DNA from: Escherichia coli
GTDB taxonomy: Bacteria > Pseudomonadota > Gammaproteobacteria > Enterobacterales > Enterobacteriaceae
NCBI RefSeq assembly: GCF_024502345.1
Contig: NZ_JALDNN010000001.1
Reading direction: 5' to 3' (one strand)
DNA: 64,000 nt
Shown one piece after another: positions 1 through 64,000 of the stretch (position 1 is its first letter; every line of letters starts with the position of its first letter). The notes under the pieces are model-generated. The model ran no database searches, had not been told where the DNA came from, and saw nothing but the letters and a program-made list of their open reading frames with translations. A program made the position numbers and the translations under genes.

Positions 1-10773: not shown

Positions 10774-13296
10774 ATGCTACAGATAATTGGTGCGTTAATT
10801 TTACTGGTAATCGGTTTTGTTATTATAAAAGCGTTGTTTAAGGCATCTCTCAATATTCTAGGTGTGATATTAGGATTGGGTGCATTGATTGTTGCAGGCC
10901 CACCTTTATTGGCGGGCTATATTGTAGAGCGCGTAACCTATGCGCTTCACTCACGTTGGCTGCTGGGTGTACCTCTTGCCATAGCAGGAATGGTGATTAG
11001 CTTTATGTGGGGACTTGATGGTAAACATATTGCCTACGAAGCTTATTCATTTGATTCAATGAAGTTTATTTTAACCGCTGCATTTGCCAGTGGCCTGCTT
11101 GCAGTACCTGTACAAACCAAGGCTATTCTACAAAACGGGCTTATACCAGCCGATATCAATGCCAAACTTAAAGAGTATTATTGCTGTTTTTATACATCTT
11201 ACTTTTTGATGGCCTGCTCTGCGGCTACACCGTTTATAGCCTGGCAATATAATATCTCATCTTCACTGATGTGGTGGACAGGATTGCTATACTGGATAGC
11301 AGCCTTACTGACACAGTTCTATGCGGCAAACCAAATTCAGGAACTCAAGAAGTTAACTAATGCCATCAATACAGGGTTAAATGAGCAAAAAGCGATCAAT
11401 AACCAACTTTGGCTGACGGAACTAAAAGAAGGAAGTAACCTCTCAGCAGAATTCGTAGAGACTATCTATCTTAAGTTGGTCTCACAGCATATTTTTCAGG
11501 GCGATACTCGAGAGCAGGATCTGGCTGGTGAAAACTGGCTTTTAAATGATGCCTGGTATGAAAGAAAGATGGCTGAATTTAATGAGCAGTTAAACAGTAA
11601 AATTGTACACTCATCAGATGAGCTAAGAAGCCTTTTTGGTAATAGGCTGAATTTACCCTCTGCTGCGAATGATGATCTCCTGAACCGTTATCTTGATGGT
11701 GGGAACTATTATTCTTTTTCGGATGGTCGAAAATTTGTCTCGTTTCACTATGTCGACGAGCTTTGTACCTGCACTTCATGCGGTTTGAGCGAGATTAAAA
11801 ACGCAAAACACCAGGACGGTTGTGGGAGCCAGGAATGGTATTGCTCTGATATTTGCCGGGAAACGGAAAAACTCTGCATTGAAATTCACAAGCGACCACA
11901 GGCTGAATTTATTTCCAGTGCAGCAACAAACGGTCTGATTCTCATGACGCTCCCGGAGGCCTGGAATACTAACGAAAAAATGTTTGCAGTGGGAGGACAA
12001 GGACATGGTTTTGCAGCCGAACGGGGAAATCATCTTACTGACAAAATCCAACTAAAAGATGCACATATTCTCGGTGATGATAATGCGAAAAATGGTGCAG
12101 ACAGGCTGGTTAACGGTTCAGAGATTCAGACCAAATACTGTGCAACCGCTGCACGTAGCGTCGGTGCTGGTTTTGACGGACAAAACGGTAATTATCGCTA
12201 TTATGACAGTAACGGAACCCCAATGCAGTTAGAGGTTCCGAAAGACCAGTATTCGAAAGCGCTTGAAACGATGGAGAACAAAATTCGCGATGGCAAAGTC
12301 CCCGGCGTTACCGATCCTGCAGAAGCCACAAAACTTGTACGTCAGGGACACCTGACTTATAGCCAGGCACAAAACATTACTAAGTTTGGCACGTTCGAAT
12401 CTATCACTTACGACATTGCGGAAGGATCTATCATCAGCCTCGCAGCTGGAGGTATCAGCTTCGGTCTGACAGCTTCTATTTTCTACCTCAATACCGGCGA
12501 TCGTAAGGCTGCGTTGCAAACGGCAGCAATACAGGCAGGTAAAACATTTACCCGCACACTGACAGTTTATGTGACGGTACAGCAATTACACCGTATCAGT
12601 GCCGTTCAGGGGTTACTTAAAAATATTGATTTTGCCGCTGCCAGCCCGACAGTTCGTAATGCGCTTCAACAGGGAGTCGGAGCTAACAATCTCAACTCCC
12701 TTAACAAGATGATGCGTGGCACACTGGTTACCTCTTTCGCACTGGTCGCCGTGACCACTGGTCCGGATATGATCAAAATGGTGCGAGGTCGTATTTCTGG
12801 GGCACAGTTTATAAAAAATCTGGCAGTTACTTCATCTGGTGTGGCTGGGGGTGCAATTGGTTCTATTGCTGGCGGAATGATGCTTAGTCCATTAGGTCCT
12901 TTCGGTGCTTTAGCAGGACGCGCAGCTGGTGGCTTGTTAGGCGGTATGATTGCCACAGCGATTTCCAAAAAAATAGCGGGTGCACTGGTTGAAGACGACC
13001 GAGTAAAAGTGCTGGCTCTCATCCAGGAACAGGTTACATGGCTTGCAACAAGTTTCATGCTTACAGCACACGAACTTGAAAACCTGAACGCGAATCTGGC
13101 AACAGTAATTGACCAAAAAACCCTGGAGGTTATCTTCGCCGCAAAAGAGCAAGACCGAGCAACGGCCAATATGCTGATTAAACCACTTGTAGTAAGTGTG
13201 GTTAAGCAACGACCGGTCCTGAGCTATGAACAATCGCAAATCTGCGAAATGGTCGATCAGCTTGATACATCGGTTTCATTATCTGCTGTTGCATAA
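10774..13296 (+). CDS. gene C: hypothetical 840-aa polytopic membrane protein with a Cys cluster and C-terminal Gly-zipper region
   Basis: About six predicted TM helices in residues 1-190; Cys cluster CTCTSCGLSEIKNAKHQDGCGSQEWYCSDIC; C-terminal GGAIGSIAGGMMLSPLGPFGALAGRAAGGLLGGMIATAIS; RBS AAGGA upstream. Confidence 0.65.
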   Translation: MLQIIGALILLVIGFVIIKALFKASLNILGVILGLGALIVAGPPLLAGYIVERVTYALHSRWLLGVPLAIAGMVISFMWGLDGKHIAYEAYSFDSMKFILTAAFASGLLAVPVQTKAILQNGLIPADINAKLKEYYCCFYTSYFLMACSAATPFIAWQYNISSSLMWWTGLLYWIAALLTQFYAANQIQELKKLTNAINTGLNEQKAINNQLWLTELKEGSNLSAEFVETIYLKLVSQHIFQGDTREQDLAGENWLLNDAWYERKMAEFNEQLNSKIVHSSDELRSLFGNRLNLPSAANDDLLNRYLDGGNYYSFSDGRKFVSFHYVDELCTCTSCGLSEIKNAKHQDGCGSQEWYCSDICRETEKLCIEIHKRPQAEFISSAATNGLILMTLPEAWNTNEKMFAVGGQGHGFAAERGNHLTDKIQLKDAHILGDDNAKNGADRLVNGSEIQTKYCATAARSVGAGFDGQNGNYRYYDSNGTPMQLEVPKDQYSKALETMENKIRDGKVPGVTDPAEATKLVRQGHLTYSQAQNITKFGTFESITYDIAEGSIISLAAGGISFGLTASIFYLNTGDRKAALQTAAIQAGKTFTRTLTVYVTVQQLHRISAVQGLLKNIDFAAASPTVRNALQQGVGANNLNSLNKMMRGTLVTSFALVAVTTGPDMIKMVRGRISGAQFIKNLAVTSSGVAGGAIGSIAGGMMLSPLGPFGALAGRAAGGLLGGMIATAISKKIAGALVEDDRVKVLALIQEQVTWLATSFMLTAHELENLNANLATVIDQKTLEVIFAAKEQDRATANMLIKPLVVSVVKQRPVLSYEQSQICEMVDQLDTSVSLSAVA

Positions 13297-13460
13297 TGAA
13301 AGGTATAAATTCATTACCATCGTGATATGGTGCTTCAGACGAAGCAAACTTAAATACCATTAACCCCATGATACTATTGTAAAATCCAAAAAAAATAATG
13401 GTAATCATCATAATGAACTGGTTCGAACAGACTGCGGAAGAGTATGGAGAATTAACAAAT

Positions 13461-13481
13461 AAGGGGGCATTTGCCCCCTTC
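13461..13481. terminator. GC-rich hairpin AAGGGGGC-ATTT-GCCCCCTT, probable terminator downstream of the arsC remnant / gene C
   Basis: Perfect 8-bp stem read directly; T-rich flank on the minus strand. Confidence 0.45.
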
Positions 13482-13485
13482 ATCA

Positions 13486-13640
13486 TTATTTCAGTCGTTT
13501 ACCTGCATCATCAACGACTTTCTCGCCGTCTTCCTTAGCAAATGCACCTTTTTGCGCATCCGGAAGAATATCCAGTACCACTTCGGAAGGACGGCACAGA
13601 CGCGTTCCCAATGGTGTCGCCACAATCGGGCGATTAATCA
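13486..13640 (-). pseudogene. arsC: arsC (arsenate reductase) remnant with internal deletion
   Basis: Minus-strand reading gives MSNITI then, after a gap, ...INRPIVVTPLGTRLCRPSEVVLDILPDAQKGAFAKEDGEKVVDDAGKRLK, matching recalled ArsC termini. Confidence 0.7.
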
Positions 13641-13676
13641 GGATCGGATAGTGATGTTGCTCATATCAATATCTCA

Positions 13677-13886
13677 TTACAAAGTGAAAGAGAGACGTAG
13701 CGCCAGCGCGGCCAGCGTTACAAACAGCACAGGCAGAGTCATGATGATCCCGGTGCGGAAATAGTATCCCCAGGTGATGGTCATGTTCTTCTGTGAAAAG
13801 ACATGCAGCCAGAGTAGCGTTGCCAGGCTACCAATAGGTGTAATTTTCGGCCCCAGATCGCAGCCAATCACGTTGGCATAAATCAT
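13677..13886 (-). pseudogene. arsB: arsB (arsenite efflux pump) 3'-terminal fragment
   Basis: ...[65 protein letters not shown] matches the recalled ArsB C-terminus. Confidence 0.7.
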
Positions 13887-16800
13887 CGCCTCTTTGATAA
13901 CGCATCATACTGCCAGCGGAATAACTCTCTTCGTCAATACGGCTCTCGCTGTACGCTTACCCATCTAGAGAGGTTTCAGGTGATTATCGATGTCAGAAGA
14001 CTGAATGATTCAGTCGTTTACTTTGAGATAGATCAGAGGTTTTTCACTACCTGTGTTCATCACATGGCTACGAATAGTAGAATCCAAGCATAAATTAACG
14101 CTTAGAAAAGTTGAGCTCATGAGATTCCACCCTGAAGGGCCTTCCATACCCGATATCCTCTTAGAACGCTGTGATACAGGTCGAGTTGTATTTCTCTGTG
14201 GCGCTGGGGTTTCATTACCTTCAGGGATGCCAAGCTTTGTAGAGCTTACCCAGCATGTAATTGAATACTTTGACCCACCACACGATTCAGAAATCATGGC
14301 AGCATTTCGCCCATGGCTTCACGACCAATCTTCAGCTAATGTCCCTCTCGACCAAATTTTCAACCTCCTACATCTGGAATATGGCAAGGATGAGGTGAAT
14401 GCTTTGGTATCAAAGCGTCTGGGGACTGCAAGAACTGATATAGAGATTGGACGTGAGCATGCCCTGATTAAAAGAATTTCCTCAAATCAGAGTGGTGTCC
14501 CACAGATTGTCACAACGAACTTTGACCGACTGTTCGAGGATAACCAAGCGCAAGATAATCTAACTCGATATGTGCCGCCAGCTTTCCCAAATCTGAATTT
14601 CGGTTCGACAATTGAGGGAATAACATATCTTCACGGCCGCCTGGTCGACGAAAATGCTGTAAACCATCCTTATGTGCTGAGCAGTGCAGACTTTGGAAGA
14701 GCATATCTTTCAGAAGGATGGGCGACCAATTTTATTAAGCTTCTTCTGGAACGATACATCGTTGTTTTGGTCGGTTATCAGGCAGAAGACCCACCAGTTA
14801 AATACCTCCTTCAGGGTCTCAATCATGATGGCCAGTATGATCGTTCCAGACTTTATGCATTTGATCGCGGCCTTGCCGAGGATATCGAAGCCAAATGGCG
14901 TGACAGAGGAGTTACAGCCATAGCCTATTCCGATCATCCAGCTCTTTGGAAGACTTTGGAAGCATGGGCTGAGCGAGTAGATGATCCACGTCGATGGCGA
15001 GCTTCTATTATCGCTAAAAGCCAGCAAGATCCGAAAGTTCTAGCACCGTATGAACGTGGTCAACTTGCCCATATACTTCGCACTACACAAGGTGCGAAAT
15101 TGTTCTCTGAAGCTGTTCCTCTTCCCCATCCAGAGTGGCTTTGTGTGATGGATGCAAATATTCGGTCAGCCAAACAGAAGAAAAGATACTACGAACTTGA
15201 TGACAATGATGCAGAGACCTTCGATCCACAAGAAGCTTATGGGCTTGATGACGATCTGCAAGATATCGCTGATGATGAACGTAAACGTGGAGTGAGTAAC
15301 GATAATCTCCTTGAATGGCGCGACGAAGATGATAACCCGTCAGATTACCATCGCTTGGCTGGATGTTTGGAGACAATGCCGAAACGATTGAGCCATCTCA
15401 TGGTCTGGTTCTGCAAATCTCTTGATAGCCCCGTGATGGCTTGGTGGGCTATCCGAAAAATCAGTATTCATCCTCTACTACTACAAAATATTGAACGCAA
15501 TATTGAGCATTCAACATCAATCCACAAACGCGCTCGTCAACTGTGGGGCTTAATTCTTGAACATCATAAAGATCCCCGCAATCGTCGTTATGACGTCGAT
15601 TGGTACGACTTAAAAGCTCGAATTACAAAACAAGGCTGGACAGCTGGTGTCTTACGAGAATTTCGTAGGGTAATGACACCCCGATTGGAAAAGAAGTTGC
15701 CGTATGGATTGGGTGAAGTCAGACCGCCAAGCGGCTCCTGGGAGGAAATTCAGTTCAGCGAATTTGGCCAATTTGAAGTTGTGTTCACCGAAAGACATGA
15801 TGACGATTTAGACGTACCTGACAATGTATTACTACAAGTATTTAATGCCTTAGAAGCGCAAATAATAACTGCCTCCGGAATGTTAGAGGATATTGATACG
15901 CACTACTTTCCAAGCCCAAGTTGTTATCCAGAACGTGCGGTTGAAGGAGAAGAACATTTCGCGAAAGGTGCGGAGGTATTAACTTGGTTTGTCCAACTTT
16001 TAGACCGAGTTGTTATGAAGTGGCCAGAATTGGCTAAGGCATACGTAACAACTTGGCCAGTTAAGGAGCCATTTTTCTTCCGAAAGCTTAGACTTTATGC
16101 ATTCAGTAAAAAAGGCGTCTTTGAGGCTGACCGTGTTGCCGAAGAGCTTTTGTCTTTGGATCAAAGTGGATTTTGGGACACAAATATTACCCGCGAACTT
16201 CTTTTTCTGCTCACTGATCGTTGGGAAGAATTCTCGCAAGAAAATCAGAATCGAATTATAGAGCATATATTAACCGGCCCGAACCATTTACTTTATTTGT
16301 CTGAGGAAGACATTCCAAAAGAAAGAGAGATATTAGCAGCTAGATACGCTCGTTATCTCGAACTAAACGGCTGTAAAGTAACCACTATTCATCGTGACCA
16401 ACTAACTGCGATGATTAAAAGAATTCCTGACTGGAATGATGGCTGGGCTACATCTGTTGTCATCAATTGGGGTTCACGGACAGGTTGGGTTCGTACAGAC
16501 GAAAAGCCAGATATAATCTTAGATCTTCCAGCAAACGAAATAATCCCAAAAGTAAAAGAGATACTTAAACGAGAGGATGATAGCTTTACTAGTAGGCAAC
16601 CCTTTGTCGGATTGATAAAAGAAAATCCGCGTAAAGCTTTGTCTGCACTCGCTATTGCAGGGAGAGGCGGTGATTACCCTAAGGAATTTTGGTCGCCAAT
16701 GATAAGTGAGTTACCTATAGATCTTAAACCAAGGGTGAGACGAGTATTCCTGAACCGAATTGTGCGATTGCCAGTTACAGCTTTGGTCGAGTTACGACAT

Positions 16801-17333
16801 ACATTAAGTAACTGGCTTGAACAAAATTTAGCTGCGACTCTTGAATTTGATGAGGATCTCGGGTGGGCAGTTTACGATCATGTCATAGCAGGCATACTGA
16901 GTGGTGGCGCCAGTGCAATACGGAGTAGTTTCGGAGAAGTTATCCGGAATGGAGAAGTTGTAATACAGTCTCGCCGCACGTTCAGTCATGCAATCAATGG
17001 TCCTGTCGGTAAATGTACTCAAGCGCTTTTTCAAGCAATGCCAAGTGAAGAGAAAAAAGCTGGTTCGCTTATTCCTTACTCTATTAAGTCTCGTATTGAA
17101 CATCTTTTTACTGCACCAGGAGAAGGAGCGGACCACGCTATAGCTATAACGTCTCGCAATCTAAATTGGCTAATGTTTGTTGATCCTGCATGGGTAAAGG
17201 AATGGCTTATACCCCTTTTGGATTTAAAACATCCTGCAGCAGAACCAGTATGGAATGGTTATCTTCAGTGCAATGCTATGCCTTCAATTGCAGTAGCTGA
17301 ACTTATTAAACCAGCTTTTCTTAACCTTATCCC

Positions 17334-18390
17334 GGCTTTGTTGAATAAATCAGATTTCGGGTAAGTCTCCCCCGTAGCGGGTTGTGTTTTCAGGCAATAC
17401 GCACGCTTTCAGGCATACCTGCTTTCGTCATTTTGTTCAGCGCTCGTACCAGGGCCATAGCCTCTGCAACCTGACCATCGTAGTCACGCAGTGTCAGTGA
17501 ACCCCCGAACAGCTGTTTTACCCGGTACATCGCCGTTTCCGCTATCGAGCGACGGTTGTAATCTGTTGTCCATTTCCACCGCGCATTACTCCCGGTCATT
17601 CGCTGATTAGCCACTGCACGGTTACGGTCTGCATATTCACCGGGCCAGTAACCCGCACCTTTTCGGGGAGGGATAAGCGCGCTGATTTTCTTACGCCGCA
17701 GTTCATCGTGACATAGCCGGGTATCGTAAGCGCCATCGGCGGCGGCTGACCTGATTTTCCGGTGGGTTTGCCGGATTAACCCGGGGAAGGCCTCTGAGTC
17801 CGTAACGTTGTTCAGCGACAGGTCAGCGCAGATGATTTCATGTGTTTTACTGTCAACGGCGAGATGCAGCTTACGCCAGATACGGCGGCGTTCCTGGCCA
17901 TGCTTTTTGACTTTCCACTCGCCTTCACCGAAGACCTTCAGCCCGGTGGAATCAATTACCAGGTGTGCGATTTCACCCCGGGTGGGCGTTTTGAAACTGA
18001 CATTAACCGACTTTGCCCGCCTGCTGACACAGCTGTAATCCGGGCAGCGTAGCGGAACGTTCATCAGAGAAAAAATGGAATCAATAAAGCCCTGCGCAGC
18101 GCGCAGGGTCAGCCTGAATACGCGTTTAATGACCAGCACAGTCGTGATGGCAAGGTCAGAATAGCGCTGAGGTCTGCCTCGTGAAGAAGGTGTTGCTGAC
18201 TCATACCAGGCCTGAATAGCTTCATCATCCAGCCAGAAAGTTATGGAGCCACGGTTGATGAGGGCTTTATTGTAGGTGGGCCAGTTGGTGATTTTGAACT
18301 TTTGCTTTGCCACGGAACGGTCTGCGTTGTCGGGAAGATACGTGATCTGATCCTTCAACTCAGCAAAAGTTCGATTTATTCAACAAAGCC
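17334..18390 (-). mobile_element. IS903-group element copy B (inverted), 9-bp TSD CCTTATCCC
   Basis: Terminal IRs at 17334..17351 and 18373..18390; CCTTATCCC at 17325..17333 and 18391..18399. Confidence 0.92.
17390..18358 (-). CDS. IS903-group transposase (322 aa), identical to copy A
   Basis: Identical translation to 6097..7065. Confidence 0.9.
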   Translation of the reverse strand: MKDQITYLPDNADRSVAKQKFKITNWPTYNKALINRGSITFWLDDEAIQAWYESATPSSRGRPQRYSDLAITTVLVIKRVFRLTLRAAQGFIDSIFSLMNVPLRCPDYSCVSRRAKSVNVSFKTPTRGEIAHLVIDSTGLKVFGEGEWKVKKHGQERRRIWRKLHLAVDSKTHEIICADLSLNNVTDSEAFPGLIRQTHRKIRSAAADGAYDTRLCHDELRRKKISALIPPRKGAGYWPGEYADRNRAVANQRMTGSNARWKWTTDYNRRSIAETAMYRVKQLFGGSLTLRDYDGQVAEAMALVRALNKMTKAGMPESVRIA

Positions 18391-19152
18391 CCTTATCCCT
18401 TGGATCGAATCTCTTTCTTGGGAAAAAGATTATTCAGTTCGAGCTTCGCAATGGCTTGGCTTAATGAGAATGTTTCACCCTGATGAGCCCTCCAGTCCTT
18501 CCAGGAATGAAATGCGCTCCATATTACGAGCATTATCTGACGAGGCTCGAAATCGTTTTATTTCCTGGTTAGGATTGGTCGGGCAGAAAAACGAGAGTGG
18601 CTGGGTTAAGTATGTGATCCCATTAATCAGAGAGGACTGGCCCAAAGAACGCCAATATAGAACCACGAGCTCTGTAAAAGCATGGATTGGTTTACTTGAC
18701 GATACTGGCGATAAGTTTCCGGAGGTTTACGATTCAGTAAAAACATACTTAGTACCAATCGAGACAATTGATCATTTGTTCTACAGATTCACTCGGGAGC
18801 TCGGTGGTAAAGGAGCAATTGCAGCTATTTTTCCAGAAACCACGCTTGATTTAATGGACAAAATAACACCACTGATATTCACGCGTACATCAGGAGAGCT
18901 GCAGAAGATTCTTGAGCTAATTGAAGATACAGATACAAGTCTGATCAAGGATTCTCGGTACTTACGGCTTATTGCACTGGTTGAGAAAAATTAGCATTTA
19001 TGGTTTTTTACCGTTGTTGATTACTCAGCAACACTTTTCGACATGCCGTAGCGCTTATCGCCTGTTCTTGACTAAGATGAGAAGCAGGCGTTAAAGTTTG
19101 GTTAAAGGAGAACCTCTAACCATTCCTTCTGGAAGAAATAATCTTTGGAGTA

Positions 19153-19881
19153 TTATTGAAATTGCTCAAATATACCATGCAACCCAATAAATTTTATTTT
19201 TAGTGCAGGATCATGCCTTAGAACAGTCTCAAGTGAGTTCCGCTCATAAATTATTGATTGTGCTTGTATTGAGCCGTTCCATGAAGGCAAAAGCAGTAAA
19301 GCAGATGTTTCCAAATCAATACCCCACCAATCGTTAACATAGCAATTTAAAAAATCAACAAGAGCCTTAATCGCAATAAAAGCATCTTTTTCGGTATATG
19401 TTTCAGGATCGAGGGATATACCTGATATATTACTTTTAGCTTGCTCGGAATTAATATTAGACTGGTGTTGATAAGCAATTTTTCCTTCACCCGGTTTAGT
19501 TTCTATTGTATCAGTGAAAATTTTAATCTTAGGATGCACCAATGCATTTCGTTGTGCTATTAATTCTTTTATTATTTGTGTTTGAGTGGTTCCACGAGGT
19601 AAAGACATGTCTTTATGCCATTGAAGAGTATAGTCAAATTTATCAAGTGAAGAGAACCTGTCAATTTGATCTTTTAACTTTTGCGTTATTTCTATAGAAG
19701 ATAAAAATGAGTTAGCTGCAGCCTCAATAGCGTAGTTAATTGAAAGTACACTTGATTTGGCAAGTGTTTTTTTGATGTGTGATTTTTTTGTTGCAGCTGA
19801 TAATTCATAAAGAGTTATTGCATCAGAAAAAAGCTCAAAAAAGCTGTTCTTGGTTATTTCAACTTTTCTTTTCACACGCAA
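19153..19881 (-). CDS. hypothetical 242-aa protein with HEPN-like R-x4-H motif (ELIAQRNALVHP)
   Basis: Motif read from the translation; last gene of an AT-rich three-gene minus-strand cluster. Confidence 0.55.
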   Translation of the reverse strand: MRVKRKVEITKNSFFELFSDAITLYELSAATKKSHIKKTLAKSSVLSINYAIEAAANSFLSSIEITQKLKDQIDRFSSLDKFDYTLQWHKDMSLPRGTTQTQIIKELIAQRNALVHPKIKIFTDTIETKPGEGKIAYQHQSNINSEQAKSNISGISLDPETYTEKDAFIAIKALVDFLNCYVNDWWGIDLETSALLLLPSWNGSIQAQSIIYERNSLETVLRHDPALKIKFIGLHGIFEQFQ

Positions 19882-19965
19882 CCCTCTGCATAAAAAAATA
19901 AAATCATATAGACAGAATACAATTTCCTATAATCTTTATATTCTACTAATTGTGGATATAAATGG

Positions 19966-21437
19966 CTATCGAGAATAAGAACTGGGTTTAGGAAAACCAC
20001 CTCTGACGACGACAACAACAATTGCAACTTGAGATTGACCTGTTGGATGAGTGAATACTTCAATATCATCCTCTATTACTCCCACCGGCGCTGATTTTGA
20101 CGTTGATTCCAGAACAACCAAAATACCGATACGCTTACCTAATCCAATGGCATAAGCTGCTGTTTGATCGAAATATTTTTGAAAATCCTTGGGAAAAAGA
20201 ACCTTATTATTTTCAACTTTTAGTTCTATCGAAATGTCTTCAAATGTGAGATCCGTTATCCCGCCAGCAGCCTCTGGATGGCCTTGTAATTTCTCGCCAA
20301 TCTCATTCCTACTTCTAAGCATTTCGGCTATTTTACGCTGAAATTTTTGCTCTGATGTGCCAGCAATAAATAAACTAGCTTTAAGAGCTTGTGCTGCAAC
20401 ATTTCCTAAGCCGCCAAGTATAACCATTGTATTAGCAATGTCATCTGAGTGTAATCCAGGGAAAGCTCGTAATATGTTACGAATTTTTATAAGATGCCTA
20501 TCGACGTTTGAAAATCCAGTTAATGGAGCTTGAGCGGAATCACTCCCTTCAAGTAGTAAGCGCCTATGTCCTACGATAGCAATATTTTGGCAATTACTTA
20601 AATTGTCAAACTCGGCAGCATATAGGAATTCGTAAGGTCTCGAGCCAAATGAATTTGCCACTTCCAAGACGACACGACCGATCCCCTTCAGTGTGAAGGG
20701 GCCTTCCCCCTCTGGTTTCTCAAATCTAAAATCAGGCAACCAGTCTCGCTCACGAGCATCAATTGTCACTGGCTTTAATGAGAGGAAATTTGCACTTTTT
20801 GGCCAATTTGAAACCCTGACCTCTATGTTAAGGTCATAAGCCGTACCCGGCTTAAGATAATTCCATTGCTGAGCTGGTTCCCCATCAATATCAAACTTTA
20901 GAAATGCAACTGTCGATTCTTGTGTTTTATTCTCTTTTGTCCCTTTACTAGATATTCCTTGCCTAATCCCCTCAATATTTTTATCGCGAAGATTTGCGAA
21001 TAAGAGTAGTGGCAATGACCAGCTTGTTAACTGGTCTTGTATTTGTTTTAATGAATCTAATTTACTGATTGAACGGACTTGCTCTATAAATTCATTAAAT
21101 TGTTTGTTCTCCGAGAGACTCGTCGTCATGTCGATCTCTGATGCTTTTAATTGTGCTGAATTTAAAAACCTTTGAGCATCAGTCTCAGCATTACGTATAG
21201 CATGTTTCCACTCAGCTAGAGTTACAAATATAGTCATTGCTATATAATATGCACGATATTGATCTTCAACATATCCCTGACCGAGCTCATCGAGCGTTTC
21301 ATTGAGCTTTTGACACGCTTCTTTAAGTTTCACCAAGTCATTCGGAATGGACTTGAGTGCACCATCCAACGCTGCTGCAATCTCAACCCTCGGAGAAAAA
21401 GCTTGGCGGAAAATCTCGAAATTTGGCTCGTTCTTCA
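19966..21437 (-). CDS. hypothetical about 490-aa protein with possible C-terminal PD-(D/E)xK nuclease-like motif (ITDLTFEDISIELK); start uncertain (21437 or 21480)
   Basis: ORF overlaps the upstream 857-aa gene by 55 bp or more; D...E-x-K pattern near the C-terminus. Confidence 0.5.
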
Positions 21438-23956
21438 TATTCTTTCTCCAACTCAGCCGTAAGACCATTCCATTTTTCAATTAAGTCATTATAGGGTTCG
21501 CAAACACTTATGGCATGTTCAATGCTAGCTGCTTCTGTAACTAAAGCAGCCTTAAGTTTCCATTGTGTATTTCTTTCATCATTTGGAATTTCTTCCAGTA
21601 GTTCCTTTAAACAAACATTTGCAGTTACGTTATCACCACACTTGCTTAACGCAGCCACGTACACTAATGCTTCAATAAATTGTTGAGGTTTAAATGGTTT
21701 CAGAGCATTGAATGCTTTTTGGAGATCGTCTTTACAATTTCGAAGCTCATCATGTGGCGCTCTTAATATCACTGAGATGCAGTCATCAATAGAAATACTG
21801 CGAGTATACTCATCCTGAATTGCTTTGAGTGCGACTTTGACAAAACCGGGAATATCATCAAAATGAAAACGCAATCGATTGATAGCATCATAAAGTGCAC
21901 TTCCTTCTAAAATTAATAATATATTAGAAAGAAGCAATCCAATTTTCCCCTTTCTCTCTTCATCTGATAAGCAAAGAGAAGAAAAAACGTCAATGCATTC
22001 TACAATGAAATTATCTTTTTTATCTTGTTGAATATAATAGCAAATTAGATTCCATAGCCGGGATCTCACAAGTCCCCGTTTCTCCTCAGGAAAAGATCTA
22101 CGGCTCAAAGCGCGAACAGCATACTGATGCACCATAACATATTGATCTAATAGCAAGACTGAATATGCTTCGAAGAATAAATCTGGGAAATTCTTCACTA
22201 AATCATAGGGAACATTTTCCCACGCTTGTACGGCACGTGCTCGAATCAATGTACTCTCATCCATAAGAGCACGATACCAATCGGAGAGCACTAGTGTTAG
22301 GCTGTCAATACCAGTTAATAACTTAGAAACATGGGCAATCATGTTCCCACGCATTTGAGTTTGTTCTTCTGGTAAGCTTCTATAGAGATGAAGAAAATCA
22401 TCGATTCCTTCACTCCCTCTAGATTTAGCTCCAATCGCAGCCCATTCAATCAATGCACCCTGTAAGCCATCAATAGCATTACGCTTATTACTTTTATCTA
22501 AATGATCTAGAAAACTCTCATTTATTTCTATGATTTTTTCTTTATTCAACGCCTCAAATTTCTCGCTTAGCGTTGCAGCCGCTCCGATCAAATCGTCAAA
22601 ATTATCAACTGCAAGCTCAGCAAATTCGTCCCAAGAGTGTCTAAAGAATTGTCCTGCATCATCCATGCTATCCTCTGGATTTTCCACAGCAGCCCAGAGC
22701 AAACGCCTAAAAGCTATTTTTTGTGTCTTTCCTGTTTTACTTTTTTTTCTATAGTTATTTCGCAGTACAGATCTGTAAGCTCTATTGGCCTCATGTCTCC
22801 CAATATCATCTTTGTCAGCAAGATAGGATTGAATAACTTTATCGCTTTCATCGGGAAATCTATCTAAGTATTTCGTAGCAGCCTCCCGAAGAAAGAAAAG
22901 AATGCTGCTATCTCTCCGCTCCTCCGGGAGTAGAGTCCGTCGACGCATCAGCTTAGCAAATATACTTCTAATATGTCTTAGAAGCAGCTCATCATCATCC
23001 GATGCAATAATTATCTCAATAGCAAATTGAAATTTTCCCCGGTGAGTATCTTTTATGTATTCATCAACAACATCACAGATATCAGCTTGTCTTTTTTTAA
23101 AAAGTGACTGAATGGGGCCTTTATTAAGTACTTTTCGCTCAAATGTGCCAATCATCATTCCAGGAGGAGATTCAACAGCCATTCTAACAAAGTGGTAAAG
23201 GACTTTTAAGAAATCATCTTCAGATAGATTCTCTGCTTCCAAGAGGATTGCTTCTATAGCTAGTGGACAATATTCGAAGTTGTTTATTAAATATACTGAA
23301 ATTGCCAGTTTTTCCGCTTGTGATAATTCAGTTCTTATTAAAGCTTTTGCTGCTGGCATTGAATATGGTAATTTCTCATGTAACACTGCAGGCAACAAGT
23401 GTTCAATTATTTTACTTGTAAATGTCTCAGGTGCCAGATTAGCAAGTTGTTCCAAACGGGGATCGTTGTTCTCTATATCCTCTTGATCGAGTTCATCAAG
23501 CAAATCAAGCACAAACGTTTCTTCTAGAGTAAGTGAAAGACGTAATACTGCTCGTTCTTGTTGTCTATTGAGCTGCTTCTGCTTTCTCTGCCTTTCTTCT
23601 TCTTTGCGAGCCAAATTTCGTTCTTCGGCAGATTTTTCTCTTGGGCCTACAAACTCTAAAATATTGGGAAATCCCACCGGAACCCGTTGATTACAATGTT
23701 TACAGTTCTGTTTATAGAAGCTGTAAACCGAGTCTTCCAGCAGCCAGCTAAGCATTGAACTTTGCTTAACAAATTTGCATTGAACTCCCATGTGACCAAT
23801 GGGTAACCCTGTTTCAGCCTCAATCATGCCTCTCCCCTCTGATCGAATGAATTCAGAGTGAGAACACCAGTTACTAAGTAGGTGTACAGCACGGAGATTT
23901 CGTTGACCAGCTTCGATTGCCTCTTCAAATCTTTTTTTATCTTCAAAATCATCCAT
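21383..23956 (-). CDS. hypothetical 857-aa protein with N-terminal Cys/His cluster and long helical repeat region
   Basis: N-terminal ...NWCSHSEF...HMGVQCKF...CKHCNQ...; very AT-rich coding region; no Walker A seen. Confidence 0.6.
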   Translation of the reverse strand: MDDFEDKKRFEEAIEAGQRNLRAVHLLSNWCSHSEFIRSEGRGMIEAETGLPIGHMGVQCKFVKQSSMLSWLLEDSVYSFYKQNCKHCNQRVPVGFPNILEFVGPREKSAEERNLARKEEERQRKQKQLNRQQERAVLRLSLTLEETFVLDLLDELDQEDIENNDPRLEQLANLAPETFTSKIIEHLLPAVLHEKLPYSMPAAKALIRTELSQAEKLAISVYLINNFEYCPLAIEAILLEAENLSEDDFLKVLYHFVRMAVESPPGMMIGTFERKVLNKGPIQSLFKKRQADICDVVDEYIKDTHRGKFQFAIEIIIASDDDELLLRHIRSIFAKLMRRRTLLPEERRDSSILFFLREAATKYLDRFPDESDKVIQSYLADKDDIGRHEANRAYRSVLRNNYRKKSKTGKTQKIAFRRLLWAAVENPEDSMDDAGQFFRHSWDEFAELAVDNFDDLIGAAATLSEKFEALNKEKIIEINESFLDHLDKSNKRNAIDGLQGALIEWAAIGAKSRGSEGIDDFLHLYRSLPEEQTQMRGNMIAHVSKLLTGIDSLTLVLSDWYRALMDESTLIRARAVQAWENVPYDLVKNFPDLFFEAYSVLLLDQYVMVHQYAVRALSRRSFPEEKRGLVRSRLWNLICYYIQQDKKDNFIVECIDVFSSLCLSDEERKGKIGLLLSNILLILEGSALYDAINRLRFHFDDIPGFVKVALKAIQDEYTRSISIDDCISVILRAPHDELRNCKDDLQKAFNALKPFKPQQFIEALVYVAALSKCGDNVTANVCLKELLEEIPNDERNTQWKLKAALVTEAASIEHAISVCEPYNDLIEKWNGLTAELEKEYEERAKFRDFPPSFFSEG

Positions 23957-25331
23957 TTAGATAACACCCTTATAAGGAACATGTACTCATCTAAAATGCT
24001 GTTACCGGATTATTATACCTAAAACAATGAATGCTGTGTATTATGAAATGTGATATAAGTCAATTAGTTACATATAAAAACCAACTCACATCCAAAAGGA
24101 TAGTATTTCGAGGTTTGTAGCATCATTAAATGTGAACTTATTTATCGCCCCCTCAAGTTAACTAATAAATAAGTTATAATTTACATATACTTCTGGAATT
24201 TAGAAACCTTATATCTAATAGTTGAGTAAGTTAATAATCAACATGAGTGTGATTCATAAAAAAAATAATTATTATTTTCAGCCCCTCCATTATGGAGGAG
24301 CAATAATAGTATAGTTTTCCTGTATTCCTAACGATCCAGTTAGGCTTAGAGAAATCTAATTATGAAGCACTCCTGAGAGCAACCCTTCCAACTTTATCAA
24401 TATAATCCGCATACCACTGCATCATCTCTCTCCTGCCTTCCAAATACAGCGCATGGTTGTACGTCCCGCGAATCGCATTCTTATCGACATGCGCAAGCTG
24501 GGTTTCAATCCATGCGGTATTGAACCCTTCCTCATGCAAAATCGTACTCATCGTGTGGCGGAAACCATGCCCCGTTACCTTCCCCGTGTACCCAATCCGC
24601 TTAAACACCTGATTAATACTCGCTTCGCTCATTGTTTTGCGGGGATCATTCCTCCCAGGAAACACCAGAGGATATTGCCCAGACATCACTTTGAGCTGCT
24701 GTACGATCTCCAGCGCTTGGGTAGAGAGGGGCACCAGGTGAGGCCGTTTCATCTTCATGCGCTCTGCAGGTATTTCCCACACCGCTTTTTCAAGATCAAA
24801 CTCACTCCAGAAAGCACCTCGAAGCTCACCGGTGCGAACCCCCGTAAGGATCAGCAAACGTGCGGCAAGAACAACCAGCGGGCTGCCTGTATAGCCAGAA
24901 AGAGCTTTAAAGAAATCTGGTAACTCCTCAACGGTAAGGAAGGGATAATGCTTCGATTCATGCCCTGACATCGCGCTGGTTAGATCCGCAGCCGGATTGT
25001 ATTCCGCACGACCGGTAACTATGGCGTAGCGAAAGACTTCGCTGCAGCGCTGGCGAACTTTCTTGGCCTTCTCTGTCGCACCACGGCTTTCCATTCGACG
25101 CAGTACATTCAACAGAACAAGAGGCTTAATTTCATTGACTGGCTGCTGACCGATATAGGGAAAAATATCTTTATTTAAAGCTTCGATAATGTCCGATGCA
25201 TACCCTTCTGACCATCTGCTCACCTTCGTACCGTGCCACTCAAGCGCCACAGACTGGAACGTATTATGATCTTACCCAGCAATAGTGGACACGCGGCTAA
25301 GTGAGTAAACTCTCAGTCAGAGGTGACTCAC

Positions 25332-25631
25332 ATGACAAAAACAGTATCAACCAGTAAAAAACCCCGTAAACAGCATTCGCCTGAATTTCGCAGTGAAGCC
25401 CTGAAGCTTGCTGAACGCATCGGTGTTACTGCCGCAGCCCGTGAACTCAGCCTGTATGAATCACAGCTCTACAACTGGCGCAGTAAACAGCAAAATCAGC
25501 AGACGTCTTCTGAACGTGAACTGGAGATGTCTACCGAGATTGCACGTCTCAAACGCCAGCTGGCAGAACGGGATGAAGAGCTGGCTATCCTCCAAAAGGC
25601 CGCGACATACTTCGCGAAGCGCCTGAAATGA
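25332..25631 (+). CDS. insE: IS3 OrfA (InsE)
   Basis: [54 protein letters not shown]... matches recalled IS3 InsE. Confidence 0.9.
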
Positions 25632-26494
25632 AGTATGTCTTTATTGAAAAACATCAGGCTGAGTTCAGCATCAAAGCAATGTGCCGCGTGCTCCGGGTGG
25701 CCCGCAGCGGCTGGTATACGTGGTGTCAGCGGCGGACAAGGATAAGCACGCGTCAGCAGTTCCGCCAACACTGCGACAGCGTTGTCCTCGCGGCTTTTAC
25801 CCGGTCAAAACAGCGTTACGGTGCCCCACGCCTGACGGATGAACTGCGTGCTCAGGGTTACCCCTTTAACGTAAAAACCGTGGCGGCAAGCCTGCGCCGT
25901 CAGGGACTGAGGGCAAAGGCCTCCCGGAAGTTCAGCCCGGTCAGCTACCGCGCACACGGCCTGCCTGTGTCAGAAAATCTGTTGGAGCAGGATTTTTACG
26001 CCAGTGGCCCGAACCAGAAGTGGGCAGGAGACATCACGTACTTACGTACAGATGAAGGCTGGCTGTATCTGGCAGTGGTCATTGACCTGTGGTCACGTGC
26101 CGTTATTGGCTGGTCAATGTCGCCACGCATGACGGCGCAACTGGCCTGCGATGCCCTGCAGATGGCGCTGTGGCGGCGTAAGAGGCCCCGGAACGTTATC
26201 GTTCACACGGACCGTGGAGGCCAGTACTGTTCAGCAGATTATCAGGCGCAACTGAAGCGGCATAATCTGCGTGGAAGTATGAGCGCAAAAGGTTGCTGCT
26301 ACGATAATGCCTGCGTGGAAAGCTTCTTTCATTCGCTGAAAGTGGAATGTATCCATGGAGAACACTTTATCAGCCGGGAAATAATGCGGGCAACGGTATT
26401 TAATTATATCGAATGTGATTACAATCGGTGGCGGCGGCACAGTTGGTGTGGCGGCCTCAGTCCGGAACAATTTGAAAACCAGAACCTCGCTTAG
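25628..26494 (+). CDS. insF: IS3 OrfB (InsF) transposase, DDE domain
   Basis: [32 protein letters not shown]... 288 aa; overlaps orfA in the -1 frame as in IS3-family elements. Confidence 0.9.
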
Positions 26495-26980
26495 GTCTGT
26501 GTCCATATTACGTGGGTAGGATCATTATTGAGCTGCACATCACGAACCAGCTTTTCTTCTTTCTTGGCAAACGATGGATCGATACCCTCGGCCAGCTTTT
26601 TCTTGGCTTCATCGCGTAGTGCCCTCGCTTGAGCAAGGGACACTGCCGGATAAACGCCAAAAGCCATACGCTTCTCTTTTCCATTGAAGCGATATTTCAT
26701 TCGCCAGTATCGAGAACCAGAGGGAACGACTTCAAGATACAAACCAGCACCATCTGCCAGCTTATAGGCTTTCTCTCTGGGTTTAGCTGCATCTACCTGT
26801 CGCGCATTTAGCTTCATTGGGGGCATCTCCCTGGACCGAACACAGAATGCCCCCACTTATGCCCCCAACTGTAACTTGATTCCGGTTGAGTCCAGTTGAT
26901 AACAGGAGATAAAATACGGGCTAGAAACCGCAGTATACGGGCTTTTAGTTGATTTCGGTAGACTTGGGAAGAGTTTGAAA

Positions 26981-27056
26981 TGGTGCCGATAATAGGAGTC
27001 GAACCTACGACCTTCGCATTACGAATGCGCTGCTCTACCAACTGAGCTATATCGGC
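26981..27056 (-). tRNA. thrW: tRNA-Thr (anticodon CGU), thrW
   Basis: Reverse complement GCCGATATAGCTCAGTTGGTAGAGCAGCGCATTCGTAATGCGAAGGTCGTAGGTTCGACTCCTATTATCGGCACCA. Confidence 0.9.
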
Positions 27057-27170
27057 CCTGAAAGGACATGTTCACGAACGTGAATCACGGTGGACAAGGT
27101 TAAAACTAACCGGGCGATGCGTCAATGGCCTTGTGAATCAAATGGCTACTTTTGCATCACCCGGTTTTAT

Positions 27171-28424
27171 TTACGCACGAATGGTGTAATCACCAATGCC
27201 GATCCACTTGTAAGTGGTCAGTGCTTCCAGCCCCATTGGGCCACGCGCGTGGAGTTTTTGTGTGCTTACCGCCACTTCCGCACCCAGACCAAACTGGCCG
27301 CCGTCGGTAAAACGCGTAGAGGCGTTAACGTAAACAGCGGACGAATCCACTTCGTTAACAAAACGCTGGGCGTTGCGCATATCGCGGGTCAGGATCGCAT
27401 CGGAGTGTTGTGTGCCGTGTTCACGAATATGGGCGATGGCATCGTCAAGATCGCTGACGATTTTGACGTTCAAATCTAATGACAGAAACTCATCGTCATA
27501 CTCTTCGGCTTTAACAGCAACCACCTTCGCAGGGCCTGCCTGCAACTGCGCCAGTGCAGCTGCATCTGCGTGTAATGTCACGCCGCTTTCCGCCATTTGT
27601 TTGCTTAATGCGGGCAGGAAGCTATCGGCGATGTTTTTATTCACCAGCAACGTTTCAACCGTATTACATGTGCTCGGACGCTGAGTTTTCGCGTTGACGA
27701 TCACTTTTAATGCTTCAGCGATCTCTACACTTTCATCAACGTAAATATGGCATACGCCTATACCACCTGTGATCACCGGGATTGTCGACTGTTCACGGCA
27801 CAGTTTATGCAAACCAGCGCCACCACGCGGGATCAGCATGTCGATGTATTTATCCATACGCAGCATTTCACTGACCAGCGCACGGTCAGGATTATCAATC
27901 GCCTGCACGGCACCCGCCGGTAAGCCGCAGGATTTCAGGGCGTCCTGAATCACCGCCACCGTTGCAGCGTTAGTGCGACACGTTTCTTTGCCACCGCGCA
28001 GGATCACCGCATTACCGGTTTTCAGGCACAGCGAAGCGACATCAACCGTCACGTTCGGGCGCGCTTCATAAATCACGCCAATAACCCCCAGCGGTACGCG
28101 ACGACGCTCAAGACGCAGGCCGCTGTCCAGTACGCCGCCATCGATTACCTGCCCCACCGGATCGGCGAGGTTGCACACCTGACGTACATCGTCGGCAATG
28201 CCTTTCAGCCGTGCGGGCGTCAGTGCCAGACGGTCAAGCATCGCTTCGCCAAGGCCATTGGCACGCGCGTCAGCAACATCCTGGGCGTTAGCGTTGAGGA
28301 TGATTTCGCTTTGTGCTTCCAGTTCATCGGCGATTTTTTCCAGCACGCGATTTTTTTCGCGGCTGGAGAGTTGCGCTAATTTATACGAGGCTTGCTTCGC
28401 GGCAATGCCCATTTGTTCCAGCAT
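27171..28424 (-). CDS. proA: gamma-glutamyl phosphate reductase
   Basis: 417-aa ORF recognised as ProA; synteny thrW-proA-proB. Confidence 0.95.
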
Positions 28425-28435
28425 CAGCCTGCTCC

Positions 28436-29539
28436 TTAACGGGTAATCATGTCATCACGGTGAACGGCAACCGGGCCGTATTCATATCCCAGTATTGCAT
28501 CAATTTCTTGCGAGTGGTGCCCGGCAATACGGCGTAATGCATCGCTGTTGTAACGACTGACGCCGTGGGCGATATCGCGACCTTCGAGGTTGCAAATGCG
28601 GATGACTTCACCACGCGAGAAATTGCCAGTCACGCTTTTAATGCCTTTCGGCAACAGGGAGCTGCCGCGTTCAAGAATGGCGGCAGTTGCCCCTTCATCT
28701 ACCGTGATTTCACCCGCCGGCGGCGCACCGAAAATCCAGCGTTTACGGTTTTCAAGCGGAGTCGCCTGGGCATGGAACAGCGTACCGACGGAAATGCCTT
28801 CCATCACATCACCAATAACGCCCGGCTTGCTGCCCGCGGCAATAATGGTGTCGATACCCGCACGGCAAGCCACGTCAGCGGCCTGCAATTTGGTACTCAT
28901 GCCGCCAGTTCCGAGGCCTGAAACGCTGTCACCGGCAATCGCGCGCAGTGCGTCATCAATGCCGTAAACATCTTTAATCAGTTCTGCCTGCGGATTGCTG
29001 CGCGGGTCAGCGGTATACAAACCTTTTTGATCGGTCAGCAGCAACAGTTTATCGGCACCCGCCAGAATCGCCGCCAGCGCAGAAAGGTTATCGTTATCGC
29101 CGACTTTAATCTCTGCCGTAGCGACAGCATCGTTCTCATTGATTACCGGAACGATATTGTTATCGAGCAACGCACGCAGGGTGTCGCGGGCGTTCAGGAA
29201 GCGTTCACGGTCTTCCATATCAGCACGGGTCAGCAGCATTTGCCCGACGTGAATGCCATAAATCGAAAACAGCTGTTCCCACAGTTGAATCAGTCGACTC
29301 TGCCCTACCGCTGCCAGCAGTTGTTTCGAGGCGATAGTCGCTGGCAGTTCCGGGTAACCCAGGTGCTCACGTCCGGCGGCGATCGCGCCCGACGTCACAA
29401 TAACAATCCGATGCCCGGCGGCATGTAGCTGCGCGCACTGGCGAACAAGTTCAACGATATGGGCACGGTTCAGACGGCGCGATCCGCCTGTTAGCACACT
29501 GGTGCCGAGTTTTACCACCAGCGTCTGGCTGTCACTCAT
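28436..29539 (-). CDS. proB: glutamate 5-kinase
   Basis: [19 protein letters not shown]... 367 aa from the second in-frame Met. Confidence 0.95.
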
Positions 29540-29826
29540 GATTCTCTGCCATTCAATTTTAGGAAAAATGATATCAAACGAACGTTTTAGCAGGACTGTC
29601 GTCGGTTGCCAACCATCTGCGAGCAAAGCATGGCGTTTTGTTGCGCGGGATCAGCAAGCCTAGCGGCAGTTGTTTACGCTTTTATTACAGATTTAATAAA
29701 TTACCACATTTTAAGAATATTATTAATCTGTAATATATCTTTAACAATCTCAGGTTAAAAACTTTCCTGTTTTCAACGGGGCTCTCCCGCTGAATATTCG
29801 CGCGTTAATTAAAATCAGGAATGAAA

Positions 29827-30882
29827 ATGAAAAAGAGCACTCTGGCATTAGTGGTGATGGGCATTGTGGCATCTGCATCCGTACAGGCCGCAGAAATATA
29901 TAACAAAGACGGTAATAAACTGGATGTCTATGGCAAAGTTAAAGCCATGCATTATATGAGTGATAACGACAGTAAAGATGGCGACCAGAGTTATATCCGT
30001 TTTGGTTTTAAAGGCGAAACACAAATTAACGATCAACTGACTGGTTATGGTCGTTGGGAAGCAGAGTTTGCCGGTAATAAAGCAGAGAGTGATACTGCAC
30101 AGCAAAAAACGCGTCTCGCTTTTGCCGGGTTGAAATATAAAGATTTGGGTTCTTTCGATTATGGTCGTAACCTGGGCGCGTTGTATGACGTGGAAGCCTG
30201 GACCGATATGTTCCCGGAATTTGGTGGCGACTCCTCGGCGCAGACCGACAACTTTATGACCAAACGCGCCAGCGGTCTGGCGACGTATCGGAACACCGAC
30301 TTCTTCGGCGTTATCGATGGCCTGAACTTAACCCTGCAATATCAAGGGAAAAACGAAAACCGCGACGTTAAAAAGCAAAACGGCGATGGCTTCGGCACGT
30401 CATTGACATATGACTTTGGCGGCAGCGATTTCGCCATTAGTGGGGCCTATACCAACTCAGATCGCACCAACGAGCAGAACCTGCAAAGCCGTGGCACAGG
30501 CAAGCGTGCAGAAGCATGGGCAACAGGTCTGAAATACGATGCCAATAATATTTATCTGGCAACTTTCTATTCTGAAACACGCAAAATGACGCCAATATCT
30601 GGCGGCTTTGCCAATAAAACTCAGAACTTTGAAGCGGTCGCTCAATACCAGTTTGACTTTGGTCTGCGTCCATCGCTGGGTTATGTCTTATCGAAAGGGA
30701 AAGATATTGAAGGTATCGGTGATGAAGATCTGGTCAATTATATCGATGTCGGTGCTACGTATTATTTCAACAAAAATATGTCAGCATTTGTTGATTATAA
30801 AATCAACCAACTGGATAGCGATAACAAATTGAATATTAATAATGATGATATTGTCGCGATTGGGATGACGTATCAGTTTTAA
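29827..30882 (+). CDS. phoE: outer membrane phosphoporin PhoE
   Basis: [37 protein letters not shown]... ending ...IGMTYQF. Confidence 0.95.
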
Positions 30883-30890
30883 TAGATATT

Positions 30891-30911
30891 GCCGGATGTG
30901 ATGCATCCGGC
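30891..30911. terminator. hairpin GCCGGATG-TGATG-CATCCGGC between convergent phoE and crl
   Basis: Perfect 8-bp stem read directly. Confidence 0.6.
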
Positions 30912-30920
30912 ACATTTCAC

Positions 30921-31379
<459 letters not shown>

Positions 31380-32624
31380 TTAACACAAGCGTTTTTCGAT
31401 CCAGCCGGTGATTTCCTGAAGACCTTTGTCAAAATTCCGATACACCGGGTTAAATGGGATCTCTAATAATTTACCGTCAGCAGATGATGAGGTGATTAAG
31501 CGTGAGTCCTCTTCCGGGCTGAACGGATCGTTCTTCCAGTAGCCTGATAACATTGGCGTTGGGCAGCGACGCCCCAGCAATCCTTGCACTTTTAATGAAT
31601 AGCGATTCAGCTCCACGCGTAACGCGTCATCGGAAGCATCATGCATCCCCAAACGACTCGCCAGAACGTCAAGATACATTTCCGGCACCTGTTGCTGGCA
31701 CTTAAAATCACTCAACAGGGTATGAACTACCGGACCAAGACAGGCAACCGCTTTCAGACGCGGCGATTCAAGGTATGCCAGACGCACGGCAACGTTAGCG
31801 CCGAAACGGAAACCAAAGGCCGCGACGCGAGTGTGATCCACCCACGGTACGTTAGGCAGCGCCTTTAAGACGTGCTGATGCAACAGGCTGGAGTCCTGGG
31901 TGAGCTTCCATTTTGAAGAAAAGCCCACCGACGGCATATCAATAGTCAGCATCGCAATGCCGCGCGGCGCAAAATAACGTTCATACAGGCTGTAATAGTC
32001 CGTCTGCATCGCATCCAGACCACCACACATTAATACTGTCGGGAACGGGCCATCGCCTTTCGGCATATGCAAAAAGCCGGTGATGGGCGCACCGCCGGGT
32101 ACGGTAAACTCCATCTGCCGCATCGTGCCCGGCAGACGCTGGGCGGCCTCTTCATAGGCGCGGTTTGATAAAGCCTGCGCTTGCTCGGCCAGGTCATCTC
32201 CTTTCAGATGAGGATAGGCGGCAATGTTGTACAACGTAGCCGCATGCAGCCAGTGTCGACCACTGAGTTGCGGATCTTCTTCCGCACAGGCTTTTTGTTG
32301 CCACACCATCGCCTGGGTGGCCCACTCATAAATCCAGTTGCCACCACGGTAGCCAATCACGGTATCGTATAAATCATCATCGGTACGTTCAGCATCGCTC
32401 ATCACAATACGTGCCTGGACGTCGAGGATTTCACGTGGGTCAATGCCGCGCCAGATCCACATCAGACGGTTAATCATGCGATACCAGTGAGGGATGGTTT
32501 TACCATCAAGGGCCGACTGCACAGGCGGTTGTGCGCCGTGATTAAAGCGGCGGACTAGCGTCGAGGTTTCAGGATGTTTAAAGCGGGGTTTGAACAGGGT
32601 TTCGCTCAGGTTTGCCTGTGTCAT
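31380..32624 (-). CDS. frsA: esterase FrsA (fermentation/respiration switch protein)
   Basis: 414-aa ORF recognised as FrsA. Confidence 0.9.
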
Positions 32625-32715
32625 GGATGCAGCCTCCAGAATACTTACTGGAAACTATTGTAACCCGCCTGAAGTTAAAAAGAACAACGCCCGGCAGTGC
32701 CAGGCGTTGAAAAGA

Positions 32716-33174
32716 TTAGCGACCGGAGATTGGCGGGACGAATACGACGCCCATATCCCACGGCTGTTCGATCCAGGTATCTTGCGGGATATCAACAACA
32801 TAATCATCAACCAGCGGACGACCAGCCGGTTTTGCGAAGATAGTCACAAAATGTGCTTTTGGATACATTTCACGAATCGCAACCGCAGTACCACCGGTAT
32901 CCACCAGGTCATCAATAACGATGAAGCCTTCGCCATCGCCTTCTGCGCGTTTTAGCACTTTAAGCTCGCGCTGGTTGTCGTGATCGTAGCTGGAAATACA
33001 AACGGTATCGACATGACGAATACCCAGTTCACGCGCCAGTAACGCACCCGGTACCAGACCGCCACGGCTTACGGCAATAATGCCTTTCCATTGTTCAGAA
33101 GGCATCAGTCGGCTTGCGAGTTTACGTGCATGGATCTGCAACATGTCCCAGGTGACGATGTATTTTTCGCTCAT
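32716..33174 (-). CDS. gpt: xanthine-guanine phosphoribosyltransferase
   Basis: 152-aa [46 protein letters not shown]... Confidence 0.95.
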
Positions 33175-33434
33175 GTGAAGTGTCCCAGCCTGTTTATCTA
33201 CGGCTTAAAAAGTGTTCGAGGGGAAAATAGGTTGCGCGAGATTATAGAGATCTGGCGCACTAAAAACCAGTATTTCACATGAGTCCGCGTCTTTTTACGC
33301 ACTGCCTCTCCCTGACGCGGGATAAAGTGGTATTCTCAAACATATCTCGCAAGCCTGTCTTGTGTTGACAACATTTTCTGCTAACCCTGTGACCTGCAAT
33401 ACTGTTTTGCGGGTGATCGACAAGGAGACTTAAC

Positions 33435-34892
33435 GTGTCTGAACTGTCTCAATTATCTCCACAGCCGCTGTGGGATATTTTTGCCAAAATCTGTTCTATT
33501 CCTCACCCGTCCTATCATGAAGAGCAACTCGCTGAATACATTGTTGGTTGGGCAAAAGAGAAAGGTTTCCATGTCGAACGCGATCAGGTAGGTAATATCC
33601 TGATTCGTAAACCTGCTACCGCAGGTATGGAAAATCGTAAACCGGTCGTCTTACAGGCCCACCTCGATATGGTGCCGCAGAAAAATAACGACACCGTGCA
33701 TGACTTCACGAAAGATCCTATCCAGCCTTATATTGATGGCGAATGGGTTAAAGCGCGCGGCACCACGCTGGGTGCAGATAACGGCATTGGTATGGCGTCT
33801 GCGCTGGCGGTTCTGGCTGACGAAAACGTGGTTCACGGCCCGCTGGAAGTGCTGCTGACCATGACCGAAGAAGCCGGTATGGACGGTGCGTTCGGCTTAC
33901 AGAGCAACTGGTTGCAGGCTGATATTCTGATTAACACCGACTCCGAAGAAGAAGGTGAAATCTACATGGGTTGTGCGGGGGGTATCGACTTCACCTCCAA
34001 CCTGCATTTAGATCGTGAAGCGGTTCCAGCTGGTTTTGAAACCTTCAAGTTAACCTTAAAAGGTCTGAAAGGGGGTCACTCCGGCGGGGAAATCCACGTT
34101 GGCCTGGGTAATGCCAACAAACTGCTGGTGCGCTTCCTGGCGGGTCATGCAGAAGAACTGGATCTGCGCCTTATCGATTTCAACGGCGGCACACTGCGTA
34201 ACGCCATCCCGCGTGAAGCCTTTGCGACCATTGCTGTCGCAGCTGATAAAGTCGACGTCCTGAAATCTCTGGTGAATACCTATCAGGAGATCCTGAAAAA
34301 CGAGCTGGCAGAGAAAGAGAAAAATCTGGCCTTGTTGCTGGACTCTGTAGCGAACGATAAAGCTGCCCTGATTGCGAAATCTCGCGATACCTTTATTCGT
34401 CTGCTGAACGCCACCCCGAACGGTGTGATCCGCAACTCAGACGTGGCAAAAGGTGTGGTCGAAACCTCCCTGAACGTCGGTGTGGTGACCATGACTGATA
34501 ATAACGTAGAAATTCACTGTCTGATCCGTTCACTGATCGACAGCGGTAAAGACTACGTGGTGAGCATGCTGGATTCGCTGGGTAAACTGGCTGGCGCGAA
34601 AACCGAAGCGAAAGGCGCATATCCTGGCTGGCAGCCGGACGCTAATTCTCCGGTGATGCATCTGGTACGTGAAACCTATCAGCGTCTGTTCAACAAAACG
34701 CCGAACATCCAGATTATCCACGCGGGTCTGGAATGTGGTCTGTTCAAAAAACCGTATCCGGAAATGGACATGGTTTCTATCGGGCCAACTATCACCGGTC
34801 CACACTCTCCGGATGAGCAAGTTCACATCGAAAGCGTAGGTCATTACTGGACACTGCTGACTGAACTGCTGAAAGAAATTCCGGCGAAGTAA
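33435..34892 (+). CDS. pepD: aminoacyl-histidine dipeptidase (cytosol non-specific dipeptidase)
   Basis: 485-aa ORF recognised as PepD. Confidence 0.95.
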   Translation: MSELSQLSPQPLWDIFAKICSIPHPSYHEEQLAEYIVGWAKEKGFHVERDQVGNILIRKPATAGMENRKPVVLQAHLDMVPQKNNDTVHDFTKDPIQPYIDGEWVKARGTTLGADNGIGMASALAVLADENVVHGPLEVLLTMTEEAGMDGAFGLQSNWLQADILINTDSEEEGEIYMGCAGGIDFTSNLHLDREAVPAGFETFKLTLKGLKGGHSGGEIHVGLGNANKLLVRFLAGHAEELDLRLIDFNGGTLRNAIPREAFATIAVAADKVDVLKSLVNTYQEILKNELAEKEKNLALLLDSVANDKAALIAKSRDTFIRLLNATPNGVIRNSDVAKGVVETSLNVGVVTMTDNNVEIHCLIRSLIDSGKDYVVSMLDSLGKLAGAKTEAKGAYPGWQPDANSPVMHLVRETYQRLFNKTPNIQIIHAGLECGLFKKPYPEMDMVSIGPTITGPHSPDEQVHIESVGHYWTLLTELLKEIPAK

Positions 34893-34904
34893 TTATTTGA
34901 TTTG

Positions 34905-34936
34905 CTGCCGGATGGCGTTTAATCGCCTTCCGGCAG
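34905..34936. terminator. bidirectional stem-loop CTGCCGGATGGCG-N-CGCCTTCCGGCAG between pepD and prfH
   Basis: 13-bp stem with one mismatch, followed by TTT. Confidence 0.55.
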
Positions 34937-34948
34937 TTTCATCCTTCA

Positions 34949-35506
34949 TTATCCTTCGATAAAAGCCATCCCTGTAAATGTCCGTCTCGGGTTGCCACGT
35001 TCAATCTGGTGATGGAACATTCGCCGCTGCGATTTCAGCACCGCGCTATTTTCCTGTTGCTGCTGCTCCAGCTTCCAGGCAATCAGCAATCGTGCCAGCC
35101 GCTTGTTAGCATGCTGACTACGCTCTGACTGAACCTTCACGCTAATACCGGATGCCAAATGCGTGGCGCGTACCGCCGAGTCGGTTTTATTGACATGTTG
35201 ACCGCCCGGCCCCGACGAACGCAACGTCTCATAACGGATTGCATCCGATTGTTCCTGCTCATCAGCGGTAAAACGCCCAATGCCCAGAAACCAGTTTTTG
35301 CGCCCATGATGAGGCCGATACGGACTCGGACAAATCCACTGAATAGTGCCGCACCAGCTTTCGCTTAATGCCCATGCGTTATCGCCATCCAGAGAAACCA
35401 GCGCCGAACGCAGCGTGTCAGAGTAGCGGCCTGTTTCTGTTTCCAGCACCGTTACCGCGACGTCTTGTCGGGTAAAAACGACCAACAGAGAAGAACGCTG
35501 CGCCAA
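34949..35506 (-). pseudogene. prfH: prfH (peptide chain release factor homologue), N-terminally truncated/fused
   Basis: ...[58 protein letters not shown]...[13 protein letters not shown]...; canonical N-terminus absent. Confidence 0.75.
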
Positions 35507-35672
35507 TCGGGTAGCCGCGTCCGGGGTGTAAATCTGGCATCCCCACTACGCGCTGCATGTTGGGTAAATTTGCCGTGGTGTGTAATTGTTGGATCGCTAA
35601 ACTCTCGATCCACAGGTCATCAGATGCGATGGTAAATACCGCATCGGATAAGGGAAGAATATATTTGCCCAT
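35418..35672 (-). pseudogene. ykfJ: ykfJ (RtcB-like ligase) N-terminal fragment
   Basis: [62 protein letters not shown]... then frame lost. Confidence 0.65.
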
Positions 35673-35989
35673 GTACCATTCCATTTATACTCGTCATACT
35701 TCAAGTTGCATTTACTGCGACTGCGTTCGTTCACCCCAGTCACTTACTTATGTAAGCTCCTGGCGATTCACTCGCTTGTCGCCTTCCTGCAACTCGAATT
35801 ATTTAGAGTATATAAATATAAAAATCAGGAAATGGCAGACGAATCCAGGGCAAGAAAAAAAGAATTAATCCTGGAAAGGTCTGCAAAGAGTCATTGATAA
35901 AGGATTTGTCATGATTTACCTCCTTGCAGTTTGTGGAATAAGAAAACGCGCACATACCAAGCGGGCGTTATTTTCATTGCAAGCTGGAT

Positions 35990-36442
35990 TTAATGTTGCG
36001 GTTTATATCGCATATAAAAATTAGTAAACCACGCTCCCCGGCATTCAACGCGCTGCTGCTTAACTGTCTGAAAACCATAACGTTCAAAAAAGGGTTTTGC
36101 GGTTATGCTGGCATCTACCGTAAGTTCGGATTCAGACTTAATCAATGGTTTTAACAAGGCGCTGGCAACCCCGCGGCGGGTGTATTCAGGGTCAACAAAT
36201 AACATATCGATATAACGTTCAATGCGGGAAATAAAACCAACCGGTTGTGCATTAATGACGGCAACCCGCACTTGTGATTTCGCGAGTTTCTCCTTCCAGC
36301 GAGATTCGTCAATCTGCGCCCAGGCGGCAATTTGTTGTGGAGAATAGTGCTGACTGGAGGTCATCGTAACCGCTCTAATGAAAATAGCGCATAGTTGCTG
36401 AAAATCGCCAGGCTGATAGTTTCTTATTTGTATGTTATTCAT
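35990..36442 (-). CDS. yafP: GNAT-family acetyltransferase YafP
   Basis: 150-aa ORF recognised as YafP; overlaps dinB stop by 4 bp. Confidence 0.85.
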
Positions 36443-37494
36443 AATCCCAGCACCAGTTGTCTTTCCATTTGCGGATCCAGCAACGTCACATGCAGCCCCA
36501 CCAGTCGCACACCTCGCCCGCCGCGGCGTTCATCCCAGGTTTTACGCGCGGTGGCGATTAAGTCAGCTTTATTCAGCCTCGGCCAGACGTGCTCCTGGGT
36601 GGTTTGCTGAAAATCGTCGAACTTTAATTTCACCCCCTGGCGAGCAATCAGTAAATCAGGTTTTACCTTTGCCAGACGGCGTTCAAGTTCCGGATACAGC
36701 CGCTCGATAATCGCTTCACATTCAGACCAGTGATGAATATCTTCCGCCATCGTGCGTTCCACGCCGACGGATTTTCGCAACCGTTCGCTGTTAACATCGC
36801 GTTCGTCAATCCCCTGACTACGCTCCCACAAAATGCGGCCAAATTTGCCAAAGCGTTTAAGCAGCATCACCAGATCACACTTTTGTACATCACCGCAGGT
36901 CCGCAGCCCCATCGCTTCCAGTTTTGCCGCCGAGACTTTGCCGACGCCGGGGATTTTTGCCAGTGGTAAGGTTTGTAAAAATGCCGGAACTTCTGCCGGC
37001 GTAATCACAAACTGGCCGTTGGGTTTATTCATGTCGGAGGCGATTTTGGCGAGAAACTTTACTGGTGCCACGCCCGCAGACGCCGTCAGTTGCAGCTCGC
37101 TGAAAATCGTCTGGCGGATTTCCTGGGCGATGAGGGTCGCAGAACCGTGGCAATGGACGCTATCGGTGACATCGAGATAAGCCTCATCCAGTGACAACGG
37201 TTCAATGCGCGAAGTGTAGCGCGAGAAGATTTCACGGATATGATTTGAGGCTTCTTTGTAGGCGTCAAAGCGCCCCGGAAGCAAGGTGAGATGTGGGCAT
37301 AATTTGAGCGCCATCCCAGTAGGCATAGCGCTACGTACGCCAAATTTACGCGCGGGATAATTGGCGGTGCTGATCACCCCCCGACGTTCGCGGCTGCCGC
37401 CAATAGCAATAGGGATATCGCGCAGGGCGGGATTGTCGCGCATCTCCACCGCTGCGAAAAAGCAGTCCATATCCACATGAATGATTTTACGCAT
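36439..37494 (-). CDS. dinB: DNA polymerase IV
   Basis: [33 protein letters not shown]... 351 aa. Confidence 0.95.
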
Positions 37495-37564
37495 TGCTCA
37501 CCTCTCAACACTGGTAAAGTATACAGTGATTTCAGGGTTTGAGAAATGCGTAAAGATTCAGCAT

Positions 37565-38335
37565 TTAGCGCGTTCGTTGTGAAAGCACCTGCTGCTTATC
37601 CAGCTTTTGCACCAGCGGCTGCACCACTTTATCCCCATGCTGACCAAAGTATTGATACAGCGTATCGGACGCGCTTTTAGTCAGCACCATAATCTCAATG
37701 CGCCGATTGCCCGCGCTTTGCGGATTTTTGGCATCCAGCAGCATCTGGTCCGCCATTGCGCTTACCTGCATCACTTTATCTTCCGGCATTCCGGCCTCTT
37801 CCAGCACCCGACGAGCCGAAAGCGCGCGGTCACCCGAAAGGTTCCAGTTGTTGTAGATATTGTTTTTGTAGGCCATCGCATCGGTATGCCCGGTAATAAT
37901 AATTTTATTATCGAGCGAGTCGAACACTGGCGCTAACTCCACCAACAGCGTTTTAAAGAACGGCATAATCTGCGCGCTGCCGCGTTCGAACATATTGCGA
38001 TTCTGGTCGTCTTTAATCAGCACGCGTAATCCCTGCGGGACAATCTCCATCTCCAGATTCGCTTCCATATGCGCATCACGGGCAATGGTGTTGATACTGG
38101 TTGCCAGCTCACCAAGCTCGGTGGCGGATTTCTTCTTCAGCAGCGCCGTTTTCTCGTTGACGTCGCGCGCTTTTTTCTCCGTCTCTTCCGGCACCGCCAC
38201 GGTGGCAGGTTTTGGCGGATGAGACGGGCTGATTTTATTTAACGGCGACAGCCCACCACCGTTAAAAATCGACTGCCCGTGCAGCGCGGCGATAATGCTT
38301 TCACGCTCGGATTTACTGACGCTGTTGACAATCAA
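37565..38335 (-). pseudogene. lafU: lafU (mbhA) MotB-like Flag-2 remnant (OmpA-like C-terminal domain only)
   Basis: ...IIITGHTDAMAYKNNIYNNWNLSGDRALSARRVLEEAGMPEDKV... peptidoglycan-binding domain with no N-terminal TM part. Confidence 0.7.
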
Positions 38336-40034
38336 CTTTATCGTCGTCACCAAAGGGGCCGAGCGTATTTCCGAGGTTTCTGCCCGCTTCACCCTGGACG
38401 CGATGCCCGGCAAGCAGATGGCGATTGACGCCGATCTTAACGCCGGGTTGATCAACCAGGCGCAGGCGCAAACCCGGCGTAAAGATGTCGCCAGCGAGGC
38501 CGATTTCTACGGCGCGATGGACGGGGCATCGAAGTTTGTGCGCGGGGATGCCATCGCCGGGATGATGATTCTGGCGATCAACCTGATCGGCGGCGTCTGT
38601 ATCGGGATCTTCAAATACAACCTGAGCGCCGATGCCGCCTTCCAGCAATATGTGCTGATGACCATCGGCGACGGCCTGGTGGCGCAGATCCCTTCCCTGC
38701 TGCTCTCCACGGCGGCGGCGATAATCGTCACCCACGTCAGCGACAACGGCGATATCGCCCATGACGTGCGCCACCAGTTGCTGGCAAGCCCGTCGGTGCT
38801 CTACACCGCTACCGGGATTATGTTTGTGCTGGCGGTGGTGCCGGGAATGCCGCATCTGCCGTTTTTGCTGTTCAGCGCCCTGCTTGGCTTTACCGGCTGG
38901 CGAATGAGCAAACGCCCGCAGGCAGCGCAGGCGGAAGAGAAAAGCCTCGAAACGCTGACCCGCACCATCACTGAAACCAGCGAGCAACAGGTCAGTTGGG
39001 AAACCATTCCGCTGATCGAGCCCATCAGCTTAAGCCTCGGCTACAAACTGGTGGCGCTGGTGGACAAAGCGCAGGGCAACCCGCTCACCCAGCGGATTCG
39101 CGGCGTGCGGCAGGTGATTTCTGACGGCAACGGCGTGCTGCTGCCGGAGATCCGCATTCGGGAAAACTTCCGCCTTAAGCCCAGCCAGTACGCTATTTTC
39201 ATCAACGGCATTAAGGCTGATGAAGCGGATATTCCGACGGATAAACTGATGGCCCTGCCCTCCAGCGAAACCTACGGCGAGATTGACGGCGTGCTGGGGA
39301 ACGACCCGGCGTACGGGATGCCGGTGACCTGGATCCAGCCTGCGCAGAAAGCGAAGGCGCTGAATATGGGGTATCAGGTGATCGACAGCGCCAGCGTGAT
39401 TGCCACCCATGTGAATAAGATTGTACGCAGCTATATTCCTGATTTGTTTAACTATGACGACATCACACAGTTGCATAACCGTTTGTCGTCGATGGCACCG
39501 CGCCTGGCAGAAGACTTAAGCGCGGCGCTGAATTACAGCCAGTTGCTGAAAGTGTACCGCACACTACTGACCGAAGGCGTTTCCCTGCGCGATATCGTCA
39601 CCATCGCCACCGTGCTGGTCGCCAGTAGCGCGGTGACTAAAGATCATATTCTGCTGGCGGCCGATGTACGCCTGGCGCTGCGGCGCAGCATTACCCATCC
39701 GTTCGTTCGCAAGCAGGAGCTGACGGTGTATACGCTGAATAATGAGCTGGAAAATCTGCTGACCAACGTGGTGAATCAGGCGCAACAGGGCGGTAAAGTG
39801 ATGCTCGACAGCGTGCCAGTGGACCCGAATATGCTCAACCAGTTCCAGAGCACGATGCCACGGGTGAAAGAGCAGATGAAAGCGGCGGGGAAAGATCCGG
39901 TGCTGCTGGTGCCGCCGCAGCTGCGTCCTTTGCTGGCGCGCTACGCAAGGTTGTTTGCGCCGGGGCTGCATGTGCTGTCGTATAACGAAGTGCCGGACGA
40001 GCTGGAGTTGAAGATTATGGGGGCCTTGATGTAG
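38336..40034 (+). pseudogene. lfhA: lfhA (fhiA) FlhA-like Flag-2 remnant lacking N-terminus and promoter
   Basis: ...ERISEVSARFTLDAMPGKQMAIDADLNAGLI... starts mid-protein at the deletion junction. Confidence 0.75.
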
Positions 40035-40039
40035 GTATT

Positions 40040-40215
<176 letters not shown>

Positions 40216-40219
40216 ACAA

Positions 40220-40717
40220 TTATGAAATGATACGCTCCCCGGCACTAAAATCCGTTATGTCTCCCGCCCAATCAATGGGATATAACCCTCGCGCCACATC
40301 GCGATGGAACGTTGAGAATGGCCAATCTCTCACCTGCTTTACCCAGCCATGTTTCACTGGATTTATATAAATATAATCAACATGATGTCGGTAATCTGTG
40401 GTATTGCGAATGGCATGCTCCCAAAAACGCGGTTGCCAGATATTATTCAATCCGCAAGCATGGGTGAACTGCTTTTTAATCTCCCGCCAGCGGGAGGAAA
40501 AATCATCATCGCTTTCGGGTAATGTCCATATGCAATGCATATGCTCCGGCAAAACTACCCAGGCATTAATTTCAAAAGGTCTGGCTCGCTTAACTTTAAT
40601 AATGGCGTTACGGAGCGTCTGGTACTGGGTAGTCAAAAGTTGGCTTCGACGATTCCGTAAATTCACCGTGAAAAACCAGCTTCCCCCCTTGAGGTAATAA
40701 CGACGATATTCAGACAT
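40220..40717 (-). CDS. rayT: REP-associated tyrosine transposase RayT (YafM)
   Basis: 165-aa IS200-like TnpA flanked by REPs on both sides. Confidence 0.85.
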   Translation of the reverse strand: MSEYRRYYLKGGSWFFTVNLRNRRSQLLTTQYQTLRNAIIKVKRARPFEINAWVVLPEHMHCIWTLPESDDDFSSRWREIKKQFTHACGLNNIWQPRFWEHAIRNTTDYRHHVDYIYINPVKHGWVKQVRDWPFSTFHRDVARGLYPIDWAGDITDFSAGERIIS

Positions 40718-40789
40718 AGCGACTCCTTTTTCTCAACGGTAAGAGGAAAAGGAAAGGTCGGCAATGAGGTGATGGAATAACGGGAAAGC

Positions 40790-40900
40790 AGCTCGCAAAA
40801 ACGCACAAATTTGTAGGCATGATAAGACGCGCCAGCGTCGCATCAGGCATCGGTGCACAACTGCCGGATGCGGCGTAAACGCCTTATCCGTCCTACAAAA
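40790..40900. repeat. REP/BIME element
   Basis: Same palindromic unit family as 40040..40215. Confidence 0.8.
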
Positions 40901-41642
40901 TCGTCTCCTCCGTCAAAATCCGGCGCGCGCCTAAAAAATGATCCTGCCAGAAAGGTTCAGCTAACCGACTTACCCGAATGGTTTCCCCGGTGCGCGGTGA
41001 CTCAATAAACTGACCGTCGCCCAGATACACCCCCATATGGTCGGCAATCTCACGACTGTGAATATGGAAAAACAGCAAATCTCCCCGGCGCAGGTCGTTA
41101 TTCGCCACAATCGTTGCCCGGCGGTAGTGATACATCTCATTGGCCGTGCGCGGGAGCTTCGCCTCGAGGATCTTGTTGTAGGCATAAAAAACCAACCCGC
41201 TACAGTCGAAGCCTTTATCAGGCCGCGTGCCGCCCCAGACGTAAGGCTTGCCAAGCTGCTGCTCCAGGCGGTGAATCGCCACTTCGGTGATGTTATGCAG
41301 GTGATCGCTGCTTAAAAAGTGGTTGTTTTCCGCCAGCGCCTGCCAGCGTCTGTCACTCGCCTTGAGCGGCGCAGGAAACCATTCTGGATGCTGTTTTATC
41401 TGTTCGCGGTTGTGCTGGCGCAGCGCCCTTCTGCTTTCGGCATTGCCTTCCACAATATAGCTGGCCTGCTTTTTCAGATGGGTTTGGTACTGTTTTAATA
41501 AACGCGCACGGTTTTGCATCCGCTGGCGGGCGGCGTAGCTGAAAGAGATATGTGATGTGGTGGCGCTGGCAAATGAAGAAAACGGCAAACAAATCAACAG
41601 TAATCCCGACAATACAAAGGATGGAATCGACGGCAAGGACAT
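40893..41642 (-). CDS. yafL: NlpC/P60-family lipoprotein peptidase YafL
   Basis: ...GFDCSGLVFYAYNKIL... NlpC/P60 Cys motif; start taken at MSLPSIPSF. Confidence 0.85.
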   Translation of the reverse strand: MSLPSIPSFVLSGLLLICLPFSSFASATTSHISFSYAARQRMQNRARLLKQYQTHLKKQASYIVEGNAESRRALRQHNREQIKQHPEWFPAPLKASDRRWQALAENNHFLSSDHLHNITEVAIHRLEQQLGKPYVWGGTRPDKGFDCSGLVFYAYNKILEAKLPRTANEMYHYRRATIVANNDLRRGDLLFFHIHSREIADHMGVYLGDGQFIESPRTGETIRVSRLAEPFWQDHFLGARRILTEETIL

Positions 41643-41851
41643 ACTCAATAATGGCTGGTCATGCTTTAATGTTGCAGTGTATCCCGGATCGTTTCTGAAC
41701 AAACTTAATAAACCATTATTATAAAATTAACATATATATTTCAGTGAATTATGTAAATACATCAGTTTATTGAATTGTTCATGAATTGCCGCTGTTGCTC
41801 ATTTGAGCTACAATTCAAGCTGAATAAATATACAGCACAGGAGATACCCCA

Positions 41852-42112
41852 ATGGCTGCTAACGCGTTTGTTCGTGCCCGAATCGATGAAGATCTGAAGA
41901 ATCAGGCGGCGGACGTACTGGCCGGGATGGGGCTGACCATCTCTGACCTGGTTCGCATAACCCTCACAAAGGTCGCGCGTGAAAAGGCATTGCCGTTTGA
42001 TTTACGCGAGCCTAATCAATTAACCATTCAATCAATCAAAAACAGCGAAGCTGGCGTTGATGTTCATAAGGCCAAAGACGCCGATGATTTATTTGATAAA
42101 TTAGGAATTTAA
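41852..42112 (+). CDS. dinJ: antitoxin DinJ
   Basis: 86-aa ORF MAANAFVRARIDEDLKNQAADVLAGMGLTISDLVRITLTKVAREKALPF... Confidence 0.95.
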   Translation: MAANAFVRARIDEDLKNQAADVLAGMGLTISDLVRITLTKVAREKALPFDLREPNQLTIQSIKNSEAGVDVHKAKDADDLFDKLGI

Positions 42113-42114
42113 AT

Positions 42115-42393
42115 ATGATTCAAAGGGATATTGAATACTCGGGACAATTTTCAAAGGATGTAAAACTTGCACAAAAGCGTCATAAGGATATGAATAAATT
42201 GAAATATCTTATGACGCTTCTTATCAATAATGCTTTACCGCTTCCAGCTGTTTATAAAGACCACCCGCTGCAAGGTTCATGGAAAGGTTATCGCGATGCT
42301 CATGTCGAACCGGACTGGATCCTGATTTACAAACTTACCGATAAACTTTTACGATTTGAGAGAACTGGAACTCACGCGGCGCTCTTTGGGTAA
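42115..42393 (+). CDS. yafQ: mRNA interferase toxin YafQ
   Basis: 92-aa ORF immediately downstream of dinJ. Confidence 0.95.
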   Translation: MIQRDIEYSGQFSKDVKLAQKRHKDMNKLKYLMTLLINNALPLPAVYKDHPLQGSWKGYRDAHVEPDWILIYKLTDKLLRFERTGTHAALFG

Positions 42394-42548
42394 AGCACGC
42401 TGCCGATGAAATTTGTAAACCCTGCGCCGACAGGCTTGCGTAAAACTCTTTTGGTGATAATGTGAGCCTTCCAAATCCAGACTATTCCGATTTGGGATCT
42501 ATTTTGCCGTCCTGGCGTGTGTAACCGTTTTATCAAGGAATAAGCAGT

Positions 42549-43289
42549 ATGCGTAAAATCGCATTAATTCTTGCGATGTTGTTGATCCCGTGCGTTTCGT
42601 TTGCCGGTTTGCTGGGCAGCAGTAGCTCGACCACGCCAGTGAGCAAAGAGTATAAGCAGCAGTTGATGGGATCCCCTGTCTACATCCAGATCTTCAAGGA
42701 AGAACGTACGCTCGATCTCTACGTCAAAATGGGCGAGCAATATCAGCTGCTCGACAGTTATAAAATCTGTAAATATTCCGGCGGCTTAGGGCCAAAACAG
42801 CGTCAGGGCGATTTCAAAAGCCCGGAAGGGTTTTATAGCGTCCAGCGTAATCAGTTAAAACCAGACAGCCGTTACTACAAAGCGATTAATATTGGTTTCC
42901 CCAATGCCTATGACCGTGCGCATGGTTATGAAGGGAAATACCTGATGATCCACGGCGATTGTGTTTCCATCGGCTGCTACGCAATGACCAATCAGGGTAT
43001 TGATGAGATCTTCCAGTTCGTTACTGGTGCGCTGGTGTTTGGTCAGCCGAGCGTGCAAGTGAGTATTTACCCGTTCCGCATGACCGACGCCAATATGAAG
43101 CGCCATAAATATTCCAACTTTAAGGACTTCTGGGAGCAACTGAAGCCGGGTTACGACTACTTTGAGCAAACCCGTAAGCCACCGACCGTTTCTGTGGTCA
43201 ATGGTCGTTACGTGGTCAGCAAGCCGTTAAGCCACGAAGTTGTGCAGCCACAACTGGCATCAAACTACACGCTCCCCGAGGCAAAATAA
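42549..43289 (+). CDS. yafK: L,D-transpeptidase-fold protein YafK (DpaA)
   Basis: 246-aa ORF with signal peptide and YkuD-like domain. Confidence 0.85.
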
Positions 43290-44027
43290 GCGCCATTCGC
43301 CTGGCATAATCTTTTGCCAGGTTTCATTGCCCGTCAGCGGCTGTGTTGCAATCACCGTGACCACATCATTCGGTGTGGTCTGCGAGCTGAAGTCGATTTC
43401 CACATCCTGATCCAGCAGCGTTGCCACGCCAAACGGCGCGCGGCGGGTGATCCAGTGTAAATTAGTCGAGCAATACGCCATCACATAGCGCCCGTCAGAA
43501 AGCAGCATGTTGAAAACGCCCTTCTGCCGCAGTTCATCCGCCAGTGAGGCGATATATTTAAACACTGCCGCCATGTTGCCCGGTGTGCGCGGGTAACGCT
43601 GCGTTAATTTATGCAGGAGCCAGCAGAAGGCTTTTTCGCTATCGGTTTCACCGACCGGGCGGAAGTTGCCGGTTTCCAGTGATTTGTAGCCCGTCAGTTG
43701 TCCGTTATGGGCATAAGTCCAGTTACGCCCCCATAACTCACGGGTAAACGGGTGAGTATTTTCCAGCGCCACCTCGCCCCGATTGGCCTGGCGAATATGA
43801 GCCACCACCGAACAGGATTTTATCGGGTAGTCCTGGACAAGTTTGGCGATGGGGGAATTAAAGCTGGGTTGTGGATCTTTAAATGTGCGACAGCCTTTAC
43901 CTTCGTAAAAGGTAATGCCCCAGCCATCTTTATGTGGCCCGGTTCCACCACCACGCTGCACCAGACCGGTGAAACTAAAGCAGATATCGGTAGGGACGTT
44001 GGCGCTCATCCCGAGCAATTCGCACAT
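43260..44027 (-). CDS. yafJ: class II glutamine amidotransferase YafJ
   Basis: [27 protein letters not shown]... N-terminal Cys nucleophile. Confidence 0.85.
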
Positions 44028-44089
44028 GGGTAACCTCCACAACAGCGGGAGCGCATGGCCCCCGGCGAAGATTGATTTAAGAATTTTCA

Positions 44090-44232
<143 letters not shown>

Positions 44233-44235
<3 letters not shown>

Positions 44236-44811
44236 CTTAACCATCTCTTTTTCAATTAACTGGATCAGGATATGGATCACTTTAATGTGAATCTCCTGAA
44301 TGCGGTCGGCATAACCAAAGTGCGGAACGCGAATTTCGATATCCGCCGTGCCAGCCATTTTACCGCCGTCTTTACCGGTCAGGGTGATCACTTTCATCCC
44401 CTTCTCACGCGCCGCTGCGATCGCTTTGATCACGTTTGCAGAGTTACCGGAGGTGGAGATCCCCAGCAGTACATCGCCTTCGCGACCTACCGCTTCAACG
44501 TAGCGGGAGAAAATATCATTGAAACCGAAATCATTACCGACGCAGGAAATATGACTAACGTCAGAAATAGCAATCGCCGGGTAGCCCGGACGGTTTTCAC
44601 GGTAGCGACCGGTCAACTCTTCGGCAAAGTGCATAGCGTCGCAATGGGAACCGCCGTTGCCGCAGGAAAGCACTTTGCCACCGGCTTTAAAGCTGTCTGC
44701 TAACAGGACCGCCGCGCGCTGAATGGCGTGAATATTGGCGTCATCTTTTAAAAAGTTAGCCAGCGTTTCCGCCGCTTCGTTCAGTTCGTTACGAATAAGA
44801 TCCTGGTACAT
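44233..44811 (-). CDS. gmhA: phosphoheptose isomerase
   Basis: [65 protein letters not shown]... 192 aa. Confidence 0.95.
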
Positions 44812-45050
44812 GAGGATATCCTTCAGCATAAATGTAATAGACAAAATGCAGTGTACCGGATACCGCCAAAAGCGAGAAGTACGGGCAGGTGCTATGACCA
44901 GGACTTTTTGACCTGAAGTGCGGATAAAAACAGCAACAATGTGAGCTTTGTTGTAATTATATTGTAAACACATTGCTAAATGTTTTTACATCCACTACAA
45001 CCATATCATCACAAGTGGTCAGACCTCCTACAAGTAAGGGGCTTTTCGTT

Positions 45051-47495
45051 ATGATGATTTTGAGTATTCTCGCTACGGTTGTCCTGCTCGGCGCGTTGTT
45101 CTATCACCGCGTGAGCTTATTTATCAGCAGTCTGATTTTGCTCGCCTGGACAGCCGCCCTCGGCGTTGCTGGTCTGTGGTCGGCGTGGGTACTGGTGCCT
45201 CTGGCCATTATCCTCGTGCCATTTAACTTTGCGCCTATGCGTAAGTCGATGATTTCCGCGCCGGTATTTCGTGGTTTCCGTAAGGTGATGCCGCCGATGT
45301 CGCGCACTGAGAAAGAAGCGATTGATGCGGGCACCACCTGGTGGGAGGGCGACTTGTTCCAGGGCAAGCCGGACTGGAAAAAGCTGCATAACTATCCGCA
45401 GCCGCGCCTGACCGCCGAAGAGCAAGCGTTTCTCGACGGCCCGGTAGAAGAAGCCTGCCGGATGGCGAATGATTTCCAGATTACTCATGAGCTGGCGGAT
45501 CTGCCGCCGGAGTTGTGGGCGTACCTTAAAGAGCATCGCTTCTTCGCGATGATTATCAAAAAAGAGTACGGCGGACTGGAGTTCTCAGCTTATGCCCAGT
45601 CTCGCGTGCTGCAAAAACTCTCCGGCGTGAGCGGGATCCTGGCGATTACCGTCGGCGTGCCGAACTCATTAGGCCCGGGCGAGCTGCTGCAACATTACGG
45701 CACTGACGAGCAGAAAGATCACTATCTGCCGCGTCTGGCGCGTGGTCAGGAGATCCCTTGCTTTGCACTGACAAGCCCGGAAGCGGGTTCCGATGCGGGC
45801 GCGATTCCGGACACCGGGATTGTCTGCATGGGCGAATGGCAGGGCCAGCAGGTGCTGGGGATGCGTCTGACCTGGAACAAACGCTATATTACGCTGGCAC
45901 CGATTGCGACTGTGCTTGGGCTGGCGTTTAAACTCTCCGACCCGGAAAAGCTGCTGGGTGGCGCAGAAGATTTAGGTATTACCTGTGCGCTGATCCCGAC
46001 CACCACGCCGGGCGTGGAAATTGGTCGTCGCCACTTCCCGCTGAACGTACCGTTCCAGAACGGACCGACGCGCGGTAAAGATGTCTTCGTACCGATCGAT
46101 TACATCATCGGTGGGCCGAAAATGGCCGGGCAAGGCTGGCGGATGCTGGTGGAGTGCCTCTCGGTAGGCCGCGGCATCACCCTGCCTTCCAACTCAACCG
46201 GCGGCGTGAAATCGGTAGCGCTGGCAACGGGCGCGTATGCTCACATTCGCCGTCAGTTCAAAATCTCTATCGGTAAGATGGAAGGGATTGAAGAGCCGCT
46301 GGCGCGTATTGCCGGTAATGCCTACGTGATGGATGCTGCGGCATCGCTGATTACCTACGGCATTATGCTCGGCGAAAAACCTGCCGTGCTGTCGGCTATC
46401 GTTAAGTATCACTGTACCCACCGCGGGCAGCAGTCGATTATTGATGCGATGGATATCACTGGTGGCAAAGGCATTATGCTCGGGCAAAGCAACTTCCTGG
46501 CGCGTGCTTACCAGGGCGCACCGATTGCCATCACCGTTGAAGGGGCTAACATTCTGACCCGCAGCATGATGATCTTCGGACAAGGAGCGATTCGTTGCCA
46601 TCCGTACGTGCTGGAAGAGATGGAAGCGGCGAAGAACAATGACGTCAACGCGTTCGATAAACTGTTGTTCAAACATATCGGTCACGTCGGTAGCAACAAA
46701 GTTCGCAGCTTCTGGCTGGGCCTGACGCGCGGTTTAACCAGCAGCACGCCAACCGGCGATGCCACTAAACGCTACTATCAGCACCTGAACCGCCTGAGCG
46801 CCAACCTCGCCCTGCTTTCTGATGTCTCGATGGCAGTGCTGGGCGGCAGCCTGAAACGTCGCGAGCGCATCTCGGCCCGTCTGGGGGATATTTTAAGCCA
46901 GCTCTACCTCGCCTCTGCCGTGCTGAAGCGTTATGACGACGAAGGCCGTAATGAAGCCGACCTGCCGCTGGTGCACTGGGGCGTACAAGATGCGCTGTAT
47001 CAGGCTGAACAGGCGATGGATGATTTACTGCAAAACTTCCCGAACCGCGTGGTTGCCGGGCTGCTGAATGTGGTGATCTTCCCGACCGGACGTCATTATC
47101 TGGCACCTTCTGACAAGCTGGATCATAAAGTGGCGAAGATTTTACAAGTGCCGAACGCCACCCGTTCCCGCATTGGTCGCGGTCAGTACCTGACGCCGAG
47201 CGAGCATAATCCGGTTGGCTTGCTGGAAGAGGCGCTGGTGGATGTGATTGCCGCCGACCCAATTCATCAGCGGATCTGTAAAGAGCTGGGTAAAAACCTG
47301 CCGTTTACCCGTCTGGATGAACTGGCGCACAACGCGCTGGCGAAGGGGCTGATTGATAAAGATGAAGCCGCTATTCTGGTGAAAGCTGAAGAAAGCCGTC
47401 TGCGCAGTATTAACGTTGATGACTTTGATCCGGAAGAGCTGGCGACGAAGCCGGTAAAGTTGCCGGAGAAAGTGCGGAAAGTTGAAGCCGCGTAA
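45051..47495 (+). CDS. fadE: acyl-CoA dehydrogenase FadE
   Basis: 814-aa ORF starting [21 protein letters not shown]... Confidence 0.95.
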
Positions 47496-47502
47496 TTGAA
47501 TA

Positions 47503-47530
47503 ACGGAGCCGAAAGGCTCCGTTTCTTTAT
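47503..47530 (+). terminator. rho-independent terminator ACGGAGCC-GAAA-GGCTCCGT followed by a T-tract
   Basis: Perfect 8-bp stem, GNRA-like loop, TTTCTTTAT tail. Confidence 0.8.
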
Positions 47531-47537
47531 CCGCTAA

Positions 47538-47984
47538 TTATTTAAAATTAAAGCCATCCGGATGGTTTTCCAGGCTGCCGGTCAACGCCGCGAACAGCAC
47601 CGTTTTACCATCAATCGAAAGCGCATCGTTCACATTCAGCCAGGTGAGTTTCTCTTGCGACGTTTTCTCATCAATAGTCGAGAACAGCCCCGTCATCTGA
47701 TTAGATTTCTCGGACCACATCACAGCGATACGTTGCGAGCCACAGTCATGCGGTTTGCACGCGCTCATCACCTGATACGTCTCATCTCCCAACGTTACGG
47801 TTTGTGCGGGAGTATAAGTACCGCCTTTCATCACCCAGGCAGGCAGCTTATGCCCTTGTACCATCTGATTAAATGCAGCTTTGGTGGTTTCGCCCTTTGC
47901 AAGGCTGCTAATGGTTAAATCATCCTGCGCCATTGCACTGGTGGCGATGACCAGAGCGGCGACTGTCGTTATTGCCTTAAACAT
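47538..47984 (-). CDS. ivy: inhibitor of vertebrate lysozyme Ivy
   Basis: MFKAITTVAALVIATSAMAQDD... signal peptide; CKPHDCG motif. Confidence 0.9.
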   Translation of the reverse strand: MFKAITTVAALVIATSAMAQDDLTISSLAKGETTKAAFNQMVQGHKLPAWVMKGGTYTPAQTVTLGDETYQVMSACKPHDCGSQRIAVMWSEKSNQMTGLFSTIDEKTSQEKLTWLNVNDALSIDGKTVLFAALTGSLENHPDGFNFK

Positions 47985-48164
47985 CATTCCTCCCGAGCTT
48001 ATCCTGCCCATGTTATTAACCTTCTAAAGCCTGGCGATAACACGATAATTTGCAAATCAGATATTTCCAATATCAGCATTTGTTATCAATTTATTCTGCG
48101 CTAAGGCAACTGCCTGATAAGGTGTTAAAGTTATAAAACCCTTCGCATAAAGGAGTTGTACACC

Positions 48165-48935
48165 GTGCCTGGTTTGAAGATTACGCTTTTGCAGCAACCA
48201 CTGGTGTGGATGGATGGCCCTGCCAACCTGCGTCATTTTGATCGTCAACTGGAAGGTATTACCGGGCGCGATGTGATCGTTCTACCGGAGATGTTTACCA
48301 GCGGCTTTGCCATGGAAGCGGCAGCTTCGTCGCTAGCACAAGATGACGTAGTGAACTGGATGACAGCTAAGGCGCAGCAGTGCAATGCGCTGATTGCAGG
48401 CAGTGTTGCATTACAAACGGAGTCTGGTTCGGTTAACCGCTTTTTGCTGGTTGAGCCGGGCGGCACGGTACATTTTTATGATAAGCGTCATCTGTTCCGC
48501 ATGGCAGATGAGCATCTACATTATAAAGCGGGCAATGCGCGAGTGATTGTGGAATGGCGCGGCTGGCGTATTTTGCCGTTGGTGTGCTACGACTTACGTT
48601 TTCCGGTGTGGTCGCGCAATCTCAACGATTATGACCTCGCCATCTACGTTGCCAACTGGCCTGCTCCGCGCTCTCTGCACTGGCAGGCATTGCTGACGGC
48701 CCGCGCGATTGAGAATCAGGCGTATGTGGCGGGATGCAATCGCGTCGGCAGCGATGGCAACGGCTGCCATTATCGCGGTGACAGCCGGGTGATTAATCCA
48801 CAAGGCGAGATTATCGCTACTGCCGACGCGCATCAGGCAACGCGCATTGATGCGGAGCTGTCGATGATGGCATTGCGGGAATATAGAGAAAAGTTTCCGG
48901 CATGGCAGGATGCGGATGAGTTTAGGTTGTGGTGA
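48165..48935 (+). CDS. yafV: nitrilase-superfamily omega-amidase YafV
   Basis: GTG start, [18 protein letters not shown]...; catalytic Cys in LVCYDLRFP. Confidence 0.9.
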
Positions 48936-48959
48936 GTGGGGGTTGTGTTTAAGGACGGG

Positions 48960-49140
48960 GAGAGTCGGGGTATTACTACGAAAGCCCGCTCTCCTGCGAC
49001 CACTTTTATCATAGGAGTGTGGAAGCGCTTTTCCATCAATTGCGATGACGTCTTTATCATTTGATGAATGGCAGTCACGCATCCAGTTAATAAAGCATTC
49101 GTGAAATTATACTGAACGGATACAAGACATAACTCTAATT
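48960..49140 (-). pseudogene. H-repeat (ISAs1-family transposase) fragment
   Basis: ...[29 protein letters not shown]... matches an internal segment of recalled Rhs H-repeat proteins. Confidence 0.6.
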
Positions 49141-49206
49141 ATGGTGTCGTGAACAGGATTACCATTTTCAAAATTACGATATTATTTGCAGTAATTATGT
49201 TATTAA

Positions 49207-49719
49207 TCATTGTGATATTTCCATCTCTGTGATTAATACCGGATAAGCATTTAATTGCAGAGTTTGCACGAAATTATCGCAGATAACTGGCAATAACAAT
49301 AACCCATCAGCCCGCTGCTGTAATACCTCCATTCGTTCTACTGATTCAACATTAACAACCAAACCAAGGGCATTTAGCGATTTAAGGATCTCCAGATGTT
49401 CACTCATCCAGCGCAGAGAAAAAGGATCATCCCCAATTATAAAAACAGCCCCCCAGCCGGTTAATAACTGGCGTTTCATTACAGAGCCAGGATGAAGTCG
49501 AGTACATATTACAGGAAATACCCCCTGTTGCGATGGTTCCGATGATGTGGATAATTCAGAAATATTTTCCATTGTTAGTGAAGAATTAACATCCATTAAT
49601 AATGGTGAAACAACCTCACTTTCCTTGCTAGTAATGGCTGCACTAATCTGAAAGGGAAATAACAATATTATTACGTATAAACTCATTTTTAACATAACAC
49701 ATTCAATCCGTTTATTCAT
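49207..49719 (-). CDS. hypothetical secreted protein (signal peptide), AT-rich
   Basis: ORF with N-terminal hydrophobic leader; bracketed by H-repeat remnants. Confidence 0.45.
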   Translation of the reverse strand: MNKRIECVMLKMSLYVIILLFPFQISAAITSKESEVVSPLLMDVNSSLTMENISELSTSSEPSQQGVFPVICTRLHPGSVMKRQLLTGWGAVFIIGDDPFSLRWMSEHLEILKSLNALGLVVNVESVERMEVLQQRADGLLLLPVICDNFVQTLQLNAYPVLITEMEISQ

Positions 49720-49785
49720 GTTATAGAATAATGATGCTATAAATCATCATTAATGTTCAATTATTTAATCACACAATTTGAAAAA

Positions 49786-50289
49786 TCATTGACCAATGTG
49801 AATTGGCAATGTACCACTCAAGTTAAAATCACTGAATATTTTATCAATTTCTCTTGCAGTTTCTATATATTTAACCTCTTTCGTACTTGCATTATAAATA
49901 GCCCAAGCCTCGGGATGGGATGTTCCACCAAACCTTACAAAAAAACTTGATTTCATATTATTATATAAATTAACATCAGGAAAAGGATCTTCTCCAAAAT
50001 TAGTAGTATTGAATAATGAAAGTTCGTATCGCTTAGAAAATTCTGTTGGTAGGATAGCTTCACTGCCATCAATAGCATTCATCCAGAGTTTGTTACCATT
50101 ATATTCCAACAATAATCTCTGTTTTGCATGTGTCTTATCTCGTTCTTTAACGACAGCGAATACCTTTTTAACAACTTGCTGTGCGGATGGTCCTATTGTA
50201 TTACCAAAAGCTGGCAACCCGATTTTGCCATAAACACTCTCCTGAATGAAATAAATATCCGTTTTATCGGCCTCGACAATATCTACCAT
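49786..50289 (-). CDS. hypothetical protein (167 aa), AT-rich
   Basis: ORF only; bracketed by H-repeat remnants. Confidence 0.45.
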   Translation of the reverse strand: MVDIVEADKTDIYFIQESVYGKIGLPAFGNTIGPSAQQVVKKVFAVVKERDKTHAKQRLLLEYNGNKLWMNAIDGSEAILPTEFSKRYELSLFNTTNFGEDPFPDVNLYNNMKSSFFVRFGGTSHPEAWAIYNASTKEVKYIETAREIDKIFSDFNLSGTLPIHIGQ

Positions 50290-50609
50290 TTATCCCTCCA
50301 AACAAGACCTGACTCCAGTACAAGAGCATAGTGTGTAGTAAACACTTCATGCTCTTGCCTTGACCATTGAAATAACAACTTTCGTTTGTTTACTGTACGC
50401 TGTCTAAATAGCTGCGTGGAATAAAGTTGCACTTTTTATCATCCCTTGCAGAGCAAGATTACGAAAGCCCGCCCCCGAAAGGACTGACGCGAGGTAGTCT
50501 CTGTCCGCAGCTGCTTTCACATCTTACATCTTGCCCCTGCCTTGAGTATCTTATCTTTCTTTGAAATATTAATAGCGATGTTCCGTATCCCTGAAAATAA
50601 TTCTGTTGC

Positions 50610-51100
50610 ATTTCATCTTCTTATTATAAAGTCGTCTTTATTCATTACCACGTCCAGATGCCAGTGCAATTTATTCTCCACTTGCCAGTGATTTCGGTTC
50701 GCTGTGGCGAACTTCTCTGCGGTTAAATCAGCAGAAATGCTATAATATCTGTCCGTCATTTCTGGCTCTTTCTTTTGTTCTGTTATTATTGAACGAAAGG
50801 AGACTGCCATGCATAATTTCTTCAGCCCTTTTCATTCAAACGTGAAATCAATAAGTTCATCAGGGACATCGCAAATAATATGAAGACGGATTTTAATGAC
50901 ATAAATCGCTCCCTTGCGGCGACTCTTGTCATAAGAGTGCCGAAGCGTTTTTCCATCAATTGCAATGACATCTTTATCATCTGAGGAATGGCAGTCACGC
51001 ATCCAGTTAATAAAGCACTCATGAAATTTTGCAGGACTGATACAGGATACAACTCTGGCAATGATATCGTGAACAGGAATACCATTTTCAAAATCACCAT
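50610..51100 (-). pseudogene. H-repeat (ISAs1-family) remnant, internally deleted
   Basis: C-terminal piece ...[58 protein letters not shown]... plus a second copy of the about 150-bp segment seen at 48990..49140. Confidence 0.65.
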
Positions 51101-53246
51101 ATCACTTCAAAAAATTGGGATGTGTTTCCCCAAATCATCTATATCTTCCCAGCCTTATGCACCAAAAATAACGGCGCAAATAGTTAACAGATAGAATATC
51201 TGGCAATTTATGTTCCACTTTCCAGGCTTGCCTGTAATCGGGGATAATAGAAATATGTTCCATCAATTTTTTAAGTTCCATTTTGTCCCCCTTAATTATG
51301 CAATGAGTATTTGATCATGTATAAGCAATGAAAAACAGCTTTAGGTAATAAGGAACACCTCAATTATTGAACATAAAATGCGAATTATTTAGTACAAAAA
51401 AAACAGCATTACGTGATTTTTCCCTGGGAGTACAGTGTGAAGTTTCCGGCATGGCGGGATGCGGATGGGTTTGAACTGGGGTGAATAGGCACTACATGTC
51501 TACATTTTCCCGGTCACCAACCCCTCAATCTTATGAACTTAACCTCGGCTCACCGTTTTCGATTCCATCCAATAAATGACCCGGTTGGATGTGGGCTGAT
51601 CGCCAACAACTTTGCCATCTGCAGAGATTAGCTTCAGCTCTTTATTAGCCTCATCACCGAAGTAAATCATGCGGTAGCGAAAATAACCGCCCCAGGGTTC
51701 ACGTCCACCCAGCGAACTTTGCATAAACCAGGCGCGGGAGTCGTGAACCTGGTCATCATAGAGGGCCAGTAATTCAGCGCATGGCTGAGTACGCGTTCCC
51801 GTTCCCAGTGAATCAATAAAAAATTGTGGATAGAGTCCGTCTCCCATAGCCTTAATTTGCTGATATTCTTTTGCTTCATCATCGCCATTAATCAGATACA
51901 CCGGATATTTAGGAATGACATCCACAAGAATCTGAATGGCTTTCTCCATGACGCTGCCGTTAATATCGCGCGTCCATCCTTTATAATCGCTCTGAAATTC
52001 TCGGGCTGCCTCTCGCAACTGATACTGAGCATTGGTTGGGTCAAGGATAGGAATGCCCTGATTACTTTCATCAAGTGTGCCATTCCCTTTCTGCTTGTTC
52101 GCCCGCTCTTTTTCAATATTTTCCATTTGTTCTTTACGCGCTTTAGCCTCTTTATCAAGTCCATCTTTATCCAGCTGTGGCGCCTTAATATAAAAAGGTT
52201 GCACAAGAAGGCTGTTATTCGCATAGCGACCGATACGCCAGGCGGTGATCCAGCCGATCTGATCGCTAATTGCGCTTTCAAGAACCTGGGCAAGTTGATA
52301 GGAGTGATAACCTTCCCTCGTATCAATCATTTCTTCTGTACCCTGCAAGGTGGTGTTCAGCAGCGTTTGTCGCCAGATGTTGAAGCGTTTTGTTAATGAA
52401 TTAGCAATCGTAAATTCCTTTACGCTAGAAGGACTCATAATTCGCAGAGGCGACACACCTTTTATTAATGGAGTAACAAATTTAGAATAAACAGCAAGTG
52501 GTGCTCCTGAATCAAATGCAGCAAGATACATATCATGCAGTGCTATCTGAGAAAGAATTTCGCCTGAGTCACCACAGGACTTCCCCTGATCGCGAACGGG
52601 ATAGCCACCACCGACATCAGAGTGCATCCCCGGATAGATAATTTCCGTCTGGACGACGGATTGAATCCAGCGGAAAGCACAGCCGCTGCTCATGCGCGGC
52701 AACGAAGTGGCGGCAGCATTTAATCAGGCCGGGAAACTGCCTCTCATCAGGGAGTTGCTGAGTACTATCGGCCCATCCCATATGACCGGCAGCGCCCGGT
52801 AAAACATGCGCCGCCCCCACAGAAGCTACGGTATCCAGCAGCCCCAAAAACTCAATACTGACAGCTAACCCGGCCAGCATCACCTGTTGCTCCTGCGGGC
52901 AAGCTAACTGAGTCAACCAGTTAACAAAAGTTCGTGCTTCCGCTGCGCCACGGGAAAATCCGTAGATAAACAGCTTTACGTTTAGCAGGCGCGGACTGGC
53001 TTGCTCTAACAGTCCCTGTAATTTTTCCAGGTAGGGGTTAATCACATTGCGACGATTCACTTCACCAGTCATAGGCCAGGGAGCGCGCATAAGAGGAATG
53101 TGCTCTTTTGCCACATTATCATCCAGTCGCTTATGGGAAGGGTCAATGGAATAGTTCAGGGCATCCACGAGGCGTAATAATGCCCAATTAATTCGATCTT
53201 CACCACCAGTAGCGAACTCCAGCCCGCTGTTGCTGTAATCCATTTC

Positions 53247-54303
53247 GGCTTTGTTGAATAAATCGAACTTTTGCTGAGTTGAAGGATCAGATCACGTATC
53301 TTCCCGACAACGCAGACCGTTCCGTGGCAAAGCAAAAGTTCAAAATCACCAACTGGCCCACCTACAATAAAGCCCTCATCAACCGTGGCTCCATAACTTT
53401 CTGGCTGGATGATGAAGCTATTCAGGCCTGGTATGAGTCAGCAACACCTTCTTCACGAGGCAGACCTCAGCGCTATTCTGACCTTGCCATCACGACTGTG
53501 CTGGTCATTAAACGCGTATTCAGGCTGACCCTGCGCGCTGCGCAGGGCTTTATTGATTCCATTTTTTCTCTGATGAACGTTCCGCTACGCTGCCCGGATT
53601 ACAGCTGTGTCAGCAGGCGGGCAAAGTCGGTTAATGTCAGTTTCAAAACGCCCACCCGGGGTGAAATCGCACACCTGGTAATTGATTCCACCGGGCTGAA
53701 GGTCTTCGGTGAAGGCGAGTGGAAAGTCAAAAAGCATGGCCAGGAACGCCGCCGTATCTGGCGTAAGCTGCATCTCGCCGTTGACAGTAAAACACATGAA
53801 ATCATCTGCGCTGACCTGTCGCTGAACAACGTTACGGACTCAGAGGCCTTCCCCGGGTTAATCCGGCAAACCCACCGGAAAATCAGGTCAGCCGCCGCCG
53901 ATGGCGCTTACGATACCCGGCTATGTCACGATGAACTGCGGCGTAAGAAAATCAGCGCGCTTATCCCTCCCCGAAAAGGTGCGGGTTACTGGCCCGGTGA
54001 ATATGCAGACCGTAACCGTGCAGTGGCTAATCAGCGAATGACCGGGAGTAATGCGCGGTGGAAATGGACAACAGATTACAACCGTCGCTCGATAGCGGAA
54101 ACGGCGATGTACCGGGTAAAACAGCTGTTCGGGGGTTCACTGACACTGCGTGACTACGATGGTCAGGTTGCAGAGGCTATGGCCCTGGTACGAGCGCTGA
54201 ACAAAATGACGAAAGCAGGTATGCCTGAAAGCGTGCGTATTGCCTGAAAACACAACCCGCTACGGGGGAGACTTACCCGAAATCTGATTTATTCAACAAA
54301 GCC
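53247..54303 (+). mobile_element. IS903-group element copy C, 9-bp TSD ATCCATTTC
   Basis: Terminal IRs at 53247..53264 and 54286..54303; ATCCATTTC at 53238..53246 and 54304..54312. Confidence 0.92.
53279..54247 (+). CDS. IS903-group transposase (322 aa), identical to copies A and B
   Basis: Identical translation. Confidence 0.9.
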   Translation: MKDQITYLPDNADRSVAKQKFKITNWPTYNKALINRGSITFWLDDEAIQAWYESATPSSRGRPQRYSDLAITTVLVIKRVFRLTLRAAQGFIDSIFSLMNVPLRCPDYSCVSRRAKSVNVSFKTPTRGEIAHLVIDSTGLKVFGEGEWKVKKHGQERRRIWRKLHLAVDSKTHEIICADLSLNNVTDSEAFPGLIRQTHRKIRSAAADGAYDTRLCHDELRRKKISALIPPRKGAGYWPGEYADRNRAVANQRMTGSNARWKWTTDYNRRSIAETAMYRVKQLFGGSLTLRDYDGQVAEAMALVRALNKMTKAGMPESVRIA

Positions 54304-54659
54304 ATCCATTTCACCTATCTTGGGAAATGGTGTGCCTACACCCGGTATATAGTAGTTAAAATATCCCTGTTCTTCTGCGTTCTGATAGGTCGTATGAAAC
54401 AGTTTGGCAATATTGGTTGGGTGTCCAGGAGTGTCATTATATTCATTATTATTTGTACCATCAAAAAACAGACTAATATGCAGACTTTGATTACACGTAA
54501 AGCCAATTCTAAATCCAGCCTGTTTACTACAGTTGGTTTTGTGCTCTTCTGTTTTATTGATTTGTTTTAGGTAGTTCGCGTTTACCTGCGCTTCAGATAA
54601 TATTAATCGCCCATCTTCAGGGAACAACGGGGGGGCATAACACGGAAAAGCCAGACCAC

Positions 54660-55202
54660 TTATTTTGCTGGACATGTTGCAGGTTCCTTCATCTCGCGGG
54701 GTTCTTTGATAGGATAATTCGGTGTGCCATAGCCCTCGCAGACGGTTGTCACTTTAATCTGATTACACGGCAGAAAATGAACGGTCAGGCCACAACGTTC
54801 AGCGCCGTATTCCGGGATGTCAACAATTACTTTATATTTTTGATAATTTGCAGCATGTTTAGCATAAGCATCTTCTTCATAGCCAAAACCTTCTTTTTTC
54901 ATTGCAATAGGTTCAAGGGGGTTCGGGTCTACTTCCCACTCGATCCGGGCTTTTAATCCAGAATGCCACTTCTTTGGTAACATTATGCAGCAATATCCAC
55001 CGCCCAAACCATGGACCCGATAACCATTTACGGTGAACCAATTAATACTGATACCTTTAATATGATTTATTGCCCGGAGATCACCAGCAGTATAATCGTC
55101 GTAATTAGCTGCTGAGCAACCCGAAATCACCATCAAAATTAACACCAGACAGCCTTTAACTACTTTTGTTATATTCATTCCATTTCTTATTTTGCTGGAC
55201 AT
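54660..55202 (-). CDS. putative lipoprotein (lipobox ISGCSA), possibly effector-associated (immunity or chaperone-like)
   Basis: Signal peptide with lipobox Cys; immediately upstream of the Tle1-like gene; shares the MSSKI start and about 20 bp with it. Confidence 0.45.
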   Translation of the reverse strand: MSSKIRNGMNITKVVKGCLVLILMVISGCSAANYDDYTAGDLRAINHIKGISINWFTVNGYRVHGLGGGYCCIMLPKKWHSGLKARIEWEVDPNPLEPIAMKKEGFGYEEDAYAKHAANYQKYKVIVDIPEYGAERCGLTVHFLPCNQIKVTTVCEGYGTPNYPIKEPREMKEPATCPAK

Positions 55203-56138
55203 GTTGCTGGTTCTTTTACTTTGAGAGATTTTAATTGATGGGTATTGTTTCTACGACAATAAAGTTTTGACAAAGAAGCAAATAAAATGCATATCTTTCG
55301 ATTGTCACACATTGGAATATCGACAGAGCATTGATGATATTACGCAAAATATATTGCAGCCAAGTGAACTGACATTACGATCGAACACAAATGCAACATG
55401 ATGGATACTACCATTACATGTCGAGCTTGATTTTCCGTTTATTTCACGATTATCTCTTGATATTAACAGCTACGGACTTTTAAACAGATAAATCTCCCCG
55501 TACATCACCACAATATTATCCTTCGAAGTCCCGCAAAGCTCCGAAATATTTCGCGTCATTGGCCCTGAAAGCAATATCAAGACAGTGGGCAAAATAGCTT
55601 TCCTGACTGAGTTCACTGTGGGATGCAAATAAAGTTTCATCCTAACCCTAAAAACAGAGAGAAACGTCGCGCGCTCTCCTATTCATAAAAAATCCCTTTT
55701 ATATCAGTATGTTGTGAGCACTTACACCCGAGACTGGATCGTTTTGCCTTTCATGGGAGAATGATTAAGGGCGCTAAAGTATCATCCTAATTTTCGCCCA
55801 GGCTCGAAAAATACGGTAAATGGTGAAAATAAAGATTCATCCTTTTCCGATGTTGCCCGTTCCAACACGTAAGCAGTCAGTCAGAAAAAACACATAGATC
55901 CAATCCCTAGCGAGCATTGAGCTCTCTCATCCGTGCCAACTGCTCCAACCCTTGGACGCCCTAAATGCTTACCCAAAAAAATCAACACCTTCTTTTAAAA
56001 ACACAATCAAAAATGACACCCTTATATCCATTTAACCTAAACAGCCTTCCCCCCACTGCACTAGCTAGGGCTCGTAGTTCGGCGCAAGGCTGAAGTCGCT
56101 TGGCTGCTTCGCTGTGCAGATCCATGACCCACTTTCCA

Positions 56139-57302
56139 TCAAACTCCCGGTTGTAGTTCCACAAGCATCTCGCGAGTCTTGCCGGCCCGCTCCACTAACA
56201 AGACCACAACATCTCCAACGTTCTTGTCGTCTAGCCGGGCCTGTAATGTGGTGACGTCGTCGACGGCGATACCGTCGATGCTGATAACGCGATCGCCGGG
56301 CACGATGCCGCCTGCGGTGACCTCGACGCCGACGAGCCCGGCCCTGTGCGCCGCCGAGCCCGGCGTCACGCGCAATACGAATACGCCCTTACTGCCGGTC
56401 AGCGCCTGCAGACGCGCGTTGAGCTGCTCATCCACCTCGATGCCCAGCGCCGGACGGATGTACTTGCCGGTCTTTATGAGTTGCGGCACCACGCGCATGA
56501 CGGTATCGACCGGCACCGCAAAGCCGATGCCGGCCGAGGCGCCAGACGGACTGTAGATGGCGGTATTGATGCCGATCAGCCGCCCAGCCGAATCGAGCAG
56601 CGGGCCACCGGAATTGCCGGGGTTGATAGCGGCGTCGGTCTGGATCAGGTGGTCAATGGCCGGGCCACTGGCGTCGCCGGAAAGGGTGCGGTCAAGCGCC
56701 GAGACGATGCCGGTGGTGAGCGTCCAGTCGAGCCCGAAGGGATTGCCAATGGCAAAGACCTTTTGCCCCACCTTGAGATCGGCACTGGTGCCCACCGGCA
56801 CCGCCGGCGGGCGCTTGAAGCCGACGCCAATCTTGAGTACCGCGATGTCGTGCGCAGGACTAGCGCCAACGAGCGCAGCCTGATAATCGCGACCGTCGGC
56901 CAGTTTGACCGTGGCAGACGATGCCCCCTGGATCACGTGGAAGTTGGTCACCACGTGGCCGGCATCGTCCCAGATGAAGCCGGAGCCGGTGCCGCGCGGC
57001 ACGGAAAAGACATTGCGCGACCAGACGTGACGCACTAGTTGTGCCGTGGTGATGTAAACCACCGACCCGCGCGATTTCTCGAACAGCTCGATGGTGGTTT
57101 TTTCGTCGGCGGCCAGGTCGCCGCGCGGCGTCACCGTGCGCTCCTGCGTTTCGTGGGGACTGAACCAGGCTTCGATGGCGGGCAGGAACTGCCACAGCAG
57201 CATGAGTGCGGCGATGCAGCCAGTGATGACGAGCCAGCGCCGGATGAAGCGGTCCGGCGCCGGGCGGCTGTAGGGGTCGGGGTAGGTCACGTCATTCTCC
57301 AT
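56139..57302 (-). CDS. HtrA/DegP-family serine protease with PDZ domain (high-GC)
   Basis: Trypsin-like motifs ...TNFHVI..., ...GNSGGPL...; C-terminal PDZ-like region. Confidence 0.8.
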   Translation of the reverse strand: MENDVTYPDPYSRPAPDRFIRRWLVITGCIAALMLLWQFLPAIEAWFSPHETQERTVTPRGDLAADEKTTIELFEKSRGSVVYITTAQLVRHVWSRNVFSVPRGTGSGFIWDDAGHVVTNFHVIQGASSATVKLADGRDYQAALVGASPAHDIAVLKIGVGFKRPPAVPVGTSADLKVGQKVFAIGNPFGLDWTLTTGIVSALDRTLSGDASGPAIDHLIQTDAAINPGNSGGPLLDSAGRLIGINTAIYSPSGASAGIGFAVPVDTVMRVVPQLIKTGKYIRPALGIEVDEQLNARLQALTGSKGVFVLRVTPGSAAHRAGLVGVEVTAGGIVPGDRVISIDGIAVDDVTTLQARLDDKNVGDVVVLLVERAGKTREMLVELQPGV

Positions 57303-57309
57303 GTTGAAA

Positions 57310-58299
57310 TCAGCGCCAAAGGCCGCCGGTGCGCCAGCGTGGCGGACGTGGTGATACGGTCACCTCGGGGACGAAACGGGCCGATGGAAACGGCGGCATC
57401 GCGGGCGGCGGAGCAAGTTCCAGCAAGCGCTCAATGCGTTCAGCCGTCGCCGGATGCGTGCGCAACCAGGAGGGTTCCGGATTGCCCCATCCGGGCAGCA
57501 GCCAGGCGCGCCAGGAGCGGCTCACCCGCTCGATCTTGGCGAGCGCCGAGGCCAGCCCGTGCGGGTCGCCGGTCAATTCGGCAGCGAGCCGGTCGGCGTC
57601 GAATTCGCGCACCCTGGACAAGCCCAACTGAGCCAGCAAGGCCAGCTGTGGCGCGACCGCCAGTAGAAGCAACGCGGGCCAATTGACTTCCGCGACTCCA
57701 AGCAGCAGCGCTGGCAAGCTGAGCACGATCGCAAGCTGCCCCAGCAGGGCCAGCAGATGGGTCAGCCGGCTGATGGAATCGGCCAGGCCCATGACACGCA
57801 AATCCTCGTTCGCAATATGCGCGATTTCGTGGCCGAGCACGCCGGTCAACTCGCGGGGCGTGAGGCTACGCAGCAGGCCGTCGGTCAGCGCGATGGCCGC
57901 GTGATGCTTCGAACCGGTGGCGAAGGCGTTGACGACCCCGCTGGGCACGTAGTGCGGTACCGGCACGGCAGGCAGCCCGGCCCGCGCCGCCAGTTCGCGC
58001 AACACAGCCCAAAGATCGGGCGCTTCATCCGGGTACAGGGGGCGTGCGCCATACAGCCGCAAGGTCAGTCCGGAGGCGGCCGCCGGTTCGAGCAGCAGGG
58101 TGAACCCCGCGGCCGCAAGCGCCAGCCACAGCCCGCCGTCACCCAACAGCAGGCTGCCAGCGACGGCGGCAATCCCGAGCAGGGTCAGCACCAACAGCGC
58201 GGTTTGCAGGCGATTGAGCCAGCGATGCCGCGCGCCGACATCCTGCGCGTGGCGCAGATCACGACTGATCATCTGAGCGTTCCCCGGCGGTCCGGTCAT
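57310..58299 (-). CDS. M48-family zinc metalloprotease (HtpX-like)
   Basis: HEIAH zinc-binding motif in GHEIAHIANED; TM segments. Confidence 0.75.
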   Translation of the reverse strand: MTGPPGNAQMISRDLRHAQDVGARHRWLNRLQTALLVLTLLGIAAVAGSLLLGDGGLWLALAAAGFTLLLEPAAASGLTLRLYGARPLYPDEAPDLWAVLRELAARAGLPAVPVPHYVPSGVVNAFATGSKHHAAIALTDGLLRSLTPRELTGVLGHEIAHIANEDLRVMGLADSISRLTHLLALLGQLAIVLSLPALLLGVAEVNWPALLLLAVAPQLALLAQLGLSRVREFDADRLAAELTGDPHGLASALAKIERVSRSWRAWLLPGWGNPEPSWLRTHPATAERIERLLELAPPPAMPPFPSARFVPEVTVSPRPPRWRTGGLWR

Positions 58300-58762
58300 C
58301 GCGCTCGCGCAGCAGCCAGTAAGTCACCCCGAGCGCCAGCGTAGCACCTGCGAGCGCGGCGATCTTGCCGGGGCTCGCCTCGGGGTCGAGGATCACGAAC
58401 TTGCGCGCCAGCGCGATCAGGCCGATGAGGATCACCGTCTTGACCTGGATGATGCTGTCCCGACGCAGCGCCACGCGCACGATGGAATGCTTGAATTCCA
58501 TGGCGATGAGCAGCGTCATGATCATGGCGAACACGGTCTGGAAGACCTTGTGATCAAGCGGATTGAACGCGTCGAGGATCAGCAGCGTGAAGACAATGGA
58601 CATGAGCTGGAGCAGCGACACCACGATGATCACGGCGATCACCGCAGACAGCACGAGCGCGATGACCTGCTCGAAGCGCTCGTAGAACGTCATCACGGCC
58701 CATTGGGCGCGAAAAGTTTTCGTCAGCGTAGGTTGCTTTTCATTCATCGCCATTTCCCTCAA
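58259..58762 (-). CDS. PsiE-like phosphate-starvation-inducible membrane protein (start uncertain)
   Basis: Small polytopic membrane protein resembling PsiE. Confidence 0.55.
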   Translation of the reverse strand: MREMAMNEKQPTLTKTFRAQWAVMTFYERFEQVIALVLSAVIAVIIVVSLLQLMSIVFTLLILDAFNPLDHKVFQTVFAMIMTLLIAMEFKHSIVRVALRRDSIIQVKTVILIGLIALARKFVILDPEASPGKIAALAGATLALGVTYWLLRERDDRTAGERSDDQS

Positions 58763-59610
58763 TTTACATTGGCAACCATAACTTGGTTGCGCCCTTGTCT
58801 TTTTGCCTGGTAGAGCGCGCTGTCCGCCTGCTGCATCACCTGCTCGGAAGAGTTTAAGCGGACGTCGAGGGGAGCCACCCCCATGCTGGCGCTATAGCTG
58901 ATCGACACCTCTCCACACACCAGCGCTGTCGCCGCAACGTCCTGACGAAATCGCTCCGCCCATACTTGGGCGTCTTCTATCGATGCCGCTTCCAACAACA
59001 CAGCGAATTCCTCCCCCCCCCCAATCCGTGCAGCCATGTCGGTTGCGCGAACATGTTCCCTCAACCGTGAAGCAAAGTGCTTGAGCACCTCATCGCCGCA
59101 TCCGTGCCCATAGGTATCATTGATGCGCTTGAAGTGATCGATATCGCAGAGCACAAGTGCTGCTTGTATCTCCGGGCTGCGTTTGAGGCGCGCCCATTCC
59201 AGCTGTAATCGTTCGTTAAAAGCCCGCCGGTTCGACAAGCCGGTCAAGGGGTCGGTGATCGCCATGCGCAGCAACCGCTGCTCCATTTCCTTGCGAGAAG
59301 AGATGTCGAGCAGAGTGCCCACCATCAATTGCCTGCCCGTGTCACCCAGCCAACGACCGCGATCCAGCACCCAAATCCAAACGCCGGATCGATGACGAAC
59401 GCGGTACTCGCACTCCAATCGCTCCGACGGATTTTCTTGGTAAGCGCGCACCTTTGCCAGAACGACCGGTAAATCCTCCGGATGAATACGCGCTTGCCAT
59501 GCGGCATGGGTGGCGCCAATCTCCTCGTCGGAGGTCAAGCCGAACATCGCCAGACTGCGGGCAGAAAGCCTGAAGCTGTCGGTGGCAAGATCCCACTCCC
59601 AGAATCCCAA
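58759..59610 (-). CDS. PAS-GGDEF diguanylate cyclase
   Basis: GGEEF active-site motif (RIGGGEEF) and N-terminal PAS-like region. Confidence 0.8.
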   Translation of the reverse strand: MGFWEWDLATDSFRLSARSLAMFGLTSDEEIGATHAAWQARIHPEDLPVVLAKVRAYQENPSERLECEYRVRHRSGVWIWVLDRGRWLGDTGRQLMVGTLLDISSRKEMEQRLLRMAITDPLTGLSNRRAFNERLQLEWARLKRSPEIQAALVLCDIDHFKRINDTYGHGCGDEVLKHFASRLREHVRATDMAARIGGGEEFAVLLEAASIEDAQVWAERFRQDVAATALVCGEVSISYSASMGVAPLDVRLNSSEQVMQQADSALYQAKRQGRNQVMVANVN

Positions 59611-59779
59611 CTCTGCGCCTTCCAGGGCGATGGCGATCCGTTCGTTGTCGTCGATTTTCGCTTGTTGGCGATGCTTCAGCTCGTCACGCCTGTGGCGATT
59701 GGTACGAGCAAAACGCCATAACGCAACCCCATGCCAACATTGGCAAGTAGCGACACCATCAGCCAGATGGTCGGCCCGT

Positions 59780-61498
59780 TCATGGTCTATCCCCGCCTGA
59801 CTGACTGAGTGCCTGCCGTAATTCCTCGATCCGGTGGTCGACTTGGTCGGCGTTGATGCCCAACATCAACAGTACCTGCTCGGCCAGTCCCAGTCCCGCA
59901 GCCAGGTACAACGGGTACAGTCTGACATTGGGCAGATTACGCAAAAGCTGGGCATCCGTTACGCGCTCAGTGGCCACCACCACGGACAAGCTCAGGCGGC
60001 GGTCGAGAACCGCCTGAGCGATACGCAGGGCCGTCTGCGGACGGGCAAACGTCAGCACCACCAGGCGGGCATGGGCCAATCCGGCGGCGGCCAGGGTGTC
60101 GAGCCGACTGGCATCGCCATACGACACCGGCGCCCCCATAGCACGCCCCGCTTCGACCCGTTGGCGGTCCGATTCCAGCAGCAAATGCGGTATGCCTGCC
60201 AGGCGCAGCGTTCGGCTCAGCAGCAGCCCGACGTCATCCGCCCCACAGATGATCACATGGTCGCGCAACGACCGCGCCCGCTCGGCGACTTCGCCTTCTT
60301 CGGCCTGCGGTGGCTGACCGAGTGCGCCCGAGCGGCTGAAAGCCCGCGCCCATCGGTCATGGTGTCGGATCAGGAGCGGTGCCAACCCCATGCTCAACAC
60401 CAGCGCCACCAGCATCGGTTGCACCATGGTGGCGGCGATCAGGTGCTGCTGCATGACCATGCCCAGGAGCAGCAGCGCAAACTCGCCGCCATGACCCAGC
60501 ACGATGCCTGCGCGCCAGGCGTCGAGCGCCGACAGGCGGGTTGCGCGCAGCGCCAGAAAGTTCAGCCCCATCTTGAGAGGCACCAAGGCCAACAGCCAAC
60601 CCAGTACCGCCAGCGGTGCGGCCACGATCTGCGCGGTGTCCAGCTGCAGGCCAATGGTCACGAAGAACAGGCCCGACAGCACATCACGAAAGGGCTTGAG
60701 GTGGCTTTCCATGTGGTGCCGGAAGTCGCTCTCGCCCAGGACCATGCCGGCGAGAAAGGCCCCCAGGGCGGCGGATACGCCGACGGCGTGTGCAGCAGCG
60801 GCTGCCGCCACGACCACGCACAAGGAGACCAGCACGAAGGATTCTTCGTGGCCCTGCCGCGCCACCCAGCCCAGCAGGCCATGCAACAGACGACGCGAGG
60901 CAACCGCCGCTGCCGCGAACAACACCAGCACGCCCAACACTTCGAGCAGCACGCTCTCGATCTTCGGCGAGTCGCCGCGCGCCCAGATCGCCAGCAGGGC
61001 CAGCAGGGGCACGCTGGCCAGGTCCTGAAAGACCAGCACGGCGATGGCACTGCGGCCGTGGCGGGTGGTGAGCTCGCCTTGGTCGGCCAGCTGTCGGCTG
61101 ACCAGCGCCGTGGACGACATGGCCGCTGCGGCGCCGAGCAGTGCAGCGCTCTGAGCTGGCTGACCCAACCCGATCAGCACCAGGGTCAGTGGCGCGGCCA
61201 CGACGACCATCTGCAAGCTGCCGGACGCCAGTACGGTCTTGCGAGTGAGCCAGAAGTGCCCCAGCGAGAATTCCAGTCCGACCATGAACAGCAGCAGGGC
61301 CACACCCAGTTCGGATATGAAAGTCAACGCCTCTCCCGGCGCGATCACACCGCTGACCGAGGGGCCCAGCAAGGCGCCGACGGCGAGGTAACCCAGCAAG
61401 GCGGGTACTCTGAACGCCGCCGTCGCCACCACCGAGAGGCTGCACGCCGCCAGCAGGATCAGGGTAGTGCCGAGCAAATCCTGCGGATTCCACGCCAT
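59780..61498 (-). CDS. CPA2-family monovalent cation:proton antiporter with C-terminal RCK/TrkA-N domain (KefB/KefC-like)
   Basis: 12-TM N-terminal domain plus Rossmann-like ...VIICGADDVG... Confidence 0.8.
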   Translation of the reverse strand: MAWNPQDLLGTTLILLAACSLSVVATAAFRVPALLGYLAVGALLGPSVSGVIAPGEALTFISELGVALLLFMVGLEFSLGHFWLTRKTVLASGSLQMVVVAAPLTLVLIGLGQPAQSAALLGAAAAMSSTALVSRQLADQGELTTRHGRSAIAVLVFQDLASVPLLALLAIWARGDSPKIESVLLEVLGVLVLFAAAAVASRRLLHGLLGWVARQGHEESFVLVSLCVVVAAAAAAHAVGVSAALGAFLAGMVLGESDFRHHMESHLKPFRDVLSGLFFVTIGLQLDTAQIVAAPLAVLGWLLALVPLKMGLNFLALRATRLSALDAWRAGIVLGHGGEFALLLLGMVMQQHLIAATMVQPMLVALVLSMGLAPLLIRHHDRWARAFSRSGALGQPPQAEEGEVAERARSLRDHVIICGADDVGLLLSRTLRLAGIPHLLLESDRQRVEAGRAMGAPVSYGDASRLDTLAAAGLAHARLVVLTFARPQTALRIAQAVLDRRLSLSVVVATERVTDAQLLRNLPNVRLYPLYLAAGLGLAEQVLLMLGINADQVDHRIEELRQALSQSGGDRP

Positions 61499-61586
61499 TC
61501 GGACACTCAGCCCACGCTGATCCGGACACCTGTTCCACGGCCATTCGGACAGGCAGTCGGAGCGCAGCGACGCAGGGGTTGCATTG

Positions 61587-62342
61587 TTAGTCTGAGGTGC
61601 CCGGTGTCGTCAATTTCTTCACCCGCTTTCTCATCGATTCGCCCTTGAGGTTGATCCGATAAGCGTTGTGCACCAGGCGGTCGAGGATGGCATCGGCCAG
61701 GGTTGGATCGCCGATCAGTTCGTGCCAGTTGTCCACGGGCATTTGGCTGGTCACGAGGGTCGAGCGCTGGCCGTAGCGGTCGTCCAGTAGCTCCAGCATG
61801 TCGCGGCGCTGTTCGGCGGTGAACGGCGCCAGGCCCCAGTCGTCGAGGATCAGCAGGTCGGTCTTGGCGTAGCTGCTCATCAGCTTGGCGAAGCGCCCGT
61901 CGCCGTGGGCTAGGCCCAACTCTTCCAACAGGCGCGGCAAGCGCAGGTAACGCACGCTGTAGCCCTCTCGGCAGGCCTGGTGTGCCAGGGCGCAGGCCAG
62001 CCAGGTTTTACCCACGCCAGTCGGACCGTTGATGATCAGGTTGAGTCCGTCGCGCAGCCACTGGCCGCTACCCAGTTGCAGGATCAAGCCCTTGTCCAGC
62101 CCGCGCGGGGCACGGTAGTCGATGTCTTCGAGGCAGGCGCTGTGCTTGAGCCGGGCCTGGCGCAGGCGGCTGCTGAGGCGCTTGTCGTCGCGTTCGGTCA
62201 GTTCGCGGTCGACCAGCAGGCCGAGGCGTTCCACGAAGCTCAAGCTGTCGATGTCCGGGGTTTTCAGTTGCTCGGCGAGTGCCTTGAGCATGCCGGTCAG
62301 GCGCAGGGTCTGGAGCTTGTCCAGGGTCGGATGGGGCAGCAT
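61587..62342 (-). CDS. istB: IS21-family helper ATPase IstB
   Basis: Walker A NGPTGVGKT; start taken at MLPHPTLDKL. Confidence 0.85.
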   Translation of the reverse strand: MLPHPTLDKLQTLRLTGMLKALAEQLKTPDIDSLSFVERLGLLVDRELTERDDKRLSSRLRQARLKHSACLEDIDYRAPRGLDKGLILQLGSGQWLRDGLNLIINGPTGVGKTWLACALAHQACREGYSVRYLRLPRLLEELGLAHGDGRFAKLMSSYAKTDLLILDDWGLAPFTAEQRRDMLELLDDRYGQRSTLVTSQMPVDNWHELIGDPTLADAILDRLVHNAYRINLKGESMRKRVKKLTTPGTSD

Positions 62343-62359
62343 GGTGGGATTCCTTGTGT

Positions 62360-63889
62360 TTAGTGGTAGTAGCCGGGGCCGCGCAGGTTGGCGTGGTCGT
62401 CCGGCAGCAGGGGCAGGTGCTGCTGGGCCAGCGGCAGATTTTCCAGCCCCTGGCGCAGGATCGATTCGAGGCTCTTGTAGCTGCACGCACCGAGGCTGAG
62501 GGCGCGACGGCAGGCCAACTCCAAGCACACTTCGCCATGGGTCTTGCCCAGGCGCAGGATGCCCAGGCAGGCCCGGTAGCCTTGGGTTGGGTGGATGCGC
62601 CGTTCGAGGATGTGGCTGATCACGCCGGCCGTGTTCGGCCCGGTCTGCTCAGCCCAGCGGATCAGCCGTTGTGGCGTCCACTCGGCGTGCTCGCGATGGC
62701 TCTTGGGCATGTGCTCGGCCTGTGTGCTGTGCCGGCCCTTGTGCGGTGAGCGAAGGTGGCTGGCCACCCGCTGATTGGCGTGGAAGCACTCCACCGTGCG
62801 CGCTGTCAGGCGTACTTCCAGTTGTTTCTTCACCAGTTGGTACGGCACCGAGTAGTAGTGCCCATCGACCTCGACGTGGTAGTCGATGTGCACCCGCGCC
62901 TTCTTCCACTCGGCATAGACGTAGGGCTGCTCCGGCAGTGGGCGCAGCGCTGGACGATCCAGGGCTTCGAAGGCCGAGTGCCGGGAGCCCGGCAGCTTGC
63001 GAAACGGTCGTCGGTTGAGCCGCTCCAGCAATAAGGCGATGGCGCTGTTGAGTTCGTCCAGGGAGAAGAACTGGCGGTTCCTCAGCGCGGCGAGGATCCA
63101 GCGCTCGACCACCTGCACGCCGACCTCGGCCTTAGCCTTGTCGCGCGGCTTACGCGCCCGCGCCGGCACCACCGCCACGCCATAGTGCTCGGCCAGATCG
63201 CGGTAGCTCGGGTTGATGTCCGGCTCGTAGCGATGGCTCTTACTCACCGCGCTTCGCAGGTTGTCCGGCACCACGATCTCCGGCACACCGCCGAGAAAGG
63301 AGAAGCAGCGGGCATGTGAGCCCAGCCAGTCAGGTAACTGCTGCGACCAGGTGGCTTCGGCGAAGGTGTAGCTGGATGCACCAAGCACCGCGACGAACAC
63401 CTGCGCCTGGCGGATCTCGCCGCTGTGGCGGTCGATCACCGGCACCGTCTGCCCGGCGTAGTCGACGAACAACTTCTCGCCAACGCGATGTTCCTGGCGC
63501 ATCACCACGTCCAGCTTGCCCTGCCAGGCTCGGTAGTGCTCGCAGAACCAGCTGTACTGAAAGCCTTTCGGCTGGCTCAGGCGATACTCCTGCCAGAGCA
63601 GCGCCAAGGTCACGCCCGGCCGGCGTAGCTCGGCGTGGATCATGGCCCAATCGGGCAGCGGTCGTTGCTCGGAGGGTACCGCCGCCGGTGGCGGGAACAG
63701 CTGCTGCTCCAACTCCGCATCGGACAACGAACAGGGCCAACTGAGGCCGCTGGCGGCAAAGCGACAGAGGTAATCACCGGCACTGCTGTGGCCTATGCCC
63801 AGACTGCGGGAGATCTTACGGACAGACAGCCCGCAATCGAACTTGAGGCGCAACACCTCACGGATTTTACGCATGGACAAACGCTCCAC
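62360..63889 (-). CDS. istA: IS21-family transposase IstA
   Basis: N-terminal HTH then DDE integrase core; sits directly upstream of istB. Confidence 0.85.
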   Translation of the reverse strand: MERLSMRKIREVLRLKFDCGLSVRKISRSLGIGHSSAGDYLCRFAASGLSWPCSLSDAELEQQLFPPPAAVPSEQRPLPDWAMIHAELRRPGVTLALLWQEYRLSQPKGFQYSWFCEHYRAWQGKLDVVMRQEHRVGEKLFVDYAGQTVPVIDRHSGEIRQAQVFVAVLGASSYTFAEATWSQQLPDWLGSHARCFSFLGGVPEIVVPDNLRSAVSKSHRYEPDINPSYRDLAEHYGVAVVPARARKPRDKAKAEVGVQVVERWILAALRNRQFFSLDELNSAIALLLERLNRRPFRKLPGSRHSAFEALDRPALRPLPEQPYVYAEWKKARVHIDYHVEVDGHYYSVPYQLVKKQLEVRLTARTVECFHANQRVASHLRSPHKGRHSTQAEHMPKSHREHAEWTPQRLIRWAEQTGPNTAGVISHILERRIHPTQGYRACLGILRLGKTHGEVCLELACRRALSLGACSYKSLESILRQGLENLPLAQQHLPLLPDDHANLRGPGYYH

Positions 63890-64000
63890 GACGACCTCTC
63901 TGCTTCGAAAAAGAGGTCGATGGTAGTGAATAAATCCTGCGTAGCTGCCTGCCTGGAAAGTGTCCGGATGGCCGTGGAATCGGTGTCCGGATGCTCGTGG

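Follow-up and report, generated by a model that had tools for sequence, protein, structure and literature searches.

The left end of Tn7 (Tn7-L) reportedly contains three TnsB-binding sites, which are said to have been described by Arciszewska and Craig in 1991. Tn7 has an 8-bp tip and 22-bp sites, four of which overlap in the right end while the three in the left end are spaced by 42 and 31 bp, and this site spacing is the feature that tells the Tn7 ends apart (Kaczmarska et al. 2022, PMC9308760). Tn7-like elements in general have arrays of ~20-bp subterminal repeats (Benler et al. 2021, PMC8649781). Arrays of TnsB sites are a textbook signature of Tn7-family ends, and the kind of feature described below is already known. 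It has also been published that the heat-resistance locus is associated with Tn7 or Tn7-like elements. A Tn7-like transposon with tdcA and the LHR genes was reported in P. aeruginosa CF39S (Almblad et al., PMC8012707), and the association is also mentioned in a 2021 paper (PMC8290217), in both cases in passing. In the literature that could be searched, no description of the ends, the TnsB sites, the target duplications or the attachment site of the tLST element was found.

The window analyzed here is a stretch of 64,000 nucleotides of Escherichia coli DNA. The initial annotation had pointed to three spaced copies of a motif near 55624, 55771 and 55825, which it judged to be non-random and attributed to a regulator or a recombinase. 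We are nearly certain that the three copies are TnsB transposase-binding sites in the left end of a Tn7-family (TnsABCDE) transposon with the heat-resistance locus (tLST) as its cargo. The assignment of the repeats to TnsB is based on homology and architecture, and the sites are accordingly called putative or TnsB-type in Table 1.

The three motif sequences quoted by the initial annotation are present in the window, and its start positions are right to within 1–2 bases. In the window, the core TAAAGWWTCATCCT is matched at exactly three places, 55630–55643, 55775–55788 and 55830–55843, all of them on the + strand. The expectation by chance is 0.00 matches (100 dinucleotide-preserving shuffles), so that the frequency check against background bears out the claim that the motif is non-random. 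When up to two mismatches to TAAAGWWTCATCCT were allowed, just three extra scattered matches appeared in the window, which is the chance level. A repeat finder lengthens the motif copies to 16–20 nt. A 20-bp weight matrix was then made solely from the sites that related elements of other genomes have in their right ends. Among the ~128,000 positions on both strands of the window, it ranks the starts of the three sites (L1, L3 and L2) first, second and joint third, and L2 has the same score as a single chance position in another part of the window. The three sites have the same orientation and a length of ~20 bp each. They are separated by gaps of 125 and 35 bp and lie at offsets 9, 154 and 209 of the left end.

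Table 1. Features at the left end of the transposon and in its surroundings (positions in the window)
Feature	Start	End	Strand	Evidence or remark
tla1 3′ remnant (last 32 codons and stop, two bases of the split codon)	55516	55616	-	ELSQESYF...DFEG* matches the C-terminus of intact Tla1
TTCAC, presumed left copy of the 5-bp target-site duplication	55612	55616	+	inferred from the duplications of other copies
8-bp left-end tip TGTGGGAT, outer boundary of the element	55617	55624	+	similarity to tla1 ends and that to other left ends begins
Non-coding left-end segment, from the tip to the stop codon of the first cargo gene	55617	56138	+	
Transposon portion in the window (left end, degP, htpX, psiE, GGDEF gene, kefB, IS21-family insertion)	55617	64000	+	
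Site L1, terminal putative TnsB-type repeat GCAAATAAAGTTTCATCCTA	55625	55644	+	30.4 bits, rank 1
Site L2, middle repeat with degenerate 5′ half GGCGCTAAAGTATCATCCTA	55770	55789	+	11.7 bits, joint rank 3
Site L3, innermost repeat GAAAATAAAGATTCATCCTT	55825	55844	+	23.1 bits, rank 2
First cargo gene, S1C (DegP-like) serine protease	56139	57302	-	S1C family annotation in the 99.5% identical E. coli 81 element
IS21-family element (istB 61587–62528, istA 62360–63889), between kefB and trx-GI	61485	64000	-	

The boundary of the element was located by comparison with other genomes. A megablast search with positions 55203–56138 against 5,426 complete E. coli genomes split the query into two parts. Positions 55203–55618 matched a T6SS locus, in a gene annotated as DUF4123 or "toxin Tle1 chaperone Tla1", while positions 55617–56138 matched a different sequence. 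The second part was matched in chromosomes as well as plasmids, where its neighbors are unrelated genes, and every match starts at the same base. Sixteen E. coli genomes, as well as plasmids of Klebsiella, E. coli and Acinetobacter, carry this part with 99–100% identity, and the full left end is kept in only 16 of the 5,426 complete E. coli genomes. In a four-way alignment, the window tracks intact tla1 up to ...GAGTTCAC and, from TGTGGGATGC onward, the sequence of E. coli 81 and Pantoea. The intact comparator is the 256-residue Tla1 of E. coli 23CRST027. The transposon is thus inserted in tla1, 32 codons ahead of its stop. By megablast, the exact tla1::transposon junction is in none of the 5,426 complete E. 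coli genomes. An Rfam scan of positions 55000–56400 (E ≤ 1) gave zero matches, and a promoter and terminator scan revealed no terminator-like and no promoter-like site within 55617–56138. The placement of the motifs in an intergenic region upstream of the lipoprotein and Tle1 genes was misleading, since all three copies are inside the foreign element; they only seem to be upstream of tli1 and tle1 because the transposon inserted in tla1.

Complete copies of the element, ~29 kb in length, are present in E. coli strains 81, G3/10 and ABWA45, and the G3/10 copy has 29,080 bp and contains tnsABCDE. The order in the complete copies is right end, tnsA, tnsB, tnsC, tnsD, tnsE, LHR genes and left end, although tnsC is missing and tnsA is split in the ABWA45 annotation. 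In E. coli 81, the genes on the far side of the heat-resistance locus are tnsA, a gene for a Mu-type transposase (tnsB), one for an ATPase (tnsC), tnsD and tnsE. Pfam searches with the Tns proteins detected the N- and C-terminal domains of TnsA, the Mu-transposase C-terminal domain, AAA_22/TniB, TniQ and TnsD, and TnsE_C. TnsB of the element aligns over its full length with Tn7 TnsB (PDB 7PIK; E = 5e-180). The identities to the canonical Tn7 proteins are 41% for TnsA, 46% (45.7%) for TnsB, 40% for TnsC, 35% for TnsD and 24% for TnsE. By tblastn, tns genes were found in eleven loci, five of which have all five genes, and none were found within the 64-kb window. From the left tip, positions 55617–64000 of the window are 99.95% identical to the G3/10 element over 8,384 bp, IS21 insertion included. 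Given this match to a 29,080-bp copy, the window carries the first 8.4 kb of such an element. By the same colinearity, the tns genes (tnsEDCBA) and the right end should lie ~21 kb past the window edge (the remaining ~20.7 kb).

The right end in E. coli 81 is located ~120 bp upstream of tnsA and reads TGTGGGAT GCAAATAAAGGTTCATCCGT ATAAATAAAGTATCATCCGT ATAAATAAAGTTTCATTCTG. It consists of the tip and three abutting 20-bp copies of the motif (offsets 9, 29 and 49), and it is inverted relative to the left end. Neither the left end nor the right end contains sites on the opposite strand. The 18-mer TGTGGGATGCAAATAAAG opens both ends of the complete copies in E. coli 81, G3/10, ABWA45 and Pantoea. 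Perfect 5-bp target duplications flank the copies in E. coli, namely GTTGC in strain 81 and CCAGT and AAATG in G3/10 and ABWA45. The duplications of two Pantoea copies are GGGCC and TGGGC, and that of a copy in a Pseudomonadales MAG is CGTGT. In total, 5-bp duplications were found for six full-length copies and for four of the five mini-elements described below. In Pantoea sp. GD03673, the right tip is located 25 bp past the glmS stop codon, and pstS follows beyond the left end (loci L014, 7852–7878, and L013, 1–1486); this arrangement is that of the classical attTn7.

The flanking sequence of the element in P. agglomerans HJS002 (L010/L011) is nearly the same as that of the GD03673 element. 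The three E. coli copies and the copy in the window occupy unrelated sites: one is in an integrase gene, one in tla1 and two are elsewhere. A truncated integrase gene beside the E. coli 81 copy had suggested integrase arm-type sites, which were discarded, because the fragments are those of the target gene split by the insertion.

Relatives were collected by scanning one genome per species for the 18-mer tip, and the 42 loci obtained were parsed by a script. Eleven of them, from Chlorobiaceae, Limosilactobacillus, Bacteroidia and others, have no sites behind the tip and are chance matches; this number is in line with the about nine 18-mer matches estimated by chance from the collection size. 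An identical left end (offsets 9, 154 and 209) was found in Pantoea agglomerans, Pantoea sp., Pseudomonas saxonica, P. toyotomiensis and a Pseudomonadales MAG. Many Pseudomonas and relatives have packed right ends (offsets 9, 29 and 49), which are followed by a tnsA homologue wherever the sequence sufficed. Two other left-end lineages (L021/L031 and L045) have unrelated spacers and three sites in the same orientation, the middle one being weak. Therefore, the sites are conserved and the spacers are not. The conservation check suggested with the initial annotation thus had a positive outcome, as E. coli, Pantoea and Pseudomonas all keep the motif at either end of the element.

The scan also revealed MITE-like mini-elements of ~330 bp that are present in multiple copies. 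They open with the 18-mer tip of the transposon in the window and consist of a left end with three sites (offsets 9, 75 and 140) and a right end with two sites. They are found in P. alcaligenes NBRC 14159 (L021, 6614–6941; L022, 3549–3876) and in P. oleovorans DSM 1045 (L031, 662–988; L032, 4188–4515; L034, 8834–9160). Their 5-bp target duplications are perfect in four of five cases (CCCGC, GAAGT, ACCGC and TGCGG). A resident TnsABC machinery presumably mobilizes the mini-elements in trans.

A related Tn7-like left end, which starts with TGTGGGAGGAAAATAAAGTGTCATCCTA... and has offsets 9, 133 and 188, was observed at L045 (3864–4075) and at L048 and L049 (around 6001–6071). It is 83% identical to positions 55775–55845 of the window and gave matches to 645 plasmid and 185 E. 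coli records. This end sits in a widespread resistance module of aac(3)-IId, a gene for a tmrB-like ATPase, DUF3883 and ISCfr1, and it adjoins IS26, or IS1008 in one Acinetobacter plasmid. Its position suggests that the gentamicin-resistance module began as the cargo of a sister transposon.

The G+C content rises to 59–68% to the right of 56139, where the open reading frames encode a DegP-like protease, an HtpX-like protease, PsiE, a GGDEF protein, a Kef-type antiporter and IstB/IstA of the IS21 family. The 99.5% identical stretch of E. coli 81 is annotated as the heat-resistance locus, with clpK, hsp20-GI, yfdX1/2, hdeD-GI, trx-GI and others. Colinearity with the E. coli 81 element ends at 61484. 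The IS21-family insertion is at the same place in G3/10 and ABWA45 and is not present in strain 81. The GGDEF gene (58759–59610, - strand, 283 aa) is located between psiE and kefB, matching the position of the GGDEF gene in the heat-resistance locus. It is intact in the window and in G3/10 and is split in strains 81 and ABWA45. This gene may correspond to TdcA, the thermosensory diguanylate cyclase of the P. aeruginosa Tn7-like transposon (PMC8012707).

On the other side of the boundary, an IS5-type transposase gene (53279–54247, + strand) splits the gene for the Tle1 phospholipase effector, and the flanking open reading frames are at 54289–54675, 52617–53243 and 51539–52702 (- strand). With the transposon in tla1 and the IS5-type gene in tle1, the T6SS effector module is doubly inactivated. 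As tla1 is disrupted and IS5 splits the leftover tli1/tle1 module, what remains is a decayed T6SS effector locus. The center of tli1 (54828–55183) gave no blastn alignment to tli1a of E. coli 23CRST027, while both of its flanks are 96–99% identical. An unalignable center between such flanks points to the replacement of an immunity allele.

The position of the motifs, 420–640 bp upstream of the tli1 start (55202), and the spaced repeats that are typical of some regulators could suggest operators for tli1, the lipoprotein immunity gene, and tle1 of the T6SS island. However, the uninterrupted copy of the same T6SS locus lacks the motif, by which this explanation is refuted. The motifs lie beyond the tla1 remnant, in foreign DNA that has unrelated neighbors in many genomes and plasmids, and the same repeats are found upstream of tnsA at the opposite end of the element. 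The promoter-like matches upstream of tli1 are all confined to the native part, at 55221–55375. Operators are therefore extremely improbable; the closeness of the motifs to tli1 and tle1 is accidental, and they have no role in the expression of these genes. The suggestion of regulator or recombinase sites holds in that the repeats are sites for a DNA-rearranging protein, here a DDE transposase (TnsB of a Tn7-family element), but it fails for a regulator, and it fails likewise for the arm-type sites of a tyrosine recombinase and the iterons of a replication origin. At first sight, direct repeats that are spaced and lie close to the edge of an acquired island could pass for arm-type sites or iterons. 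The element, however, has no integrase or rep gene, its own genes being tnsABCDE, and its inverted ends, which start with TGT and are flanked by varied 5-bp duplications, are unlike att sites with a shared core. We give these two kinds of sites hardly any credence.

The ends of a Tn5053/Tn402-type (TniABQR) transposon were considered too, as this family also has arrays of ~19-bp end repeats and 5-bp duplications (PMC8649781), and the TnsC and TnsD homologues of the element match Pfam TniB and TniQ, respectively. On the other hand, the element encodes TnsE and a TnsA with both Pfam domains, and no resolvase is annotated in the complete copies. Its attachment site is at glmS with the right end proximal to the gene, and its TnsB aligns with Tn7 TnsB throughout. 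These traits belong to Tn7 proper, while the Tn5053/Tn402 family has no TnsA and transposes replicatively, with resolution by TniR at a res site, so that a Tn5053/Tn402-type element is very unlikely. It was also considered whether the motifs could be repeated translation starts, that is, fossil 5′ ends of duplicated small genes. On the minus strand, the motif AGGATGAWWCTTTA (AGGATGA) resembles a Shine-Dalgarno sequence with an ATG codon, and an open reading frame of 56 aa (55470–55640) begins at the ATG inside L1; L1 would encode MKLYLH and L3 MNLYFH. However, the frame at L2 hits a stop after three codons, and at the right end the motif copies abut with a 20-bp period, where no start of an open reading frame is possible. 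The 56-aa frame extends from the element into the tla1 remnant, and its sequence therefore depends on the insertion site; its counterpart in Pantoea diverges after MKLYLHPT. Translation starts thus have a negligible probability, and we return to the TnsB sites of a Tn7-family left end.

By analogy with Tn7, TnsB protomers would bind to L1–L3 and to the right-end array and pair both ends. TnsB would cut and join the 3′ ends at the terminal ...ACA/TGT, and TnsA would cut the 5′ ends. The asymmetry between the spaced and the packed end would fix the orientation of insertion, and the putative TnsB sites may add to target immunity. Because tla1 is a non-attachment site, the insertion in the window probably occurred via the TnsE pathway; the alternative is a later rearrangement. 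On the + strand, the right junction is expected to consist of tnsE-D-C-B-A in reversed orientation, GGATGAACCTTTATTTGCATCCCACA, TTCAC, TGACTGCTTTCTCC... and the rest of tla1. It is possible, although we lean against it, that the 29-kb TnsABCDE element is a still-active vehicle of the tLST/LHR among Pseudomonas, Pantoea, Klebsiella and E. coli, which targets glmS in some hosts, inserts at random in the TnsE manner in others, as in the T6SS gene here, and has a left-end function beyond that of Tn7. The 125-bp first spacer and the weak middle site (all three lineages examined) would then be functional, for example as a host-factor site or in an extended target immunity. If the element is such an active vehicle, its ends, duplications and attachment site make the mobility of the tLST directly testable.

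The repeats place the boundary of a 29-kb transposon at exactly 55617, and the heat-resistance island reached this genome as the cargo of a Tn7-type element. Heat and chlorine resistance are traits of the tLST/LHR locus that the transposon carries. For the tLST in food safety and water treatment, a concrete and testable route of spread, which the searchable literature mentions only in passing, is provided by the precise ends, the 5-bp duplications and the glmS insertion in Pantoea. Since the feature is of a known kind and the left end is so rare among the complete E. coli genomes, the gain is a precise annotation and not a new system.

For the comparison with Tn7, both ends were read from Tn7 at glmS, and its right-end sequence was found with 100% identity in 100+ E. 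coli genomes. Tn7 at glmS has the tip TGTGGGCG, packed right-end sites such as GACAATAAAGTCTTAAACT, three spaced GACAAAATAGNTGGGAACT sites in the left end and the target duplication GCGGG. Like Tn7, the present element has an 8-bp tip that starts with TGTGGG, three direct sites (~20–22 bp) with unrelated spacers at the cargo-side end and packed sites at the tnsA-proximal end, giving the same asymmetry of a spaced left and a packed right end. The two elements also share the 5-bp duplications, tnsABCDE and, in the Pantoea copy, the glmS attachment site with the right end adjoining glmS. The stretch AATAAAGT is common to the sites in the window and the right-end sites of Tn7, whereas the left-end sites of Tn7 have AAAATAGT at this position. 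The inner half-site is TCATCCT here, in contrast to TAAACT in the right end and GGGAACT in the left end of Tn7. The left spacers are 125 and 35 bp, compared with 42 and 31 bp, the first being much longer, and the right end has three clear sites with a strict 20-bp period instead of four overlapping ones. The proteins have diverged as well, as the identities given above for TnsB, TnsD and TnsE (46%, 35% and 24%) indicate, and the cargo is the heat-resistance locus, whereas that of Tn7 is a class 2 integron.

By its published description, the transposon of P. aeruginosa CF39S is alike in combining transposition genes of the Tn7 type with an LHR/tLST cargo that contains a GGDEF (tdcA-like) gene. 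The arrays in the window also resemble the computationally predicted ~20-bp subterminal inverted repeats of Benler et al. 2021 (PMC8649781), which are likewise intergenic and delimit 6,549 Tn7-like elements in that study.

Follow-up and report, generated by a model that had tools for sequence, protein, structure and literature searches.

Left end of a Tn7-like transposon carrying the tLST/LHR stress island in Escherichia coli tla1

In a 64,000-nucleotide stretch of Escherichia coli DNA (hereafter the window), a GC-rich block fills the last 8 kb. We conclude, with a probability of roughly 0.93, that this block is the left end of a Tn7-like transposon that carries the tLST/LHR island and is inserted into the E. 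coli gene tla1. The element is already known and its acquisition is real and ordinary: no assembly error is involved, and the mobile element accounts in full for the conspicuous shift in composition. The features identified are listed in Table 1.

Table 1. Features at the junction and within the GC-rich block, in window coordinates
Feature	Coordinates	Strand	Basis or remark
tla1 3' remnant, last ~33 codons (DUF4123, T6SS Tle1 chaperone)	55516..55616	-	mapped onto intact tla1
Left end of Tn7-like transposon	55617..55843	+	terminus TGTGGGATGCAAATAAAGTTTCATCC and three spaced TnsB-site-like repeats
Non-coding stretch, transposon end to degP-GI stop codon	55844..56138	.	holds the GC step (~56050)
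degP-GI (LHR orf16), HtrA/DegP serine protease with PDZ	56139..57302	-	TIGR02037 1.3e-84; Pfam Trypsin_2/PDZ
M48/HtpX-like zinc metalloprotease (LHR orf15)	57310..58299	-	HtpX models ~1e-42, below equivalog cut-offs
psiE-GI (LHR orf14), PsiE-family membrane protein	58259..58762	-	weak NCBIfam 2.5e-07; Pfam PF06146
tdcA / LHR2 orfE, PAS3-GGDEF diguanylate cyclase	58759..59610	-	283-aa ORF, TTG start
Original tdcA 5' end, remnant (MNGPTIWLMVSLLANVGM...)	59727..59783	-	three-frame translation against CF39S TdcA
kefB-GI (LHR orf13), CPA2 K+/H+ antiporter with TrkA_N	59780..61498	-	NCBIfam and comparison with uninterrupted tLST
CAAATCC, one copy of 7-bp target duplication	61475..61481	.	comparison with uninterrupted tLST and G3/10
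IS21-family IS (ISPpu23-like), ~2596 bp	61482..64000, to ~64077	-	istB, istA, end repeats
istB	61587-62342	-	within the IS21-family element
istA	62360-63874	-	within the IS21-family element

The change in base composition is sharp. Computed in 1-kb windows, the GC content was 0.34 to 0.59 over 1–56 kb versus 0.59 to 0.68 over 56–64 kb, and in 100-bp windows it climbed from 0.36 (55950–56049) to 0.59 (56050–56149) and 0.70 (56250–56349). The segment values were 0.473 (1–55616), 0.415 (55617–56050), 0.642 (56051–61481), and 0.645 (61482–64000), and GC at third codon positions was 0.66–0.86 in the seven genes of the block versus 0.37 in the adjacent host gene tli1. For the LHR, a GC content of 61.8% has been published against 51.1% for the host (Mercer et al. 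2015, PMC4563881), and the value found here for 56051–61481 is likewise close to 62% and well above that of the remainder of the window (0.473). The preliminary description of this DNA had reported a sharp GC change near 56.05 kb, which both the windowed and the segment values reproduce, and long ORFs open on both strands, of which the 604-aa ORF antisense to kefB at 59834–61648(+) is an example. Its placing of the boundary at the GC step has to be revised, as the true end of the element is at 55617, ~430 bp upstream. Because the boundary is there and not at 56.05 kb, the step is internal to the element, at the place where the AT-rich transposon end (GC 0.42) gives way to GC-rich cargo (0.64). 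The non-coding stretch in which it falls is part of a block common to other records at 99.9–100% identity from 55617 on, and the segment holding the step is contiguous in more than 1,000 records.

At 55617, a Tn7-type terminus, TGTGGGATGC..., starts and directly abuts the truncated tla1. Three putative TnsB-site-like repeats lie within 230 bp of this left end, at 55624–43, 55769–88, and 55824–43; their motif, AAAGNNTCATCCT, has three matches in the window, all at the left end, with 0.07 expected by chance. The earlier view that no terminal repeat marks the junction is incompatible with a Tn7-type end bearing three such repeats. The identical terminus abuts at least six different flanks, four of them on IS21-bearing copies, and the copies occupy many different sites; glmS was absent from the flanks examined. 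Different left-end flanks could partly stem from later rearrangements and not from independent transpositions.

On the host side, the flank stops inside tla1, which is cut by the insertion. As the intact reference we used tla1 of E. coli 23CRST027 (6167–6937 of the compared locus), and the uninterrupted site, GAGTTCAC^TGACTGC, is found in this strain and in further loci (L016–L024). The empty, intact site occurs in many genomes, one of which shares the flank at 99.9% identity. The sequence TTCAC at 55612–55616 is the predicted 5-bp target-site duplication, one side of which is visible in the window. The same filled junction is present in the draft assembly GCA_017173755.1, with 99.9% identity over 6.9 kb (4 mismatches and 2 gap openings), and this draft is without the IS903-like insertion (a 1,057-bp IS) of the window. 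This one draft has the junction; none of the 5,426 complete E. coli genomes does. The surrounding chromosome is rich in IS elements, with an IS903-like element in tle1 and ISAs1 remnants nearby. Look-ups of the junction-spanning ORF and of the two predicted truncated-Tla1 products gave no match and, being dependent on exact matches, are uninformative; the same applies to exact scans of metagenome contigs, which returned 0 matches to the predicted right-end junction and 0 to the observed left-end junction. Looking up the neighbouring 108-aa gene gave intact sites only and did not reach the right-end junction.

What the window holds of the tLST/LHR is its distal "oxidative-stress module": kefB-GI, tdcA/orfE, psiE-GI, the M48/HtpX protease, and degP-GI, each encoded on the minus strand. 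Gene order and identity are those of the tLST distal module and the protein families were confirmed, such that the gene assignments made earlier (DegP/HtrA, HtpX-like M48, a weak PsiE, PAS+GGDEF, CPA2/KefB-C-like, IstB, and IstA) all stand. In their annotated forms, degP-GI (by the start annotated in G3/10), the M48/HtpX-like protease, and psiE-GI encode 383 aa (56139–57290), 320 aa (57310–58272), and 162 aa (58259–58747), respectively. Positions 55617–61484 (5.87 kb) are 99.9% identical to the tLST of Klebsiella, Enterobacter, Citrobacter, Salmonella, and E. coli in records of both plasmids and chromosomes, where the block runs on to trx-GI, hdeD, yfdX1/2, hsp20-GI, cls, and clpK. The dna(orf1)-shsp20-clpG/clpK core would lie beyond 64000 and is present in the 100%-identical element of G3/10. 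Outside the enterobacteria, the closest relatives of the cargo are in Pseudomonas-group genomes, and the proposal that the DNA is foreign, recently acquired, and of high-GC-proteobacterial origin is supported. According to the 2021 review (PMC8290217), it is chlorine tolerance, not heat tolerance, that requires the oxidative module, and KefB-GI is reported to act at alkaline pH with chlorine; the function of the module in this strain would follow that literature. Scanning 55–64 kb against Rfam at the gathering threshold gave no match.

The tdcA gene of the window has an unusual form. Its 283-aa product is identical to G3/10 KGM61397.1, a protein listed at 98.2% in Supplementary Data 1 of Almblad et al. 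2021 (PMC8012707), and the identity to TdcA of P. aeruginosa CF39S is 98.2%, above 93%, when aligned from residue 59 on, in a setting syntenic with the LHR. The protein falls short of the full length of 342 aa, starts with TTG, and has an extra Gly that turns the canonical RxGGEEF motif into RIGGGEEF. In the remnant of the original 5' end, the tdcA ATG and the stop codon of kefB share bases (ATGA), and a 1-nt frameshift after codon 18 puts the hydrophobic N-terminal segment out of frame with the 283-aa ORF. As judged from its sequence, the TdcA of the window is an ortholog by descent and possibly an impaired allele.

The IS21-family element has the two genes of its family, istA for a DDE transposase and istB for an AAA+ helper, both above the NCBIfam cut-offs (NF033546, 311.6 bits, cut-off 160; NF038214, 278 bits, cut-off 200). 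Repeats of the type CCACG-N5/6-CGGACA match the window five times, with 0.05 expected: three are at 61490–61551 and two of five are visible at 63961–64000. The preliminary description had suggested looking for IS21 terminal repeats beyond 64000, and the far end is indeed predicted there, at ~64077; its position, ~77 bp past the window end, is taken from the 100%-identical copy in G3/10. So delimited, the element has the termini TGCGGATTCCACGC.../...GCGTGGAATCCGCA (TG...CA), three plus five repeats, and a 7-bp duplication, the second CAAATCC copy being predicted at ~64078–64084, just beyond the window. The first five codons of kefB-GI (61484–61498) come from the IS21 end, giving MAWNPQDLLG... 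instead of MQDLLG..., and an index of public assemblies has this exact hybrid KefB-GI protein in 585 blocks. Among the 5,426 complete E. coli genomes, a near-identical IS is single-copy and at the same position in all four carriers. Copies interrupted by the IS21-family element were seen in at least four sites, including tla1 here and a UvrD-helicase-domain gene in G3/10. No paper treating tLST or LHR together with IS21 was found in the searchable literature.

The complete carrier is seen in E. coli G3/10, to which positions 55617–64000 of the window are 100% identical. In that strain, the element is 29,080 bp long and flanked by the 5-bp target-site duplication CCAGT, and it sits in a truncated UvrD-helicase-domain gene beside an ATP-dependent nuclease gene; a 5-bp duplication was also found in four miniature relatives. 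The tLST is followed by TnsE, D, C, B, and A, in which Pfam recognized Tn7_TnsA-like_N/C, Mu-transpos_C, AAA_22/TniB, TniQ+TnsD, and TnsE_C. NCBIfam returned no family for TnsA, C, D, and E and a sub-threshold IS481-transposase match for TnsB; as it gave no match above its cut-offs, the Tns assignment rests on Pfam and the RefSeq annotation. The TnsA endonuclease, the TnsB DDE transposase, the TnsC AAA+ regulator, and the target selectors (TniQ/TnsD and TnsE) are those of the G3/10 copy, with their genes outside the window. The G3/10 right end, which adjoins tnsA, is a 25/26 inverted copy of the left end and has three repeats at 20-bp spacing. The left end of the window and the right end of G3/10 form an imperfect TGT...ACA inverted repeat, and the repeats are asymmetric, spaced in the former and tight in the latter.

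The preliminary description had left two explanations open, a contig chimera and an IS21-associated acquisition. That the assembly fused two unrelated DNAs near 56 kb would fit the abrupt GC step and the absence of the junction from the complete genomes (0/5426), but the breakpoint falls on the very first base of a Tn7-type end, whose limit is identical in at least six other contexts, the host side breaks off in a gene also known uninterrupted, and the GC step is 430 bp inside the segment contiguous in the more than 1,000 records. An identical junction, part of what that description said would rule out a chimera, is present at 99.9% in GCA_017173755.1, which was assembled independently and differs elsewhere. 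With the terminus at the breakpoint, the junction in the second assembly, and the empty sites in near-identical backgrounds, the chimera is refuted, and we regard its chances as negligible. Scarcely better are those of an IS21-family element having brought in the GC-rich block, whether by itself or within a composite or cointegrate. Members of this family can form cointegrates, and a complete istA-istB pair adjoins the stress genes and shares their high GC; against this, the IS has a 7-bp duplication of its own inside kefB, the tLST continues on its far side in G3/10, each genome has one IS, at this position only (4/5426), and the limits of the block are free of a second copy. The outer boundary of the block is a Tn7-type end and not an IS21 end, and it is shared by uninterrupted tLST without the IS. 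Internal to the cargo, the IS is a passenger; the vehicle is the Tn7-like transposon.

Less far-fetched, and still unlikely, is that the left end is genuine but belongs to a truncated or rearranged relic, perhaps lacking tns genes or the right end after an IS-mediated deletion, or that the element came together with its flank from another strain by homologous recombination and did not transpose in this lineage. The left 8.4 kb alone is visible, the chromosomal region is IS-rich (the IS903-like element in tle1 and the ISAs1 remnants), truncated tLST variants are common (PMC8290217), and exact look-ups did not find the predicted right-end junction. These failed look-ups need exact matches and are hence uninformative, however, and the visible 8.4 kb is 100% identical to the complete element of G3/10, while the GCA_017173755.1 contig has room for the full 29-kb element.

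Under the reading that we prefer, a tLST-carrying Tn7-like transposon in tla1, the element would have transposed by cut-and-paste into the chromosomal tla1, in the T6SS Tle1 effector module, with TTCAC as the expected 5-bp duplication. The identical copy in G3/10 suggests that the present copy is complete and has that duplication. Beyond the window end one would expect the heat-shock part of the tLST (trx-GI, hdeD, yfdX1/2, the sHSPs, an ftsH remnant, cls, and clpK), then tnsEDCBA, and the predicted right end ...GCATCCCACA (...CTTTATTTGCATCCCACA), with TTCAC and the 5' portion of tla1 behind it. The ISPpu23-like IS inserted later, between trx-GI and kefB-GI at kefB codons 4–5, with its 7-bp duplication. 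As the IS end supplies a new in-frame ATG, KefB-GI is kept with four extra N-terminal residues. Transcription from kefB through degP would now depend on read-through from istAB or on an IS-borne promoter. A promoter and terminator scan of 55.5–64 kb yielded not one sigma-70-like site, and its terminator-like sites did not outnumber those in shuffles, a result that says nothing on expression downstream of the IS.

We tentatively propose that the Tn7-like carrier, and not the flanking IS elements or plasmids commonly held responsible, may still move the whole tLST between E. coli chromosomal sites without attTn7, and that the IS21 insertion may have cut the chlorine-tolerance module off from the promoters of the island and given KefB-GI a new start, a regulatory variant present in hundreds of assemblies; we consider this combined proposal somewhat less probable than its opposite. 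The tLST/LHR enables E. coli, Klebsiella, Salmonella, and Cronobacter to withstand heat, pressure, and chlorine as applied during food processing and at hospitals and wastewater plants, and spotting the island in a genome has practical meaning. For specialists, the analysis documents the exact ends of the Tn7-like carrier and its target duplication, a new insertion site at which the T6SS Tle1 chaperone gene tla1 is inactivated, and a widespread IS21-interrupted variant, with a hybrid KefB-GI start, that is absent from the searchable literature.

Compared with known systems, the carrier, as seen complete in G3/10, resembles Tn7, the prototype heteromeric-transposase element (TnsABC+D/E), in its TGT...ACA termini, the 5-bp target duplication, the TnsA, TnsB, TnsC, TnsD(TniQ), and TnsE domains, and the three spaced left repeats and tightly packed right repeats next to tnsA. 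It differs from Tn7 in its diverged end sequences and proteins, with no NCBIfam match above cut-off, in a cargo that is a stress island and not an integron, and in that no examined flank is glmS. The passenger has the marks of the IS21 family and the ISPpu23 group, namely istA and istB, TG...CA termini, five istA-side and three istB-side repeats, and a 7-bp duplication, but its closest relatives, Pseudomonas plasmid copies, are only 92–96% identical, and it may therefore be an isoform or an unnamed relative. Like the Tn7-like transposon of P. aeruginosa CF39S (PMC8012707), a carrier compared here by its gene content, the present element has LHR-syntenic cargo with tdcA downstream of kefB. Unlike CF39S TdcA, the E. 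coli allele misses the first ~58 residues through the 5' frameshift (283 versus 342 aa), has its GGEEF motif lengthened by the extra Gly, and differs at the C-terminus. The LHR/tLST described earlier (Mercer et al. 2015, PMC4563881; Boll et al. 2017, PMC5383660; Kamal et al. 2021, PMC8290217) agrees in genes and order at 99–100% nucleotide identity, in a GC content of ~62–64%, and in being flanked by mobile elements, whereas the IS21-family element between trx-GI and kefB-GI is particular to the form seen here. LHR2/tLST2 is matched by orfE here and by cls in the identical G3/10 copy; in contrast to the classical LHR2, the G3/10 copy is without the orfC/orfD (MscS) insertion and its ftsH is truncated, and it is therefore a mosaic of tLST1 and tLST2 features.

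The sharp change in composition near 56.05 kb that the preliminary description reported is real: in 1-kb windows, GC content was 0.34–0.59 over 1–56 kb versus 0.59–0.68 over 56–64 kb, and in 100-bp windows it rose from 0.36 (55950-56049) to 0.59 (56050-56149) and 0.70 (56250-56349). GC3 was 0.66–0.86 in the seven genes of the block, compared with 0.37 in the adjoining host gene tli1. Long spurious ORFs were confirmed as well, being antisense as is usual in GC-rich DNA (e.g., 604 aa at 59834-61648(+), opposite kefB), and NCBIfam upheld the proposed gene list, with a DegP/HtrA-family protease, an HtpX-like M48 protease, PAS+GGDEF, a KefB/C-like CPA2 antiporter, IstB and IstA (both over the cut-offs) and a weak match to PsiE. 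The junction, however, is not at the step. All database matches place the start of the shared segment at 55616-55618, approximately 430 bp upstream, with the boundary sequence TGTGGGATGCAAATAAAGTTTCATCC at 55617, and among the loci fetched the same terminus joins at least six unrelated flanks, four of them on IS21-bearing copies. As the terminus is identical against these different flanks, the GC step is internal and marks the passage from an AT-rich transposon end (55617-56050, GC 0.415) to GC-rich cargo (56051-61481, 0.642; 61482-64000, 0.645) just past the degP-GI stop; the GC content of 1-55616 is 0.473.

The core AAAGNNTCATCCT recurs 145 and 200 bp further inward from the terminus, and its three copies in the 64-kb window, against 0.07 expected, are all at the transposon end. 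The sequenced probiotic strain E. coli G3/10 carries a 100%-identical copy over 55617-64000. There, genes with the annotations TnsE, TnsD, ATPase, Mu-type transposase and TnsA come after the tLST, and in them Pfam found TnsE_C, TniQ+TnsD, AAA_22/TniB, Mu-transpos_C and both TnsA domains, and an inverted copy of the terminus (25/26 bases) with three repeats spaced 20 bp adjoins tnsA. The G3/10 element is 29,080 bp long and has a perfect 5-bp duplication, CCAGT, on both sides. With its inverted ends, Tns genes and target-site duplication, it shows the hallmarks by which Tn7-like transposons are defined; the boundary in the window is thus the left (cargo-side) end of such an element. From knowledge of the Tn7 family, TnsA and TnsB would excise the element at its TGT/ACA termini, TnsB would bind the end repeats, TnsC would connect it to TnsD/TniQ or TnsE as target selector, and a 5-bp duplication would arise on insertion. 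The variety of insertion sites seen argues against one attTn7-type site in E. coli. In G3/10, the transposon is bordered on one side by a hypothetical gene and on the other by a truncated UvrD-helicase-domain gene, which adjoins an ATP-dependent nuclease gene; a type I restriction-modification system is nearby, and the setting presumably resembles an insertion into a Gabija-like defence locus.

Features of the window and of the compared genomes, with their coordinates
Feature	Coordinates	Length	Details
thrW island	~1-25000		integrase-bearing; at tRNA-Thr (thrW)/proA
IS903-group IS	53247-54303	1,057 bp	interrupts T6SS phospholipase effector gene tle1
tla1 remnant	55516-55616	last ~33 codons	DUF4123, Tle1 chaperone; host sequence breaks off at 55616-55618
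GGDEF ORF	58759-59610	283 aa	identical to G3/10 KGM61397.1
IS21-family element	61482 to 64077-equivalent		starts TGCGGATTCCACGC...; ends ...GCGTGGAATCCGCA, 77 bp past the window, read in G3/10
Surroundings of the transposon in E. coli G3/10	L002 19052-20000; L005 1899-4131		L002 and L005, loci of G3/10
Miniature elements, Pseudomonas alcaligenes NBRC 14159	L044 6614-6941; L045 3549-3876		
Miniature elements, P. oleovorans DSM 1045	L054 662-988; L055 4188-4515; L056 8834-9160		

The foreign block had been ascribed to either an assembly chimera or an IS21-associated acquisition. Left of the junction, the window follows the E. coli chromosome from the thrW/proA-adjacent island through proB, frsA, pepD and fadE to the T6SS Tle1 module. 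The intact site, GAGTTCAC^TGACTGC, is common to many genomes, one of them with a flank 99.9% identical to the window, and the filled junction was absent from all 5426 complete E. coli genomes. It is nevertheless present base for base in a 100-kb contig of GCA_017173755.1 (L025), which is 99.9% identical over the junction-spanning 6.9 kb and lacks the IS903-like insertion in tle1, and therefore represents another strain, assembled independently. The recurrence of the junction in a related genome and the coincidence of the breakpoint with the exact transposon terminus settle the matter against a chimera. The right end of the insertion would lie ~20 kb past the window end, with TTCAC as the predicted duplication; targeted exact-match look-ups for that side gave no match.

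While the general idea of recently acquired foreign DNA holds, IS21 was not the vehicle. Collinearity with the uninterrupted tLST breaks at 61481-61484, and comparison with G3/10 places a 7-bp duplication, CAAATCC, on both sides of the IS, the insertion point being codons 4-5 of kefB-GI. CCACG-N5/6-CGGACA repeats number three on the istB side (61490-61551) and five on the istA side (two in the window, 63961-64000), giving five matches in the window against 0.05 expected. Near-identical copies were found in only four complete E. coli genomes, once per genome and always at the kefB-GI position; the closest relatives are ISPpu23-like copies on Pseudomonas plasmids (92–96% identity). Having its own duplication within kefB-GI and a single fixed position, the IS21-family element is a passenger picked up by the cargo. 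Its end provides an in-frame ATG, so that the KefB-GI ORF now starts MAWNPQDLLG... versus the original MQDLLG..., and precisely this hybrid protein has index entries in 585 public-assembly blocks. As gene orientation is uniform from trx-GI across istA and istB as far as degP-GI, the distal module could be driven by read-through from the IS; a simple promoter scan found no promoter-like site.

The tla1 gene is a previously unlisted insertion site of the tLST carrier, and a side effect of the insertion is the loss of the Tla1 C-terminus. The IS903-group element in tle1 has 18-bp inverted repeats, GGCTTTGTTGAATAAATC, and a 9-bp duplication, ATCCATTTC, and is absent from L025 and L023 (another draft assembly), which are otherwise 99.9% identical. 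With tla1 cut by the transposon and tle1 split by the IS, this strain has a decayed Tle1 effector module. The core-chromosome part (28000-52000) shows at most 97.7% identity to the best full-length matches among the 5426 complete genomes, whereas L023 and L025 match its adjoining flank at 99.9%; coverage of the host lineage by complete E. coli genomes seems poor. The thrW island, 99.9% identical to one in E. coli PSJ-29, carries arsC, CP4-57-like genes (yfjQ, GTPase) and genes for WYL/HTH regulators, a SIR2-family protein of 1,291 aa and several large hypothetical proteins. Within it lies the low-GC stretch at 19–24 kb, and it may represent a defence island.

In P. aeruginosa CF39S, Almblad et al. 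describe TdcA as a thermosensory diguanylate cyclase of PAS3-GGDEF architecture, borne on a Tn7-like transposon that shows synteny with the LHR, and they give the G3/10 protein KGM61397.1 as a homolog of it with 98.2% identity (PMC8012707). In three-frame translation, the original tdcA start is still there (MNGPTIWLMVSLLANVGM), with an ATG that shares bases with the stop codon of kefB (ATGA), and is separated from the remainder by a 1-nt frameshift past codon 18. The annotated ORF consequently begins at TTG, without the hydrophobic segment at the N-terminus. There is an additional Gly in the active-site motif (RIGGGEEF versus RIGGEEF in the characterised P. aeruginosa protein), the C-terminus also differs, and copies elsewhere in E. 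coli (e.g., loci L009, L010, L012 and L025) are split further into 210-aa and 80-aa ORFs. At the sequence level, these changes suggest ongoing decay of tdcA in E. coli.

Among species-representative genomes, 22 stretches contain an exact match to the 26-nt left end, mostly in Pseudomonas-group species but also in Pantoea, Solimonas, Lysobacterales and Halioglobus, and in five of the 22 tLST distal genes lie inward of it at 87–99.6% identity. Pseudomonas TdcA orthologs are 93–100% identical (PMC8012707). Together with the ISPpu23-like IS, the left-end distribution and these orthologs support a high-GC proteobacterium as the probable source, in keeping with the resemblance noted in the preliminary description. 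Two Pseudomonas genomes contain several copies each of miniature elements, ~328 bp long, that have the same Tn7-like terminus in inverted orientation at their two ends, with three spaced TnsB-site-like repeats in one half and two packed in the other, and 5-bp direct repeats at four of the five (CCCGC, GAAGT, ACCGC, TGCGG). Judged by these features, they resemble non-autonomous, MITE-like derivatives of the same Tn7-like family.

The block is a known and well understood stress-tolerance island, horizontally acquired on a Tn7-like transposon. Segment 55617-61484 is shared at 99.9% identity by numerous plasmids and chromosomes from Klebsiella, Enterobacter, Citrobacter, Salmonella and E. coli, and in an annotated K. 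quasipneumoniae plasmid the block runs straight into trx-GI, hdeD, yfdX2, yfdX1, hsp20-GI, cls and clpK. The content of the window is thus the distal 'oxidative-stress module' of the tLST, consisting of kefB-GI (orf13), orfE, psiE-GI (orf14), the M48 protease gene (orf15) and degP-GI (orf16), and the heat-resistance genes proper (sHSPs, ClpK) would fall past the window end. The published GC content of the LHR is 61.8% versus 51.1% for the host (PMC4563881). KefB-GI is protective at alkaline pH when chlorine is present, and orf14, orf15 and DegP-GI are little characterised (PMC8290217). The presence of orfE is characteristic of the LHR2/tLST2 type (PMC5383660, PMC8290217), and orfE is found in the window too.
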